In this document: positions 1 through 64,000 of the stretch, in pieces
Layout of the letters: each line of letters begins with the position of its first letter
How positions within the stretch are numbered: the first letter of the stretch is position 1
Source of the DNA: an uncultured Actinomycetota bacterium
Lineage (GTDB): Bacteria; Actinomycetota; Actinomycetes; Propionibacteriales; Nocardioidaceae
Length of the DNA stretch: 64,000 nt
Assembly: GCA_963845215.1 (NCBI GenBank)
Contig: CAWJRK010000016.1
Location: forward strand, 74,609 to 138,608
Reading direction: 5' to 3'
Notes under the pieces: generated by a model
Told to the model about the DNA's origin: nothing
Databases searched by the model: none
Seen by the model: the letters and a program-made list of their open reading frames with translations, nothing else
Made by a program: the position numbers and the translations under genes

Positions 1-836
1 GAGACGAAGTCCTTGACGTAGTCGTCGGCCGGGCGGGCCACCACTTCGTCCGGCGTGCCGATCTGGACGATCTCGCCGTCGCGGAGGATCAGGATCCGGT
101 CGCCGAGCTTCAGCGCCTCGGAGAGGTCGTGGGTGATGAAGACCATCGTCTTGCCCAGCTCGCGGTGCAGCCGGATGACCTCGTTCTGCATGTCCCGGCG
201 GATCAGCGGGTCGAGCGCCGAGAACGGCTCGTCGAACAACAGCATCTCTGGGTCGTTCGCGAGAGCCCGGGCGAGCCCGACCCGCTGCTGCATACCGCCG
301 GAGAGCTGATCGGGGTAGGACATCTCGTAGCCCTGGAGGCCGACCAGCTCGATGATCTCGCCGGCCTTGGCCCGGCGCTCCTTCTTGGAGATGCCGCGGA
401 CCTCGAGGCCGTAGGCGACGTTGTCGATCACCTGCCGGTGCGGCAGCAGCCCGAAGTGCTGGAACACCATGGAGGTGTGGGTACGCCGTAGCTCGCGGAG
501 CTCCGCGTCGCTGGCCTTGACGACGTCCTGGCCGCCCATCATGATCTGGCCGGCAGTCGGGTCGATCAGTCGCGTGAGCAGCCGGATCAGGGTGGACTTC
601 CCGGAGCCCGAGAGACCCATCACCACGAAGACCTCACCGGGCGCCACGTCGAAGGAGACGTCCTTGACGCCCACCACGCAGCCGGTCTTCTCCTTCAGGT
701 CGGCCCGGGACAGATCGGCGTTTGGAGTGCCGATGAGGTTGTCGGAGCCCTTGCCGAAGATCTTCCAGAGGTTGCGCACCGAGAGTGCGCTGTCAGTGGT
801 CGTGGCCTCGGCGGCGTTGTCGATTGCGACGCTCAT
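1..836 (-). CDS. Glycine betaine/proline ABC transporter ATP-binding subunit (ProV/OpuAA type), runs off window edge
   Basis: Reverse-strand translation gives [12 protein letters not shown] (Walker A), [41 protein letters not shown] at 836 overlaps the betA stop. Confidence 0.9.
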
Positions 837-2543
837 GCGGTGTCCTCACGGTTGCGGCTGTCGCCGGGTGGATGCAGCGGGGACCCGTCCCGATAGCGGT
901 AGTAGGGCACATCGGCGGCCGGAAGTGGCGTGTTTCCGGCAATCAGGTCGGCGGCCTTCTCGGCGACCATCATCACGGGGGCGTAGATGTTGCCGTTGGT
1001 GACGAACGGGAACACCGAGGCGTCGACGACGCGCAGTCCCTCGGTGCCGTGGACTTTCATCGTGGTGGGGTCGACCACCGACATCTCGTCGATGCCCATC
1101 TTCGCGGTGCACGACGGGTGGAGGGCGGTCTCGGCGTCGGCGCGCACCCAGTCGAGGATCTCCTCGTCGGTCTCCACCGAGGGGCCGGGCGAGAGCTCCC
1201 CGTCGTTGTACGCCGCGAACGCAGGCTGGTTGAGGATGTCGCGCGCGACCCGGATCGCCTCCACCCACTCCTTGCGGTCGTTGGCGGTCGACAGGTAGTT
1301 GAACAGGATCGACGGGTGCTCGCGCGGGTCGCGCGACTTGATGCGCACGTGGCCGCGGGTGTCGGCGTACATCGGTCCGATGTGCACCTGGTAGCCGTGG
1401 CCCTTGGTCGGTGCCGAGCCGTCGTAACGGATCGCGACGGGGAGGAAGTGGAACATCAGGTTGGGGTAGTCGACCTCGTCGTTGCTGCGCGCGAAGCCGC
1501 CGCCCTCGAAGTGGTTGGTGGCGCCGAGGCCGCGGCGGAAGAACAGCCAGTCGACGGCGATCTTCGGCCGCATCCGCCAGCGCAGGCCGGGCGCGATCGA
1601 GACCGGCTGCTTGGAGGCGTACTGGATGTAGACCTCGAGGTGGTCCTGGAGGTTCTCGCCGACTCCCGGCGAGTGGTGCACGACGTCGATGCCGTGCTGG
1701 GCGAGCAGTGCCTGGTCGCCGACGCCGCTGAGCTGGAGCAGCTGCGGGGTGTTGATCGCGCCGCCGCAGAGGATCACCTCGCCGGCCTCGACGCTGCGCT
1801 TGCCCGCGACCGGTGCGCTCGTAGTCGACGCCGACCGCGCGCTTGCCCTGGAACCGGACGCCAGTGACGAACGCCGACGTCTCGACGCGCAGGTTCTTCC
1901 GGTTGCGCACGGGGTGCAGGTAGGCCCGCGCCGCGGAGAGGCGGCGGCCGCGGTAGACGTTGCGGTCGAACTTCGCGAAGCCCTCCTGGCGGTAGCCGTT
2001 GACGTCGTCGGTCAGCGGGTAGCCCGCCTCGGTCGCGGCCCGGAAGAACGCGTCGAACAACGGGTTGGTGGCCGGGCCGCGCTCGAGCTTCAGCGGGCCG
2101 TCGCCGCCGCGCCACTCGTCGGCGCCGGCCAGGCAGTTCTCCATCCTCTTGAAGTAGGGCAGGCAGTGGAGGTAGTCCCACTCCTTCATCCCCGGCTCAC
2201 CGGCCCAGCGCTCGTAGTCGAGCGGGTTGCCGCGCTGGAAGATCATCCCGTTGATGCTGCTGGACCCGCCGAGCACCTTGCCGCGGGCGTGGAAGACGCG
2301 GCGGCCGTTGAGGTCCGGCTCGGGGTCGGTCTCGTACTTCCAGTCGTAGAGGCGGTTGCCGATCGGGAACGGCAGCGCCGCCGGCATGTGCACCAGCGGG
2401 TCGAGCTTCCAGTCGGAGTGGCCGGCCTCGAGCACGAGCACGCTGGTGCTCGGGTCGGCCGAGAGCCGGTTGGCGATGGCGCAGCCGGCCGAGCCGCCGC
2501 CGACGATCACGTAGTCGTAGCGCTTGGCGGTCAGGAGAACCAC
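833..2543 (-). CDS. betA: Choline dehydrogenase (GMC oxidoreductase), frameshift near 1790-1810
   Basis: [26 protein letters not shown] in one frame; [25 protein letters not shown] in the other. Start uncertain (GTG 2543 or CTG 2534). Confidence 0.9.
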
Positions 2544-3997
2544 CTCTGCTCGGCCGGCCGGACGTTGTGCCAGACGTGCTTGGTCTCGCGGTACTCGTCG
2601 AGACCTGCCTGCCCGAGCTCGCGGCCGACGCCCGACTGCTTGTAGCCGCCCCACTCGGCCTGCGGCACGTAGGGGTGGTAGTCGTTGATCCAGACCGTGC
2701 CCATCCGCAACCGGGCCGCGACGCGCTGCCCCTTGCCGGCGTCCTGGGTCCAGACCGCGCCGGCCAGCCCGTAGATGCTGTCGTTGGCGATCGCGACGGC
2801 TTCGTCCTCGCTGGTGAACGTCTCGACGGTGAGCACCGGACCGAACGACTCGTCCTGGGTCACCGACATCGCGCTGGTGCACCGGTCGAGCACGGTGGGC
2901 AGGTAGTAGAAGCCCTCGGCCAGGGCCGGGTCGTCGGGGCGCTTGCCACCGCACCGGAGTACGGCGCCCTCGGCGAGTCCGGCGGCGACGTACGACTCCA
3001 CCTTGTCGCGGTGGGCGGCGCTGGTCAGCGGGCCGGTCTCGGCCTTCTCGTCGAACGGGCCGCCCAGCCGGATCCGTTCGGCCCGCTCCACGAGGGCGTC
3101 GACGAACTGGTCGTGGATCGACTCCTCGACCACCAGCCGCGCGCCGGCGGAGCAGACCTGGCCGGAGTGCAGGAAGACGGCGGTGAGTGCGTAGTCGAGG
3201 GCGACCTCGAGGTCGGCGTCGGCGAACACGATGTTGGGGTTCTTGCCGCCGAGCTCGAGGGCGACCTTCTTGACGGTGCCCGCAGCCGCGGCCATCAGCG
3301 CCTTGCCGGTGGCGAGCCCGCCGGTGAACGACACCAGGTCGACCCGCGGGTCCGTCGACAGGGGCGGGCCGGCGGCCGCGCCGGCCCCGAGCACCAGGTT
3401 GCCGACGCCAGCGGGCAGCCCGGCCTCCTCGAGGAGCCGCATCAGGTGGATGGCCGTGTGCGGGGTGAGCTCGCTCGGCTTGAGCACGAACGTGTTGCCC
3501 GCGGCCAGGCACGGCGCGACCTTCCAGGAGACCTGGAGGAGGGGGTAGTTCCACGGGGTGACCAGCGCGCAGACCCCGATCGGCTCGTGCACGATCCGGC
3601 TGACCACGTCGGCGTTGCCGGTGTCGACCATCCGGCCGGCGTCCTCGGCCGCGACCCGGCCGTAGTGGCGGAACACCGAGACGATGTCGTCGATGTCGTA
3701 CTCCGACTCGACCAGGCGCTTGCCGGTGTCGAGCGACTCCATCCGCGCCAGGTCGGCCTTGTCGCGCTCGAGCAGGTCGGCGACCCTGGTCAGCAGGTCG
3801 CCGCGCTCGCGGGCCGACGTGTGCGGCCAGGGGCCGTCGTGGAACGCGCGATGCGCGGCGGCGATGGCGGCCTCGGTGTCCTCGACCCCGGCCTCGTCCA
3901 CCTCGGCGACGAGGCTCCCGTCGGCCGGGCAACGGATCTCGCGACGACCTCCGGCACGGGCGCCAACCCACTCGCCATCGACGTACAGATCCGGCAC
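2531..3997 (-). CDS. betB: Betaine aldehyde dehydrogenase
   Basis: ALDH motifs [29 protein letters not shown]; adjacent to betA. Confidence 0.88.
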
Positions 3998-4022
3998 GGT
4001 CCGCTCACCCTCTGCTCGAGAT

Positions 4023-4039
4023 GTTGCGCATGACGCAAC
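4023..4039. promoter_or_regulatory. Palindromic operator GTTGCG-N5-CGCAAC upstream of betB
   Basis: GTTGCGCATGACGCAAC, perfect 6-bp arms; related copies at 5790, 5810, 6678, 6710, 6729, 17005. Confidence 0.7.
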
Positions 4040-4150
4040 CAAGCGCTCCCACCGCAACCCGGTTGTGCCCTTGAGAATGCTGCGGACCGGCCCCCGCGTC
4101 AAGGACCGTGAGTCGTCTGTGACCCAACGTTGACCCGGCTGCTGCGCCTG

Positions 4151-5779
4151 TCAGGGCCCGTCCGGGAACTTCTGCGCGTGCTCCACCGCACGACGCACGC
4201 GCGGCGGCAGGGTCGAGTCGAAGGTCTCCTTGCGCAGCTCCATCACCAGCGCGACGCACATGCCGATGAGCACCAGCATGAACGGCCCCGCGACCAGGAT
4301 CACCAACGTCTGCAGCGCGGAGAGACCACCAGCCCACAGCAGCACCGCGGCGACCGCGCCAGTGGCCACACCCCAGAAGATGATCAGGTGGCGTCGCGGC
4401 TCCTCCTCGCCACCCTGGCTGAGCATGCCCATCACGATCGAGGCCGCATCCGCCCCAGTCACGAAGAAGATCGCCACCAGGAAGACCGCCAGCGCCACGG
4501 TGATCGTGGCGAGCGGGAACTCGCGCAACGTGTCGAAGAGCGACGCCTCGAGAGCAATGCCGCCCGTCTCGGTCAGGGGTGGGTCCCAACCCTGGTTGAG
4601 CTGCAGGTCGATCGCCGTGCCGCCCAGGATCGCGAACCACACGAACGACACCAGGCTCGGCACGACGATCACGTAGATCACGAACTGCCTGATCGTCCGT
4701 CCCTTGGAGATGCGCGCGATGAACATGCCCACGAACGGCGTCCAGGAGATCCACCACGCCCAGTAGAAGACCGTCCATCCGCTGATCCAGGAACTCGCTT
4801 CGGCGTCGTAGACACCGGTGTTGAACGACATCGAGGGCAGCTGCGTCAGGTAGTCGCCCATCGTCGTGGTGAACGTGCTCAGGATGAACACCGTGGGCCC
4901 GACCACGAACAGGAAGAACACCAGCAGTCCGGCGGCAATGGCATTCGCGTTGGAGAGGTACTTGATGCCGCGCTGCACGCCGGAGATCGCCGACAGCACG
5001 AAGCAGCCGGTCAGAACGGCGATCACCACCACGGCCAGCGTCTTGTTTCCGCCACCCTCTCCGAACACGTCGTCGATGCCGCCGGTGATCTGCAGGGCGC
5101 CGAGGCCGAGTGACGTGGCCGAGCCGAACAGAGTGGCGAAGATCGCCAGCACGTCGATGGCCTTGCCCGGGCCCTCGGACGCTCGTCGGCCGAGGAGCGG
5201 CCGGAACGTCGCCGAGATCGTGTTGCCGTAACCCTTGCGATAGGCGAAGTAGCCGATGGCCAGGCCGATCACGGCGTACATCGCCCAGGGGTGGAAGCCC
5301 CAGTGGAAGAAGGCGTACTGCATCGACTCCGCTGCGGCCTCCGGCGACCCGGGCTCTGCCTCCCCCAGCGGAGGGGCGTTGAGGTGGGTGAGTGGTTCGG
5401 CGACGCCCCAGAACATCAGGCCGATGCCCATTCCGGTCGCGAACATCATCGACACCCAGGAGAAGGTCGAGAACTCCGGCTCGCTGTCATCGGGACCGAG
5501 CTTGAGGTTGCCGTAACGGCTGATCGCGAGGTAGGCCGAGAACAGCACGAACGCGGCACTGGTCAGGACGAAGAGCCAGCCGAAGTTGCCGGTCACCCAG
5601 CCCAGAGCCTCAGTGGTCTCGCGTGCCGTTTCGTCGGGCCAGACCGCGCCGATCGTGACGAACCCGATCGCGAGCACCGCTGCTACCCCGAAGACGACCT
5701 TGTCGATGGGCAGCTCGCCCGGGTGACCGTCCAGATCGGTCGGCGCCGGCTCCTTGATGTCGGTCATCGCATCCTCCAC
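4151..5779 (-). CDS. betT: BCCT family choline/betaine transporter
   Basis: MMFATGMGIGLMFWGVAEP, FFHWGFHPW, WTVFYWAWWISWTPFVGMFIARIS. Confidence 0.9.
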   Translation of the reverse strand: MEDAMTDIKEPAPTDLDGHPGELPIDKVVFGVAAVLAIGFVTIGAVWPDETARETTEALGWVTGNFGWLFVLTSAAFVLFSAYLAISRYGNLKLGPDDSEPEFSTFSWVSMMFATGMGIGLMFWGVAEPLTHLNAPPLGEAEPGSPEAAAESMQYAFFHWGFHPWAMYAVIGLAIGYFAYRKGYGNTISATFRPLLGRRASEGPGKAIDVLAIFATLFGSATSLGLGALQITGGIDDVFGEGGGNKTLAVVVIAVLTGCFVLSAISGVQRGIKYLSNANAIAAGLLVFFLFVVGPTVFILSTFTTTMGDYLTQLPSMSFNTGVYDAEASSWISGWTVFYWAWWISWTPFVGMFIARISKGRTIRQFVIYVIVVPSLVSFVWFAILGGTAIDLQLNQGWDPPLTETGGIALEASLFDTLREFPLATITVALAVFLVAIFFVTGADAASIVMGMLSQGGEEEPRRHLIIFWGVATGAVAAVLLWAGGLSALQTLVILVAGPFMLVLIGMCVALVMELRKETFDSTLPPRVRRAVEHAQKFPDGP

Positions 5780-5789
5780 GATCGAGAGT

Positions 5790-5826
5790 GTTGCGTATCG
5801 CGCGATCCTGTCGCGTCATCCACAAC
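5790..5826. promoter_or_regulatory. Two tandem degenerate copies of the 17-bp operator upstream of betT
   Basis: GTTGCGTATCGCGCGAT and GTCGCGTCATCCACAAC. Confidence 0.55.
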
Positions 5827-5891
5827 ACTTGGGACCATGAGGATCTGTGATGCGGGTCACCGCGTCAAGGGGGTGGACGGGATCCCGCGCG

Positions 5892-6686
5892 TCAGCGGTG
5901 ACCCCAACCGAGCCGGTGCGACACCTCCAAGGCCGCCTCCACGAGCTGGGCGACGACCTCGTCGACGCGTTCGGGGGTGAGCCGGAACGTCGGCCCCGAG
6001 ACGCTCATCGAGGCGACCACGTCGCCGTGGGCATTCCGGATCGGGGCCGCCGCCGCGGTGAGCCCGACCTCGAGCTCGTCGACGGCAAGGGCGTAGCCCT
6101 GCTCGCCGACCTGGGCGAGCTCCTCACGAAGCTTCGACTTCTTGGTGATGGTCAGGGGCGTGTACGGCGACAGCTTGCCCAGCAGGTCGTCGAGCGCCTT
6201 CTTGTCCAGCCCGCTGAGCAGCACCTTGCCGTTGCTGGTCGCGTGCAGCGGGATGTGCTGTCCGACCCAGTTGTGCGGCTGGAGGGCGGAGGAGCCCGCA
6301 ACCTGGTCGAGGTAGAGCGCCGAGGTCTCCGAGAGCACCGCGATGTTGACGGTCTCGCCGGTGTCGGCGGCGAGCTGCCGGCACAGCGACCTGGCCTCCT
6401 GCACCACGTCGAGCCGGGCACTGGTCGCGCCGGCGAGCCGCAGCACCCCGACGCCGAGGCGGTACTTGCCGCGGTCCTCGGTCTGCTCCACCAGGCGGTG
6501 CGCCTCGAGGGTCGCGACCAGCCGGAACGCGGTGCTCTTGTGCACGCCGAGCTCGGCGGCGACCTCGGTGACCCCGGCCTCGCCGCCGCGGGCCAGCAGC
6601 TCCAGGATGGTCAGCGCCCGGTCGACCGACTGCACTCCGGTCGCCGCGCCAGCGTCCCCGTTCGGTGCCTGCGGGCTGTTGCGCAT
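5892..6686 (-). CDS. IclR family transcriptional regulator
   Basis: VQSVDRALTILE HTH, HATSNGK, GYALAVDELEVG effector domain. Confidence 0.92.
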   Translation of the reverse strand: MRNSPQAPNGDAGAATGVQSVDRALTILELLARGGEAGVTEVAAELGVHKSTAFRLVATLEAHRLVEQTEDRGKYRLGVGVLRLAGATSARLDVVQEARSLCRQLAADTGETVNIAVLSETSALYLDQVAGSSALQPHNWVGQHIPLHATSNGKVLLSGLDKKALDDLLGKLSPYTPLTITKKSKLREELAQVGEQGYALAVDELEVGLTAAAAPIRNAHGDVVASMSVSGPTFRLTPERVDEVVAQLVEAALEVSHRLGWGHR

Positions 6687-6745
6687 GGAGCGACACTAGC
6701 GCAGGACGTGTTGCGTATCGCAGACTGAGTTTCGTTCACCGCAAC
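6678..6745. promoter_or_regulatory. Three operator-like copies in the divergent iclR/purU promoter
   Basis: GTTGCGCATGGAGCGAC, GTTGCGTATCGCAGACT, GTTTCGTTCACCGCAAC. Confidence 0.55.
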
Positions 6746-6782
6746 ACGCTTCCACCACTGCTACCAGATCGCCGGGGTCCTC

Positions 6783-7685
6783 ATGGTGCTGCCCACCTCC
6801 GTCCAGTCGAACAGCGCGACGGCACCCGCAGGGGACTTCGTGCTCATCCTCTCGTGTGCGGACCGTCCCGGCATCGTGCACGCGGTGAGCGGGTTCCTGG
6901 TCCGGCACGGCGGCAACATCCTCGAGAGCCAGCAGTTCAACGACCAGCTGGTCGACCGCTTCTTCATGCGCATCGACTTCGTCGTCGATGGCACGGGTGG
7001 CGCCGGCGACGCCGCCTCGCTACGGACGGCGTTCGAGCCGGTGGCCCGGGAGTTCGGGATGGAGTACGAGCTGTGGGACGCGGCGGCGCCGTACCGCACG
7101 TTGATCATGGTCTCCAAGCACCTGCACTGCCTCAACGACCTGCTCTTCCGGGCGAGCACGCGCTCGCTGCAGATCGACATCCCGGTCGTCGTGTCGAACC
7201 ACCTGGACGCCGAGCCGCTGGTGCGCTCGTACGGCCTCGAGTTCCGCCACCTCCCGGTGACGCCGGCGACCAAGCCGGAGGCCGAGCAGCAGCTGATGGA
7301 GCTGGTCGACGACCTCGGCATCCACCTCGTGGTGCTGGCCCGCTACATGCAGGTGCTCTCCGACGACCTGTGCCGCCGGCTGTCCGGCCGGGCGATCAAC
7401 ATCCACCACTCGTTCCTGCCGAGCTTCAAGGGCGCCAAGCCGTACCACCAGGCCTTCGACCGCGGGGTGAAGCTGGTCGGCGCCACCGCCCACTACGTCA
7501 CCGGCGAGCTCGACGAGGGCCCGATCATCGAGCAGGACGTGATGCGGGTGGACCACTCCTACGACCAGGACCAGCTGGTCTCCGCCGGCCGCGACGTCGA
7601 GGCGCAGGTGCTGTCCCGCGCCGTGCGGTGGCACTCGCAGTCACGCGTGCTGCTCAACGGGCACCGCACCGTCGTGTTCCGCTGA
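6783..7685 (+). CDS. purU: Formyltetrahydrofolate deformylase
   Basis: N-terminal ACT domain, LARYMQVLS, INIHHSFLPSFKGAKPY, LDEGPIIEQ. Confidence 0.95.
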   Translation: MVLPTSVQSNSATAPAGDFVLILSCADRPGIVHAVSGFLVRHGGNILESQQFNDQLVDRFFMRIDFVVDGTGGAGDAASLRTAFEPVAREFGMEYELWDAAAPYRTLIMVSKHLHCLNDLLFRASTRSLQIDIPVVVSNHLDAEPLVRSYGLEFRHLPVTPATKPEAEQQLMELVDDLGIHLVVLARYMQVLSDDLCRRLSGRAINIHHSFLPSFKGAKPYHQAFDRGVKLVGATAHYVTGELDEGPIIEQDVMRVDHSYDQDQLVSAGRDVEAQVLSRAVRWHSQSRVLLNGHRTVVFR

Positions 7686-7718
7686 TCAAGCGAGCAGCGG
7701 TGAGGCCAGCAAAGGCCC

Positions 7719-8951
7719 TCAGACTTTCAGCATGTCCCGTCGCCGTCTGATCACTCGCTGGAGCTTGTTGAGTCTGCCCGCGTCGTAAGGCAAGTCGTCC
7801 ACACCCGGCAGCCATAGGTCCACGCTGTCAGCGATCGCCGTGACGACCCGGCGCGCGGCTCTCTCCGGGAGGCCAAGACCGACGCCGAGATCCACGAACT
7901 TGGCACCCGAGATGTTCCCGTCCCGCTTACCTGCGACCGATAGAGCGAGGGCGTTGTCTCCGTACGGCTGCGAGCTCGGGAGGTCGTATGCAGGCGAAGG
8001 CGCCCAGCGACCGTGCTCGTCTTGAAGGATCGACAGGTTCTTGGCGTGCATGTCTCCGTTGCCGGTGACATACGCAAATGCAACGTGCGCCACGAAGGCA
8101 CGCGCCGCCGGAAGGGGCGCGTCGCAGAGGGCGCACAAGCGGGCCAGGAGGTCCTCCGTTCGAACGCGGTACTTCGCCTCGGGATGAAGACCCAGCACCT
8201 GACATCCGTCCTCGACGGCCAACGCTCGCACTGGCTGGCTCCCGGTCCGGTCGAAACGCCGCACCACCAGTCCGGGCGTGCCGGTGGCATCCCGCACCAG
8301 GTCAGCGTGGACCGCGTTCAAACCCGCTGTTGCCGCAGCACCGAGGAAGAAGCGCTCGTTCTCTACCAGGTAAGGAAACTCCGGGGGATTGAGCTTCAGC
8401 AGGAATTTTTCCCCTGCTGCCGTCACGGGGAGGTTCAACATGGTCAGGCTGACCTTGTCCTGCACACCTGGAAGGCCAACCCGATCGACGTGGATGTTGA
8501 GGTCTGCCAGAAGCTCCTGGAAGTCGACACTGTTGAAGTTCGAGACAGTCAGCAGAGTCTGCACGCTCTGTGGCTCGGTCCCGTGTGGAACCACCGAGAC
8601 ATCGCCTATTGCGTCTGCTCCGACCGCGAGCACCATGCTCAGCTCGTCGTCGGGCGATGTCTTGATGCTTCGACGCAGCGCGGTCAGGCGACGACCCTCG
8701 GGGAGAAGCCCAGCAAAGAACGCTGGGACAGCTCCCCCTGTCGTTCTGAGCGGCTCGGAGGTCACCGGGAGACTCGTCGCCACCGGAGGTCGCCCCTCCG
8801 ATATCCACCCTGGTGTGTACGTGAAGTCGATTCCCGCCGCCGTTCGCTCCAGATGCGCTGCAAGTTCTCCCTTCTTGTACACATCTGCGCGATCGATGGT
8901 CGTGTAGCTCGACAGCTCCACGAGGCCAGTGCCGATCGGCTCTTGAGTCAC
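7719..8951 (-). CDS. hipA: HipA-family toxin kinase
   Basis: FFAGLLPEG, GVQDKVS, GNGDMHAKNLS, SPAYD. Confidence 0.9.
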   Translation of the reverse strand: MTQEPIGTGLVELSSYTTIDRADVYKKGELAAHLERTAAGIDFTYTPGWISEGRPPVATSLPVTSEPLRTTGGAVPAFFAGLLPEGRRLTALRRSIKTSPDDELSMVLAVGADAIGDVSVVPHGTEPQSVQTLLTVSNFNSVDFQELLADLNIHVDRVGLPGVQDKVSLTMLNLPVTAAGEKFLLKLNPPEFPYLVENERFFLGAAATAGLNAVHADLVRDATGTPGLVVRRFDRTGSQPVRALAVEDGCQVLGLHPEAKYRVRTEDLLARLCALCDAPLPAARAFVAHVAFAYVTGNGDMHAKNLSILQDEHGRWAPSPAYDLPSSQPYGDNALALSVAGKRDGNISGAKFVDLGVGLGLPERAARRVVTAIADSVDLWLPGVDDLPYDAGRLNKLQRVIRRRRDMLKV

Positions 8952-9277
8952 GCGGTCTTCTCCTGTTCGGAGCCGGCCGACAGCTCGTAGATGGTGGAGA
9001 GTCGCGGCCCAGCTACGACATCTCCCCCCGCCTGCCCGTGCTCGACCTCGAGACGTAGACCGAGGACGTCCAGCACAGCCAGGACCTTGTCCAGGCGCAC
9101 GCTCTCTTTGCCCGCCTCCAGCTCATTGAGGAAGCGTGGCCCGACGCCAGCGAGCTCTGCGAGCTCCGTTTGGCGAAGCGAGAGTTCTTCCCGCCGGGCT
9201 GTTACGACCGCCGCGAGGACCCCCCGTTGAGCAACCCGAACGGGAAGTGGAGTTCTCGATTTCCTGCGTCCAGCCAT
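8948..9277 (-). CDS. hipB: HipB/Y4mF-like Xre HTH antitoxin
   Basis: RREELSLRQTELAELAGVGPRFLNELEAGKESVRLDKV; 4-bp overlap with hipA. Confidence 0.85.
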   Translation of the reverse strand: MAGRRKSRTPLPVRVAQRGVLAAVVTARREELSLRQTELAELAGVGPRFLNELEAGKESVRLDKVLAVLDVLGLRLEVEHGQAGGDVVAGPRLSTIYELSAGSEQEKTA

Positions 9278-9289
9278 GTCTTTCTCCCT

Positions 9290-9311
9290 AAATTTCCCAA
9301 TAGGGAAGTTT
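9290..9311. promoter_or_regulatory. Palindromic operator upstream of hipBA
   Basis: AAATTTCCC-AATA-GGGAAGTTT in an AT-rich patch just upstream of the hipB start. Confidence 0.6.
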
Positions 9312-9537
9312 AGCGCATTTGCAGGGTCCGATTCTCCCGTGGCGGGGGTTATACTTCCCTAAAGGGTTGTGAAGCTCTCGCCGCGAGCGACGACGGAGGC
9401 GGGCACGCTCGCCAACGGGTGCCGAGAAGATTGCACTGTCGTGTTCCGCTGACAGCTACGGCGCCAGCGCCCGGAGGAAGTCGGGTGCGTCGAACATGAC
9501 CCCGGCCGAGGCCAGGCCCGTCGACTACCGCGCCAAG

Positions 9538-10978
9538 TCAGTCGCCGAGCTCGGCCCGGCGGCGGATGACGTACTCCTGCAGCTCCTGCTTGATGGCGTC
9601 GTCGAGGGTCGGGCTCGACGTACTCCTCGAGCTTCTTGCGGTAGATGTCCTCGGCCCGGTCGTTGGCGTCCTTGCCGCCGTTGCGCATCCAGCGCTCGTA
9701 GTTCTCCGACGACGAGAGCAGCGGGCGGTAGAAGCAGGTGCGGAAGCGCTCCATGGTGTGGGCCGCGCCCAGGAAGTGGCCGCCGTGGCCGACCTCCTCG
9801 TGGGCGCCGAACGCCATCGACTCCTCGTCGATCTCCAGCGGCGTGAACTCGGCCTGCATCATCTGCAGCAGCTCGATGTCGACGATGAACTTCTCGTAGC
9901 CGGCGACCAGGCCGCCCTCGAGCCAGCCGGCCGAGTGCATCACCCAGTTGGCGCCGGCCAGGAACGTCGGCATCATCGTCATCAGCGCCTCGTAGCCGGC
10001 CTGGGCGTCGGCGGTCTGCGACGACGTCAGCCCGCCGCCGGTGCGGAACGGCAGCCCGAAGTGGCGGGCGATCTGACCGGTGCAGAGCAGGCCGATGCCG
10101 GACTCCGGCGTGCCGAACGTCGGCGAGCCGGACTGCATGTCGATGTTGGACAGGAACGACCCGAAGATCACCGGCGTGCCCGGCCGGATCAGCTGCGAGA
10201 GCGCGATGCCGGAAAGTGCCTCGACGATCTGCTGCACGAGCGCGGCCGGGATGGTCACCGGCGACATCGCGCCCATCAGGATGAACGGAGTGAGTACGAC
10301 GGGCTGGCCGGCCGCGGAGTACTCGAACTGCGCCTCGAGCATCCGGTCGTCCCAGCGCAGCGGCGAGTTGCAGTTGATCAGCGAGATCGTCGCCGGCGTC
10401 TCCTCGATCGCCTCGCGGGACCCGAAGAGGATCGAGGTCATGGCCAGCGTGTCCGCGGCGTTGACGCCCGAGACGACGTTGCCCATGTAGATCTTGTCGG
10501 TCAGCGTCTGCAGCGCGTAGGTCATGTCGAGGTGGCGGCTGTCGAGCGGGGTGTCGTTGGGCTCGCAGATGATGCCGCCGGCCGAGTCGAGCACCGGGAA
10601 GGTCTGGGCGAGCTTCGTGAAGTTGGTGAAGTCGTCCATGGTGGCGTCGCGGCGTACCTCACCCTGGCGCACGAACGGCGGGCCGTAGACGGCACCGAAC
10701 GCCATCGCGTCGCCGCCGATGTGGATGTTGTGCTCGGGGTTGCGCGCCTGTACGTCGAACTCGCGCGGCGCCTTCGCGACCTGCTCGAGCACGAAGTCGG
10801 GGTCGAGGAAGACGGTGTTGTCCTCGACGCGCTGGCCGGCCTTGCGGAACAGCTCCAGCGCGCGCTCGTCCATGAACTCGACGCCGATCTCGGTCATCAG
10901 CTTGCGCCAGCCCCGGTCGAGGGTCGCCATCGCCTCGGCGGAGAGCACCTCGTAGCGCGGCATCGTGTTGCGGAACAT
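9538..10978 (-). CDS. Trimethylamine methyltransferase (MttB) family, non-pyrrolysine; probable glycine betaine:corrinoid methyltransferase; frameshift near C-terminus (~9605)
   Basis: INCNSPLRWD, ILMGAMSPVT, IDMQSGSPTFGTPE, HSAGWLEGGL, GHGGHFLG. No in-frame TAG. Native C-terminus (..QELQEYVIRRRAELGD*) is in a shifted frame. Confidence 0.9.
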
Positions 10979-11061
10979 CGAACCTCCTGGAATGAGCCCT
11001 GCGAGAGCACTGTGCTTGACCAGGCCCTCGCGGCATCCTAGCCTCATCATGTGGGACCACC

Positions 11062-11078
11062 GTTCCACATCATGGAAC
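11062..11078. promoter_or_regulatory. Palindrome GTTCCA-N5-TGGAAC between mttB-like gene and second IclR
   Basis: GTTCCACATCATGGAAC; same geometry as the first operator with different arms. Confidence 0.65.
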
Positions 11079-11099
11079 CTAGCGCCAGGGTCTGAGGAG

Positions 11100-11893
11100 A
11101 TGGGTAGCGAAGTGCCGAACGCGACCAGCACCGCCGCCAGCGGGACGCAGGCGGTCGACCGCGCCGCGCTGCTGGTGTCGACGGTCGTGCACGCCGACGA
11201 GCCGCTGACCTTCGCGGACCTCCAGGAGACCTCGGGCCTGGCCAAGTCGACGACCTCGCGGATGCTGACCGCCCTGGAGCGCACCGAGCTGCTCGAGCGC
11301 AACGAGGCCGGGTCCTACGTCGCGGGCCCGCTCTTCTGGCTCTACGCCACGCGGCACGACCCGTGGGACGAGCTGGTCCGCCTCGCGCACCCGACGCTCG
11401 AGGACGTCGGCGCCGCCACCGGGCGAGACCGTGAACCTCTCGGTGGCCCGGGGCGACCGCGTCGTCCAGGTCGCCCAGGTCGACTCGACGTACCTGCTCG
11501 GCACCCGCGACTGGACCGAGGTCGACGTGCCGGCGCACACCTCGGCGCTCGGCAAGGTGCTGCTCGCCTACGGCGTGATCGGCCTGCCCGGCCGGTGAGC
11601 TCGAGCGGCTGACCCCCCACACCGTCACCGACCGCGAGCTGCTGACCCAGCAGTTCGCCCAGGTCGCGCGCCGCGGCTACGCCAGCACCGTCGACGAGCT
11701 CGAGATCGGGCTCACCGGTCTCGGGGTGGCCGTCCGCGGAAGCCAGGGCGAGGTGATCGCGGCACTGGGCGTCTCGGGTCCCAGCCCGCGGCTGGAGGAC
11801 CGGCACGACGAGCTCGGCCGGCTGTTGAACGAACGTGCGGAGCAGCTGTCCCGGCTGCTTCGTCGCCGAACCCGCAAGGAGGGCGTGGCATGA
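11100..11893 (+). CDS. IclR family regulator (frameshifts near 11425 and 11590)
   Basis: GTQAVDRAALL HTH; later frames give HTSALGK and GYASTVDELEIG; stop overlaps the next ATG. Confidence 0.85.
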
Positions 11894-12555
11894 CACCCGA
11901 GGAAATCCTGCAAGGCCTCTACGACGAGACCCTGGTGGGCAACGCCCCCCGCGTGCTCGAGCTGACCAACGAGGGGCTCGGCAACGGCATGGAGCCGCAG
12001 ACCATGCTCTTCGACGCCCTCATCCCCTCGCTGGAGGAGGTCGGCGCCCGCTTCGAGCGCGGCGACTTCTTCGTGCCCGAGATGCTGATCGCCGGCCGCG
12101 CCATGGCCGGGGCGATGGAGGTGCTGCGGCCGCTGCTCGCGGAGACCGGCGTCGAGACCATCGGCAAGTTCCTGATGGGCACGGTCAAGGGCGACGTGCA
12201 CGACATCGGCAAGAACCTCGTCAACATCATGCTCGAGGGAGCCGGCTTCGAGGTGATCGACCTCGGCGTGCAGGTGGCGCCGGAGAAGTTCGTCTCGGCC
12301 ATCGAGGAGCACCAGCCCGACATCGTCGGCTTCTCGGCGTTCCTCACCACCACGATGCCGATGTTCAAGGCCAACATGAACGCCCTCGAGAAGGCCGGCA
12401 TCCGCAACAGCGTGATCGTGATGGTCGGCGGCGCCCCCGTCACCCAGGAGTACGCCGACGCGGTCGGCGCCGACGGCTACGCGGCCGACGCCTCGCAGAC
12501 GGTCAAGCGGGCCAAGGCCCTGCTCCACGAGAAGCGTGCGAAGGTCCCCGCCTGA
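11890..12555 (+). CDS. Corrinoid (B12-binding) protein, MtgC/MttC-like
   Basis: FFVPEMLIAG cap; GTVKGDVHDIGKNLV; SAFLTTT; VMVGGAPV. Confidence 0.95.
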   Translation: MTPEEILQGLYDETLVGNAPRVLELTNEGLGNGMEPQTMLFDALIPSLEEVGARFERGDFFVPEMLIAGRAMAGAMEVLRPLLAETGVETIGKFLMGTVKGDVHDIGKNLVNIMLEGAGFEVIDLGVQVAPEKFVSAIEEHQPDIVGFSAFLTTTMPMFKANMNALEKAGIRNSVIVMVGGAPVTQEYADAVGADGYAADASQTVKRAKALLHEKRAKVPA

Positions 12556-13451
12556 TGGCTGCCCAGGAAAAGGCACAGCGACTCGAGACGATCCTCCGCT
12601 CCGCCACCCAGCAGGTCGTGATCGGCCACGACACCCGCTTCTGCCTGATCGGCGAGCGGATCAACCCGACCGGCCGCCGCATCTTCCAGGAGCAGCTGCG
12701 AGCCGGTGACCTCTCCGCGATCGAGCGCGACGTGAAGGCGCAGGTCGAGGGCGGCGCCGACGTGCTCGACATCAACATGGGCGTGCCGCTCACCGACGAG
12801 GCCGAGCTGCTCGCCAAGGCGATCATCATGGTCCAGCAGCTCAGCGACAAGCCGATCTGCATCGACTCCTCCGTCGTCGAGGCACTCGAGGCCGGGCTGT
12901 CGGTCTACCAGGGCCGGGCCCTGGTCAACTCGATCACCGCCGAGGACGAGCGGATGGAGCAGATCCTCCCGCTCGTGAAGAAGTACGACGCCGCGATCAT
13001 CGCGCTGCCCAACGACTCCGACGAGATCCCGATGGAGGTCGAGAAGCGGATCGTGCTGACCCGCAAGATCATCGAGGTCGCCACGACGGAGTACGGCATC
13101 GCCGCCGCCGACATCGTGATCGACCCGCTGGCCATGCCGATCGGCGCCGACCAGGAGGTCGTCAACACCACGCTGGAGACGATGCGTCGGATCCGCGACG
13201 AGTTCGGCGTCAACATGACCTGCGGCGCCTCCAACGTCTCCTTCGGCATGCCGTCGCGCCACGCGCTCGGCGCCGCGTTCCTGCCGATGGCGATGACCGC
13301 CGGGCTCACCTCGGCGATCATGGACACCCGCACCCCCGAGATCGTCGAGGCAGTCAAGGCCGCCGACCTGCTGCTCGGCCACGACGAGTGGGGCGGCTCC
13401 TGGATCGCCGCCCACCGGGCGCGACTGGCCCGCGAAGCCGCGTCCGCGTGA
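12555..13451 (+). CDS. Pterin-binding methylcorrinoid:tetrahydrofolate methyltransferase
   Basis: IGERINPTG, LDINMG, ICIDSS, LVNSIT, IDPL, GASNVSFG (MetH pterin domain/AcsE fold). Confidence 0.9.
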   Translation: MAAQEKAQRLETILRSATQQVVIGHDTRFCLIGERINPTGRRIFQEQLRAGDLSAIERDVKAQVEGGADVLDINMGVPLTDEAELLAKAIIMVQQLSDKPICIDSSVVEALEAGLSVYQGRALVNSITAEDERMEQILPLVKKYDAAIIALPNDSDEIPMEVEKRIVLTRKIIEVATTEYGIAAADIVIDPLAMPIGADQEVVNTTLETMRRIRDEFGVNMTCGASNVSFGMPSRHALGAAFLPMAMTAGLTSAIMDTRTPEIVEAVKAADLLLGHDEWGGSWIAAHRARLAREAASA

Positions 13452-13461
13452 CGGGAGCCGC

Positions 13462-15459
13462 ATGACTGACGGCGAGACCGACGGCCCGGAGATCACCCTC
13501 GCCGACCTGCCCGACATGGGCCGCGAGGGTCTGCTCGCGCCGTCCGGCACCGAGCAGGCCGCACACGACGGCACCGGCCGAGTCGACCTCGCGTTCACCG
13601 TGCACTCGACGCCCGACGCGACGTCCGGAGCCGCCGTGCCGCCGACCGAGCGCGGCGTCCGCGTGCCGCCGGGCGTGACCGTCTTCGACTCCGCGTCGTG
13701 GAACGGCATCGCGATCGACTCCACCTGCGGCGGCCACGGCACCTGCCACAAGTGCAAGGTGCGCGTCGAGGGCGGCGACATACCTGTCACCCGGCACGAC
13801 GCGCGCACCTTCAGCCCCGACCAGCTCGACGACGGCTGGCGACTCGCGTGCCTGGTGCAGGCGACCCGCGACCTCAAGGTCGAGGTGCCACCGCTGACCA
13901 CCCGGCCCAAGGCGGCCACCGTCGGCGTCGGGCGCCAGGTGATCCTGCGACCTGCCCTCCAGAAGCGCTACGTCGAGCTCGCGGAGGCGACCCTCGCCGA
14001 CCAGCGCACCGACCTGGTGCGGCTCACGGAGGCCATCGACGACCTCGAGCTGACCGCCGACCTGCATGTCCTACGCCGGCTCGCGGTCGTGCTGCGCGAG
14101 GCCGACTTCAAGGTCACCGCGGTCATCGTCGACGAGGCATTGATCGACGTCGAGCCCGGCGACACCACCGAGGCACGCTTCGCGATCGCCTTCGACCTCG
14201 GCACCACCACGGTCGTCGCCACGCTGCTCGACGTCGGCACCGGCACGCCACTCGCGGTCACCTCGATGCTCAACAAGCAGCAGCCCTTCGGCGGCGACGT
14301 GATCACCCGCATCAGCGCCACCATGATGGACAAGGACACGCTCGGTCGGCTGCAGGACGCTGCCGGCGCGACCCTGGCCGAGCTCGCCGGCCAGGTGTGC
14401 CGGGAGGCCGGGGTCGACCCGGCCACCGTCTACGAGGTCGCGATCGCCGGCAACGCGACGATGACCGCCCTGGCCCTCGGCATCGACCCCGAACCTCTGG
14501 GGGTCGCGCCCTTCGTGATGTCGTCGGCGCAGCCGCCGTCCGTGCTCGCGAGCGAGGTCGGGCTGTCGCTGCACCCGCGCGCGCGGGCCTTCTTCTTCCC
14601 TGCCCTCGGTGCGTACGTCGGCGGCGACATCGTCGCTGGCATGCTCGCCAGCGGCATGGACCGCGACAAGCGCACCCGGCTCTTCATCGACGTCGGCACC
14701 AACTGCGAGATCGTGCTCAGCGACGGCGACACCATCCTGTCCACCGCGGCGCCGGCCGGACCGGCGTTCGAGGGCGGCGCGATCCGCTGCGGCATGCGCG
14801 CCGCCGACGGCGCGATCGAGGTGATCCAGCTCGACGCCAACGCGACCGGCGACGAGCCCGCGGTCACCCTCGGCGTGATCGGCGACGTCGAGCCGCGCGG
14901 CCTGTGCGGCTCCGGCCTGGTCGATGCCGTCGCCGAGCTGGTCAAGGTCGGGCTGCTCGACTCCACCGGCCGGCTGATCCCCGACGAGGACGCCAAGACG
15001 ACCGCACCAGCGCTGGCCGACCGGATGGCGAAGATCGGCGAGGAGCGCGTCTTCATCCTGCACCGGCCCGCGCCCGACACGGAGCCGGCCGAGTGCGTCT
15101 ACCTCTCGCAGCGCGACGTCCGCGAGCTGCAGTTCGCCAAGGCCGCGATCTCGACCGGCTGGACGTTGCTGCTCGAGCAGCTGAACCTCGAGCACCGCGA
15201 CGTGCAGCAGGTGCTGCTCGCCGGTTCCTTCGGCAGCTACCTCTCCCCCGCCTCCGCCATCCGGATCGGCCTGGTGCCGCAGATCCCGGTGATGCGGATC
15301 GTGGCTGCCGGCAACGTGGCCGGCGAGGGCGCCAAGATGGCCCTGCTGTCGGTGCGGGAGCGCGCCGGCGCCACCGCGCTGCTGGAGGAGGTGGCCTATG
15401 TCGAGCTCTCCGACCGCCCCGACTTCAACGACAAGTTCGTCGAGCAGCTCAGCTTCTGA
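13462..15459 (+). CDS. ASKHA-type ATP-dependent corrinoid reductive activator (RamA/RACo) with N-terminal 2Fe-2S domain
   Basis: CGGHGTCHKC..RLAC, FDLGTTT, IDVGTNCE, AGPAFEG, GLCGSG, LAGSFG. Confidence 0.92.
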   Translation: MTDGETDGPEITLADLPDMGREGLLAPSGTEQAAHDGTGRVDLAFTVHSTPDATSGAAVPPTERGVRVPPGVTVFDSASWNGIAIDSTCGGHGTCHKCKVRVEGGDIPVTRHDARTFSPDQLDDGWRLACLVQATRDLKVEVPPLTTRPKAATVGVGRQVILRPALQKRYVELAEATLADQRTDLVRLTEAIDDLELTADLHVLRRLAVVLREADFKVTAVIVDEALIDVEPGDTTEARFAIAFDLGTTTVVATLLDVGTGTPLAVTSMLNKQQPFGGDVITRISATMMDKDTLGRLQDAAGATLAELAGQVCREAGVDPATVYEVAIAGNATMTALALGIDPEPLGVAPFVMSSAQPPSVLASEVGLSLHPRARAFFFPALGAYVGGDIVAGMLASGMDRDKRTRLFIDVGTNCEIVLSDGDTILSTAAPAGPAFEGGAIRCGMRAADGAIEVIQLDANATGDEPAVTLGVIGDVEPRGLCGSGLVDAVAELVKVGLLDSTGRLIPDEDAKTTAPALADRMAKIGEERVFILHRPAPDTEPAECVYLSQRDVRELQFAKAAISTGWTLLLEQLNLEHRDVQQVLLAGSFGSYLSPASAIRIGLVPQIPVMRIVAAGNVAGEGAKMALLSVRERAGATALLEEVAYVELSDRPDFNDKFVEQLSF

Positions 15460-16051
15460 CCGGCCCTCGACCCGCACAGCTCTCATCGCCTGCGGCGCCT
15501 GGTCGCAGCCCGCTGCGGAGATCGCGGACCGACGCGGCTGGCCCGTCGACGTACACCCGCTGCCGCCGCTGCTGCACAACCAACCGCAGCTGATCGCCGG
15601 CGAGGTCCGCGAGCTGGCCGAGCGGCTGCTCGCCGCGGGCCACCGGGTGGCCGTCGGCTACGCCGACTGCGGCACCTACGGTGCGCTCGACGACGTCTGC
15701 CGCGACCTCGGCATCGAGCGGTTGCCCGGCCTCCACTGCTACGACGTGTACGCCGGCCCCGACCGACTCGCGTCCTTCTTCGAGGAGCAGCCCGGCACCT
15801 ACGTGCTCACGGACTTCCTGGCCCGGTCGTTCGCGCGCACGGTGATCCGCGAGCTCGGCCTGGATCGTTTCCCCGAGCTCCGCGACGACTACTTCCGCAC
15901 CTACACGCGGGTGGTGTGGCTGGCCCAGCGTCCCGACGACGAGCTGCGCGCGCTAGCCCAACAGGCTGCCGACGCCATCGGCCTTCCGCTCACCGTGGTC
16001 GACACCGGCAACGCCGGGCTGGAGCGAGCGCTGGAGGCCTTGGTCGGGTAG
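15398..16051 (+). CDS. DUF1638-like protein associated with corrinoid activators
   Basis: IACGA, LPPLLHN, GYADCGT, HCYD, GTYVLTDF. Start uncertain. Confidence 0.75.
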   Translation: MSSSPTAPTSTTSSSSSSASDRPSTRTALIACGAWSQPAAEIADRRGWPVDVHPLPPLLHNQPQLIAGEVRELAERLLAAGHRVAVGYADCGTYGALDDVCRDLGIERLPGLHCYDVYAGPDRLASFFEEQPGTYVLTDFLARSFARTVIRELGLDRFPELRDDYFRTYTRVVWLAQRPDDELRALAQQAADAIGLPLTVVDTGNAGLERALEALVG

Positions 16052-16066
16052 CCGTTTCGCGACAGA

Positions 16067-16169
16067 GGTCTCGATACGCCCTCGCCTAGCGGCTCGGGCT
16101 ACTCGACCAACGAACCTGATCGCTGGTCGAGTAGCGGGAGCGAGGAACGAGCGACCGCGTATCGAGACC
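16067..16169. repeat. REP-like palindromic element (two inverted units)
   Basis: GGTCTCGATACG..GCTACTCGACCA and TGGTCGAGTAGC..CGTATCGAGACC between convergent genes. Confidence 0.8.
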
Positions 16170-16170
16170 C

Positions 16171-17013
16171 TCAACCCTCGAGCCGGCGCAACCAGTCCTG
16201 GCGCCAGGCCTCGGTCTCGGCGACCTGGTTGAACGTGTAGACGTGCAGGCCGGGCACGTTGGCCTCGGGGTCACCCAGGGTCGGCGCGCACTTGGTCAGG
16301 AACGACTCGCCCGTGAAGCCGCCGGGAGCGACCAGCCGCGTCATCAGGCCCTTCTGCTTCGACAGGAAGCGGGTGGAGTCGCCGACGCCGATCTTGGTGG
16401 CCATGCCGAGCAGCTTGGCCCGGTCGACCGGGCCGGGCAGGCCCACCAGCAGCGGCAGGTCGATGCCACGCAGCCGCATCCGGTGCAGCCAGTCCTTGAC
16501 CACGGCGGGGTCGAAGGTGAGGTTGCTGACGACGTACGTCGCGTGCTTGCGCTTGTCCCACATCGACTGGACCGTCAGGTCGTCGTGGATCGTCGGGTGA
16601 CTCTCGGGATAGCCGGCGACGCCGACGTCGGCGAACGGACTGCCGAGCGAGGTCAGGTCCTCGAGCATCGTCAGTGCGTCCTTGTAGTCGCCGACCGGGT
16701 CGGCGTCGCCGCCTGGCACGAACACGTTGGTGATGCCGGCAGCCTGCAGCCGGTCGACGAGCTCGGCCAGCTCGGAGCGGCCGCTGACCATGCGCGCCGC
16801 CAGATGCGGCACCACGCTGTAGCCCTGGGTCGTGAGCCGCTCGGCCATCTCGATGGTGCGGTCCAGGCCCATCGACGGTGACGCGGTGACCGTGAGCCGA
16901 ACCGTGGTCGGCACCGCGTCGAGCACCTTGGCCTCGACGCTCGCCGTGGGCAGCACCTCGTAGCGGGCATGGGTGAGCAGGCGACTGATGGTGTCCCGGT
17001 CTTTGTTGCGCAT
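16171..17013 (-). CDS. metF: Methylenetetrahydrofolate reductase
   Basis: PHLAARMV, FVPGGD, VAGYPESHP, LHVYTFNQ. Confidence 0.85.
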   Translation of the reverse strand: MRNKDRDTISRLLTHARYEVLPTASVEAKVLDAVPTTVRLTVTASPSMGLDRTIEMAERLTTQGYSVVPHLAARMVSGRSELAELVDRLQAAGITNVFVPGGDADPVGDYKDALTMLEDLTSLGSPFADVGVAGYPESHPTIHDDLTVQSMWDKRKHATYVVSNLTFDPAVVKDWLHRMRLRGIDLPLLVGLPGPVDRAKLLGMATKIGVGDSTRFLSKQKGLMTRLVAPGGFTGESFLTKCAPTLGDPEANVPGLHVYTFNQVAETEAWRQDWLRRLEG

Positions 17014-17040
17014 AGTGCAACCCAATTCGTGATACGCGAC
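17005..17040. promoter_or_regulatory. Operator copies overlapping the metF start
   Basis: GTTGCGCATAGTGCAAC plus weaker AATTCGTGATACGCGAC. Confidence 0.65.
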
Positions 17041-17109
17041 GAGTGACCTCACTCTACTGCGACATGTCGCCCCGCGACAGATCTCCGGCCAAGGTGAAAG
17101 ACTCGTCGG

Positions 17110-17445
17110 ATGACGACAGACGAAGAGACCCCGCCGGCCGCCGTGCTCCGCATGGTGGAGGCGACCAACGCAGGTGACAGCGCGGCATTCGTGGCGGCGT
17201 TCGCCGACGACGCCTACCTCGAGGACTGGGGCCGCGGTTTCCAGGGGCACGAGGGCATCGCCAGCTGGGACCAGTCGGACAACATCGGCCAGCAGTCGCA
17301 CTTCGAGGTCAGGTCAGTGCGCAGCGAGGGCGACGGCTACGTCGTGACCCTCGCGGTCAGCGGCGGCGGCTTCAACGGCGTCAGCGACTTCTACTTCGAG
17401 GTCGACGGCGACGTGATCCGCTCGATGATCATCCGGGCCGACTGA
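17110..17445 (+). CDS. SnoaL/NTF2-like protein
   Basis: ATNAGDSAAFVAAFADDA..WGRGFQG, 111 aa. Confidence 0.75.
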   Translation: MTTDEETPPAAVLRMVEATNAGDSAAFVAAFADDAYLEDWGRGFQGHEGIASWDQSDNIGQQSHFEVRSVRSEGDGYVVTLAVSGGGFNGVSDFYFEVDGDVIRSMIIRAD

Positions 17446-17453
17446 GGCAGTCC

Positions 17454-17804
17454 GTGCCCACGCAGATCGCCGACTTCCTCGAGCTGGTCTCCCAGCTGCC
17501 CGACGTGACCCGCACCGACCACTCCCGCTACTCCAAGTTCGAGGTCGGCTCACGCACGTTCGGCTACCTCTGGGAGCCCACCTGCACCGTCGGCCTGAAG
17601 CAGACCATCGCCGAGCAGCTGGCCCTGGTCGCCGAACGGCCGGAGGTCTTCGAGGTGCAGTTCACGGCGTACGGCTTCGGCTGGGTGGTCGTCTACCTCG
17701 ACGGCCTCGAGCGCGACGAGCTGGCCGAGCTGACCTTCGAGGCCTGGCGGCTCTCGGCGCCCGCTGCCCTCGTCGACGAGCGCGCCGACCGCCTGCCGAG
17801 GTAG
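17454..17804 (+). CDS. MmcQ/YjbR family protein
   Basis: FEVGSRTFG, GWVVVYL, ELAELTFEAWR. Confidence 0.7.
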   Translation: MPTQIADFLELVSQLPDVTRTDHSRYSKFEVGSRTFGYLWEPTCTVGLKQTIAEQLALVAERPEVFEVQFTAYGFGWVVVYLDGLERDELAELTFEAWRLSAPAALVDERADRLPR

Positions 17805-17890
17805 TCCTACAGCGCACGACCATCCACACCCTGGCCCCCACGACCTCGACCCGCTCCCGGGCCGGGGACAGTCGGTGCGACGCGTTGGAC

Positions 17891-18637
17891 TCAGTCCTGG
17901 GCAGCCAGTCTCGGCGCCATCGCGTCCAGCTGCCAGGTGGTCCACCGCTCGAGGCGCGTCGCGTCCTCGTCGGTGAGCCGGTCGCAGGCGAAGCCCCAGT
18001 GCACGGCCACGGTGTCACCCGGTGCGATCTCGTCGACGAAGCTCCCGCCGTCGACGCGGTAGTCGATCCACTCCTCGCGGTCCGCACCCAGGGAAAGCAT
18101 CCGATCGTCGTACTCCAGGTGCCGCATGCTCACCAGGAGCCGCTCCGGCTCCACCTGGACCACCCCGGCCCAACCGATGCGGCAGGAGTCGAGCACCTGC
18201 AGCGGCTCCGGCAGGCCGGTGCCGAGCAGCCGCGACCAGGGGTAGACGCCGAGGACGTGGAATCCGTGGGTCGGTGCGGCCTCCGCGAGCAGGTCGTCGG
18301 TGAGGTGGTCCCAGTACTGCCCGGCCTGCGGCCTGATCCGGTCGAGCAACGCCGCGCCGAACGCCGCGTTGCCCACCTGCTCGGTGAGCTCGTTGCCGGT
18401 CCAGTAGCCGCGCACGACCCGCTCGTCGAGCGGGTCCTCGATGCGGGCGAGCTCGGCCAGCACCTGCTGGTAGGGCCAGGCGCCGGAGAACCCACGGGCG
18501 AGCGCCAGTACGTCGACGTCCGCGGCAGCACCGGACGCGACCGCGCGCAGACCTGCCGCAGCCGCCGGCCCGCAGTAGCCCAGTGCGTTGGGGGCGTGCG
18601 CGTACTTCGCAAACAGCCGGTGCCCGGCCGGCACCAT
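17891..18637 (-). CDS. Hydrogenase-cluster protein (DUF6390-like, C-terminal HypC-like VAVHWG)
   Basis: FAKYAHAPNALGYCGP, PTHGFHV, LDSCRI, GDTVAVHWGFAC. Confidence 0.7.
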   Translation of the reverse strand: MVPAGHRLFAKYAHAPNALGYCGPAAAAGLRAVASGAAADVDVLALARGFSGAWPYQQVLAELARIEDPLDERVVRGYWTGNELTEQVGNAAFGAALLDRIRPQAGQYWDHLTDDLLAEAAPTHGFHVLGVYPWSRLLGTGLPEPLQVLDSCRIGWAGVVQVEPERLLVSMRHLEYDDRMLSLGADREEWIDYRVDGGSFVDEIAPGDTVAVHWGFACDRLTDEDATRLERWTTWQLDAMAPRLAAQD

Positions 18638-19770
18638 CACGCCCCCGCGGTCTGGCCCACCATCTCGGCGGCCTCGCGGTGCATCCGCCCGAAGTTGTAG
18701 TACGCCGCACAGGCGCCCTCGGGCGACACCATGCAGGTGCCGATCGGTGTCTCGGGCGTGCAGGCGGTGCCGAAGACCTTGCACTCCCAGGGCTTGATCA
18801 CGCCCTTGAGCACCTCGCCGCACTGGCAGGCCTTCGGGTCGGCGACGCGGATGCCCGGCATCGAGAATCTTTCCTCGGCGTCGTACGCGGCATAGCCGTC
18901 GTTGATCTTCAGCGCGCTCTGGGAGATGAAGCCCAGCCCGCGCCACTCGAAGTGGGGGCGCAGCTCCATGGTCTCGCCGAGCAGCTTCAGGGCGGCCACG
19001 TTGCCCTCCTCACGGACCACCCGGCCGTACTGGTTCTCGACCTCACACCGGCCGTCCCGGATCTGCTGCAGCAGCATGTGCACCGTGGCCAGGATGTCCA
19101 GCGGCTCGAACCCGGCCACCACCAGCGGCTTGCCGTAGACCTCAGGCACGAACCGGTAGGGGCGGGTGCCGACCACCGTGGACACGTGACCCGGGCCGAG
19201 GAAGCCGTTGAGTCGCAGGTCCGGAGACTCCAGGATCGCCTTGATGGGCGGCACGATCGTGACGTGGTTGCAGAACACCGAGAAGTTCTCGACGCCCAGC
19301 TGCTTGGCCCGCACGAGAGTGACCGCGGTCGACGGTGCGGTCGTCTCGAACCCGACGGCGAAGAACACGACGTGCTTCTCCGGGTTGTCGACCGCGACCT
19401 TGAGTGCGTCGAGGGGTGAGTAGACGAAACGTACGTCGGCACCGCGAGCCTTCGCGTCGAGCAGGCTGCCCTTCGAGCCGGGCACCCGCATCATGTCGCC
19501 GAAGGTGGTGAAGATGACTCCGGGCTGTTCGGCGAGCCACATGGCGTCGTCGACGCGACCCATCGGGATCACGCAGACCGGACAGCCGGGGCCGTGCACC
19601 AGCTCTATCCCTGGCGGCAGGATGTGCTCCAGCCCGTGCCGGTAGATCGTGTGCGTGTGCCCCCCGCAGACCTCCATGAACTTGAACTCGTCGTCCCCGG
19701 TGAGCTTGGTGATCGACTTGACCAGGGCGCGGGCGGCAGCCGGGTCGCGGAACTCGTCAACGAACTTCAT
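18637..19770 (-). CDS. hypD: Hydrogenase maturation protein HypD
   Basis: MEVCGGHTH, GPGCPVC, GFETT, PGHVS, CMVSPEGAC. Confidence 0.97.
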   Translation of the reverse strand: MKFVDEFRDPAAARALVKSITKLTGDDEFKFMEVCGGHTHTIYRHGLEHILPPGIELVHGPGCPVCVIPMGRVDDAMWLAEQPGVIFTTFGDMMRVPGSKGSLLDAKARGADVRFVYSPLDALKVAVDNPEKHVVFFAVGFETTAPSTAVTLVRAKQLGVENFSVFCNHVTIVPPIKAILESPDLRLNGFLGPGHVSTVVGTRPYRFVPEVYGKPLVVAGFEPLDILATVHMLLQQIRDGRCEVENQYGRVVREEGNVAALKLLGETMELRPHFEWRGLGFISQSALKINDGYAAYDAEERFSMPGIRVADPKACQCGEVLKGVIKPWECKVFGTACTPETPIGTCMVSPEGACAAYYNFGRMHREAAEMVGQTAGA

Positions 19771-19803
19771 CGTGGTACCTCGTCATCGGTGTCGGCATGG
19801 TGG

Positions 19804-20076
19804 TCAGGCGATCTGTGAGGAGTTGAAGGCGTCGATCTCGTTGATGTAGTCCTCACCCATCTTCTGGACCTGGTCGAGCGTCAGCTGGGCCTCGAGCTCG
19901 TCGATCTTGGCCATCGCGAAGCCCACGTGCACGAGCACCCAGTCACCGACCAGGAGTCCTTGCTCGGCGAGCAGCCGCACGCTGATCACGCGTTGTACGC
20001 CGTTGACGGCGACCCTCGCGAGGTGTTGTTCGGGGTCGGTGATCTCGACGACCTGACCCGGTATTCCTAGGCACAT
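19804..20076 (-). CDS. hypC: HypC chaperone
   Basis: MCLGIPG, WVLVHVGFA. Confidence 0.95.
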   Translation of the reverse strand: MCLGIPGQVVEITDPEQHLARVAVNGVQRVISVRLLAEQGLLVGDWVLVHVGFAMAKIDELEAQLTLDQVQKMGEDYINEIDAFNSSQIA

Positions 20077-20091
20077 GGGCGTTCCCTTCCT

Positions 20092-21192
20092 TCAGCAGAT
20101 CCTGGGCAGCGGGTCGCCCACGAGCATGTCGACGATCCGGCTGCCGCCGAAAGGAGTGCGCAGCGCGACCATCCCGGCCGGCGTCTCGACCACCTGGCCG
20201 ATGGTGGTGGCCCGGCTGCCGAGCGGATGTGAGTGCAGCGCCTCGACTGCCGCGTCGGCTTCGTCCGCGGGGACCACGGCGACGAACTTCCCTTCGTTCG
20301 CTACGTAGATCGGGTCGATGCCGAGCATGTCGCAGGCGCCGAGAACCTGCGGCTGCACCGGCAGCGACTCCTCGTCGAGGATGACCCCGATCCCGGCGGT
20401 CTGGGCCAGCTCGTTGCACACGGTGCCGAGGCCACCTCTGGTTGCGTCGCGCATCCACCGGGTGCCGGGGGCCGCGGCCAGCAGCGCCTCCACCATCTCG
20501 GAGATCGGTGCGGTGTCGGAGACGATGTCGTCGGCCTCGATGGCCAGGTCACCGCGAGCGAGCATGACCGCCATGCCGTGGTCGCCCAGCGTCCCGGACA
20601 GCACCAGGCGGTCGCCCGGTCGGACCAGGTGGGCGCCCAGCTCACGGCCGGACGGGATCACCCCGACCCCGGAGGTGGAGATGTACAGCCCGTCTGCGGC
20701 CCCCTGGGAGACCACCTTGGTGTCACCGGTGACGATCTGCACTCCGGCGGCGTCGGCGGCCTCCTTCATGTCGGCCACGATCGACCTCAGGCGCGAGATG
20801 GCGAAGCCCTCCTCGATCACGAACGCGGCGGAGAGCCACTGCGGCACGGCACCGCTCACCGCGAGGTCGTTCACCGTGCCGTGCACCGCGAGATGACCGA
20901 TGGTCCCGCCCGGAAACTCGATGGGTTGCACCACGAACGAGTCGGTGGAGAACGCGAGCCGCTCCTGCGAGGGCAGGGTGAGCACCGCTCCGTCACCGAG
21001 CTGCTCGAGCTCTGTGTTGCGGAAGGCCTCGAGGAACACGTTGTCGGTCAAGGCCGCCGAGGACTTACCACCAGCCCCGTGCGCCAGCGTGATCACCTCG
21101 TCGATCAGCCTGGGCCGGCGCTTTCGGAACTCCTCGATCTTGAGCAGCATCCGGTTCTCGCGGTCCACGTGGGTCGTGGTCTCGGTCGTCAT
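20092..21192 (-). CDS. hypE: HypE
   Basis: TLAHGAGG, STDSFVV, GTVNDL, MRDATRGG, C-terminal LPRIC. Confidence 0.95.
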   Translation of the reverse strand: MTTETTTHVDRENRMLLKIEEFRKRRPRLIDEVITLAHGAGGKSSAALTDNVFLEAFRNTELEQLGDGAVLTLPSQERLAFSTDSFVVQPIEFPGGTIGHLAVHGTVNDLAVSGAVPQWLSAAFVIEEGFAISRLRSIVADMKEAADAAGVQIVTGDTKVVSQGAADGLYISTSGVGVIPSGRELGAHLVRPGDRLVLSGTLGDHGMAVMLARGDLAIEADDIVSDTAPISEMVEALLAAAPGTRWMRDATRGGLGTVCNELAQTAGIGVILDEESLPVQPQVLGACDMLGIDPIYVANEGKFVAVVPADEADAAVEALHSHPLGSRATTIGQVVETPAGMVALRTPFGGSRIVDMLVGDPLPRIC

Positions 21193-21893
21193 GAGGTACC
21201 TCCCGGGTTGGACGGGCCGGCGGCCATCAGGTCGGCGACGCGCCGTTGGGTCTGCTCCTGGACGATCGACCAGAGCCGGTAGCCCACGCGCGCATGGCTC
21301 TCCTGGATCCGGTGGATGCTGTCGGAGTGGATGGTGAAGCAGTAGTCGACATCGGTGCTCGTCGACATCGAGCCACCTGAGTGGCCCGCGAACCCGATGG
21401 TGAGGAGCCCACGCTTCTTGGCCTCGGTCAGCGCCATGATCAGGTCGTCGGAGTTGCCCGACGTGGACAGGGCGATCGCGATGTCGACCGGTTTCGAGTG
21501 GGCGATCACCTGGCGGGAGAAGATCAGCTCGAACCCGACGTCGTTGCCGAGCGCGGTGACCACCGCCTGGTCGGCAGCCAGTGACCAGGCCGGCACGGCG
21601 CGCCCGCGCGCAGGCCGGCAGAACAGCGACGCCAGCGTGGCGGCGTCCGTTGAGCTTCCGCCGTTGCCGAACGTGTAGAGCCGGCCACCCCTCCCGAACC
21701 GGTCGGCCATCTCGGCGCCCGCCAGCTGCAGCATCTGCTCGTACTCGTCCAGGGAGTCCGCTTGCAGGCGTGCACTGACCTCGGCCTTGCCACGCGCCGA
21801 GGCGGCGAGATCGACGAGCAGGCTGCCAGGGTCGTCCTCGGACCCCTCGATGAACGGGTACAGGAAGTCGGTGTTGTCGTTCAGCTCGCTCAT
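21189..21893 (-). CDS. SIS-domain GmhA-like protein
   Basis: FGNGGSSTDA, TALGND, LSTSGNS, HRIQESH. Confidence 0.85.
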   Translation of the reverse strand: MSELNDNTDFLYPFIEGSEDDPGSLLVDLAASARGKAEVSARLQADSLDEYEQMLQLAGAEMADRFGRGGRLYTFGNGGSSTDAATLASLFCRPARGRAVPAWSLAADQAVVTALGNDVGFELIFSRQVIAHSKPVDIAIALSTSGNSDDLIMALTEAKKRGLLTIGFAGHSGGSMSTSTDVDYCFTIHSDSIHRIQESHARVGYRLWSIVQEQTQRRVADLMAAGPSNPGGTS

Positions 21894-22634
21894 CGCGGCG
21901 CCTCCGTGTGCTCGTCGACCCGGGTGATGGCCGCCCCGGCGTGCACGAGCACCAGGTCTCCGGGCGCGACGTCGCCGACCAGCGTGACGTCCACCGCCTC
22001 CTCGCCGGTCGCGGTGCGAACCAGTGCGGGAGAGAACTCGGCTTCGGGCGACAGCACGACCTCGCCGAGACGACCCTCGTCGCTGCAGGTGACGCACACG
22101 TCGTCGGTGCAGTCATCGGCCGCCTCGGCCAGCAGCCCGGGATGTTCGAAGCAGACGTGGGTCAGCTCCCAGAGCAGGTGGTACATCAGCACGAAGCGAC
22201 CTGTGGCCGGGAACCATCGGGTCCTCGGACTCCACCCACAGGACGTGGTCGGCACTGCCGGGGTCGGGCCGGGGCCCGAAGCCGATCCAGATCGTGTGCG
22301 CGCCCCAGGCCGGGGCTCGTCTCATCGTGTCGCGGACCTGCGGGTCGTCGGCGGAGGCGACTGCAATGATCACGTCGCCGGGTCGGGTGGCCACCCGGGC
22401 CTGCGCGACCGGGTCCGGGTCGACCAGCGCAACCGACGGAAGCGCCCGCTTGCCCACGATCACCGGGTGCACGAACTCGACCGCGACGTGGTGGGCATGG
22501 GGCTCCCACTGGGGCGAGATCACCCACAGCGTCGCTCCGGCGTGGAACTTGCGGGCCAGCGAGAGCGACGCGGAGGCGAGGTCGTCACTGAGGTCCTCGC
22601 CGATCAAGCTGGCCGGCTCATGAATGGTGGTCAC
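21890..22634 (-). CDS. Degenerate SIS domain fused to HypC-like domain (frameshift ~22205)
   Basis: HAHHVAVEFVHPVIVGKRALPS..YHLLWELTHV, then CVTCSDEG..GDLVLVHAG. Confidence 0.75.
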
Positions 22635-24979
22635 GTCTCTCCTCGATTCGTTGTCACGAGACCGCTGCCGGCCCGGGCCCGGGCCACAACCGCTTGGCCG
22701 AGCGAGAGGCCGCCGTCGTTGGGCGGCACCCGTCGATGGGTCAGGACCCTCAGGCCCGTGGAGCGCAGCTCTGCGGTCAGCTGGTCGAGCAGCAGCCGGT
22801 TCTGGAAGACGCCGCCCGTGAGTCCGACCGTGTCCACGCCCTGTTCGTTGGCCGCACCGACGACGAGCCGCGTGGTGGCCGAGGCGAGCGCCCGGTGGAA
22901 ACCGAGCGCGAGCGCCTCGCTCGGCCGCCCTGCCCTGACGCCGTCGACCAGGGCTCGCACCAGCCCGCCCAGCCGGAGCTGACCGTCCTCGACGTCCATG
23001 GTCAGCGCCTCAGCGTGCCGACTCGTGCGGGCCAGCGCCTCCAGCTCGATCGCCGCCTGGGCCTCGTAGGTGATGGTGTGGCGAACCCCGAGCAGGGAGG
23101 CCACCCCGTCGAAGAGCCGGCCCATGCTGGTCGTCCGGACACAGCCGACCCCGCCGACCAGCTGCGACCGGACGACGGCCTGTTCCTCGCCCGCGCAGGC
23201 GCTGGCCAGGTCGAGTCCGTCGGCGTCGGTAATGTCCGCGGCATCGAGCAGCGCGATCGCGACCCGGAACGGGTTGCGCACCGCCCGGTCGCCGCCCGCC
23301 AGCGTGAACGGCTCGAGATGGCCGACCCGGGTCGCTGCACCGACGTCGGTGCCCATCAGCAGGAGCTCACCGCCCCACACCGAGCGGTCGCAGCCGTAGC
23401 CGGTGCCGTCGAACGCGACTCCGATCATCGGCGTGCCGAGCAAGCCGTGCTCGGCAAGGAGCGAGGCCACATGGGCGTGGTGGTGCTGCACGGTGACCAG
23501 CGGTACGCCGTGGTCGGCTGCGTAGCGCTTCGCCCACTCGTGCGTGGCGTAGCCGGGATGATCGTCGGCGACCAGGAGCTCGGGGTCGACCGCATGCAGG
23601 GCCGCCAGCTGCTCGACCGCGACACCGAAGGCCTGGAGGCTCTCCAGGCTGCCCATGTCACCGAGGTGTCCGGAGCAGAACGCCATGTCGTCGCGGACCA
23701 GGCAGAACGTGTTCTTCAGCTCGCCGCCCACAGCCAGGGTCACCGGGCCGCCGCTGTGGAGCCGGACGGGAAGCGGGGCGTAGCCGCGCGACCGGCGCAC
23801 CGGCAGCTCCCCGCCGTCCCAGTGCGCCACCACGGAGTCGTCGCAAGGCACCGCGATGCCGCGGTCGTGCATCAAGAAGGCGTCGGCGATGCCCTGCAGC
23901 CGCGTGCGGGCGTCGCGGTTGCGGTAGCACAGCGGCTCGTCGGCGAGGTTGCCCGACGTCATCACGAGCACCTGTGGAGCGCCGTCGACCGGGTCCAGCA
24001 GCAGATGGTGCAGCGGGGTGTAGGGCAGCATCACCCCTATCTCGTCGAGGCCGGGTGCCACCGCGCCGGCGAGGGCCGCGGAGGGCGCCTTGCGGAGCAG
24101 GACGATCGGCCGGGCCGGCTGGGCCAGCGCAGCCTCCTCTGCCGGCGAGACGACCGCAAAGGAGCGCACGGTGGCCAGGTCGCGGGCCATGACCGCGAGC
24201 GGCTTCCCCGGTCGGTGCTTGCGCTCACGCAGTCGCTCGACGGCCTCCGCGTTCGTGGCGTCGCAGGCGAGGTGGAAGCCGCCGATCCCTTTGACCGCGA
24301 GGATCGCCCCGTCCCGGAGAAGTCGCTGGGCCCGCGCGAACACCTCGTCATCGGTGCCGGGTCCCGGGTCGTCCCCGTCCTCGAGCCAGAGGCGCGGGCC
24401 GCAGTCATGGCAGGCGATCGGCTGCGCGTGGTAGCGACGGTCGGCCGGGTCGGCGTACTCGTGCCGGCACTGCGCGCACATCTCGAACCCGGCCATGGTC
24501 GTGGCCGGCCGGTCATAGGGCAGGTCACGGATGATCGTGAACCTCGGACCGCAGTTCGTGCAAGTGATGAAGGGGTGCCGGAAGCGACGGTCCGCAGGGT
24601 CGGACATCTCGTCGAGGCAGTCTGCGCACGTGCCGACGTCCGGAGAGACCAGGGTGCGCGCACCGACCCTCGTCCGGCTGGGCACGATCGCGAACGACGT
24701 GTCACCGGCGGTGGGAAGGGACTCGTCGAACACTTGGTCGACCACCGCCATCGGAGGCGCGTCGGCACGGAGTCTCCGGATCAGCTCCTCGAGCGCGCCC
24801 GGTGACCCCTCAGCCTCGATGAAGACGCTCACCAGGTCGTTGCCGCAGTGCCCGGTCAGCCCCAGCTCCGCCGCCACCTTCGCCACGAAGGGGCGGAAGC
24901 CGACGCCTTGGACCACTCCGCGCACCACGATCCGACGGCGTTGCACCGGGTCGGTGGCGAGCATCACCGCGTCAGGCAC
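22631..24979 (-). CDS. hypF: Carbamoyltransferase HypF
   Basis: GVVQGVGFRP, zinc-finger CxxC pairs, KGIGGFHL, QHHHAH, PPNDGGLSLGQ. Confidence 0.97.
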   Translation of the reverse strand: MPDAVMLATDPVQRRRIVVRGVVQGVGFRPFVAKVAAELGLTGHCGNDLVSVFIEAEGSPGALEELIRRLRADAPPMAVVDQVFDESLPTAGDTSFAIVPSRTRVGARTLVSPDVGTCADCLDEMSDPADRRFRHPFITCTNCGPRFTIIRDLPYDRPATTMAGFEMCAQCRHEYADPADRRYHAQPIACHDCGPRLWLEDGDDPGPGTDDEVFARAQRLLRDGAILAVKGIGGFHLACDATNAEAVERLRERKHRPGKPLAVMARDLATVRSFAVVSPAEEAALAQPARPIVLLRKAPSAALAGAVAPGLDEIGVMLPYTPLHHLLLDPVDGAPQVLVMTSGNLADEPLCYRNRDARTRLQGIADAFLMHDRGIAVPCDDSVVAHWDGGELPVRRSRGYAPLPVRLHSGGPVTLAVGGELKNTFCLVRDDMAFCSGHLGDMGSLESLQAFGVAVEQLAALHAVDPELLVADDHPGYATHEWAKRYAADHGVPLVTVQHHHAHVASLLAEHGLLGTPMIGVAFDGTGYGCDRSVWGGELLLMGTDVGAATRVGHLEPFTLAGGDRAVRNPFRVAIALLDAADITDADGLDLASACAGEEQAVVRSQLVGGVGCVRTTSMGRLFDGVASLLGVRHTITYEAQAAIELEALARTSRHAEALTMDVEDGQLRLGGLVRALVDGVRAGRPSEALALGFHRALASATTRLVVGAANEQGVDTVGLTGGVFQNRLLLDQLTAELRSTGLRVLTHRRVPPNDGGLSLGQAVVARARAGSGLVTTNRGET

Positions 24980-25241
24980 GGCTGCTCTCCGAGAGGTCGT
25001 CTGGTTCCCGCGCCTGGCCCATCATCTCGAGCCCGGTCATCGCCTTCTCGGCACCGACCGCGTCGATCCGCTCCAGTGCGAACCCCATGTGGATCAGCAC
25101 CCACTCGCCAGGCTCGACCGCGATGTCCTCCAGCATGCCGAGGTTGATCGGGCGCTGGGCGCCCAGCACGTCGACGAGCGCGAGCATGCCCTCGTTGCCG
25201 TCGAGCACCCGCACGACCTGTCCCGGAATTCCGAGGCACAT
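24972..25241 (-). CDS. hypC: HypC chaperone (second copy)
   Basis: MCLGIPG, WVLIHMGFA. Confidence 0.93.
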   Translation of the reverse strand: MCLGIPGQVVRVLDGNEGMLALVDVLGAQRPINLGMLEDIAVEPGEWVLIHMGFALERIDAVGAEKAMTGLEMMGQAREPDDLSESSRA

Positions 25242-25242
25242 G

Positions 25243-25731
25243 TCAGCTCCCTCCGTTGGTGGTGCGGGCCGGGATCTGCTGGGCGAGCACCGCGTGGACC
25301 TGGGCGATCGCCTCCGGGATCGCCGCCTCCACCGGCTCGGAGAGCCCGATCCGCTCATCCACGTCGAGCGGCGTGCACCCCACGACGTACGTCGGCGGCA
25401 GTTCCCCGCCCAGACTGGCCAGGTTGGCCAGCACGGCGACCGGCGCCATGCCGTGCGGGTCGAAGTCCCCCTCCCCGAGGTCGGCCTCGCCCACGTGCAT
25501 CGCGCTCACGGTGCCCGGCCGGCCGCTGCCCGGGAGGGCGTCGACGATGACCAGTGCGTCGTAGCCGTCGAGCAGGTCGTAGGCGAGATGCATGCCGCGG
25601 ATGCCGTAGTCGACCGCGCGCACCTCCTCGGGCAGGACTCCGGACGCAGCGATCCGCCGGACGACCTCGGGACCGAACCCGTCGTCGCCGCAGAAGAGGT
25701 TGCCGATGCCGGCCAGCAGCACCCGGGTCAG
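25243..25731 (-). CDS. Hydrogenase maturation endopeptidase (HupD/HyaD type)
   Basis: LAGIGNLFCGDDGFG, DYGIRG, IVDA, DPHGM. Start CTG 25731 or GTG 25722. Confidence 0.92.
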   Translation of the reverse strand: MTRVLLAGIGNLFCGDDGFGPEVVRRIAASGVLPEEVRAVDYGIRGMHLAYDLLDGYDALVIVDALPGSGRPGTVSAMHVGEADLGEGDFDPHGMAPVAVLANLASLGGELPPTYVVGCTPLDVDERIGLSEPVEAAIPEAIAQVHAVLAQQIPARTTNGGS

Positions 25732-26033
25732 GGCTTGTCCTCCGCCCGTCCGGTCCCGGGTTCGTGTGCCGGACCTGTCGTCCCCGGCTCGGGGTCCGGT
25801 TCGGTCTCGGGAGCGTCTTCGGCGGGCTGCTCGTCGGCCGGTGAGCCACCCCCGCCGGAGCCCGGGTCGGCGGGGCCGGCGCCCTCGACCGGATTGCCGG
25901 CACCCCCGGTCCGGGCACCGTCCTTGACGGCCTCGTCAGCGTCATCGACGTCAGCCGACTCCTTGCGGCCCTCGTAGGGCGGGACCGTCGTCCCCTCGGT
26001 GTCGGGGTTGTCCGCGTCTGGGCTCGTGGTCAT
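25728..26033 (-). CDS. Acidic low-complexity hypothetical protein
   Basis: 101 aa, D/E/P/G-rich, GAGGAG SD, co-oriented in the operon. Confidence 0.6.
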   Translation of the reverse strand: MTTSPDADNPDTEGTTVPPYEGRKESADVDDADEAVKDGARTGGAGNPVEGAGPADPGSGGGGSPADEQPAEDAPETEPDPEPGTTGPAHEPGTGRAEDKP

Positions 26034-26055
26034 TGCGTCTCCTCTTCTGTCGTGA

Positions 26056-26265
26056 TCACCCGCCGGACTGCAGGTCCGGCGCGTCGGGGTCCTCTGCCTC
26101 GTCCTCGGCGATCCCGGTGTCGGGCCGGTCCTCGTCGTCCGCCTTTCCTTCGGGCCGGTCTACCGGTCCACCGGACGGCTCGTCGGATCCGGTGTCGCGC
26201 GAGCCCTCGGCGCCGCGCTCCTCCTGCGGCTCTTCTTCGACCTGCTCACCTGGCGTTTCACTCAT
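26056..26265 (-). CDS. Highly acidic small hypothetical protein
   Basis: 69 aa, GAGGAGGA SD, D/E-rich. Confidence 0.6.
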   Translation of the reverse strand: MSETPGEQVEEEPQEERGAEGSRDTGSDEPSGGPVDRPEGKADDEDRPDTGIAEDEAEDPDAPDLQSGG

Positions 26266-26295
26266 GCTGTCCTCCTCAGCTGTTCTCGGGTCGGG

Positions 26296-26415
26296 TCACA
26301 TCGAGCGGATCTTGAGGTACCTCCTGATGTCCGGGATGGACATGATCAGGACGACGAGCAGACCGACGACGACAACGGCGACGGTGGCCGTGGTCACGAT
26401 TCCGACGACTCTCAT
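26296..26415 (-). CDS. 39-aa single-TM protein of group 1h clusters (DUF6893-like)
   Basis: Hydrophobic stretch then PDIRRYLKIRSM; AGGAG SD; ATGA overlap. Confidence 0.8.
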   Translation of the reverse strand: MRVVGIVTTATVAVVVVGLLVVLIMSIPDIRRYLKIRSM

Positions 26416-27811
26416 GGGCGACTCTCCTCTCGTGCTTGGTCCAGCGGTTCGAGCTCTTCGGGGGCGAAGTAGAAGTAGCGGCCGTACCACTCGTGCAGGT
26501 CCGCCGCGGGATCCTCGACGAGCACCAGCGGCGACGTGGGTGCCGCCGTCGACGTCGGAGAGGACCGCGGTCACCCGGGCCACCTGGTCGGCGAAGAAGA
26601 GATCCTGCGCGTCGGCCCGGCGCGACGGGTGGACCCGCACCAGGCTGCCCTTCGCGACTGCCACGCCGTCGATCAGGACGCTGTCGGTCTCGGGCCGCAC
26701 GCTCTCGTCGGCCGCCGGGTCCCACCACGGGTCCTCGTCCGTGGTGAACAGGTCGGCCGGCGGCATCGCGGTCGGAGCGTGCGGGTCGCGCAGCACGCCG
26801 TGCAGGTCGCGCAGGGTCTCCGGCGACATCTGGTCGCACCGGTCGATGATCTCCGCCGCCCGTGGGTCGGTGGCCCGGGCCTCGGCCTTCTCGGCGTCGG
26901 TCATGGTCATCACCCGCAGGGTCAGGATCTCGTCGATCTCGGTCGAGTCGAACAGCGCGCCTGCACTCTGCTCCGCGATCTCCGGGTAGTCGTAGAGGAT
27001 GATCGGAGAGCCCAGCACCACATCGCTGGAACCCTCGGCTCCGACCAGCACCGGGTAGCACCGGTCCTGCACACAGCGCCCGGCGGGCTCCGCGGCCTCG
27101 TCGGGTGGCTCGAGCAGGGACACGAACCCGGCCCCCGCAGCGACCGCGAGGACGTGGGTGCCGATGAGCGAGACGCGGATCGCCTCGTCCTTGCCGTGTA
27201 CGTCGTCAGGATGGGCGTTGTCCACCGTCACGCCGAGCCGGACGAACCCGTCGTCGGGAGCGGCCACGATGCCGACTTCGACCCGCAGTGCCAGACGGCG
27301 ACGGACGATCCGGCCACGGGTCGTGCCGGTCGCGTCGACGACCGGCTCGATCTCCTCCGCGGCCGGGATCTCGAGCGGGATCCGTAGCCAGTCCTGTTCG
27401 GAGCGGGTCAGCGCTTCCATGACGTCGTACGCCGGCAGCGCATGCTCGCACTCGACCGCTTCGTCCCAGCTGAGCAGCAACTGCCCGTCGACGGCCAGCG
27501 AGTCGACGCCGACGAACTGGTCGCCGACGAGCCTCTCGACCGACCGGGTCTGGAGCTGGAGGAACCGCAGGTGCAGGGTCACCGAGGCGACCGCATGTCT
27601 GCCCTTGGGTGCGAGCAGGCACTGGAAGGACATCCCCGGCGCCTCGGCGAAGCTCGCTGCGGATGCCTGTCGGCGGGCCGAGGACGCCGAACTGCCAGCG
27701 GGACTGGTTCTTCGACGAGCTCGCACGGTAGGGGTAGAGCAGGTAGCCCTCGTAGAGGACGGCGTCGGCGATCGCGCGGACCCGGTCGAGCGGCTCCTCG
27801 GTGGGTGTCAT
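26412..27811 (-). CDS. Conserved group 1h hydrogenase accessory protein (frameshifts ~27665, ~26530)
   Basis: IADAVLYEGYLLYPYR..RWQFG, SPIILYDYP, FDSTEIDEILTLR, GRYFYF. Confidence 0.8.
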
Positions 27812-28450
27812 TGCGTCGCACCGTCCCGGGCCCCGAGCAGGGACTGCACGGTCTCTTCCCAGCTGGTCAGCCCGTGCCGGGACTTGAAGTCGGCCAGCTC
27901 GGCCAGCACCTCGTGGTCGAGGCGGATCCAGCCGCTGTTGGGAAAGTAGGAGGCGATCATCCTTCTTCCAGACCTCCACGGGGAGGAGGTAGGACGCCTC
28001 GCAGTCCCAGGGGACCTGCTGAACCCCGAAACCGTGCACGCCCTTTGTGAACACGGTCCCCGAGAACAGCAGGGTCAGCGGAATGGTGCCCCCGCCGACC
28101 CCGTGCAGGAAGCGGGAGCCGGTGACGTCGAAGTCGTAGGTGCAGGGCAGGGCGAGGTCCACCTCGGTGGCCCCGGTGAAGCCCTGGACCATCGCGCTGC
28201 ACTGCATCCACAGGAATGGCTTGAGGGTCTCGGCCCACCGTTCCCGTTCTCCGAACAGCGCACGCAGGCCCGACTCGTCGGCCTCCTCGTACCGCCTCCG
28301 CTGCGGTTCGATGCGGACCTGGCAGCGCAACGCGATGGCGTGGATGGTCTCGCCGGAGGACTCCTCGATGCGCAGCCGTGCCGTGAGCTGGGGATCGGCG
28401 GCGTACGGCTCGGCGAAGATGTCGAGGATCGAGAACGTGTAGGTGCCCAT
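27808..28450 (-). CDS. Group 1h accessory protein (DUF6084-like; frameshift ~27960)
   Basis: LRCQVRIEP, LFGERERW, LPCTYDF, LLFSGTVF, VPWDCE. Confidence 0.8.
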
Positions 28451-29120
28451 CAGCGGCCGCCGCCCTGGTCGGGCGCGGGAGGCGCCGGGCGGCTGCGCTC
28501 CTCCACCGTCGCGAAGAACTCCGCGATCGCGAGGTGCGCGTCCTGGCCACCGTCGAACCCGCGCCACATCGAGCGCAGCCGGCCCACCAGCTCATAGCAG
28601 GCGTCGATCGGCACGAGGTGGGCGCTGAAGCCCGGGTGATCGTCGCGGTCGGGACCGCGCACCAGCAGGGCCTCGACGTCGGCTCTGAGCAGGCCGAGCT
28701 GCGGGTTGGCGGCCACGATCCGGGTCCAGGCCTCGAGCGGGAGCTCGGACTCGGTGGCGCCCGCGGGGCCCGGGTAGAAGGCGATCGTCCGGTTCTGCAC
28801 CGAGTTGTGGAACAGGAACGCCAGCCCGACCGGGATCTGCAGGTCGTCCCACTCGCTGGCACCGAAGACGAAGCCGGGAAGGACAGGTAGCGGTCCGGGA
28901 CCGCGCGGTAGCGGAGCTCGGCCTGCTCGGCGGTGAACAGCAGGTAGCAGCCCCGGCAGGTGCACATCAGCGCCCGGCTCTCGAGGTTCACCACGTGCTG
29001 GTGCTCGCCGGCGATCGGCTGGGCGCACATCTCGCACCGCTCGCCCTCCACCGGCGTGGGGCGGGTCGAGGTGATCTGCCGCAGCGAGGCCAGCGGGTTC
29101 GCGCCGCGGATGGTGCTCAC
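28450..29120 (-). CDS. Group 1h accessory protein (DUF5947-like; frameshift ~28875)
   Basis: ERCEMC..H.H..CTCRGC, IPVGLAF, YPGPAGATES, VPIDACYELVG. Confidence 0.8.
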
Positions 29121-29263
29121 GACTCGTCCCCGTGCACGGCGCACCCTGGGTCGACGGCGCCGAGCTCGAGGTGCCGGGGGTCGCAGGTGCAGCTACCGCC
29201 GGTCACGGCGTCCGGCCGCTCGTCGTCAACCCCGCCGAGCGCGTCGGGACCCGAGGTGCTCAC
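29117..29263 (-). CDS. 48-aa CxC-x13-CxxH microprotein
   Basis: MSTSGPDALGGVDDERPDAVTGGSCTCDPRHLELGAVDPGCAVHGDES; GTGA overlaps at both ends. Confidence 0.65.
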   Translation of the reverse strand: MSTSGPDALGGVDDERPDAVTGGSCTCDPRHLELGAVDPGCAVHGDES

Positions 29264-30196
29264 GCCGAGACCGGTTGGGCGAGGGCCACCGAGGGCACGC
29301 CACCCTCGACGAGCAGGGGCAGCGGAGTCAGGTGCAGCGCCTCGTCGTCGAGGCAGGCGCCAGCACGTCGTACGTCGAAGTGCGCACCGCAGCCAGGGCA
29401 CCTCAACACAGCCTCACCAACAGCGGCACCCAACCTGCGAGACAGTGCGGCTCCGCGCATCGAGGCCTCGCACCTGGCGCAGCGATCGTGGTAGGCGAAG
29501 AGGTCCGAGCCGATGCGGCTCACGAGCACGTCGGTGGAGCCGACCACGACCACCGTGGTGGCGCCCGCGGCCAGGTCCGCCAGCGCGGGCACGGGCTCCC
29601 ACGAGGGGGTTGACTCGCCGTCCGCCGGACCCAGGCGCGAACGCAGCGACGAGACCGGGATCAGCGTCTCCGCAGCAGCTGTCGCAGGGGCGTCCTCGAC
29701 CACGATGCCGGTGATGTCCGGTGCGGCCGCCTCGATCGCCCCCTCGACCGCGAGCTTCAGCGTGACCGACGACGACGGGCAGCCGTCGCAGCTGCCGAGC
29801 AACCGCAGCCGGACCGTGCCCTCCTCGGTCACCTCGATCAGCTCTACGTCGCCGCCGTGCGACCCGAGGTAGGGGCGCACGCTCTCGAGCGCCTGCTCGA
29901 CCCGTTGTCCGACGTCGTACGGATGCAGTCCGTGCACCAGCAGCAGGCTCGAGACCAGGTCGTCGGCGGCGAGCGACGCCAGGACCTCCTCGTCGAGACG
30001 GCCCGCGTCGTAGACGATGTCGAGCACGCGCTCCAAGCCCCGCGCCGTACAGGTCGGCCACCAGGCGGACCAGCTCCTCGGCGCGTTCGCGCGCCACGAC
30101 TCCGCCCGCACCACTCGCGTCGAGCAGGGTGTCGATCCGCTCACCGGTGGCCCTGAGGTCGATCGGCTGCGGGGCGGTCGGCTGCACCGGGATCAT
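29260..30196 (-). CDS. NifU-C/Rieske-like Fe-S protein of group 1h clusters (frameshift ~30040)
   Basis: VRPYLGSHGGDVE, GSCDGCPSS, CARC..CPGCGAHFD. Confidence 0.85.
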
Positions 30197-30202
30197 CCAT
30201 GG

Positions 30203-31997
30203 CTACCCCGAGACGGACTGCGTCGGTGAATGCATCAGCTCGAGCTTCTGGCCGTCGCCGAGGTACATGTGCACGCCGCAGGGCAGACAGGGGTCGAAGC
30301 TGCGCACCGTGCGCATGATGTCGATGCCCTTGAAGTGCTCGCGGTCGTTCTCCTCGAAGATCGGCTGGCCCTGCACCGCGTCCTCGTAGGGTCCGGGGGT
30401 GCCGTAGGAGTCACGCGGGTTGGCGTTCCAGGGGGTCGGCGGGTACGGGTGGTAGTTGGCGATCTTCCCGTCCCGGATCACCATGTGGTGGCTCAGCACC
30501 CCACGCACCGCTTCGGTGAACCCGCAGCCGATGCCCTCGTCGGGCACCGTGAACTTCTCCCACGTCTTCGTGCGACCCGCTCGGATCTCGACCAGGGCCT
30601 TCTCGGCGAAGTGCAGCGCGCAGGCCGCGGCGTAGGCCTGGAAGTAGGTGCGGGCCCGGTTGCGCTCGATCGTGTTGCTCCACTGGGGCACCTTCCACTC
30701 GAGCTCGACCGGACCCTTGAGGGCGGTCTTGGGAAGGTTGATCTTCACCGAGCTGCCGGTGGACTGGACGTAGCCGATGTCGACCAGGCCGGCCAGAGCG
30801 GTCGACCACAGCCGGGCCAGCGGGCCACCGCCGGTGTCGAGGGCCAGGTAGTCCTTGCCGTCGAACCAGCGCGGCGACATCACCCAGCTGTACTTGTCGT
30901 CGAGGTCGCGCTTCTGGGGGCGCGGGTTGGTGTGCTGGTTCCAGGGATGCCGGCGATCGACGGGATTGCCCAGTGGGTCCTTCTCGACGAACATCTCCTG
31001 CCCTTCCCAGTCGTCGTAGTACGACGAGCCGAGCAGGATCCGGATGCCGAGGTTGATCTCCACCAGGTCGGTGGTGACCAGCTTGCCGTCCACGACGACG
31101 CCGGGGGTGACGTACATCTTGCGTCCCCAGTTGGTCATGTCCTTGTACTCGAAGTTGCAGTGCTCCGGGTCCTGGAAGGAGCCCCAGCACGCCAGCAGGA
31201 TGCGCCGGTTGCCGACCTGCTCGTAGCCGGGCAGGGCCTGGTAGAAGAAGTCGAAGAGGTCGTCGTGCATCGGCACGACCTTCTTCATGAACTCCACGTA
31301 GCGCATCAGCCGGGTGATGTAGTCGGTCATCAGCTGGATCGTGGCCACGGTGCCGACACCGCCCGGGTAGAGCGTGGAGGGGTGCACGTGGCGGCCCTCC
31401 ATCAGGCAGAACATCTCGCGGGTCCAGCGGCTGACCTGCAGCGCCTCGCGGTAGAACTCGCCGGTGAACGGGTTCAACGACCGCATGATGTCGCCGATCG
31501 TCCGGTAGCCGTGGGCGTCCGCGTGCGGCGCCTCCGTGCGGTTCGCCATCTCCAGGACGCGCGGGGTTGGTCTCGGCGACCATCTTCTCGCAGTAGTCCA
31601 CCCCGACCAGGTTCTCCTGGAAGATGTTGTGGTCGAACATGTACTCGGCGGCCTCGCCGAGGTTGACGATCCACTCACCGAGGTGCGGTGGCTTCACGCC
31701 GTACGCCATGTTCTGGGCGTAGCACGAGCAGGTCGCGTGGTTGTCACCGCAGATGCCGCAGATCCGGCTGGTGATGAAGTGCGCGTCGCGCGGGTCCTTG
31801 CCCTTCATGAAGATCGAGTAGCCGCGGAAGATCGAGCTGGTGCTCTTGCACTCGGCGACGACCCTCTGCTTGAAGTCGATCTTGGTGTAGATCCCGAGGC
31901 TCCCGACGATGCGGGTGATCGGGTCCCACGCCATGTCGACGAGGCCTTCGGAGCTGCTGTCCTGGAACGTGCTGGGCGATGGGATGGTCGACGTCAT
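30203..31997 (-). CDS. hhyL: Group 1h [NiFe]-hydrogenase large subunit (frameshift ~31560)
   Basis: WDPITRIVG; L1 ITSRICGICGDNHATCS; L2 RSFDPCLPCGVH plus cleavable C-terminal tail. Confidence 0.95.
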
Positions 31998-32045
31998 GCG
32001 TCGCCCCTTCCTGGGTCGGTGGAGCCAGTGGTCAGTGGGAGGGAC

Positions 32046-33102
32046 TCACCAGGTGCGGGTGGCGCCGGTGGTCAGCTTCTTGCCAGGGGTGCGCCACTTG
32101 GGTTCCTTGTCCAAGGTGCCCGTGGTCATGCTGCGCAGCCGCTTCATCGTGTGGCCGTAGAGCCCGACAGCGGTTGTCGACAGCTTTCCGCCGGGTGGCT
32201 CGTCCATGAACGGCATGAACTTGTCCGGGAATCCCGGCATCGTGCATCCGATGCAGATGCCGCCCACGTTGGGGCATCCGCCCACGCCGTTGACCCAGCC
32301 GCGCTTGGGCACGTTGCACTTGACCACGGGACCCCAGCACCCGAGCTTCACGATGCACTTGGGCGAGCCGTACTCGGTCGCGAAGTCGCCCTGCTCGTAG
32401 TAGCCGGCCCGGTCGCAGCCCTCGTGCACCGTCTGCCCGAACAGCCAGGTCGGCCGCAGCGCGTCGTCGAGCGGGATCATCGGCGCCTGTCCCGTCGCCA
32501 TGTAGAGCAGGTAGGTCAGGGTCTCGGACATGTTGTCGGGCTGCACAGGACACCCGGGCACACAGACGATCGGGATGTCCGCCTTGGACTTCCAACCCCA
32601 GCCCAGGTAGTCGGGCACGCCCATGGCGCCGGTGGGGTTGCCCTCCATCGCGTGGATCCCGCCGTACGTCGCGCAGGTGCCGACCGCAACGATCGCTGTC
32701 GCCTTGGGCGCGAGCCGGTCGAGCCACTCACTGGTCGTGATCGGTTGGTTCGTCAGCGGGTCGTTGCCGAAGCCGCACCAGTAGCCTTCGTCGTGCAGCT
32801 GTTCGTTGGGGATCGAGCCCTCGACCACCAGCACGAAGGGCTCCAGCTCGCCCCGGTCGGCCTTGAAGAACCATTCGAGGAAGTCGTCGGCCCCACCGGC
32901 TGGGCCCGCACTCGAAGTCGATCAGCGGCCAGTGCACCGCGATCTGTGGCAGCCCAGGGAGCGCGCCCAGCGCGATCTCCTCGATGCTGGGCTGGGTGGC
33001 CGCGGTCAGCGAGACGGAGTCACCGTCACAGCTGAGCCCGGCGTTGATCCACAGCACGTGGATGAGGGTTTCCTCGGCCTTGATGGCTTCGGCTGTCGGC
33101 AT
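32046..33102 (-). CDS. hhyS: Group 1h [NiFe]-hydrogenase small subunit (frameshift ~32900)
   Basis: LWINAGLSCDGDS, VGTCATYGG, VPGCP, HEGCDR, GCWGP, CIGCTMPGFP; no Tat leader. Confidence 0.95.
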
Positions 33103-33188
33103 GCCAGACCCCATTTCCCGGGGCGGGGTCTGGGCCTCGATCGTTGCGGGAGCCGACCGTTCGGCTCGCCTGCGCAAACTCGGATTTC

Positions 33189-33218
33189 ATTACGCACACA
33201 GGCAGGTGCGTGTGTCAA
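33189..33218 (-). promoter_or_regulatory. Sigma70-type promoter for hhySL
   Basis: TTGACA-18 nt-CGTAAT on the minus strand ~90 nt upstream of hhyS. Confidence 0.55.
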
Positions 33219-33244
33219 GGGCCAGGGGCGCTGCTCTCGGATTT

Positions 33245-34031
33245 CTAGGTGTGAAGCCAGGACAACCAGGCGTCCAGGTTGTCTCCGGTGGCGGCCGAGA
33301 GCGGCAGCACCTCGACGTCGGGGTTGATGCGGCGGGCGTCACCGATCAGCCGGTCGGTGTCGAAGTCGACGTACGGCAGGAGGTCGGTCTTGTTCACCAC
33401 GACGAGGTCAGCGGCCGCGAACATGTGGGGGTACTTCAGCGGCTTGTCGTCGCCCTCGGTCACCGAGATGACGACGACCTTGCGCGCCTCGCCCAGGTCG
33501 AACAGGGCAGGACAGACCAGGTTGCCGACGTTCTCGATGAACAGCACGCTCCCGGGGTCCGGCCGGAGCTGGTCGAGGGCGCGCTCCACCATCGCGGCGT
33601 CGAGGTGGCAGCCGGCTCCCGTGTTGACCTGTACGACGCGCGCGCCGGCGCCGCGGATCCGCTCCGCGTCGAACACCGTCTCCTGGTCGCCCTCGATCAC
33701 GGTCACGGGCCGGTCGAGCGCGGCGATGGTCCGTTCGAGCAGGGTGGTCTTGCCCGACCCGGGCGAGCTCATCAGGTTCAGGGCGGTGATGTCGCGCTCG
33801 GCCAGCCAGGCCCGGTTGCGGGCCGCCAGGTCGTCGTTCTTGGCGAGCACGGCGACCTCGAGATCGAGAGTGTGCGTCCGCAGCTCGGGGGCCGGCTCGA
33901 GGTGCACATGATCGTGGCCGTGATCGTGATCGTGATCGTGCGTGACCGTGACCGTGACCGTGCGGTGCCGCGGCACCATCCAGCGTGACCAGCCGGACAT
34001 CGCTCTCTCCACACCCACAGGTGCTACACAT
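33245..34031 (-). CDS. hypB: HypB GTPase (frameshift in His-rich repeat ~33940)
   Basis: MCSTCGC, His-rich tract, [26 protein letters not shown]. Confidence 0.95.
33919..33962. repeat. Hexamer tandem repeats (CGTGAT/CGTGAC) encoding the HypB HD/HG tract
   Basis: Visible directly in the sequence. Confidence 0.8.
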
Positions 34032-34361
34032 TCAGGCCACCTCCACGGACTCGACCATCAGCTCGCGACCGGAGAGCAGCTCCACGTCGGCACTGCCACA
34101 ACCGCACAGCAGGAAGGCGTCCGGCAGGGAGAAGTCCAGGTCACAGGTTCGGCAGTGCGCCTGGCCAGGCTGCACCTCGATCTCGAGCAACGCGCCCTCG
34201 AGCGGCGTGCCCGCCGTGGCCAGCTCGAAACAGAACGTCAGGGCGTCGGGTACGACGCCGGCCAGGAGTCCGACCCTCAGGCGGACGACGCTGACCGGGT
34301 GGCCGTCGGCGCACTCGCGCACCATCGCCACCACGCTCTCCGCGATCGCGAGCTCGTGCAT
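34032..34361 (-). CDS. hypA: HypA
   Basis: MHELAIA, CRTC, CGCG, SGREL. Confidence 0.95.
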
Positions 34362-34452
34362 CGACTACCTCCGGACGTCACCTTCTGCGCGGCCAGGGTC
34401 CGGGGCTGCCTACACAGCACGCTACATGCGCGCGAGGTCGTGGATCAATCGG

Positions 34453-35178
34453 TCAGTTCGAGTTCTCGTCCAGTACGGCGATCGCCACCTCGACGATCCG
34501 CTGGCGCGCCGAGCGGGCCCGCACGCGAATCATCTCGAAGGCGAAGTCGATGCTGACCCCTTCTCGCTGGGCCAGTGCCCCCTTGGCCTGCTCGATGATG
34601 ATCCGGCTGTTGAGCGCACCCTGCAGCTGCTCGGTCAGCGCCTCGGCGCGCGAGATGCTGCGCTCCTGGAGGATCGCGATGGTGGCCACGTCGGTCAGGG
34701 CCTGGACGATCCGCACCTCCTCCGGCGCGAACTGGTGGTCGCTGGAGCCGAACAGGTTCAGCGCGCCGATGATGGTGTCCCGCAGCCGCATCGGGAAGGC
34801 GTGCACCGACTGGAAGCCCAGCTCGGTCGCGAGCGGGGCGAAGTGGGGCCAGCGATCACTGGCGTGGCGGAGATCGGCGTTGACCACCGCCTCATGGGTC
34901 CGGAAGCAGTCGAGGCACGGCCCCTCGGCGTGCTGGAGCTCGAAGAGCTCGAGCGCCTTTCCCGACTCGTTGGAGGAAGCCATGAAGCGGAGGGACCCGC
35001 GGTGGTCGGCAAGGAGCAGTCCCACGGCGCCGGCGCCGCTGATCTCGGCCGCGCGGTCGGTGAGCTGCTGGAGGAACTCGATCAGGTCGAAGTCGGCGAC
35101 CAGTGAGTCGGCAACCTCGACAAAGAGGTCGGAGAGCTGCTCGGTGGAGATCATGGTGCCTCGATTCTCATGGGTCAC
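34453..35178 (-). CDS. GAF-ANTAR RNA-binding regulator
   Basis: EGPCLDC GAF; QLQGALNSRIIIEQAKG ANTAR. Confidence 0.92.
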   Translation of the reverse strand: MTHENRGTMISTEQLSDLFVEVADSLVADFDLIEFLQQLTDRAAEISGAGAVGLLLADHRGSLRFMASSNESGKALELFELQHAEGPCLDCFRTHEAVVNADLRHASDRWPHFAPLATELGFQSVHAFPMRLRDTIIGALNLFGSSDHQFAPEEVRIVQALTDVATIAILQERSISRAEALTEQLQGALNSRIIIEQAKGALAQREGVSIDFAFEMIRVRARSARQRIVEVAIAVLDENSN

Positions 35179-35855
35179 TCGTCGCCGCGGGTCAGGTGGG
35201 CGGTGCCGTCCAGGATGGAGAGGGCCAGGTCGGTCAGGTCAAGCCCATTGGAGAAGGCATGGGCGCGCATCAGGGCCAGCGCCTCGATCAGGGTGACGCC
35301 CAGCGCCACCATCACCATGCCCTGGGCCTGGTAGATCTCGGAGCGGAAGTGCAGGGCGTTCTGCAGCCCCGGGTCGGCTTCCTCGGTGGGGGTCCCAGCC
35401 GGGCTCTCGAGCAACATCTCGGTCGCGAGCTCGGCGAAGATCAGGCAGTGCGTCAGCTCGGGAGCGCCCAACGTGCGTGCCCGGTCCGCGTAGAAGGTGA
35501 GCACGCCGAAGCGCATCGCACCGAGCTGGAGCGGGAACGTGTAGGCCGCGCAGATGCCGGCGCGCAGCACGGCCGGCACGTAGCCCGGCCAGCGGACGAA
35601 GGCCGACTCGAGGTCGGGCACCAGGACCGGGCGTCCGGTGGCGAAGGCGTCGCGGCCGGGCCCTTCGCCGAGACTGAACTGGATCTCTTCGAGACTCCTG
35701 CTGTGCTCGTCGGAGGCGCCTGCCACCGCCTGGAACCCGCCTTTGGTCATTAAGGTAACCGCTACCCCGGACAGGCGTAGCTCATTCCCGGCAGAACTGC
35801 AGAGCCGGTCGAGCTCGACGCGGAGGTCGGGAGGTTCGCTCTCGGAGTCGGCGAT
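35175..35855 (-). CDS. GAF-ANTAR regulator; probable ATC start at 35855 (first ATG 35750)
   Basis: LDRLC..SGVAVTLM, QFSLGEGP, IYQAQGMV..LMRAHAF. Confidence 0.85.
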   Translation of the reverse strand: MADSESEPPDLRVELDRLCSSAGNELRLSGVAVTLMTKGGFQAVAGASDEHSRSLEEIQFSLGEGPGRDAFATGRPVLVPDLESAFVRWPGYVPAVLRAGICAAYTFPLQLGAMRFGVLTFYADRARTLGAPELTHCLIFAELATEMLLESPAGTPTEEADPGLQNALHFRSEIYQAQGMVMVALGVTLIEALALMRAHAFSNGLDLTDLALSILDGTAHLTRGDE

Positions 35856-35995
35856 GTGGACTCCTTCCGCACCGGTGGTCAGCGGGCGCCACAGGGGCCC
35901 ACACTGCCGATCAATCTAGCGTCACGAACACAGACCGGCCCGCCGTCGCCGACGTCGACCTACGCTGCAGACGAGTAGGCGAGGGGAGCACGACG

Positions 35996-36160
35996 GTGCC
36001 GGACCCCGTCCCGGTCGATGAGCTTGAATCGACGGTCGTGGACGCGCTCGGCTCGCTCCCGGAGTTCTTCGCACCGATGATGCGGAGATCGCGGTGCTGG
36101 TCGAGGACGAGCAACCACCGGCCGACCACCAGGACGGCCAGCTGTTGCTGGGCCTTCGCC
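35996..36160 (+). pseudogene. Truncated zincin-like metallopeptidase remnant
   Basis: VVDALGSLPEFF then (shifted) IAVLVEDEQP..LLLGL; no HExxH-bearing half. Confidence 0.5.
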
Positions 36161-36248
36161 TTCTTGGGGCAACCCGTGGACCAAACCCAAAGACAGAAGC
36201 CCGAGTTAGGGGTCCGGCCCGTCCGATATCTCTTGAGAGATCACAGTG

Positions 36249-36321
36249 CGCGCCCGTAGGGATTCGAACCCCAAACCTTCTGATCCGTAGTCAGATGCTC
36301 TATCCGTTGAGCTACGGGCGC
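36249..36321 (-). tRNA. tRNA-Arg(ACG)
   Basis: GCGCCCGTAGCTCAACGGATAGAGCATCTGACTACGGATCAG..GGTTCGAATCCCTACGGGCGCG. Confidence 0.97.
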
Positions 36322-36728
36322 CTGTCGCTCCGGAGAGCAACCCGACGAGGATAGCCGACCTGAGGAGGGTCCCTGAAATCGGCCGAAAGCCGCCCGCGAC
36401 GATGGGGTCGTGTGCCCCTGACCGGCCCATGGAACGGCTCGAGCACACGACCCGACCGCCGTCGCGACCCACGCTCTGTGACTCGGCCCACGGCGCCTTG
36501 ATCGATCCAATAGGAGACTCCGGGGTCCCTTAGTACGCTCAGCGCACCGCGCGACCGCCGCTCCTTGCTGGCGTCCGCGTCTCGAAAGAAGTCGCCGACA
36601 ACGACGCCGTGCGATCCATCAGCAACTCCACGACTAAACCGCCGATACGCTCGGCGGCCGGAGGCGCCGGACCGGCTGGGCGACCAGCGACGGCGACCTT
36701 CGCGAATGCGCGAGAGGGAACATCAGGC

Positions 36729-38558
36729 ATGACGGCCGATACGCAGGCACCGACCACTCAGCAGGCCCCGCCCACCACTCACCAGGGCATCCTCGACTTC
36801 GTCAACGAGGTCGCGGCGATGACCCAGCCGGACCGCATCTACTGGTGCACCGGTTCCGACGAGGAGTGGACCGAGCTCACCGAGGCTCTCGTATCCACCG
36901 GCACGTTCACCCGCCTGAACCCGGCCATCAAGCCGAACTCCTTCTACGCCGCCTCCGACCCGATCGATGTCGCGCGCGTCGAGGACCGCACCTACATCTG
37001 CTCGGTCGACGAGAAGGACTGCGGGCCCACCAACAACTGGATGGACCCGAACGAGATGAAGGCGCTCATGCGCAACCTCTACGAGGGGTGCATGAAGGGC
37101 CGCACGATGTACGTCATCCCGTTCGTGATGGGCCACCTCGAGGCCGAGAAGCCGATGTTCGGCATCGAGCTCACCGACTCGGCGTACGTCACCGCCTCGA
37201 TGCGCGTGATGTCCCGCATGGGCACCAACGTGCTCGACAAGATGACCGAGCTCGGTGCTGACTTCGTCCAGGCCGTCCACTCGGTGGGCCACCCGCTGGC
37301 CGCGGGCGAGGCCGACGTCACGTGGCCGTGCAACGACACGAAGTACATCGTGCAGTTCCCCGAGGAGCGCACGATCTGGTCCTACGGCTCCGGCTACGGC
37401 GGCAACGCGCTGCTCGGCAAGAAGTGCTACGCGCTGCGGATCGCCTCGGTCATGGCCCGCGACGAGGGCTGGCTCGCCGAGCACATGCTGATCCTCAAGC
37501 TGACCAGCCCGCAGGGCGTGAAGAAGTACATCGCCGCTGCGTTCCCGAGCGCCTGCGGCAAGACCAACCTGGCCATGCTCGAGCCGACCATCCCGGGCTG
37601 GACCGTCGAGACCCTCGGCGACGACATCGCCTGGATGCGGATCGGCGAGGACGGCAAGCTGTGGGCGGTCAACCCCGAGTTCGGTCTGTTCGGCGTCGCG
37701 CCCGGCACCAACGAGCACACCAACCCCAACGCGATGAAGACCATCAACAAGGGCAACTCGGTCTTCACCAACGTCGCGCTCACCGAGGACGGCGACATCT
37801 GGTGGGAGGGCCTCGAGAACCCGCCCGCCAAGGCGACCTCCTGGAAGGGCGAGCCGTGGACTCCGGACAGCAAAGAGCTGTCCAGCCACCCCAACAGCCG
37901 CTACTGCACCCCGATCAAGCAGTGCGACATCCTCGCTGACGAGTACGACGACCCGCGCGGCGTGCCGATCGACGCGATCCTCTTCGGAGGTCGCCGCAAG
38001 ACGACGGTCCCGCTGGTGTTCGAGGCCCGCGACTGGACCCACGGCACGTTCCTCGGTGCCACGCTCTCCTCCGAGACGACCGCCGCCGCGGTCGGCGCGG
38101 TCGGCGTGGTCCGCCGCGACCCGATGGCGATGCTGCCCTTCATCGGCTACAACGCCGGCGACTACTTCAACCACTGGATCACCATCGGCAAGGACAACGA
38201 CGCGTCCAAGCTGCCGAAGATCTTCTACGTCAACTGGTTCCGTCGCGACGACGAGGGCGGCTTCCTGTGGCCCGGCTTCGGCGAGAACAGCCGGGTCCTG
38301 AAGTGGGTCGTCGAGCGCATCGAGGGCCAGGCCGCCGCGGTCGAGACGCCGATCGGGCACGTGCCCGCCCCGGGTGCGCTCGACGTCGACGGCCTCGACA
38401 TGACGCCGGAGGCCCTCGAGGCCGCACTGAAGGTCGACCCGGAGGAGTGGAAGGCCGAGATCCCGCAGATCCAGGAGTGGTTCGAGAAGTTCGGTGACGA
38501 CCTGCCTGCCGTGCTCTGGACCGAGCTCGACGGCCTCAAGGCCCGCCTCGGCGTCTGA
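36729..38558 (+). CDS. pckG: GTP-dependent PEP carboxykinase
   Basis: [40 protein letters not shown]. Confidence 0.97.
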
Positions 38559-38588
38559 GCCATCCGCAACAGTCATCCGCGCAGCGCA

Positions 38589-38620
38589 CACGGGCACCGA
38601 CCTCCGGGTCGGTGCCCGTG
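38589..38620. terminator. Hairpin between convergent genes
   Basis: CACGGGCACCGACC-TCCG-GGTCGGTGCCCGTG, 14-bp stem. Confidence 0.8.
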
Positions 38621-38627
38621 CCGCATT

Positions 38628-39488
38628 TCAGCTCGTCGGCAGACGCCAGGCGTCGGCGTACTCCTGCACGAAGCTGGCGACCGAGATCGGCGTGCGGCCG
38701 GTGACCCGCTCGACGTCGCCGGTGACGGCCGCGAAGACTCCTTCATTCACCCGTTTCATGACCAGGCGCCACTGGTCGGCGAGCCAGGGCGGCAGCCCCG
38801 AGTCCGAATCGTCCTCCGGCGGGTCGGTCGCCGCCACCGGGCGCCCGAGCACACCAGCGACGACCGCGGCCACCTCGCCGGTGGTCAGGGCCTCAGGCCC
38901 GGTGATCTCGTACGCCGCACCGGAGTGCGCTGCGGGGTCGAGCAGCGACGCCACCGCAACCGCTGCGATGTCGCGCGCATCGACGAAGGCGATCGTCGCC
39001 TCGCTGCTCGACAAGGGCAGCACGCCGTCGCTGTGGATGGACTCGAGGTAGTAGCGAGGATCGATCAGCACCTGGTGGAACCACGAGGGTCGGAGCAGGG
39101 TCCAGGCGCGCGCCTGTTCCGTGACCGCGCGCTCGGTGCGGCGCTCCCACGAGGTGTCGGTGTAGTCACCGGCTCCCTGCTCCGACAGCAGGACGACGTG
39201 GGCCTGCGGCCGCATCGCCACGAGATCCGCCACCAGGTCGGGCGCGGCCTCGAGATCGGGACGCATCAGGTACACCGCGTCGACCCCGCCCACCGCGTCC
39301 CGCCAGGTCGCCGGCTCGTCCCAGTCGAAGAGCACCGGCCGCACTGTGCCCGCACCCTGGCCAGGTGCGCTCGAACCGGCCCGCACCGGCACCCCGCGCT
39401 CGGCGAGCTGGGCCACCACCTCGCGTCCGGTCTTGCCGCGCGCCCCGGTCACCAGTACCTCGCGCTCCTCGACATTCGGCTGGGTCAT
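38628..39488 (-). CDS. NmrA-like NAD(P)H-binding oxidoreductase
   Basis: VLVTGARGKTG, FDWDEP, FVDARDIA. Confidence 0.85.
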   Translation of the reverse strand: MTQPNVEEREVLVTGARGKTGREVVAQLAERGVPVRAGSSAPGQGAGTVRPVLFDWDEPATWRDAVGGVDAVYLMRPDLEAAPDLVADLVAMRPQAHVVLLSEQGAGDYTDTSWERRTERAVTEQARAWTLLRPSWFHQVLIDPRYYLESIHSDGVLPLSSSEATIAFVDARDIAAVAVASLLDPAAHSGAAYEITGPEALTTGEVAAVVAGVLGRPVAATDPPEDDSDSGLPPWLADQWRLVMKRVNEGVFAAVTGDVERVTGRTPISVASFVQEYADAWRLPTS

Positions 39489-39503
39489 CGTTCCTCCATT
39501 TAT

Positions 39504-39556
39504 TTGAGTGCCTCAAGTAGTTGCCCACAGAACCACAACTCCTTGAGGGAATCAAG
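39504..39556. promoter_or_regulatory. Probable MarR operators in the divergent promoter
   Basis: TTGAGTGCCTCAA and CTTGAGGGAATCAAG. Confidence 0.6.
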
Positions 39557-39575
39557 CAATCGCTATACTTGCCTC

Positions 39576-40001
39576 ATGGCAGTGCCCTCAGGACCCGTGG
39601 CTCCGACGACGGAGACCGAGGCCGTGTTCTTCGACTTCGTCGACGCCTACGACCGCGCCTACGAGTCCGCCGCCGCCAGCCGATCGCTGACCGGCGCCCA
39701 GGCCTGCGTGCTGGGTCGTCTCTCCGAGCCGCGTGGCATGGGCTCGCTCGCCGAAGAGCTCGGCTGCGACGCCTCGAACATCACCCAGATCGTGGCCCGC
39801 CTCGAGACCCGAGGCCTGCTCAGCCGGGCGCCCGACCCGGCCGACGGACGTGGCCGGGTGATCACCAGGACCGCGGCCGGCGACGAGCTCAACGCGGACT
39901 TCGAGGAGGCCTTCGAGTTCGCCCGGCAGGCGACCCACCGTCTGTCGCGCACCGAGCAGGACCAGCTGGCGACCCTCCTGCGCAAGGCGCTCGGCTCTTG
40001 A
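39576..40001 (+). CDS. MarR family regulator
   Basis: LAEELGCDASNITQIVARLE..DPADGR. Confidence 0.88.
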   Translation: MAVPSGPVAPTTETEAVFFDFVDAYDRAYESAAASRSLTGAQACVLGRLSEPRGMGSLAEELGCDASNITQIVARLETRGLLSRAPDPADGRGRVITRTAAGDELNADFEEAFEFARQATHRLSRTEQDQLATLLRKALGS

Positions 40002-40070
40002 TCGTTGGAGCAGGACAGCGCACGTGTGCTCTCCGGCGAGTGTTCCGCGGATCGTTGCTGGAACTGACCG

Positions 40071-40170
40071 GATCTCGACACGCTCGTCGCGACCTCGTCC
40101 CTCGGTCGCGGGGCTTGCTCGATCTCGTCTCGCGACGCAGTGCGCTCGTTCCTCGCGCTCTGCTGCTCGC
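40071..40170. repeat. REP-like element
   Basis: GATCTCGACACGC..TCGTCCCTCG..GCTTGCTCGATC plus a second TCGTTCCTCG hairpin. Confidence 0.7.
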
Positions 40171-40237
40171 TTGATGTGGAATCATGCGATCTCTCGGGGT
40201 GGATGGAGGCCAAGGGATCCGCGAGGAGGGACGACGC

Positions 40238-41251
40238 ATGTCCAGTTACGGTCCGGGCGAGCGTGAGCTCTTCGAGACGGGCTCGGCCGTGCTCTTCGAC
40301 GAGATCGTCGCCGCCGGTGGACTGAGCGTCGACGATGCGCGGATCGCCGCCGAGGCGCCGCTGCGACCGGCCTTCGACCTCCTGGTCGAGCTCGGCCTGG
40401 TGCAGCTCGACAAGGCTACCGACACGTGGATGCCCGAGGACCCCAACAGCATCCAGTCCCGGGTGGTCGCCCCGCTGAGCCACGAGGGCGCCAAGCTGCT
40501 CGAGGAGTCATCGCACTGGGCCAGGGCCTTCGGCACGCTCGCCCAGTCGTGGCGGCGATCGCCCGCCTCGCAGTCGCGGGGACCGTTCACCTACCTCCAC
40601 GGGGAGGCGATCGGGCCGTTCCTCAATGGCCTCGTCTCGGAGGTCGAGGAGGAGCTGCTCACCGCCCAGCCGCAGACCGGCCGTGACGCGCAGAGCCTGG
40701 CCGCCGCGGCCCTGCGCGACACGGCCGCCCTCGAGCGGGGCATTACGATGCGCACCCTCTACCAGCACAGCGCCCGCCGCAGCTCGGTCACTCACAAGTA
40801 CGTCGCCGCCGTCACCGCGCGGGGTGCGGAGGTGCGTACCCTCGACGAGTTCTTCAATCGAATGATCGTGATCGACCGGCGGGTCGTGGTGATCCCGGGC
40901 GAGGACCTCAGCGTCGCCATCGCGGTGCGAGAGCCGGCCGTGGTCGCCTACCTGGTCGACGTCTTCGAGCGGGCCTGGGAGCGCGGTCGTCCGTTCACCA
41001 ACAAGGACAGCTCGATGATGCGCGAGATCGCGGTCGAGCAGCGCTCGATGACGATCCGGATGCTGATCGAGGGTCACGCCGACCCGGTCAGCGCGAAGCG
41101 GCTCGGCGTCAGCCCGCGCACGTACGCCGGCTACATCGCGGACCTGAAGGCGGAGTACGAAGCGGACACCCGCTTCCAGCTGGGCTACCTGATGGGCCAG
41201 CAAGGCGTCTCCGGCCACGAGCCCGGACGCGATGACGACGCGACGGACTAG
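40238..41251 (+). CDS. TrmB-like/LuxR-HTH transcriptional regulator
   Basis: N-terminal LVELGLV wHTH-like segment, central MRTLYQH..RMIVIDR domain, C-terminal SAKRLGVSPRT..TRFQLG; GAGGAGG SD. Confidence 0.85.
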   Translation: MSSYGPGERELFETGSAVLFDEIVAAGGLSVDDARIAAEAPLRPAFDLLVELGLVQLDKATDTWMPEDPNSIQSRVVAPLSHEGAKLLEESSHWARAFGTLAQSWRRSPASQSRGPFTYLHGEAIGPFLNGLVSEVEEELLTAQPQTGRDAQSLAAAALRDTAALERGITMRTLYQHSARRSSVTHKYVAAVTARGAEVRTLDEFFNRMIVIDRRVVVIPGEDLSVAIAVREPAVVAYLVDVFERAWERGRPFTNKDSSMMREIAVEQRSMTIRMLIEGHADPVSAKRLGVSPRTYAGYIADLKAEYEADTRFQLGYLMGQQGVSGHEPGRDDDATD

Positions 41252-41277
41252 TGTGGCCTCGTCGGCGACAATGAGCC

Positions 41278-41316
41278 GAGGGCGGTGACTCGAGTTGGTT
41301 TCGAGTCACCGCCCTC
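41278..41316. terminator. Bidirectional terminator hairpin
   Basis: GAGGGCGGTGACTCGA-N7-TCGAGTCACCGCCCTC, 16-bp stem. Confidence 0.8.
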
Positions 41317-41321
41317 TTTCG

Positions 41322-41388
41322 TTGAGACCGGCCAGGGGGGTGGCACTGGGGCCGAACAAGTGGGGGGAAAGTTGGGCCCCGGTCTCAA
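41322..41388 (-). ncRNA. 6C-like structured RNA (two hairpins with C6 loops inside a closing stem)
   Basis: Minus strand: TTGAGACCG GGGCCCAAC-TTTCCCCCCACTT-GTTCGGCCC CAGT GCCA-CCCCCC-TGGC CGGTCTCAA. Confidence 0.65.
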
Positions 41389-41401
41389 GTCTCTGGGTGG
41401 C

Positions 41402-41545
41402 CTAGCCTCCGGACCCGGGTACGGCGAAGCACAGGCCGCCGCAACCCCAGCTGGTGTCCTTGGTCGCCTCGGCCGGTGCGGCGATGCCGACCAGGCCGAT
41501 GCTCATCGCCAGCGTGGCGATCGAGATGCACAGCTTGCGTCCCAT
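41402..41545 (-). CDS. 47-aa secreted peptide precursor with DTSWG motif
   Basis: MGRKLCISIATLAMSIGLVGIAAPAEA/TKDTSWGCGGLCFAVPGSGG; basic n-region, hydrophobic h-region, AEA site; GGAG SD. Confidence 0.75.
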   Translation of the reverse strand: MGRKLCISIATLAMSIGLVGIAAPAEATKDTSWGCGGLCFAVPGSGG

Positions 41546-41648
41546 ACGTCTCTGCTCCCACCTTCTGCGCCCCGGCCTGCAGTCGGCCCTGAGTGGAGTG
41601 TCAGGGCTGGCAGCGACCGGGCGTGAGCGAATGATTGGCTCATTTATC

Positions 41649-41672
41649 TGCAATGCAGTTTTCTGCAGTGCA
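41649..41672. promoter_or_regulatory. Inverted repeat upstream of the peptide gene
   Basis: TGCAATGCAG-TTTT-CTGCAGTGCA (9/10 arms) in an AT-rich patch. Confidence 0.6.
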
Positions 41673-41711
41673 CGCATCACGTCTAGGGGTCGCCACCAGC
41701 CGATCACTGCG

Positions 41712-41800
41712 CGGAGGCGGCGGGATTTGAACCCGCGAGAGGGATTAACCTCAACCCGCTTAGCAGGCGGGCGCCATAAACCGGACTAGGCGACGCCTCC
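41712..41800 (-). tRNA. tRNA-Ser(GCT)
   Basis: GGAGGCG acceptor stem, CCCGC-CTGCTAA-GCGGG, long variable arm, GGTTCAAATCC. Confidence 0.95.
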
Positions 41801-41893
41801 TCCGCGACCCAGGAGCCAGGCTCCTCGGACAGCCCGCACAGGTTACTAGCAGGCCCCGCGGGTGGACGAATCGGATCGGGTCCCGGGCACGCG

Positions 41894-42355
41894 CTAGAGG
41901 GGACGCAGGCCGTGGCCGCGCTGGAGGCGGCTCCGCAGCTCGCGCACGAACTCGTCGCGGTCGACCTCCAGCGCCGCCACCGGCAGCACGGTCGACCCGC
42001 CCTCGCGCAGCCGCAGCTCCAGGCAGGGAGCCCCACGGACAGAGGTAGCGCCGGCGTCGGTCACCTCGGCCCACTTCGCCTCCCGTACGCCGGCACCTCG
42101 CACCAGGCCGACCCGATAGCCGTCGGCCTCGAACCGGATGACGTAGGCCCGGGTGCGCAGCCACCAGGCCAGCACGAACATGCCGATCACACCCAGCCCC
42201 AGCAGTGCGGTCAGCAGGTCGCCCGGCAAGTCGGCGACCGCCACCAGCGCGGTGACCGCGAACAGCAGTAGGGCGAGCGCCACGAGATAGGACCCGACCA
42301 TCCGGGCCACCAGCAACGGCGCGAGCCGATAGTCGGACACAGCTGACTCGCTCAT
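41894..42355 (-). CDS. Hypothetical membrane protein (2 TM plus PH-like tail)
   Basis: Two hydrophobic helices followed by a beta-rich domain. Confidence 0.65.
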   Translation of the reverse strand: MSESAVSDYRLAPLLVARMVGSYLVALALLLFAVTALVAVADLPGDLLTALLGLGVIGMFVLAWWLRTRAYVIRFEADGYRVGLVRGAGVREAKWAEVTDAGATSVRGAPCLELRLREGGSTVLPVAALEVDRDEFVRELRSRLQRGHGLRPL

Positions 42356-42450
42356 GGAGTGATTGAACAAGACACCTGATTTGCCCCGGCATCCGGCCTT
42401 GTTAGGAGACGAGATCAGAGTCATGCTCGAACCCCGGGCGCGAGGAGCTG

Positions 42451-42840
42451 GTGGCATTGGCGATCGTCACGACAGGAATGACTGCGGCACTGCAGGGTCT
42501 GGATCAGTCCCTCGACGCTCCGCGGCGCGACGGCATCGCCCTCGGCAACTGGCGCTGGACCGTCCGCCAACGGATGGCCGCGGTGCGCGACGCGCTCGTC
42601 GGCGAGGTCGGCGACCCGGACGACGGATGGCTGGCAGCCCGTGGCGGCACGGCGTTCCGGGAGCGCAACGTGCTGCTCGGCCGGATGGTCGAGATCGGCC
42701 CCCTGGTGCTGGAGAGCCCCGACGTCGAGGCGATCCGGCTCGAGGTGAAGCGGTTGCTCGCCGACATCGGGCGCCACATGCAGCGGCTCAACGATCTCGC
42801 CTACGACGAGGTAGAGCTGGAGCTCGGCGGCTCGGAGTGA
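42451..42840 (+). CDS. Hypothetical helical protein
   Basis: Coding-like ORF ending DLAYDEVELELGGSE. Confidence 0.65.
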   Translation: MALAIVTTGMTAALQGLDQSLDAPRRDGIALGNWRWTVRQRMAAVRDALVGEVGDPDDGWLAARGGTAFRERNVLLGRMVEIGPLVLESPDVEAIRLEVKRLLADIGRHMQRLNDLAYDEVELELGGSE

Positions 42841-42985
42841 GCCGGAGCAGAGCTCGACCGATCCGCCCAGCGGGATCCGCGCGTACGCCGCACCGCCCTC
42901 ACCCTCGAGTCAGGCGTCGATGCTGCGCGCCAGCTGGGCCACGTCGAGGTGGTCGCCGTCGCCTGGTTTGGCCTTCACCTCCCGT

Positions 42986-43080
42986 GGTCTCGACACGCCC
43001 GCTACGGCTTCGTTCCTCAGCCGTGGGGCTTGCTCGACCTGCGCTCCGTCGCGGCCTCGTTCCTCGGCCGCGGGAGCTTG
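42986..43080. repeat. REP-like element downstream of tRNA-Ser(TGA)
   Basis: GGTCTCGACACGC..TCGTTCCTC..GCTTGCTCGACC plus a second hairpin. Confidence 0.75.
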
Positions 43081-43082
43081 AG

Positions 43083-43171
43083 CAGAGGGGGCGGGATTCG
43101 AACCCGCGGCTGACATCTCTGCCAGCGATCGCTTTCAAGGCGATTCCGATCGGCCACTCCGGCACCCCTCC
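43083..43171 (-). tRNA. tRNA-Ser(TGA)
   Basis: GGAGGGG acceptor stem, ATCGC-CTTGAAA-GCGAT, long variable arm, GGTTCGAATCC. Confidence 0.95.
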
Positions 43172-43226
43172 GTGCTGGTGCGCGAGCGCACCGGCCCACC
43201 GAGTTTAGGGGAGGCGTCAGGGACTC

Positions 43227-44231
43227 CTACAGCAAGGCGTGCGTGCGTGGGGGCTCGGGCCGGACCGCTGCGGCGCCCTCGGCGACCCGCGCGCGGCGGC
43301 CGCGGCGACCGCCCGGGGGACCGGTGAGGGCGAGGTCCAGCCGGATGACCAGCCAGCCGATGAGCCAGGCCCACCCGATGCCGTAGACGACGGACAGGCC
43401 GCTCTCGCGGATCGTGATGGCCGGGTTGACGAGGGAGTTGGCCGCGGCCGAGGTCCCGGCGACGCCGAAGGCACAGACCCACCAGCCCTGCCGGCGCCGG
43501 GCGCGCATGTGGCAGCCCCAGGCCAGCGCCGGGATGCCGAGCACGGTCTCGATCGGGCGCGGGAAGGCGCCGAGGGTGGAGCGCGACCAGCGGACGGCGT
43601 CGAGCAGGGTCTCGACCAGGCCGGGCGTGCCGTAGCGGCGGAGCAGCTCGGCGTACAGCAGCGTGCCGGCGAGCACCACGCTGCCGATGGTGACGACGAC
43701 CGCACCTCTGCGGCCCAGGCCGTGGAGTCCGGCGCCGAGCCGGTAGACCAGGAAGAACGCACCGGCGAGGGCGAGCACGAACGTGACGTACTCGAACCTG
43801 GCGACCGCGATCGACGGCTCGAAACCGACGGTGGCCAATGCGCCGATGCCGCCGATCACCATCGCGATCAGACACTCACGGATGACGTGCAGGAAGCGCA
43901 CGGCAGGCACGGTCGCCATCACGCCGAGCACGGAGGCGATCACGCAGGTCATCACCGCGGACCCTGTGCGCAGGTAGCCCTCGTCGGTGACCAGGGTGAC
44001 CACGCCGACGAGCAGCGCGAGCCCGCTGAAGACGATCGGCCGACCGCCGGTGCGCGCGGCCAGGGTGGCGGTGAACGTGACCGCGATCAAGACCGCGCCG
44101 ACGCCGTCCAGCCAGTCGGGACCCACCGGCACGATCGCCGCGACCAGGGCTGCCAGCCCGAGCAGGGTCAGCGCGCAGAAAAGAGCCGCGGCGGGAAGCC
44201 GCCGGCGCTGCTGATCGGCGGGTCCGGACAC
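43227..44231 (-). CDS. Multi-pass membrane hypothetical protein
   Basis: About ten hydrophobic segments. Confidence 0.7.
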   Translation of the reverse strand: MSGPADQQRRRLPAAALFCALTLLGLAALVAAIVPVGPDWLDGVGAVLIAVTFTATLAARTGGRPIVFSGLALLVGVVTLVTDEGYLRTGSAVMTCVIASVLGVMATVPAVRFLHVIRECLIAMVIGGIGALATVGFEPSIAVARFEYVTFVLALAGAFFLVYRLGAGLHGLGRRGAVVVTIGSVVLAGTLLYAELLRRYGTPGLVETLLDAVRWSRSTLGAFPRPIETVLGIPALAWGCHMRARRRQGWWVCAFGVAGTSAAANSLVNPAITIRESGLSVVYGIGWAWLIGWLVIRLDLALTGPPGGRRGRRARVAEGAAAVRPEPPRTHALL

Positions 44232-44242
44232 AGTGGACGAGG

Positions 44243-45007
44243 TTACAGACGGCGGTTCGCGAGCGAGGGATTGGTGGCCCGAGCCGAGACCAGGACCTCG
44301 TGGTCCAGCCGCGCGCGCAGGACCGCCGGACCGTCGCCGGCCTCGGCCAGCACGTCGCCGAGCGGGTCCACCACCAGCGAGTGACCGCTGTAGCGCGGGC
44401 CCGGTTGGGCGGCCGCGGCGACGTACACGGTGTTCTCGATGGCGCGGGCTCGCACCAAGGTGGTCCAGTGGTCCACCTTGCGGGGACCGGCGACCCAGGC
44501 CGCCGGGAGCACCAGCAGCTCGGCGCCGCGCTCGACGAGCAGCCGGGCCAGCTCCGGGAACCTCAGGTCGTAGCAGGTCATCAGCCCCACCTGCCAGCCG
44601 CCGACGCTGACCACGGTCGGCGCGACCGGGCCGGCGACCAGCCGGTCGGACTCCCGGTAGCCGAACGAGTCGTAGAGGTGGATCTTCCGGTACGCCGCCT
44701 CCGCGGTGCCCCTCATCACCAGCGTGTTGTGGGGGCGGGCCGGGTCCGCGCTGGACTCGAACATGCCGGCCACGACGGTCGTCGATCTGGCGGTGGCGGC
44801 GGCAGCCACCTGCTGCACGAACGGGCCGTCCAGCGCCTCGGCGTACTCGCTCACGTCGGAGCCGGCCTCGCCGAAGTCGCGGGCGAAGGCCTCGGGGAAC
44901 ACCACCAGGTCGGCACCCTCCGGCGTGAGCTCGACCAGCCGGTCGCGGTTGGCCTCCGGGTCGAGCCCGGCCGCCTCCTGCACCAGGGCAATCTCGAGAG
45001 CGGTCAC
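44243..45007 (-). CDS. Carbon-nitrogen hydrolase (Nit1-like)
   Basis: VFPE, YRKIHLYD, TCYDLRFPE, RARAIEN. Confidence 0.9.
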   Translation of the reverse strand: MTALEIALVQEAAGLDPEANRDRLVELTPEGADLVVFPEAFARDFGEAGSDVSEYAEALDGPFVQQVAAAATARSTTVVAGMFESSADPARPHNTLVMRGTAEAAYRKIHLYDSFGYRESDRLVAGPVAPTVVSVGGWQVGLMTCYDLRFPELARLLVERGAELLVLPAAWVAGPRKVDHWTTLVRARAIENTVYVAAAAQPGPRYSGHSLVVDPLGDVLAEAGDGPAVLRARLDHEVLVSARATNPSLANRRL

Positions 45008-45048
45008 GTGCCCAGCCTGCCACCCCACGGCGGTGGGACACTTTCGCC

Positions 45049-45618
45049 ATGGGGGATCTGACCAGCTTCAGCGCGGTGATCCTCGCCGGCGGGCAGGCGG
45101 CGCGGCTCGGCGGCGTCGACAAGGCCTCGGTCGAGGTGGACGGCCGGACCCTGCTCGCGCACTGCCTCGAGGCGGTGATCGACGCGGCCGAGGTGGTCGT
45201 CGTGGGTGATCCGGTCCTCACCGACCGACCGGTGACGTTCACGGTGGAGAGCCCCAGGTACGGCGGCCCGGTTGCGGCCCTGCTGACCGGCTGCGACGCA
45301 CTGCTGCGGACGTCGCCGACGATCGCCGTGCTCGCCGTCGACATGCCCCGGCTCGACTCCCGCACGCTGCGGCGCCTGCACGACGCCGCGGCCGACAGTG
45401 ACGGCGCCGTGCTGGTCGACCCCACCGGCCGGCGGCAGCTCGCGTTCGTGGTGGACCGGGAGCGGCTCGAGGCGGTGCGGCCGGATCACGAGGCGCAGCA
45501 CGGGATGGCGCTGCGCGAGCTGCTGGGCCGGCTCGACCTCACCGAGGTCGGCGCCATCGGCGACGAGCACCGCGACGTCGACACCTGGCGCGACCTGCGG
45601 GACATCCAGCAGAGTTGA
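45049..45618 (+). CDS. mobA: Molybdenum cofactor guanylyltransferase-like NTP transferase
   Basis: VILAGGQAARLGGVDK, GGPVAA, LAVDMP, DVDTW. Confidence 0.85.
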   Translation: MGDLTSFSAVILAGGQAARLGGVDKASVEVDGRTLLAHCLEAVIDAAEVVVVGDPVLTDRPVTFTVESPRYGGPVAALLTGCDALLRTSPTIAVLAVDMPRLDSRTLRRLHDAAADSDGAVLVDPTGRRQLAFVVDRERLEAVRPDHEAQHGMALRELLGRLDLTEVGAIGDEHRDVDTWRDLRDIQQS

Positions 45619-45678
45619 GAAGTCGCAGATCGGGATTCGGGGTTGCGAGAGGTCAGGACTCAGAGCAGTCTGGTGAAC

Positions 45679-46008
45679 GTGAACCTCCACGACTGGATCG
45701 ACGAGCTCTGTGACGTCCTGGACATCGAGGCCGAGGTCGACGAAGGCCTGATCGCGGACCTGGTCAAGCTGACCAAGGAGAACGTGGAACCGGCCGCCGC
45801 CCCCGTCACGGCGTTCCTGCTCGGGGTCGCCGCCGGCGAGAACGCCGACCCGGAGGCGGTCGAGAAGCTGGCCGCTCGCGCCCAGGTGCTGGCCGAGGGC
45901 TGGGACAAACCGGCCGACGCACCGGACCCGATCGACATCGACGACGAGATCCCCGACGACACCGGGGTCGACCACAGCGCTGACGAGCTCGACGAGCTCG
46001 AGGTATGA
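45679..46008 (+). CDS. DUF6457-like protein
   Basis: LHDWIDEL..AAPVTAFLLG; follows mobA. Confidence 0.65.
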   Translation: MNLHDWIDELCDVLDIEAEVDEGLIADLVKLTKENVEPAAAPVTAFLLGVAAGENADPEAVEKLAARAQVLAEGWDKPADAPDPIDIDDEIPDDTGVDHSADELDELEV

Positions 46009-46983
46009 GAGCTGTTGTCGCAGATGGTGCTGGTGGTCCCGAGGTCCTGAGTGTCGCCGACGTAGCCGACGTCGAGCCGGGTGTCGGCGAGGTCGCGATC
46101 GCCGTGGCGGCGACGGCCATCAACCGCGCCGATCTCCTGCAGCGGCAGAGCTTCTACCCGCCCCCTCCCGGCGCGTCGGAGGTGCTGGGCCTGGAGTGCA
46201 GTGGCGAGATCGCCGCCGTCGGCGAGGGCGTGACCGACTGGCAGGTCGGCGACCGGGTGTGCGCGTTGCTGGCCGGCGGTGGCTACGCGTCGCGGGTCGT
46301 GTGCGCGGCCGGACAGGTCATGCCGGTGCCGAACGGCGTCGACCTGGTGAGTGCGGCGGCCCTGCCCGAGGTGGCGTGCACGGTGTGGTCCAACGTGTTC
46401 ATGGTGGCCGGCATCAAGCCACACGAGTCGTTCCTCGTGCACGGCGGCGCCGGCGGCATCGGCAGCTTCGCCATCCAGCTGGTGCACCAGCTCGGCGCCC
46501 GCGTCTTCACGACCGGCGGCACTCGCGAGAAGCTGGCGTTCTGCGCCGAGCTCGGCGCCGACGTCACGATCAGCTACCGAGACCAGGACTTCGTCGAGGT
46601 GGTCCGCGAGCAGACCGACGGCGCCGGCGTCGACGTCATCCTGGACAACATGGGCGCAAAGTACCTCGGTCGCAACGTCGACGCGCTGGCCACCGAGGGC
46701 CGCCTGGTCGTGATCGGCATGCAGGGCGGCACCAAGGGTCGAGCTCGACCTCAGCGTCCTGCTGCGCAAGCGCGGCGCCGTGATCGCTACGGCGTTGCGC
46801 AGCCGGCCGGTCGCCGAGAAGTCCGCGATCTGCGCCTCGGTCGTCGAACACGTGTGGCCGCTGGTGGCCGAGGGGCTGGTGCGGCCGATCGTGCACACGA
46901 CGATGCCGCTCGACGACGTCGCCGCCGCGCACGCGCTGATGGAGTCCGGCGACCACACCGGGAAGATCGTGCTGACGGTCTGA
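46005..46983 (+). CDS. NAD(P)H-quinone oxidoreductase (frameshift ~46740)
   Basis: INRADLLQ, LGLECSG, HGGAGGIG, HTGKIVL. Confidence 0.88.
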
Positions 46984-47024
46984 GGCGTGCCGTTGCTGCT
47001 TCATCACGGTATGCAGCCGGACCT

Positions 47025-47058
47025 CCGCTTCCCATGGTGAGCACCCCGTGGGAAGCGG
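47025..47058. terminator. Hairpin after the quinone oxidoreductase gene
   Basis: CCGCTTCCCATGG / CCGTGGGAAGCGG. Confidence 0.55.
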
Positions 47059-47111
47059 CGGCTCCCTGCATCCCTTGGTGAAGCGTCACACGCGCCACCT
47101 AGGCTGGAGCC

Positions 47112-47727
47112 ATGAGCGAGCCGCAGGCAGACCAGCCCGACGAGCAGGAGCAGCACGTCGTGATCATCGGTCCCGACGGACAGCCGGTGGGCTCGGTGCC
47201 CGCCTCGGCCCTGGCTGTCGGCGACGACGACGGGGGAGAGCGACGGCGAGGGCGAGCGGTCGATCACCGACCTGGTCGAGCAGCCGGCCAAGGTGATGCG
47301 GATCGGCAGCATGATCCGCCAGCTTCTCGAAGAGGTGAAGTCGGCGCCGCTCGACGAGGCCAGCCGCAACCGGCTCAAGGAGATCCACCAGGCCTCGATC
47401 GACGAGCTCGAGGAGGGCCTGGCCCCCGAGCTGGTCGAGGAGCTCAACCGGCTGGCGCTGCCGTTCTCCGACGACGTCACCCCATCGGACGGCGAGCTGC
47501 GAATCGCCCAGGCCCAGCTGGTGGGCTGGCTCGAGGGCCTCTTCCACGGCATCCAGACGGCGATCTACGCCCAGCAGATGGCCGCGAAGGCCCAGTTCGA
47601 GCAGATCCGGCGGGCCTTGCCGCCCGGCATGATGCCGCAGCAGGGTCAGCCAGGGGATGACGGTCAGCCCGGCCAGCCCGGTCAGGCGTCGGAGGAGAAG
47701 CCGCCGAGCAGCGGCATGTACCTCTAG
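47112..47727 (+). CDS. bpa: Bacterial proteasome activator (frameshift ~47245)
   Basis: KVMRIGSMIRQLLEEV, ELRIAQAQLVGWLEGLFHGIQ, C-terminal GMYL. Confidence 0.92.
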
Positions 47728-48370
47728 GAGCGCGGCCGCGCCAGGCGGCGTACGACGGCGAGGCCGAGCAGGCCGATGAGCACCAGGGCGAGACCGGGCG
47801 CGGCGACGCGGGTCAGCGACGCGGGTTCGTCGGTGTCGACCGGGGTGAACGTCACCTCGACCGGGACGGGTTCCTCCGTGGCACCGGGGTGCGACCCTGC
47901 CGAGCCGGTCTGCTCGACCTGATTCACGAGAGCCGGGATCGCGATCCGTCGTGCCGCCGCAGCCGGTCGCGGTGAAGCCCTCGTCGGACTCCACGAAGAA
48001 GATGTACTGCTCGCCCAGCTCGAGGTCGCGGGTGCAGTTGCCGAACGCCGCGGGGGTGACCACCTCGACGGTCTCGGTGCGTGATCATGTCGCCCGTGTA
48101 GACGCGGTCCACCAGGACGGTGCTGGTGCGGGAGGTCGGCGGCACCGTGGTGCTGGCGCCCGCGATCGCCTCGACGGTGCCGGTGAAGACCGCATTCGCC
48201 TCCTTGAGGTGGTCCGCCATGTCGGTGGCTGCCCTGGGCAGCACGTGCACGGCGCCGCGGGGGCTCCACTGCGCGGCCGGACCGACCAGCACGGAGGCGC
48301 CCGCGAAGAACACGACGACGAGCAGGCGGCGATAGGTCCCCACGAGCCCCATCAGAACAGATCGGACCAA
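47724..48370 (-). CDS. Exported CxC (NTR/TIMP-like) protein with C-terminal TM anchor; several frameshifts
   Basis: Signal peptide, CTC, AVFTGTV, C..L.LGEQYIFF, CGGT, TM plus RR. Confidence 0.5.
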
Positions 48371-48427
48371 GACCCAGCCAGTCGGTCCAGGCGACCGAGC
48401 GTCAGTCGCCCACTCCGAACGGGTCCA

Positions 48428-49179
48428 TCAGCACGCGCGCCACCCCGTCGTCGTGGTTCGAAGCGCACACGTGGGTCGGCGACCTCGATCACGGTCGGAT
48501 CGGCGTTGGCCACGGCGTACGCCGTGCCCGCCCACTCGAGCATGGCGATGTCGTTGGGCATGTCGCCGAAGGCCAGCACCTCGGCGGCGGAGACGCCGAG
48601 CTCTCGGCAGCCGGGCCAGCGTCGCCGCCTTGGTGATGCCCGCGCACTGATCTCCATCAGCCGGTCTCCCGACCAGGTCGGCGTGCGACGTCGCCGACCG
48701 CGGCCATGACCCGCCCCGGAACTCCGCCGGATCGACCTCGTGCTGCACCAGCACTTGACGGCGGCTCGGTCCAGACGTCGGCGAGCGGCCGACCGGACTG
48801 CCCGCGGCGACCCGTGGTGGTCGACGTAGCGGCGGTCCATCGCGATGCCCGAGAGCGTCTCGACGGCGAAGCCGGCGTCGGGCACCGCTCGCTCGATCGC
48901 CGCGACCAGCGCAGCCCGGCCTCCACCTCGATGCCGCGCAGGTCGCGCACCCGGTCGCCGCGACGTCGTACCAGATCGCGCCGTTGCTACGATCGCGAAG
49001 CCGTGGCGCCGACCATCGGCCACAGGTCGTCCATCCAGCGCAGGGGCGGCGGTCACCAGCACGACCGGCACGTCGCGCTCGTCGAGCTCGGCGAGCACCC
49101 GCTGGGTCAGCTCGGAGACGCTCCCGTCGCTGCGCACCAGGGTGCCGTCGAGGTCGGTGGCGACCAGCCTGGGGGCCAT
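48428..49179 (-). CDS. Cof-type HAD hydrolase, heavily frameshifted
   Basis: LVATDLDGTL..AFGDMPNDIAML. Confidence 0.75.
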
Positions 49180-49652
49180 CAGGTGAGCGCGGGGCGCGCC
49201 ATCACCAGCTCGCCGTCCTCCGTGCTGCCGCGCAGCTCGGTGAAGCCACACTTGGCCAGCACCCGGAGGCTGGCGGTGTTGTGGGGCAGCACGCTCGCCC
49301 GCAGTCGTACGCCGATCCGCTGCGTCTCGGTGATCAGGGCCTGCACCGCTTCGGTGGCGATCCCCTGGCCGCGCACGCCCTCGACCAGGCCGTAGCCGAT
49401 CTCGGTCTCGCCGTCGGTCGGCGGCCCGAAGCAGCCGATCGACCCCACTGCAAGGCGGTCGAGCACCACGTGTCGCGGGCCGAACGGATCGGCGCCGTCG
49501 CGCACCATCGACGCGGCGTCGACGTCGTCCTGGCGCGGATAGTCCGGGTGCCAGCGGTCCTGGTGGCGACCGGCGAGCATGTCGGCGGCATCGTCGGGAC
49601 TGATCAGCACCAACCTCAGCCGGGGGGTGCTGATCAGGGCGGGCAGGCTCAT
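49179..49652 (-). CDS. GNAT acetyltransferase (RimJ/L type)
   Basis: EIGYGL..RGQGIATEA, NTASLRVLAKCGF. Confidence 0.85.
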   Translation of the reverse strand: MSLPALISTPRLRLVLISPDDAADMLAGRHQDRWHPDYPRQDDVDAASMVRDGADPFGPRHVVLDRLAVGSIGCFGPPTDGETEIGYGLVEGVRGQGIATEAVQALITETQRIGVRLRASVLPHNTASLRVLAKCGFTELRGSTEDGELVMARPALT

Positions 49653-50473
49653 CAGAAGTACTGCTCCAGCACCACGGCCGCGCCGTCCTCGTAGACCGAC
49701 ACCGTGACGTCGTCGGCGGCGTCGATCACCTCCTGGATGGCCTGCCCCATGGCCACCCCGCGGCCGGCCCACTGGAGCATCTCGATGTCGTTGCGGCCGT
49801 CGCCGATCGCCAGCACGTCGGCCGCCTCGAGGCCGAGCTCGCGACACACGTGCTCGAGGCCGGACGCCTTGTCCACGCCCACAGGGGACAGGTCGAGCCA
49901 GGCCGTCCAGCCGACCACGTAGTTGGTGCCGTGCAGGCCCAGCTCGTCGGCGAGCGCCACGAAGTCGTCGGCGCTGGCCTCGGGGTCGCGGATGATCACC
50001 CGGCTCACCGGACCGCCCACGAGGTCGTCGAGGTCGGTCTGGATCATCTCCCCCGACAGCTCGCCCTCGGGGAACGGGCCGCTGACGCGATAGCCGACGC
50101 CGCGCTCCTCCACCGCGACCAGGGCGGTGGGCTGGCGTTCGAGGATCGCCTGCACAGCCGGGCTCGCGTCGAAGGTCTCCTCGTGCACCACCTCGAGCGG
50201 CGGGTAGCGGAAGATCACGGCGCCGTTGCTGGCCACGACCCAGACCCTCTCCTCACCCTGGCCCCTCAGATCGAGGAGGTCGGCGATCGGGGTCATGCCG
50301 TGCGGCGAGCGACCCGAGGCCAGCACGACGTGGGCGCCGGCCTCGAGGGCACGGTGGACGGCGTCGTAGACCCTCTGCTCGATCTGCTCATAGGTCATCC
50401 CGGCACCCTCGACCCACTTGAGCAGGGTGCCGTCGATGTCGAGCGCGACCAGGCGCGGGGTCCAGTCGCTCAC
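49652..50473 (-). CDS. Cof-type HAD hydrolase
   Basis: [23 protein letters not shown]. Confidence 0.88.
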
Positions 50474-51735
50474 TTCGCGAGGGGCTCCAGCACGTCGCGG
50501 CCCATCCACGTGCGCAGCGCCTGCGGCACCACCACCGAGCCGTCGGCCTGCTGATGGGTCTCGAGGATGGCCACGATCGCGCGGGGCACCGCACACAGCG
50601 TGCCGTTGAGGGTGGCGACCGGCCCGACCGCCTCCCCGAACCGGCCCCGGGTGTCGAGCCGGCGGGTCTGGAAGTCGGTGCAGTTGGAGGTCGAGGTGAG
50701 CTCGCGGTACTTGCCCTGGGTCGGGATCCACGCCTCGCAGTCGAACTTGCGCTGCGCCGACAGCCCCAGGTCACCGGCCGCGGTGTCGATCACCTGGTAG
50801 GCCAGCTCGAGCTTGTCGAGGAAGCCCTTCTCGATATCCAGGAGCCGCTGGTGCTCGGCGTAGGAGTCCTCGACGGTCGAGTAGACGAACATCTCGACCT
50901 TGTCGAACCAGTGCACCCGGATGATGCCCTTGGTGTCCTTGCCGTGCGAGCCGGCCTCCTTGCGGAAGCACGGGCTGAACGCCGCGTAGCGCAGCGGCAG
51001 GGCGTCGCCGTCGAGGATCTCGTCGGAGTGGTACGCCGCCATCGGCACCTCGCTGGTGCCGACGAGGTACATGTCCTGACCCTCGATGCGGTAGACGTCG
51101 TCAGCGGCCTGGCCGAGGAAGCCGGTGCCGTCCATCGCCCGCGGCTTCACCATCGACGGCGCGATCACCTGGCTGAATCCGTGCTCGCGGGCGTGCTCGT
51201 TGGCGAGGTTGATCAGGGCGAACTCGAGCTCGGCCCCGACCCCGGTGAGGAAGTAGAAGCGCCCGCCCGAGACCTTGGCGCCGCGCTCGAGGTCGATCGC
51301 GCCGAGCATCCGGCCGAGCTCCACGTGGTCACGCGGCTCGAAGTCGAACTCCCGCGGGGTGCCGATGGTCTCCAGCACGACGAAGTCGTCCTCACCGCCG
51401 GCCGGTGCCTCGTCGGCCGCCAGGTTGGGGATCGACCAGATCGCGTCGTGCCATTCCTGCTCGGCAACCCCCTGCGCGGCCTCGGCGTCCTTCACCTCGG
51501 CCGAGAGCGTCTTGGTCTGCGCGAGCAGCGCCTGCTTCTCCTCACCCTGCGCCTGCGGGATCAGCTTGCCGAGCTGCTTCTGCTCGGCCCGCTTGGCCTC
51601 GAAGTCGGCGATGGCCCGGCGGCGCTCGGTGTCAGCGGAAAGAGCACGGTCGACCACCTCGTCGGACAGCCCGCGCTTGGCCTGGGCGGCACGCACGCGG
51701 TCTGGGTCGTCACGGAGGATGCGAGGGTCGATCAT
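50470..51735 (-). CDS. serS: Serine-tRNA ligase
   Basis: [47 protein letters not shown]. Confidence 0.98.
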
Positions 51736-51749
51736 GGTAGGAGGTTACC

Positions 51750-51848
51750 GAGCAGCCGACTGCGAGGTACGAGCAGTCGGCGTGGGCTCGGGAAGGTCGA
51801 GCAAGCGGCACGCCTGAGCTGGCGAAGGCGTAGCCGCGTGTCGAGACC
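51750..51848. repeat. REP-like element (minus orientation)
   Basis: GGTCGAGCAAGC..GCGTGTCGAGACC preceded by a CGAGGTACGA-loop hairpin. Confidence 0.75.
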
Positions 51849-51931
51849 TCGTCCCCCGGACGGCCCTTCACCCGAGTTACCTGCGGTAGCCCATACTTGT
51901 CCGCTGTCCACCTGCGCACGAGAGGAACCGC

Positions 51932-53507
51932 ATGCTCGACCGCTCCAAGCGAGTGCAGCTCGGCATAGCCGCGCTGTGCTTCGTGCTGTTCGGGCTGTTG
52001 ACCCTCGGCGTCACCCAGGGATGGTCGTGGCTGCTCGACCTCGACGACCGCGGCCAGTCGGCGCGGGACTGGGCCATCGACGACGCCGGGCTGCGACGCT
52101 TCCTCCGCGGCGTCGAGATCGCCTTCTCGGCGGTCTGGCTCGGCGCGTACTCGCTGGTGCTCGCCATCCTGCTCTGGTCGCGCAAGCACCGTCGGGCGGC
52201 GGCGTACGTCGTCCTGGTGATGGCTGTCTCCTACGGCGCCTTCCGGGTGCTCAAGCTGCTCATCGAGCGCGACCGGCCCGACTGGCAGGTGATCGTCGGC
52301 CGGCACGGCACGCACGCCTTCCCGTCCGGCCACGCCACGATGACCTCGGCGTTCGCGGTGGTGCTGATCGTGCTGGCAGTGATGCTGCTGCGCCGCGCCA
52401 ACATCCGGCGCCTGGTCGGCCTGGGCGCTGTCCTGATGGCGGTCGCGGTGTGCCTCGACCGGGTGCTGCTCGGTCGCCACTACCCGAGCAGACGTCGTCG
52501 GCGGAGCGCTCCTCGGTGTCGGCCTGGCGCTGCTCGGGCTCGCGCTCTACAGCCCGCTCCCGCGCAGCCACGCCGAGAAGGTCGATCCGCTGCCCGAGAC
52601 GTTCCCCTCCGGCCGGAAGGTCGCGGTGGTGCTCAACCCGATCAAGGTGGAGGACGTCGGCCAGTTCCAGGCGATCGTCGACTCGATGGCCGCCGAGGCC
52701 GGGTGGTCGGCGCCCACCTGGCACCTCACCACGGTCGAGGACTCCGGCACCGGGCAGGCCGCCCGCGCGTCCGTCGAGGGTGCCGACCTGGTGATCGTCT
52801 GCGGTGGCGACGGCACCGTGCGCGAGGTGTGCGCGGAGCTGGCCGGCACCGGCATCCCGGTCGGGATCGTGCCTGCCGGCACCGGCAACCTGCTGGCCCG
52901 CAACCTCGACATCCCGCTCTACATCCGGGCCGCGATCGACATCGCCCTCACCGGCCAGGACCGCGCCATCGACATGGTCTCGGTGACCGGCGACGGCATC
53001 GACGACAGCCACTTCATGGTGATGGCCGGTATGGGCTTCGACGCCGCGATCATGGAGGGCGTCAACGAGCAGATCAAGGAGAAGGTCGGCTGGCTGGCCT
53101 ACGTGCTCTCCGCCCTGAAGTCCCTGATGTTCCCGGTGACCAGGGTCGAGATCTCGGTCGACGGCGGTGAGCCGACCACTCATCGCGCCCGCACGATCGT
53201 GGTCGGCAACGTCGGCTACCTCCAGGCCGGCATGCCCCTGCTGCCGGACGCCGCCATCGACGACGGCCAGCTCGACGTGGTGCTCCTCTACCCACGCCGG
53301 TTCCTGTCCTGGGTGCCGCTGGCCTTCCGGGTGCTGACCAAGCGCACCCGCACCGACGAGACCATCAACCGGATGACCGGTCGCACGGTGTCGATCAAGG
53401 CATCGGCCGACGTGCCCCGTCAGCTCGACGGAGACTCCATCGGACCCGGCAAGGAGCTGCACATGGAATGCATCCACGGCCGCCTGCTCGTGCGGGTGCC
53501 TCGATGA
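51932..53507 (+). CDS. PAP2 phosphatase fused to YegS-like diacylglycerol kinase (frameshift ~52490)
   Basis: K..IERDRP, FPSGH, DRVLLGRHYP; then LNP, GGDGT, PAGTGN, QLDGD. Confidence 0.85.
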
Positions 53508-53908
53508 CCGGCGCACCCGAGATGCCCGAGCCGCTCGCGGCCTGGCACCGGGTCGTCGAGAGCCGCGACCCGGCCGCTCTCGATGCGATCCTCGCCGACG
53601 ACTGCGTGTTCCGGTCCCCGGCCCTGCACAAGCCGCAGGAGGGCAAGGCCCTGACCACGATGTACCTCGCTGCGGCGATGGTGGTGCTCGGCCCGACCCT
53701 GCGCTACGTCGACGAGTGGTGGTCCGACGCGAGTGCGGTGCTCGAGTTCGAGGCCGAGGTCGGCGGGCTGACCGTCAACGGCGTCGACATGTTCCGCTGG
53801 GGCGCCGACGGCCGGCTGACGTCGTTCACGGTGATGGTCCGGCCGTTCAAGGGGCTGACCGCGCTGATGGAGGCGATGGCGGCCGAGCTCACGGCTGGCA
53901 CCGGCTGA
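53504..53908 (+). CDS. SnoaL/NTF2-like protein
   Basis: LADDCVFRSP, VNGVD, VMVRP. Confidence 0.8.
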   Translation: MTGAPEMPEPLAAWHRVVESRDPAALDAILADDCVFRSPALHKPQEGKALTTMYLAAAMVVLGPTLRYVDEWWSDASAVLEFEAEVGGLTVNGVDMFRWGADGRLTSFTVMVRPFKGLTALMEAMAAELTAGTG

Positions 53909-53927
53909 CCTTCCGCGACGGCACTTG

Positions 53928-55394
53928 TCAGTCGCAGCGCAGGGCCTCGCCGAAGACGGTGTCGAAGCAGTAGCCACCGAGGGCGATCGCGACCAGCTCG
54001 GGGCCGGCCTCCAGAGTCCAGACGTACACCTGCGTCGGCTTCAGCCGGTCCGGCTCGTCCTGCACCGGCTCGACGCCGGTGTACATCCGGTCGTCGGCAC
54101 CCACCCAGGTGCGGTACGACGACCCGTCCTCGAGGAAGCCGTTGCCGAACGGTGCTCCCGACGTCGCCACGTTCAGCAGGTCGCCGCTGAATCCGTCGGA
54201 ACCGGTCGCGACGTACGTGAACCGCGACGAGTCACCGCTCTCCTGCCGGAAGGCCAGCGAGAGCCCGTCGAGCATGCCGATCTGGATCGTGGTCGCGTAG
54301 AGCTGGGGTGCGCCACCAGCAGGGATCGGCAGCCGCTTCACGCCCGCGGTCGACGTGCGCACCACCAGCTCGACGTCACCGTCGCCGACCTGGTCGTCAA
54401 CGCCGGGAGCTGCCCCCTCGAGGCTGACCGTGTCGTCGACCTGGTCGAAGTCGACGTCGGTGGTGAAGGACTCCCCGACGCCGATCAGGTTGGTCTCCTC
54501 GGGGAGGAACGCCGGCAGGTCCTCACCCTCGTCGCCGGCGCAGGGCTCGCGCGTTTCCTCCACCTGGCTGATGCAGAGCTGGTCCTGAGCCACGGGCACC
54601 AGCCGGAGGCCGTCGATCTCCCACGACCACACCTGCGCGGCGTAGGGGTCGGGCACCTCGAAGCTCATGCCGTACCTGGCGAAGCTCCGCAGCGACCGCG
54701 ACGAGAAGAGCGAGGACTCGTCGGGGGAGATCCACCGGTCCGTCGCAAAGGCCAGGTCGGGGTCGTCGGGGTCGGGCACGTCGCCCCAGGACAAGGGGGC
54801 CGACCCGTCCTGCTCGAGCTCGACGAGCTGACCGTCGACCAGGTCGACGACGATCCAGTCGCTGGAGAGCCCGTCAGCCTGGTCGCGGTTGAGCATCAGC
54901 TCCTGCGAGCCGTCACCGTCGAGGTCGACGGGGTCCATGAAGTTGACCCCCACACCTCCGCTGTCCGTGACCCCGAAGACGGAACCGCCGCCGCTCAGGT
55001 CGGACTCGATCCGGATCCGCGGGCCGATCAACGGCTCGCCAGGTTCACTGCGCAGCCGCACGCGCTCCGGAGTGCCGTCGCCGTCGAGGTCGAACGCCTG
55101 TCGGTAGGTCACCGGCCAGTCGCCGCCGACATCGGTCTGCGGCGCGAGCGTAGGTGACGGACCTTCCGTGGCCGGAGGCATCGGGGAATCGTCGGACCCC
55201 AGGCCCCCGATCACGAAGGGCGCCGCGATCGCGGCGGCCGCGGCGGCGATGCCCACGGCGTACGCCGCGGGCCGGCGGAGAAAGGTGACGGTCGCGGGGA
55301 CCTCGGGCACCTCCGGGGCCCGCAGGTCTTCCGCGTGCACCTGGTCGGCCCGAGCGGCCAGGGCGGCGATCAGTCGGTCCTCGGTGGTGCTCAT
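53928..55394 (-). CDS. Putative anti-sigma factor, single TM, extracellular DxDGDG loops
   Basis: TEDRLIAALAARA N-terminus, TM segment, DLDGDG twice; coupled to the ECF sigma. Confidence 0.6.
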   Translation of the reverse strand: MSTTEDRLIAALAARADQVHAEDLRAPEVPEVPATVTFLRRPAAYAVGIAAAAAAIAAPFVIGGLGSDDSPMPPATEGPSPTLAPQTDVGGDWPVTYRQAFDLDGDGTPERVRLRSEPGEPLIGPRIRIESDLSGGGSVFGVTDSGGVGVNFMDPVDLDGDGSQELMLNRDQADGLSSDWIVVDLVDGQLVELEQDGSAPLSWGDVPDPDDPDLAFATDRWISPDESSLFSSRSLRSFARYGMSFEVPDPYAAQVWSWEIDGLRLVPVAQDQLCISQVEETREPCAGDEGEDLPAFLPEETNLIGVGESFTTDVDFDQVDDTVSLEGAAPGVDDQVGDGDVELVVRTSTAGVKRLPIPAGGAPQLYATTIQIGMLDGLSLAFRQESGDSSRFTYVATGSDGFSGDLLNVATSGAPFGNGFLEDGSSYRTWVGADDRMYTGVEPVQDEPDRLKPTQVYVWTLEAGPELVAIALGGYCFDTVFGEALRCD

Positions 55395-55936
55395 CGCTCC
55401 CCCTCCGTGATGTCAGTGTTCGTCGTGGTGCTGAGGGCGGCCTCGAGGGCGACCAGCGCCCGGCTCGCCGTGGACTTGACCGTGCCGCGCGCGATGCCCA
55501 GCGAGGTGGCGATGTCGGCCTCGGAGAGGTCGGACCAGTAGCGCAGCACCAGCACCTCGCGCTGGCGACGGGGAAGCGTGCCCAACGCGGCGAGCACCTC
55601 ACGGTGCTCCTCGGCCAGGACCGCCTGATGTTCCGGTGCCTCGAGGTCGGGTTCGTGAGGTGGCGAGTACGCGCGGGCCGTACGCCGGCGCCGCAGCGCC
55701 GAGCGGGAGCCGTTGACCACCGACGTGCGGAGGTAGCCCAGCGCCGCGGCGGGCTCCCGCAGCGCACCGCGGCGCGACGCCAGCGCGGCGAACGCGTCGT
55801 GCACGACGTCCTCGGCGGATGCCAGGTCGTCGACCAGCAGGATCGCCAGCCGCACCAGCGAGACCCGGTGCGCGGCGTACAGCTCGGCCAGCTCATCGGT
55901 CCCGAGTCCGGTGCGTGGCTTCACGTCTGTGGTCAT
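55391..55936 (-). CDS. ECF sigma factor (SigE family)
   Basis: AEDVVHDAF, LPRRQREVLVLRYW, GTVKSTASR. Confidence 0.92.
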   Translation of the reverse strand: MTTDVKPRTGLGTDELAELYAAHRVSLVRLAILLVDDLASAEDVVHDAFAALASRRGALREPAAALGYLRTSVVNGSRSALRRRRTARAYSPPHEPDLEAPEHQAVLAEEHREVLAALGTLPRRQREVLVLRYWSDLSEADIATSLGIARGTVKSTASRALVALEAALSTTTNTDITEGER

Positions 55937-56002
55937 ACCCCTAAGACGCCCGGAGTGCACCAAGGTTGCCCGGCTCGTCGGAATATCACTCCGCGGGCAG
56001 GG

Positions 56003-57449
56003 TCAGCGTCCGACCCGGAACACCTTCTTCGCGGTGTCCTGCTGACCCGCCGCGTCGGTCACGACCAGCGTCACGGTGTGCTTGCCGCGGTTGCGGAAGA
56101 CGTGCTCGATGCTCAGGGCCGGACGCGCGGCGCTTGCCGATCTTCCACCGGTACGCCGTGCCGCGGACACCGGCCGAGGAGCCGACGGCCCGGAAGGTGC
56201 AGCGCAAGCCGTCGCAGTCGACCGCGATCCGCGCCGTCGGTGGCGACTCGGCGTACACGCGGAGCAGGAGGTTGGGCGAGCCCTGACCGCGACTGCCGAC
56301 GACCCCTCGGGTGCCGTTCCGGAGAAGCAGGTCCTGTGCCTGACGCGGACCGAGTCCCGGCTTCTGGGCCCGGATCAGGGCCAGCGCTCCGGCGACGTGG
56401 GGCGACGACATGGACGTGCCGCTGTAGGCGACCCCACCGGTGTTCGAGTCCGCCTGCGCGCCGATGACGTCCACTCCGGGAGCGAAGATGTCGACGCAGC
56501 CGCCGTAGTTGGAGAAGCCTGGGCGCATGTCGGACCGGTTGGTGGCGCCCACCGTCACCACCTGCGGCTCGCCCGCCGGCGACTCCACGCAGGCGCTGCG
56601 GCCCGAGTTGCCGGCGGCGACCACCACCGCGACGCCGTGGTTGAGCAGGCCGCGCGCGGCGCGGTCGAGGGCGCCGACGCGCGCGTCGCTCGACAGCGAC
56701 ATGTTCACGATCGCGGGCGACTCGTGGTGGGCGGCGACCCAGTCGAGGCCGGCCAGGAACTGCGAGGTCGAGCCGGACCCGCCGCAGCCCAGCACCCGGA
56801 CGGCGTGCACCGTGGCCTGCTTGGCGATGCCCCACCGGGTGCCGGCGACGGTGCTGGCCACGTGGGTGCCGTGACCGTTGCAGTCACCCCAGCGGGCGGG
56901 GTCCGGCGCGGAGAGCAGGCCGCCGACGAAGTTGCGGCCGGCGCCCACCCGGCCGACGAGCTCGCGGTGCCCGGCCAGCCCGGTGTCGACGATGTAGACG
57001 TGCGCGCCGCGCCCGGCGCCGTCCGGGTAGGAGTAGCGCCCGTCGAGCTGGCGGCGCGCCTGGTCCGAGCGGTCGAGGTTCCAGCTCGGTCGGCGTTGGG
57101 TCGCGGCCGCCGTGACCGGCACGTCGAGCGAGACCGACTCCACGAGCGGACTGCGACGCAGGGCAGCGACGGCCACCGCCGGCAGTCGGGCCGCGAAACC
57201 GCGGAGCGCGGTGTCGTAGGTCAAGGTGAGGACGCCGCCGAGCCCACCGACCAGCGACCGGGCGAGCGTGGCCACCGGCCGGGCGACCGTGCCGGGCTCC
57301 GGATCACGCAGGACGACGACGTACGCCGCGAGGGGATCCGCCGAGGAGCTCTGGGCGTGGGACGTCGCGGTGGTCGTGAGGCCAGCGGACGTCAGGCCCG
57401 AAACAACCAGGCAGAGCGCCGCCAGGACGCCTCGTCGTTTTCCCAACAC
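56003..57449 (-). CDS. Secreted S8 subtilase with I9 propeptide and PKD tail (frameshift ~56115)
   Basis: IVDTG, HGTHVA, AAGN, SGTSMSSPHVAG. Confidence 0.92.
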
Positions 57450-57478
57450 CTCGTGACAACCCGTCCGGACGTCCGGGG

Positions 57479-57862
57479 TTACGCGCGGGCGGTGACTACT
57501 GCTTCTTCTTCCTCGGGCGAGAGCTGCTGGTCGCTCTTCCAGCCGGCGAGGTTCTTGGCGTAAGTGCGGGCCTCGCTGCGTCCGTGAATGGAGGTCAGCA
57601 CGACGCCGTTGCCGCCGTCGTCGACCAGGGCCAGCGACCACGAGAGATGCCCGCCCATGTCGCCGAACGCGTCGTAGCGGACCACCGCGAGATGCCGCAG
57701 CGCCTCGCTCGCCTCCGCGCTGAGCGCCGCCACCTCCTGGCGCAGCCCGAGCACGTCCTCGGGCAGCGCGTCGACATCCCCGCGCGGTGCGCGCTGCCGG
57801 CGTAGGGCGACTGCCAGCGCCGCGACCGATATCAGCAGAGCAAGGACGGCGACGACGATCAC
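57479..57862 (-). CDS. DUF4446-like protein
   Basis: VVRYDAFGDMGGHLSWSLAL, RTYAK, LSPEE. Confidence 0.75.
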   Translation of the reverse strand: MIVVAVLALLISVAALAVALRRQRAPRGDVDALPEDVLGLRQEVAALSAEASEALRHLAVVRYDAFGDMGGHLSWSLALVDDGGNGVVLTSIHGRSEARTYAKNLAGWKSDQQLSPEEEEAVVTARA

Positions 57863-57885
57863 CTTGCCGACACTAAAGTGCGGGG

Positions 57886-58731
57886 GTGACCGATCAGCGA
57901 CGCATCGCCTACCAGGGCGAGCCCGGCGCCAACTCCCATGCGGTGTGCACCCAGCACTACCCCGACTGGGAGGCGGTGCCCTGCGCGTCGTTCGAGGACG
58001 TCTTCGCTGCGGTGGTGAGCGGCGAGGCCGACCTCGCGATGATCCCGATCGACAACTCGATCGCGGGTCGGGTGGCCGACATCCACCACTTCCTCCCCGA
58101 CTCCGACCTGCACATCATCGCCGAGCACTTCCTGCGGATCCGCTTCCACCTGATGGGCGTGCCCGGCTCGTCGCTGGACACGATCACGACCGCTCACAGC
58201 CACGTGCACGCGCTCGGCCAGTGCCGCAAGATCATCCGCGAGCACAACCTCCGCACGGTGATCTCCGGCGACACCGCCGGCGCGGCGCGGGAGGTGGCCG
58301 AGGCCGCCGACCCGACCCAGGCCGCGATCTCCCCGCCGATGGCCGCGGAGATCTACGGCCTGGACATCCTCGCGGAGGACGTCGAGGACGAGGACCACAA
58401 CACGACGCGCTTCGTGGTGCTGTCGCGCGACTACGTGATGGCCCCCGCCGACAACGGGCCCGTGGTCACGTCGTTCATCTTCAACGTGCGCAACCTCCCG
58501 GCCGCTCTCTACAAGGCGCTCGGCGGGTTCGCGACCAACGGTGTCAACATGACCAAGCTGGAGAGCTACATGGTCGACGGCGCCTTCACCGGCGCCACAC
58601 AGTTCCTGGCGGAGGTCGACGGGCACCCCGACGACCTCGGGCTCAAGCGCGCGCTCGAGGAGCTGGCGTTCTTCTCGACCGACGTGAAAATGCTCGGCGT
58701 CTACCCCGCCGACCCCTTCCGGGGCGACTAG
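57886..58731 (+). CDS. pheA: Prephenate dehydratase
   Basis: YQGEPGANS, NTTRF, NMTKLES. Confidence 0.93.
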   Translation: MTDQRRIAYQGEPGANSHAVCTQHYPDWEAVPCASFEDVFAAVVSGEADLAMIPIDNSIAGRVADIHHFLPDSDLHIIAEHFLRIRFHLMGVPGSSLDTITTAHSHVHALGQCRKIIREHNLRTVISGDTAGAAREVAEAADPTQAAISPPMAAEIYGLDILAEDVEDEDHNTTRFVVLSRDYVMAPADNGPVVTSFIFNVRNLPAALYKALGGFATNGVNMTKLESYMVDGAFTGATQFLAEVDGHPDDLGLKRALEELAFFSTDVKMLGVYPADPFRGD

Positions 58732-58865
58732 CGAGGTGCACAGCAAGGTGCAGGTGCTCCGGGTGCTGCGCGTCGATGGGCGCTCGACAGCCGAGGTGAT
58801 GGCGGCCATCGCTGACCTCGAGGCCCAGGTCGCGTCGCTCGAGGCCCGGTTGGGACACTGAGACC

Positions 58866-59456
58866 GTGGATCTCGCGGCCGTCGTCCTGACCTTCGGGGC
58901 GATCTTCGTCGTCGAGCTGCCGGACAAGACGTTCCTGGCGACGCTGGTGCTGTCGACCCGCTACCGGCCGCTGCTCGTCTGGATCGGGGTCGGCCTCGCC
59001 TTCTCCGTGCAGACCGGGGTAGCCGTCGCACTCGGGCACGCGGCGTCGTTCCTGCCGTCCGAGATCGTGCAGGGAGCGTCGGTCGTGCTGTTCCTCGTCG
59101 GCGCCGTGGTGCTCATCCGCGAGGGCCGCGGGCACCAGCAGGCCGACGAGGACGAGTACGCCGAGCGCGCCCGGCCCGCCACCGGTCTCCGGGCGGTCGG
59201 GGCGTCGTTCCTGATCCTCTTCGCCGCGGAATGGGGCGACCTGTCGCAGCTGCTGACCATCTCGCTGGTGGCGAGGTACGAAGCTCCGCTCAGCGTCTTC
59301 ATCGGCGCCCTGGCCGCGCTGCTCACCGTCAGCGCCCTGGCCGTGATCGTCGGCCGCAACCTGATGCGCTGGATCCCCCTCCACGTGCTCCACTACGTCG
59401 GCGCCACCGTCTGTCTCGTCCTGGCTGCCCTCACGGCGTACGAGTTGGCCCGATAG
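58866..59456 (+). CDS. TMEM165/GDT1 (UPF0016) cation transporter
   Basis: ELPDKT and EWGDLSQ motifs. Confidence 0.9.
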   Translation: MDLAAVVLTFGAIFVVELPDKTFLATLVLSTRYRPLLVWIGVGLAFSVQTGVAVALGHAASFLPSEIVQGASVVLFLVGAVVLIREGRGHQQADEDEYAERARPATGLRAVGASFLILFAAEWGDLSQLLTISLVARYEAPLSVFIGALAALLTVSALAVIVGRNLMRWIPLHVLHYVGATVCLVLAALTAYELAR

Positions 59457-59530
59457 TCCGCCACGTACGGCACCTCCTGGGACAGCCAGCGGGTGCCATA
59501 CGTAGCGGACTATCGATCTAGAGTGCCGAC

Positions 59531-60752
59531 ATGAGCGCGACCCACGGTGCCGACAGCGAGGTCGGGCGGCTGCAGACGGTGATGCTGCACCGGCCCGGCA
59601 ACGAGCTCAAGCGGCTCACCCCCCGCAACAACGACAAGCTGCTGTTCGACGCGATCCCGTGGGTGGGGCGGGCCCAGGAGGAGCACGACGCGTTCGCGGA
59701 GACGCTCCGGGCGCGCGACGTCGAGGTGCTCTACCTGACCGACCTCCTCACCGAGACCCTCGAGCAGCCGGAGGCGCGAGCGCACGCGGTCAAGGAGGCG
59801 CTGGCCGACCTCGACCTCGGCGACACCATGCGCGGCTACCTCGAGGGCCTGCTGGGCGACGTCCTCCCCCGCCGAACTCACCGGCTACCTCACCGCCGGC
59901 ATCCGCAACGACGAGGTGCGCGGCGGGTTCGGGCTGGTGACCTCCCTCCTGGCGTACGACGACTTCCTCATCGACCCGTTGCCCAACCTGCTCTTCACCC
60001 GCGACTCCTCGGTCTGGATCCGCGACCGGGTCGCGATCACCTCGCTGGCGATGCCCGCCCGCAAGCGCGAGACCGAGCTGACCGAGCTGATCTACACGCG
60101 GCACCCGAGGTTCGCCGGCACGCCCCGGATCCACGGCTCGCACCGCGAGCACATGGAGGGCGGCGACGTGCTGCTGCTCTCTCCCGGAGTGGTGGCCGTC
60201 GGCGTGGGTGAGCGGACGACCCCTGCCGGCGCCGAGCGCCTGGCGCGACAGATGTTCCAGGCCGAGCTCGCGCACACGGTCCTCGCGGTGCCGATCGCGC
60301 AGGAGCGGGCGACCATGCACCTCGACACGATCTGCACGCTCGTCGACGTCGACAAGATGATCGTCTACCCCAACGTCGCGGACTCGCTGGTCGCCTACAC
60401 GGTGACCAGCCACGGCACCGAGCCGGACGGGGACCTGCTGCTCGACGTCGCGGACGCCGAGCCGTTCCTGGTCGCAGCGGCCAAGGCGATGGGCATCGAC
60501 ACGCTCAGCCAGATCGACACCGGCCTCGACCCGGTGACAGCCGAGCGCGAGCAGTGGGACGACGGCAACAACACCCTCGCCCTCGCCCCGCGCGTGGCCG
60601 TCGCCTACGAGCGCAACGACGAGACCAACGCCCGCTTGGAGGACGCCGGCATCGAGGTGGTCCGGATCGCCGGCTCCGAGCTCGGCTCCGGCCGCGGCGG
60701 ACCCCGGTGCATGAGCTGCCCGATCGCGCGGGAGCCGCTGGCGGCGCGGTAG
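59531..60752 (+). CDS. arcA: Arginine deiminase (frameshift ~59870)
   Basis: [34 protein letters not shown]. Confidence 0.93.
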
Positions 60753-60855
60753 TCACCTGCTGGCATTCACGTCGCTGGTGCTGGACAGCCTCCGGGCACT
60801 CGGGGATCATCACGCCCGGAGGGTTGTCCATCCGAGTGGCACCGAAAGGCTGACC

Positions 60856-61221
60856 ATGGCTTCGTTCTTCGAGAATTTCACCCCGCAAGAGGTGGCACGG
60901 ATCAGCGCGGCCGGCCGACGGCTGAAGCTGCCCGAGGGCTGGTCGCCCATCTGGGAGAACACCCCGGCAGACAAGGCCTACATCCTGCTCGACGGCACCG
61001 TCTCGGTGCGGCAGCACGGCCAGGAGATCGCCCAGATCGGCTCGGGCGAGATCTTCGGCGAGGCCGGCATCGTCGGCCATCACCTGCGCAACGCGAGCAT
61101 CGTGGCCCTGACGCCGCTCGACGTCATCCACTTCACCAACGACGACGTGCGCGGGCTGATGGAGGAGATGCCGTCGTTCAAGGCAGCGCTCGACGAGGTC
61201 ACCCAGTCCCGGCAGGGGTGA
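60856..61221 (+). CDS. Stand-alone cyclic-nucleotide-binding protein
   Basis: YILLDG, GEIFGE, RNASI. Confidence 0.85.
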   Translation: MASFFENFTPQEVARISAAGRRLKLPEGWSPIWENTPADKAYILLDGTVSVRQHGQEIAQIGSGEIFGEAGIVGHHLRNASIVALTPLDVIHFTNDDVRGLMEEMPSFKAALDEVTQSRQG

Positions 61222-62258
61222 ACGAAGCCGACGACCCGCTCGACCTCCCCGACCTCTCCGAGGCGCTGGAGGTCCTCGGGTCCTTCCTCCTGGGCGAGGC
61301 TCCGAGCCTCACGCGCGTCCAGGTGGCGGAGCAGGCGGGGGTGCCCCTGGAGGTCGCCCACGAGCTGTGGCGGCTGCTGGGGTTCCCGACCCAGACCGAT
61401 GAGGCCATTGCGTTCACGCCCGCTGACGTGCAGGCGCTGACCTACACCCACGACCTGATGGAGCTGGGCATCCTCAGCGCCGATCGGCAGGCCGCGCTGG
61501 TGCGCACCTGGGGCCGCTCGTTCGCGCGCCTGGCCGACTGGCAGACCAACCTGCTCACCACGGTCGCGCTCGAGAGCGGGGCCGACCCCGTCGAGACGCT
61601 CGCCCAGATGACCCAGGAGGTCCTGCCGCGGGTCGACGCGCTGCAGAGCTACGTGTGGCGGCGCCACCTGGTCAGCGCGGCCAACCGCGCGCTGGCTGTC
61701 GAGACGCCCGGCTCGGCCGTCGCCGACCTGGCCGTCGTCTTCGTCGACATCGTCGGCTACACCTCCCGCAGCCGGACCCTCTCGGAGCGAGAGCTGGTGG
61801 AGTGGCTCGAGCACTTCGAGGGCGAGACCCTCGGCCTGGCGGTCGACCGGGAGGTGCGGATCATCAAGAACATCGGCGACGAGGTGCTGCTCGTGGCCGA
61901 CAACGCTGCGGCGGCGGCCGACATCGCCCTGGAGATGACCCGCCGAGGCCAGGACGAGGACGACCGGTTCCCGAGCGTCCGGGCGGGCATCGCCTACGGT
62001 CCGGTGGTCAGCCGGCTCGGAGACGTGTTCGGTCCCACCGTCAACATCGCCGCCCGACTCACCTCGGTCGCCCGGCCCGGCACGGTCGTGATCGACCGCG
62101 GCGCCTACGAAGAGCTCTCGGGTCGAACAGACGAGGGCGAGGACGCCCCCGACCACAGCGACGACGCGTCGGCGTACACCCTGCGGCGCATCCGCAGGGT
62201 CTCGGTCAAGGGCTACTCACGCCTGGAGGCGTGGTCGCTGCGGTCTAGCGGATCGTGA
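61218..62258 (+). CDS. Class III adenylate cyclase with N-terminal regulatory domain
   Basis: FVDIVGYT, KNIGD, GDVFGPTVNIAARL. Confidence 0.9.
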   Translation: MNEADDPLDLPDLSEALEVLGSFLLGEAPSLTRVQVAEQAGVPLEVAHELWRLLGFPTQTDEAIAFTPADVQALTYTHDLMELGILSADRQAALVRTWGRSFARLADWQTNLLTTVALESGADPVETLAQMTQEVLPRVDALQSYVWRRHLVSAANRALAVETPGSAVADLAVVFVDIVGYTSRSRTLSERELVEWLEHFEGETLGLAVDREVRIIKNIGDEVLLVADNAAAAADIALEMTRRGQDEDDRFPSVRAGIAYGPVVSRLGDVFGPTVNIAARLTSVARPGTVVIDRGAYEELSGRTDEGEDAPDHSDDASAYTLRRIRRVSVKGYSRLEAWSLRSSGS

Positions 62259-63168
62259 CCTGACGGTTCGCCAACCCGGAGCGGGCGGCGCGTTGCTCGG
62301 TGGTCAGGTCGGAGGAGTCGGCCAGCGCCTCGTCGAGCGCGGCGCGGAACTTCGCCGCCGGCTCCTCCAGCACCTCCGCGCCGGTGCCGAGCGGCAGGTC
62401 CCAGACCGGGGCCAGCAGTCCGTGGGCCCGGAACATGCCGACCAGCCGGGCATCGGGCACGATCACGTCCTGGCCGGCGGCGTGCAGGCGCGAGAGCGCG
62501 TCGAGCAGCTGGTTCTCCGGCTCCGGCATCACCCAGCGCAGGTGCTCCTTGGGCCCGACGTCGGTCCAGTACGCCGCCTCGACCGACGCCAGCCGGGCGG
62601 TGGGGGTCGCGGACTCGTTGGCCTGCTCGAGCGCACCGGCCATGGCGTCGTTGCCGTCGACGTCGGCCACCCAGTAGTCGAAGCCCTCGTGCACGGTGAC
62701 GTCGAGCGAGGTGTTGGTCAGCAGGTCCTGGAGCCGCGGGCCCTCGCCCGGAGGGTCGGTGAGACCGACGATGCCGGGCTCGGCGTCGAGCGCCTTGAGC
62801 AGCACCGCCGCGAGGTCGCGTGACGGGTCGCCGAAGCTGTGCTGCACCTGCAGCCCGAGCCAGATCTCGCCGCTGTCGCGCGACATGGCGGGCGCAGCCA
62901 TCGGCAGCAGAGTGCACAGCTGGACCGTGCGGTCGGTGTCGCGCACGCTCAACGGCGCGGTGGCGGCCGGCACCAGCTCGCGCAGCGCCACGAGGTCGCA
63001 CTCGCCCGCGAGTCCCTCGAAGGGGCGGCCGACGTACACGTCGGTAGCTCCGCCGGGCCCACCGTGGCAGGCCTTGTAGCGCTTGCCGGAGCCGCACGGG
63101 CAGGGCTGGCGTGGTCCGACGGCACCTTCGGTGACGGCAGGGGACTTCGTGCGGGAACGCTTGGCCAT
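62245..63168 (-). CDS. SEC-C motif protein (DUF5926-like)
   Basis: PCPCGSGKRYKACHG, FRAHGLLAPVWDL. Confidence 0.8.
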   Translation of the reverse strand: MAKRSRTKSPAVTEGAVGPRQPCPCGSGKRYKACHGGPGGATDVYVGRPFEGLAGECDLVALRELVPAATAPLSVRDTDRTVQLCTLLPMAAPAMSRDSGEIWLGLQVQHSFGDPSRDLAAVLLKALDAEPGIVGLTDPPGEGPRLQDLLTNTSLDVTVHEGFDYWVADVDGNDAMAGALEQANESATPTARLASVEAAYWTDVGPKEHLRWVMPEPENQLLDALSRLHAAGQDVIVPDARLVGMFRAHGLLAPVWDLPLGTGAEVLEEPAAKFRAALDEALADSSDLTTEQRAARSGLANRQVTIR

Positions 63169-63178
63169 GGCGCAGACG

Positions 63179-63970
63179 CTACTTGTCCAGCAGTTCCATC
63201 ACGTACGCCGGGCGGTCGGTGATCACTGCCTTGACCCCGTTGTCCTGGCAGAGCTGCAGGTCCTCCTCGGTGTTGACCGTCCACACGTGGATGTCGTGGC
63301 CGGCCTTGGTGATCCGACGGCCGAGCTTGGGGTGCTCGCGCAGCTCGGCGATGCCCGGGCCGACGATCCAGTCCTGGCCGATCACGCGGCGCAGCATGGG
63401 CCAGTACTGCGCCCGGTCGATCAGCTGCACGAGCTGTACGTCCGGCGCCATCCGCTCGACGCGTTGCAGCGCGGTGAAGGAGAAGCTCATCACCCGCACC
63501 GGCGAGCCAGGCCGGTCCCAGCCGAAGTCGCGCAGCATCTCCACGACCCGCTTCTCGACCAGACCGCTGTAGCGCGTGGGGTGCTTGGTCTCCACGGCCA
63601 CCTCGACCCGGCGCTCGTAGTCGGCGACCATCTCCAGCAGCTTGCGCAGGGTCAGCAGCCCGTCGAGGGTCTCGTCGCGGTCGGGTGCCTCGTCGTCGAG
63701 GTCGGACCACGGGTTCTTCCACGACGCGAAGTCCAGCTCGGAGAGCTCGGAGAGCTCCATCGTCGACACGGTGCCCTTGTGGCTCGCCGTCCGCCGCAGG
63801 TCGCGGTCGTGCACGCAGACCAGGTGTCCGTCGGCGGTCAGCCGGACGTCGCACTCGAGCCCGTCGGCGCCGGCGTCGAGCGCGGCGATGTACGCGCCGA
63901 GGGTGTGCTCGGCGTTCTCGTGGCTCGCACCCCGGTGGGCGACCACTTGAGGGCGCGGCCGCTCGCTCAT
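63179..63970 (-). CDS. Glycerophosphodiester phosphodiesterase
   Basis: AHRGAS, ECDV, HD, ETK, WTVN, ITDRP. Confidence 0.92.
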   Translation of the reverse strand: MSERPRPQVVAHRGASHENAEHTLGAYIAALDAGADGLECDVRLTADGHLVCVHDRDLRRTASHKGTVSTMELSELSELDFASWKNPWSDLDDEAPDRDETLDGLLTLRKLLEMVADYERRVEVAVETKHPTRYSGLVEKRVVEMLRDFGWDRPGSPVRVMSFSFTALQRVERMAPDVQLVQLIDRAQYWPMLRRVIGQDWIVGPGIAELREHPKLGRRITKAGHDIHVWTVNTEEDLQLCQDNGVKAVITDRPAYVMELLDK

Positions 63971-64000
63971 GTCTCCATTGTGGACCCCCACCGGGGCTCC

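What the first reader, a model, noticed from the sequence alone, without database searches (positions are those of the whole stretch)
41322..41388. 6C-like RNA in the 3' UTR of the peptide gene
Seen: the minus strand folds into a 9-bp closing stem (TTGAGACCG/CGGTCTCAA) enclosing two hairpins. Each loop contains exactly six C (+ strand G runs at 41335-41340 and 41362-41367). The element starts 13 nt after the peptide stop and ends just before the terminator. Known: actinobacterial 6C RNA has two C-rich loops that pair with G-rich mRNA sites. Inference: a 6C paralog co-transcribed with a peptide, i.e. a dual-function RNA whose loops could target SD-like sequences.
Basis: partly seen in the sequence, partly recalled or inferred. 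Interest (0 to 1): 0.8.

Follow-up and report, generated by a model that had tools for sequence, protein, structure and literature searches.

The report
Two-C-loop RNA behind peptide gene
Right behind a tiny secreted-peptide gene, this soil Nocardioides carries a conserved folded RNA with two cytosine-rich loops; it looks like the actinobacterial 6C regulatory RNA but is a separate, uncatalogued family that probably pairs with G-rich ribosome-binding sites.

Summary
On the minus strand, 41322-41388 forms a 9-bp closing stem around two hairpins, each with a CCCCCC loop. It starts 13 nt after the peptide stop and ends 5 nt before a strong hairpin.

It is not chance. A covariance model built from 13 relatives finds one copy per genome in 64 of 151 Nocardioides species, and none in 123 genomes of other genera in the order. 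On 64 sequences, 92.7% of cells pair and 14 of 19 pairs show compensatory changes. The C runs are the conserved part.

In about 60 of 64 loci the element lies 3-71 nt behind a roughly 40-50 aa signal-peptide ORF with a D(T/S)SWG motif. A convergent LuxR-like regulator gene flanked all 40 loci checked, and a terminator hairpin followed all 62 loci checked. Soil metatranscriptome contigs bridge the ORF and the element.

It is not a 6C member. Rfam's 6C model gives no hit here, the two models do not recognise each other, and the architecture differs.

The most likely role is a 3'UTR-borne C-loop riboregulator acting in trans and/or on its own SD. The targets are unproven.

This scan reached the same reading earlier on another Nocardioides genome (e1-5208928).

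The parts
41322..41388 (-). Three-way-junction RNA element: a 9-bp closing stem (41380-41388 with 41322-41330) enclosing two hairpins with C-rich loops
   Evidence: Sequence; MFE fold; model R1 scores 91.5 bits, E 2.4e-17, with a single hit in the genome; covariation
41348..41379 (-). Hairpin 1, loop UUUCCCCCCACUU (C6 at 41362-41367). The family loop consensus is CCCCCCAC.
   Evidence: All 7 pairs of this helix show changes on both sides.
41331..41345 (-). Hairpin 2 (GCCA/UGGC), loop CCCCCC (41335-41340). The family consensus is ACCCCCC.
   Evidence: The short stem is nearly invariant, so there is little covariation to judge.
41278..41316 (.). 17-bp GC-rich terminator hairpin shared by the convergent peptide and regulator genes. 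The T-tail (TTTCGTTGAG) is on the + strand; the tail on the - strand is weak (GGCUCAUUGU).
   Evidence: A hairpin of -27 to -49 kcal/mol follows the element in 62 of 62 orthologous loci.
41402..41545 (-). 47-aa pre-peptide ORF: signal peptide ending AEA, then TKDTSWGCGGLCFAVPGSGG
   Evidence: the tail of a longer ORF. Orthologous ORFs with a signal peptide and D(T/S)SWG were found upstream of the element in about 60 of 64 loci and in regulator-anchored loci. No Pfam or NCBIfam family matches.
41555..41566 (-). G-rich Shine-Dalgarno region AGAAGGUGGGAG of the peptide gene. Predicted duplex with loop 1 is -13.3 kcal/mol and with loop 2 is -8.7 kcal/mol.
41637..41672 (-). Conserved promoter-region motif TGCA..TGCAGAAAACTGCATTGCAGATAAATGAGCC, about 95 nt upstream of the start codon
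   Evidence: The same TGCA-N-TGCAATGCA-N-TGAG layout recurs in orthologous loci with and without the element. The sigma-70 consensus scan finds nothing.
40238..41251 (+). Convergent 337-aa regulator gene with a faint LuxR/FixJ-type C-terminal HTH and weak DUF7436
   Evidence: It is adjacent and convergent in all 40 loci with 1.5-kb flanks. An ortholog is present in 27 of 27 Nocardioides sampled.
41712..41800 (-). tRNA-Ser (GCU) gene just upstream of the peptide promoter; conserved synteny
   Evidence: A long-variable-arm tRNA (Ser-type) lies at the same relative place in 18 of 20 orthologous loci scanned.

Best explanation
The element belongs to a new structured-RNA family, found so far only in Nocardioides. 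It forms the 3' domain of the mRNA of a small secreted D(T/S)SWG peptide. A closing stem and two hairpins make a three-way junction that displays two single-stranded C runs (CCCCCCAC and ACCCCCC). A strong hairpin follows and ends the transcript.

The most likely mechanism is that the C loops are seed regions. They would base-pair with G-rich, Shine-Dalgarno-type sequences, as shown for 6C in mycobacteria and for the C-rich loops of RNAIII and RsaE. The peptide transcript, or a processed 3' fragment of it, would then act as a riboregulator. Its own G-rich SD and the neighbouring regulator's G-rich SD are candidate targets.

Shown: the structure, its conservation, its linkage to the peptide gene, and its presence in RNA libraries. 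Inferred: base-pairing, the targets, trans action and any processing.
For: 1. Structure under selection.
- 92.7% of cells pair, against 21-41% when the partners are slid.
- 14 of 19 pairs have compensatory changes, in 128 cells.
- 0 of 500 shuffles reach the observed values.
- Match lengths of 65-82 nt are not multiples of three, so the element is not coding.

2. The loops, not the stems, carry the conserved sequence. This is the usual pattern for seed regions.

3. Nucleotide conservation peaks on the element. In 5 relatives BLAST aligns only the element, not the ORF.

4. Fixed place.
- It lies 3-71 nt after the peptide stop in about 60 of 64 loci.
- A terminator hairpin follows in 62 of 62.
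- The regulator is convergent in 40 of 40.

5. G-U pairs outnumber A-C pairs on the peptide strand, 41:24 and 30:10.

6. A 225-nt soil metatranscriptome contig (about 95% identical) covers 41301-41522, bridging the element and the ORF. A 167-nt contig from a second study covers 41337-41505. Two further contigs come from relatives.

7. In one species a second copy has the same promoter motif but no peptide ORF and no adjacent regulator. It carries a third C-loop hairpin, so the RNA can stand alone.

8. Precedent: the C-rich loops of 6C bind G-rich mRNA sites directly (PMC6486639).

9. In the window, loop 1 is predicted to pair with the peptide's SD at -13.3 kcal/mol.
Against: - No target is shown.
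- Loop-to-own-TIR duplexes are no better than loop-to-other-species-TIR duplexes (-9.3 vs -9.3 kcal/mol). They are only about 0.5 SD better than shuffled TIRs.
- C-rich loops will 'pair' with almost any SD in silico, so complementarity is weak evidence.
- G-rich SDs appear associated with presence of the element. The peptide TIR gives -10.1 vs -7.1 kcal/mol (p = 2e-4, uncorrected). GGGG occurs in the regulator TIR in 36 of 50 loci with the element vs 7 of 23 without. The association does not hold up once shared ancestry is allowed for: the element's state changes only 6 times on the tree, and only 2 independent pairs are supported.
- RNA-library contigs do not prove transcription, strand or transcript ends.
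- The stand-alone copy is a single case.
- About 60% of Nocardioides species keep the peptide-regulator module without this element, so it is dispensable for the module.
Confidence: 0.5

Rival explanations
1. A purely cis-acting 3'UTR anti-SD element, like the icaR 3'UTR of Staphylococcus aureus. The C loops would pair with the G-rich SD of the same peptide mRNA, damping translation or triggering decay. There would be no trans targets.
For: The window's SD AGAAGGUGGGAG pairs with loop 1 at -13.3 kcal/mol, and many loci give -13 to -16. Peptide TIRs of element-bearing loci are more complementary to the consensus loops than those of element-free loci, while the rest of the 5'UTR is not. Close 5'UTRs differ exactly at the G run: AAGGTGGG with the element, AAGGTGTG or AAGGTGAT without. 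Precedent: PMC3868564.
Against: 18 of 62 loci have loop 1-to-own-TIR duplexes weaker than -6 kcal/mol, some at -2 to -4 and in most of them loop 2 is no stronger, yet they keep both C loops. There is no own-versus-cross difference. The association is confounded by shared ancestry. One copy has no ORF and no SD at all.
Confidence: 0.2
2. A protein-binding or stabilising 3' structure. The junction and C loops would be recognised by an RNA-binding protein (for example a KH/S1-type poly(C) binder or an RNase), or would simply block 3'-to-5' decay and set the peptide mRNA's half-life.
For: The position is always directly in front of the terminator. The GAGAC/GUCUC core of the closing stem is nearly invariant despite being paired, which hints at sequence-specific recognition. 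No target has been shown.
Against: A mere decay block needs no conserved loop sequence, and the terminator hairpin (-27 to -49 kcal/mol) already provides one. No C-loop-binding protein is encoded in the conserved neighbourhood.
Confidence: 0.15
3. A true but highly diverged homologue (paralog or relocated ortholog) of 6C RNA. This concerns descent rather than mechanism, so it could hold together with the best explanation.
For: It has two hairpin loops each with a run of six C, the 6C hallmark. No Nocardioides genome searched has a 6C hit above Rfam's cut-off, so the element could stand in for 6C.
Against: There is no RF01066 match on the element, and the models do not cross-recognise each other. 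It has a closing stem, short stems and a separate terminator, where 6C has two long tandem hairpins. It is embedded behind an ORF. It is present in only about 40% of the genus and in no other genus searched. Short C-rich loops can easily arise independently.
Confidence: 0.1
4. No function of its own: a chance GC-rich fold or mere terminator accessory.
For: High-GC genomes fold well in silico. 2652 hairpins with loops of five or more C exist in this genome.
Against: There is one hit per genome at E 1e-17 and compensatory changes in 14 of 19 pairs across 64 species. The element is better conserved than the adjacent ORF.
Confidence: 0.02

Closest known systems
6C RNA (Rfam RF01066; B11/ncRv13660c in mycobacteria, scr3558 in Streptomyces coelicolor)
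   Same: An actinobacterial RNA with two hairpins whose loops each carry a run of about six C. In 6C these loops bind G-rich mRNA sites without a chaperone (PMC6486639).
   Different: 6C is a stand-alone sRNA of two tandem 12-13-bp hairpins, the second serving as terminator. Here the hairpins are short and enclosed by a 9-bp closing stem, a separate terminator follows, and the unit sits in the 3'UTR of a peptide gene. There is no covariance-model match in either direction. Among the genomes searched it occurs in Nocardioides only.
RNAIII of Staphylococcus aureus (agr effector, encodes delta-haemolysin)
   Same: A peptide-coding transcript whose 3' domain displays C-rich hairpin loops that pair with SD regions of target mRNAs. 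It is tied to a peptide-signalling circuit. (This is from my own knowledge, not tested here.)
   Different: RNAIII is 514 nt with 14 hairpins and its peptide is a toxin, not the signal. There is no sequence or structural homology. Here trans action is only inferred.
icaR mRNA 3'UTR anti-SD (UCCCC) motif, S. aureus (PMC3868564)
   Same: A C-rich motif in a 3'UTR that is complementary to the SD of the same mRNA.
   Different: The icaR motif is a single-stranded stretch in a long 3'UTR, not a conserved covarying junction. Here complementarity to the own SD is missing in about a quarter of family members.
RsaE/RoxS C-rich-motif sRNAs of Firmicutes (PMC2790875)
   Same: Unpaired C-rich motifs used as seeds against G-rich ribosome-binding sites.
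   Different: They occur in a different phylum, are stand-alone genes, and have a different fold.

Membership tests
6C RNA (RF01066) | Scores at or above the family's gathering threshold (47 bits) with the Rfam covariance model | tested here: not met
   No hit on the element at the gathering score or at E<=10 in 601-nt and 121-nt searches. In 20 orthologous loci there is one 29.5-bit hit that spans hairpin 2 plus the terminator, not the element.
6C RNA (RF01066) | Two hairpins, each loop with a run of about six C | tested here: met
   CCCCCC is present in both loops. The C runs are conserved in most of 64 species.
6C RNA (RF01066) | Architecture: two tandem long hairpins with no enclosing stem, the second acting as terminator | tested here: not met
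   The Rfam consensus has 12-bp and 13-bp hairpins side by side. Here there is a covarying 8-9-bp closing stem, hairpins of 8 and 3-4 bp, and a separate terminator.
6C RNA (RF01066) | Stand-alone sRNA gene | tested here: not met
   The element starts 3-71 nt after a conserved ORF's stop in about 60 of 64 loci. One peptide-less copy is the exception. Whether it has its own promoter or is processed is not testable here.
6C RNA (RF01066) | C loops pair with G-rich sites of target mRNAs | not testable with these tools
   Only in-silico duplexes are available, and these do not discriminate.
Dual-function (coding plus regulatory) RNA, RNAIII type | The transcript encodes a translated peptide | tested here: inconclusive
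   The ORF, its signal-peptide layout and the D(T/S)SWG motif are kept across more than 100 loci while the nucleotides diverge. Translation itself was not tested.
Dual-function (coding plus regulatory) RNA, RNAIII type | The ORF and the regulatory domain lie on one transcript | tested here: inconclusive
   RNA-library contigs bridge 41301-41522 and 41337-41505, but contigs cannot show strand or ends, and DNA carry-over is possible.
Dual-function (coding plus regulatory) RNA, RNAIII type | The RNA domain regulates other genes in trans | not testable with these tools
The genome-wide G-rich TIR scan gave only noise.
icaR-type 3'UTR anti-SD element | The 3'UTR motif is complementary to the SD of its own mRNA, across family members | tested here: inconclusive
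   The window gives -13.3 kcal/mol. The family mean of -9.3 equals the cross-species control. 18 of 62 loci are weaker than -6 for loop 1. Loci with the element have more complementary TIRs than loci without it, but this is not corrected for shared ancestry.

The most novel reading that the evidence does not exclude
The peptide transcript is an RNAIII-like bifunctional output of a previously undescribed actinobacterial peptide-signalling circuit. The same mRNA would encode the secreted D(T/S)SWG signal precursor and carry a C-loop riboregulator. That riboregulator would control translation of the cognate LuxR-like regulator, whose SD is unusually G-rich where the element exists, and of other G-rich-SD genes. 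Signal production and post-transcriptional output would then be hard-wired together.
Probability: 0.15. Interest if true: 0.8.

Novelty: new variant of a known kind. Interest (0 to 1): 0.58.

Why it matters
C-rich-loop RNAs are the best-understood riboregulators of high-GC Gram-positive bacteria, yet only 6C has been dissected. This element is a second, independently shaped C-loop family, and it sits on a peptide-coding transcript, an arrangement I found no report of. It occurs in a genus with many cultured type strains, for example N. ungokensis, N. szechwanensis, N. koreensis and N. kribbensis.

Its strict coupling to a genus-wide secreted-peptide and regulator module gives a concrete place to look for peptide signalling and 3'UTR-based regulation in Actinomycetota. 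Both topics are little explored in this phylum.

It also supplies a ready covariance model for annotation. Nothing in Rfam 15 covers it.

Tried and rejected
1. Rfam 6C model on the element and on 20 orthologs: no usable match.

2. Search for a canonical 6C in the genome.
- The only hit was 33.8 bits at contig C50:191532-191605.
- It lies directly after a sigma-70-family gene, convergent with an AlkZ-like gene.
- Only the sigma coding part is conserved in the genus, and other species have a plain terminator there.
- I rejected it as a bona fide 6C.
- Absence of 6C cannot be claimed. The genome is 76% complete, and the control genome (C. glutamicum) also matched only below the cut-off.

3. My crude hairpin scanner for double C-loop structures missed the element itself because of the bulged stem, so it was dropped in favour of simple run counts.

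4. Coevolution of the loops with their own TIR: own versus cross-species duplex energies are identical.

5. Association of the element with G-rich SDs of the peptide and regulator genes: the raw counts are suggestive. The independent-pairs test on the regulator tree has no power, with 2 supported pairs.

6. Genome-wide scan for G-rich TIR targets without gene calls: 117 mostly spurious ORF starts, uninformative.

7. 5'UTR hairpin GGGCC-AUUCCGUG-GGCCC as a partner of the element: it occurs with and without the element, so it is not linked.

8. Metatranscriptome run X16 gave no laid contig.

9. The leader of the peptide-less copy has no relatives in 150 genomes.

10. Literature search for a Nocardioides C-rich sRNA: 0 papers.

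Full report
**1. Observation**

On the minus strand the sequence reads as follows:
- closing-stem 5' arm UUGAGACCG (41388-41380)
- hairpin 1 (41379-41348), with loop UUUCCCCCCACUU
- AG spacer
- hairpin 2, GCCA-CCCCCC-UGGC (41344-41331)
- closing-stem 3' arm CGGUCUCAA (41330-41322)

The peptide stop (TAG, 41404-41402) lies 13 nt upstream. A 17-bp hairpin at 41278-41316 follows after 5 nt.

RNAfold gives this fold as both MFE and centroid, with z = -7.4 against 200 shuffles. The genome holds 534 runs of six or more C. Only five places have two such runs within 10-40 nt, and this is one of them.

**2. It is a conserved RNA family**

A BLAST search of the region against 60 relatives hit same-genus loci. 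In five of them only the element aligned (81-85% identity) and the ORF did not.

Thirteen copies were aligned (A1). RNAalifold recovered the three-helix structure, with compensatory changes in 9 of 19 pairs.

A covariance model, R1, gave these results:
- It found the element in 64 of 151 genomes of the genus (43 of 100 high-quality ones). There is almost always exactly one copy per genome, and the window's copy scores 91.5 bits.
- In a sample of the order it hit 10 of 27 genomes of the genus. It hit none of 17 genomes of other genera in the family and none of 106 genomes of the four other families.

Record titles identify the genus as Nocardioides.

On the 64-sequence alignment A2:
- 92.7% of cells form standard pairs, against 21-41% when partners are slid by 1-3 columns.
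- 14 of 19 pairs change on both sides, in 128 cells.
- No shuffle out of 500 reaches any observed measure.

A2 was fitted to the model, which favours the structure. The free MAFFT/RNAalifold result on A1 agrees with it.

The stems vary while the loops hold the conserved sequence: loop 1 is (C)CCCCCCAC and loop 2 is ACCCCCC. A few species have lost one C run. Match lengths range from 65 to 82 nt and are not multiples of three, so the 46-aa ORF across the element is not coding. G-U pairs outnumber A-C pairs by 41:24 and 30:10, a modest vote for the peptide strand.

**3. Context**

- In about 60 of 64 loci a 38-65-aa ORF ends 3-71 nt upstream of the element. A few have spacers of about 100 nt. 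The ORF has a basic N-terminus, a hydrophobic core, an AxA-type cleavage site and then D(T/S)(S/T)WG, with or without a CGGxC loop.
- The peptide matches no Pfam or NCBIfam family.
- A strong hairpin (-27 to -49 kcal/mol) follows the element in 62 of 62 loci.
- The 337-aa regulator is adjacent and convergent in all 40 loci with enough flank. It has a faint FixJ/LuxR-type HTH and weak DUF7436.
- A Ser-type tRNA gene (tRNA-Ser GCU in the window) sits upstream in 18 of 20 loci scanned.
- The regulator ortholog is in 27 of 27 Nocardioides sampled.
- Of 80 regulator-anchored loci, 53 carry the element (50 of them at E <= 2e-4).
- Most of the rest still have the peptide gene, followed by only a terminator, a degenerate C-rich stretch or no spacer at all.

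The peptide-regulator module is therefore genus-wide, and the RNA is an accessory 3'UTR domain in roughly 40% of species. On the regulator tree its presence changes state only six times.

**4. Expression**

Six soil metatranscriptome runs shared a few words with the region. Four were laid:
- One 225-nt contig (10 differences, 1 gap) covers 41301-41522. That runs from the terminator's upstream arm through the element into the ORF.
- A 167-nt contig from another study covers 41337-41505.
- Two more contigs fit only the element and then run on into unlike sequence. Read by eye, one of these encodes ...CGGACIVQP, the C-terminal tail of a relative's peptide.

This fits co-transcription of the ORF and the element in soil Nocardioides. 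Contigs cannot give strand or ends, and DNA carry-over cannot be excluded.

**5. Relation to 6C**

Rfam's 6C consensus is two tandem hairpins: 12 bp with a 9-nt loop, and 13 bp with an 11-nt loop, followed by CCCUU.

- The model gives no hit on the window's element at E <= 10.
- Among 20 orthologs there is a single 29.5-bit hit, and it aligns hairpin 2 plus the terminator.
- R1 scores canonical-looking 6C loci of neighbouring families at 16.6 bits or less.

The element therefore shares the C-loop hallmark but fails the family's sequence-structure model and its architecture.

The one sub-threshold 6C hit elsewhere in this genome scores 33.8 bits on contig C50. It is the region right after a sigma-70-family gene. 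Only the coding part is conserved in the genus, and other species have a plain terminator there. I do not count it as a 6C gene. I also cannot claim that 6C is absent.

**6. Mechanism**

Conserved unpaired C runs on covarying stems are what seed regions of base-pairing RNAs look like. 6C uses such loops on G-rich TIRs (PMC6486639), and icaR uses a 3'UTR UCCCC motif on its own SD (PMC3868564).

*Cis test.*
- The window's SD (AGAAGGUGGGAG) pairs with loop 1 at -13.3 kcal/mol.
- Across 62 loci the own-TIR energies (-9.3) equal the cross-species ones (-9.3). They are only slightly better than shuffled TIRs (-7.4 +/- 3.5).
- 18 of 62 loci are weaker than -6 for loop 1, yet they keep the loops.
- Peptide TIRs of element-bearing loci are more complementary to the consensus loops than those of element-free loci (-10.1 vs -7.1, p = 2e-4). 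The rest of the 5'UTR shows no such difference.

*Regulator test.* The regulator's TIR contains GGGG in 36 of 50 element-bearing loci and in 7 of 23 element-free loci.

Both contrasts are confounded by shared ancestry. Only two supported independent pairs exist, so I treat them as leads.

*Stand-alone copy.* One species (G130) has a second copy with the same TGCA-type promoter motif. It has no peptide ORF and no nearby regulator, and it carries an extra C7-loop hairpin in its leader. Its leader is unique among 150 genomes. This single case argues that the RNA can work without the ORF in cis.

*Weighing.* I put 0.5 on a C-loop base-pairing riboregulator carried by the peptide mRNA, acting in trans with the own SD possibly among its targets. 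I put 0.2 on a purely cis anti-SD role and 0.15 on protein binding or stability. Chance is negligible. Descent from 6C (0.1) is a separate question from mechanism.

**7. Novelty**

There is no Rfam 15 family and no paper on a Nocardioides C-rich sRNA. An earlier follow-up in this scan (e1-5208928, e1-5208925) reached the same reading on another Nocardioides genome. My tests were run independently and agree with it.

The kind is known: C-rich-loop riboregulators, regulatory 3'UTRs and dual-function RNAs. The family, its junction architecture and its fixed place behind a secreted-peptide ORF are new.

Noticed in passing
window 41637-41672 (-) and orthologous loci (e.g. L004, L005, L131): A conserved promoter-region motif TGCA-N7-TGCAATGCA-N6-7-TGAG lies about 95 nt upstream of the peptide start. 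It is present whether or not the RNA element is present, and also before the peptide-less RNA copy in G130. It is a candidate operator of the convergent regulator.
   Followed up: partly
orthologous 5'UTRs, e.g. L131, L150, L141, L193 (about 20-45 nt upstream of the start codon): A conserved 5'UTR hairpin GGGCC-AUUCCGUG-GGCCC lies just upstream of the SD in many peptide genes, with and without the 3' element. The window has a variant (GGCC-GACUGCA-GGCC).
   Followed up: partly
L183, L149, L163, L199 (peptide ORFs): Some pre-peptides carry two or three tandem copies of the D(S/T)SWG(Y/F/W) unit, separated by basic residues. This suggests the active product is a short DSSWG-type peptide cut from the precursor, as with multi-copy signalling-peptide precursors.
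   Followed up: no
G130:C2:312592-312857 (L235:2950-3215, - strand): A peptide-less, regulator-less second copy of the RNA lies downstream of a DEAD-helicase/DUF3516 gene. It has a third C7-loop hairpin in its leader. Its leader matched none of the 150 other genomes of the genus searched.
   Followed up: yes
regulator start regions in L125-L204; window 40195-40240: The regulator gene's ribosome-binding region is unusually G-rich (for example GAAGGGGGAG, GAGGGGUGGUGAG) mainly in genomes that have the RNA element. Element-free genomes tend to have plain GGAGG. This is not significant once shared ancestry is allowed for.
   Followed up: partly
G000 contig C50:191532-191605 (L035:1501-1574): A sub-threshold Rfam 6C hit (33.8 bits) consists of two hairpins with C5 and C4 loops directly after a sigma-70-family gene and convergent with an AlkZ-like glycosylase gene. 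The RNA-like part is not conserved in the genus.
   Followed up: yes
G000 contigs C36:23110-23138 and C41:1197-1225: A nearly identical stretch of about 80 nt, with two C6 runs flanking GAAGGCAAGCTATTCGG, occurs on two contigs. It is either a repeated element or an assembly duplicate.
   Followed up: no
L056 and L075 (regulator genes): The regulator reads in three or four frame-shifted pieces in two genomes. These are either pseudogenes or MAG assembly errors.
   Followed up: no
window 41278-41316: The shared hairpin meets the intrinsic-terminator pattern only on the + strand (regulator side, tail TTTCGTTGAG). On the peptide side the U-tract is weak, as is common in actinobacteria.
   Followed up: partly
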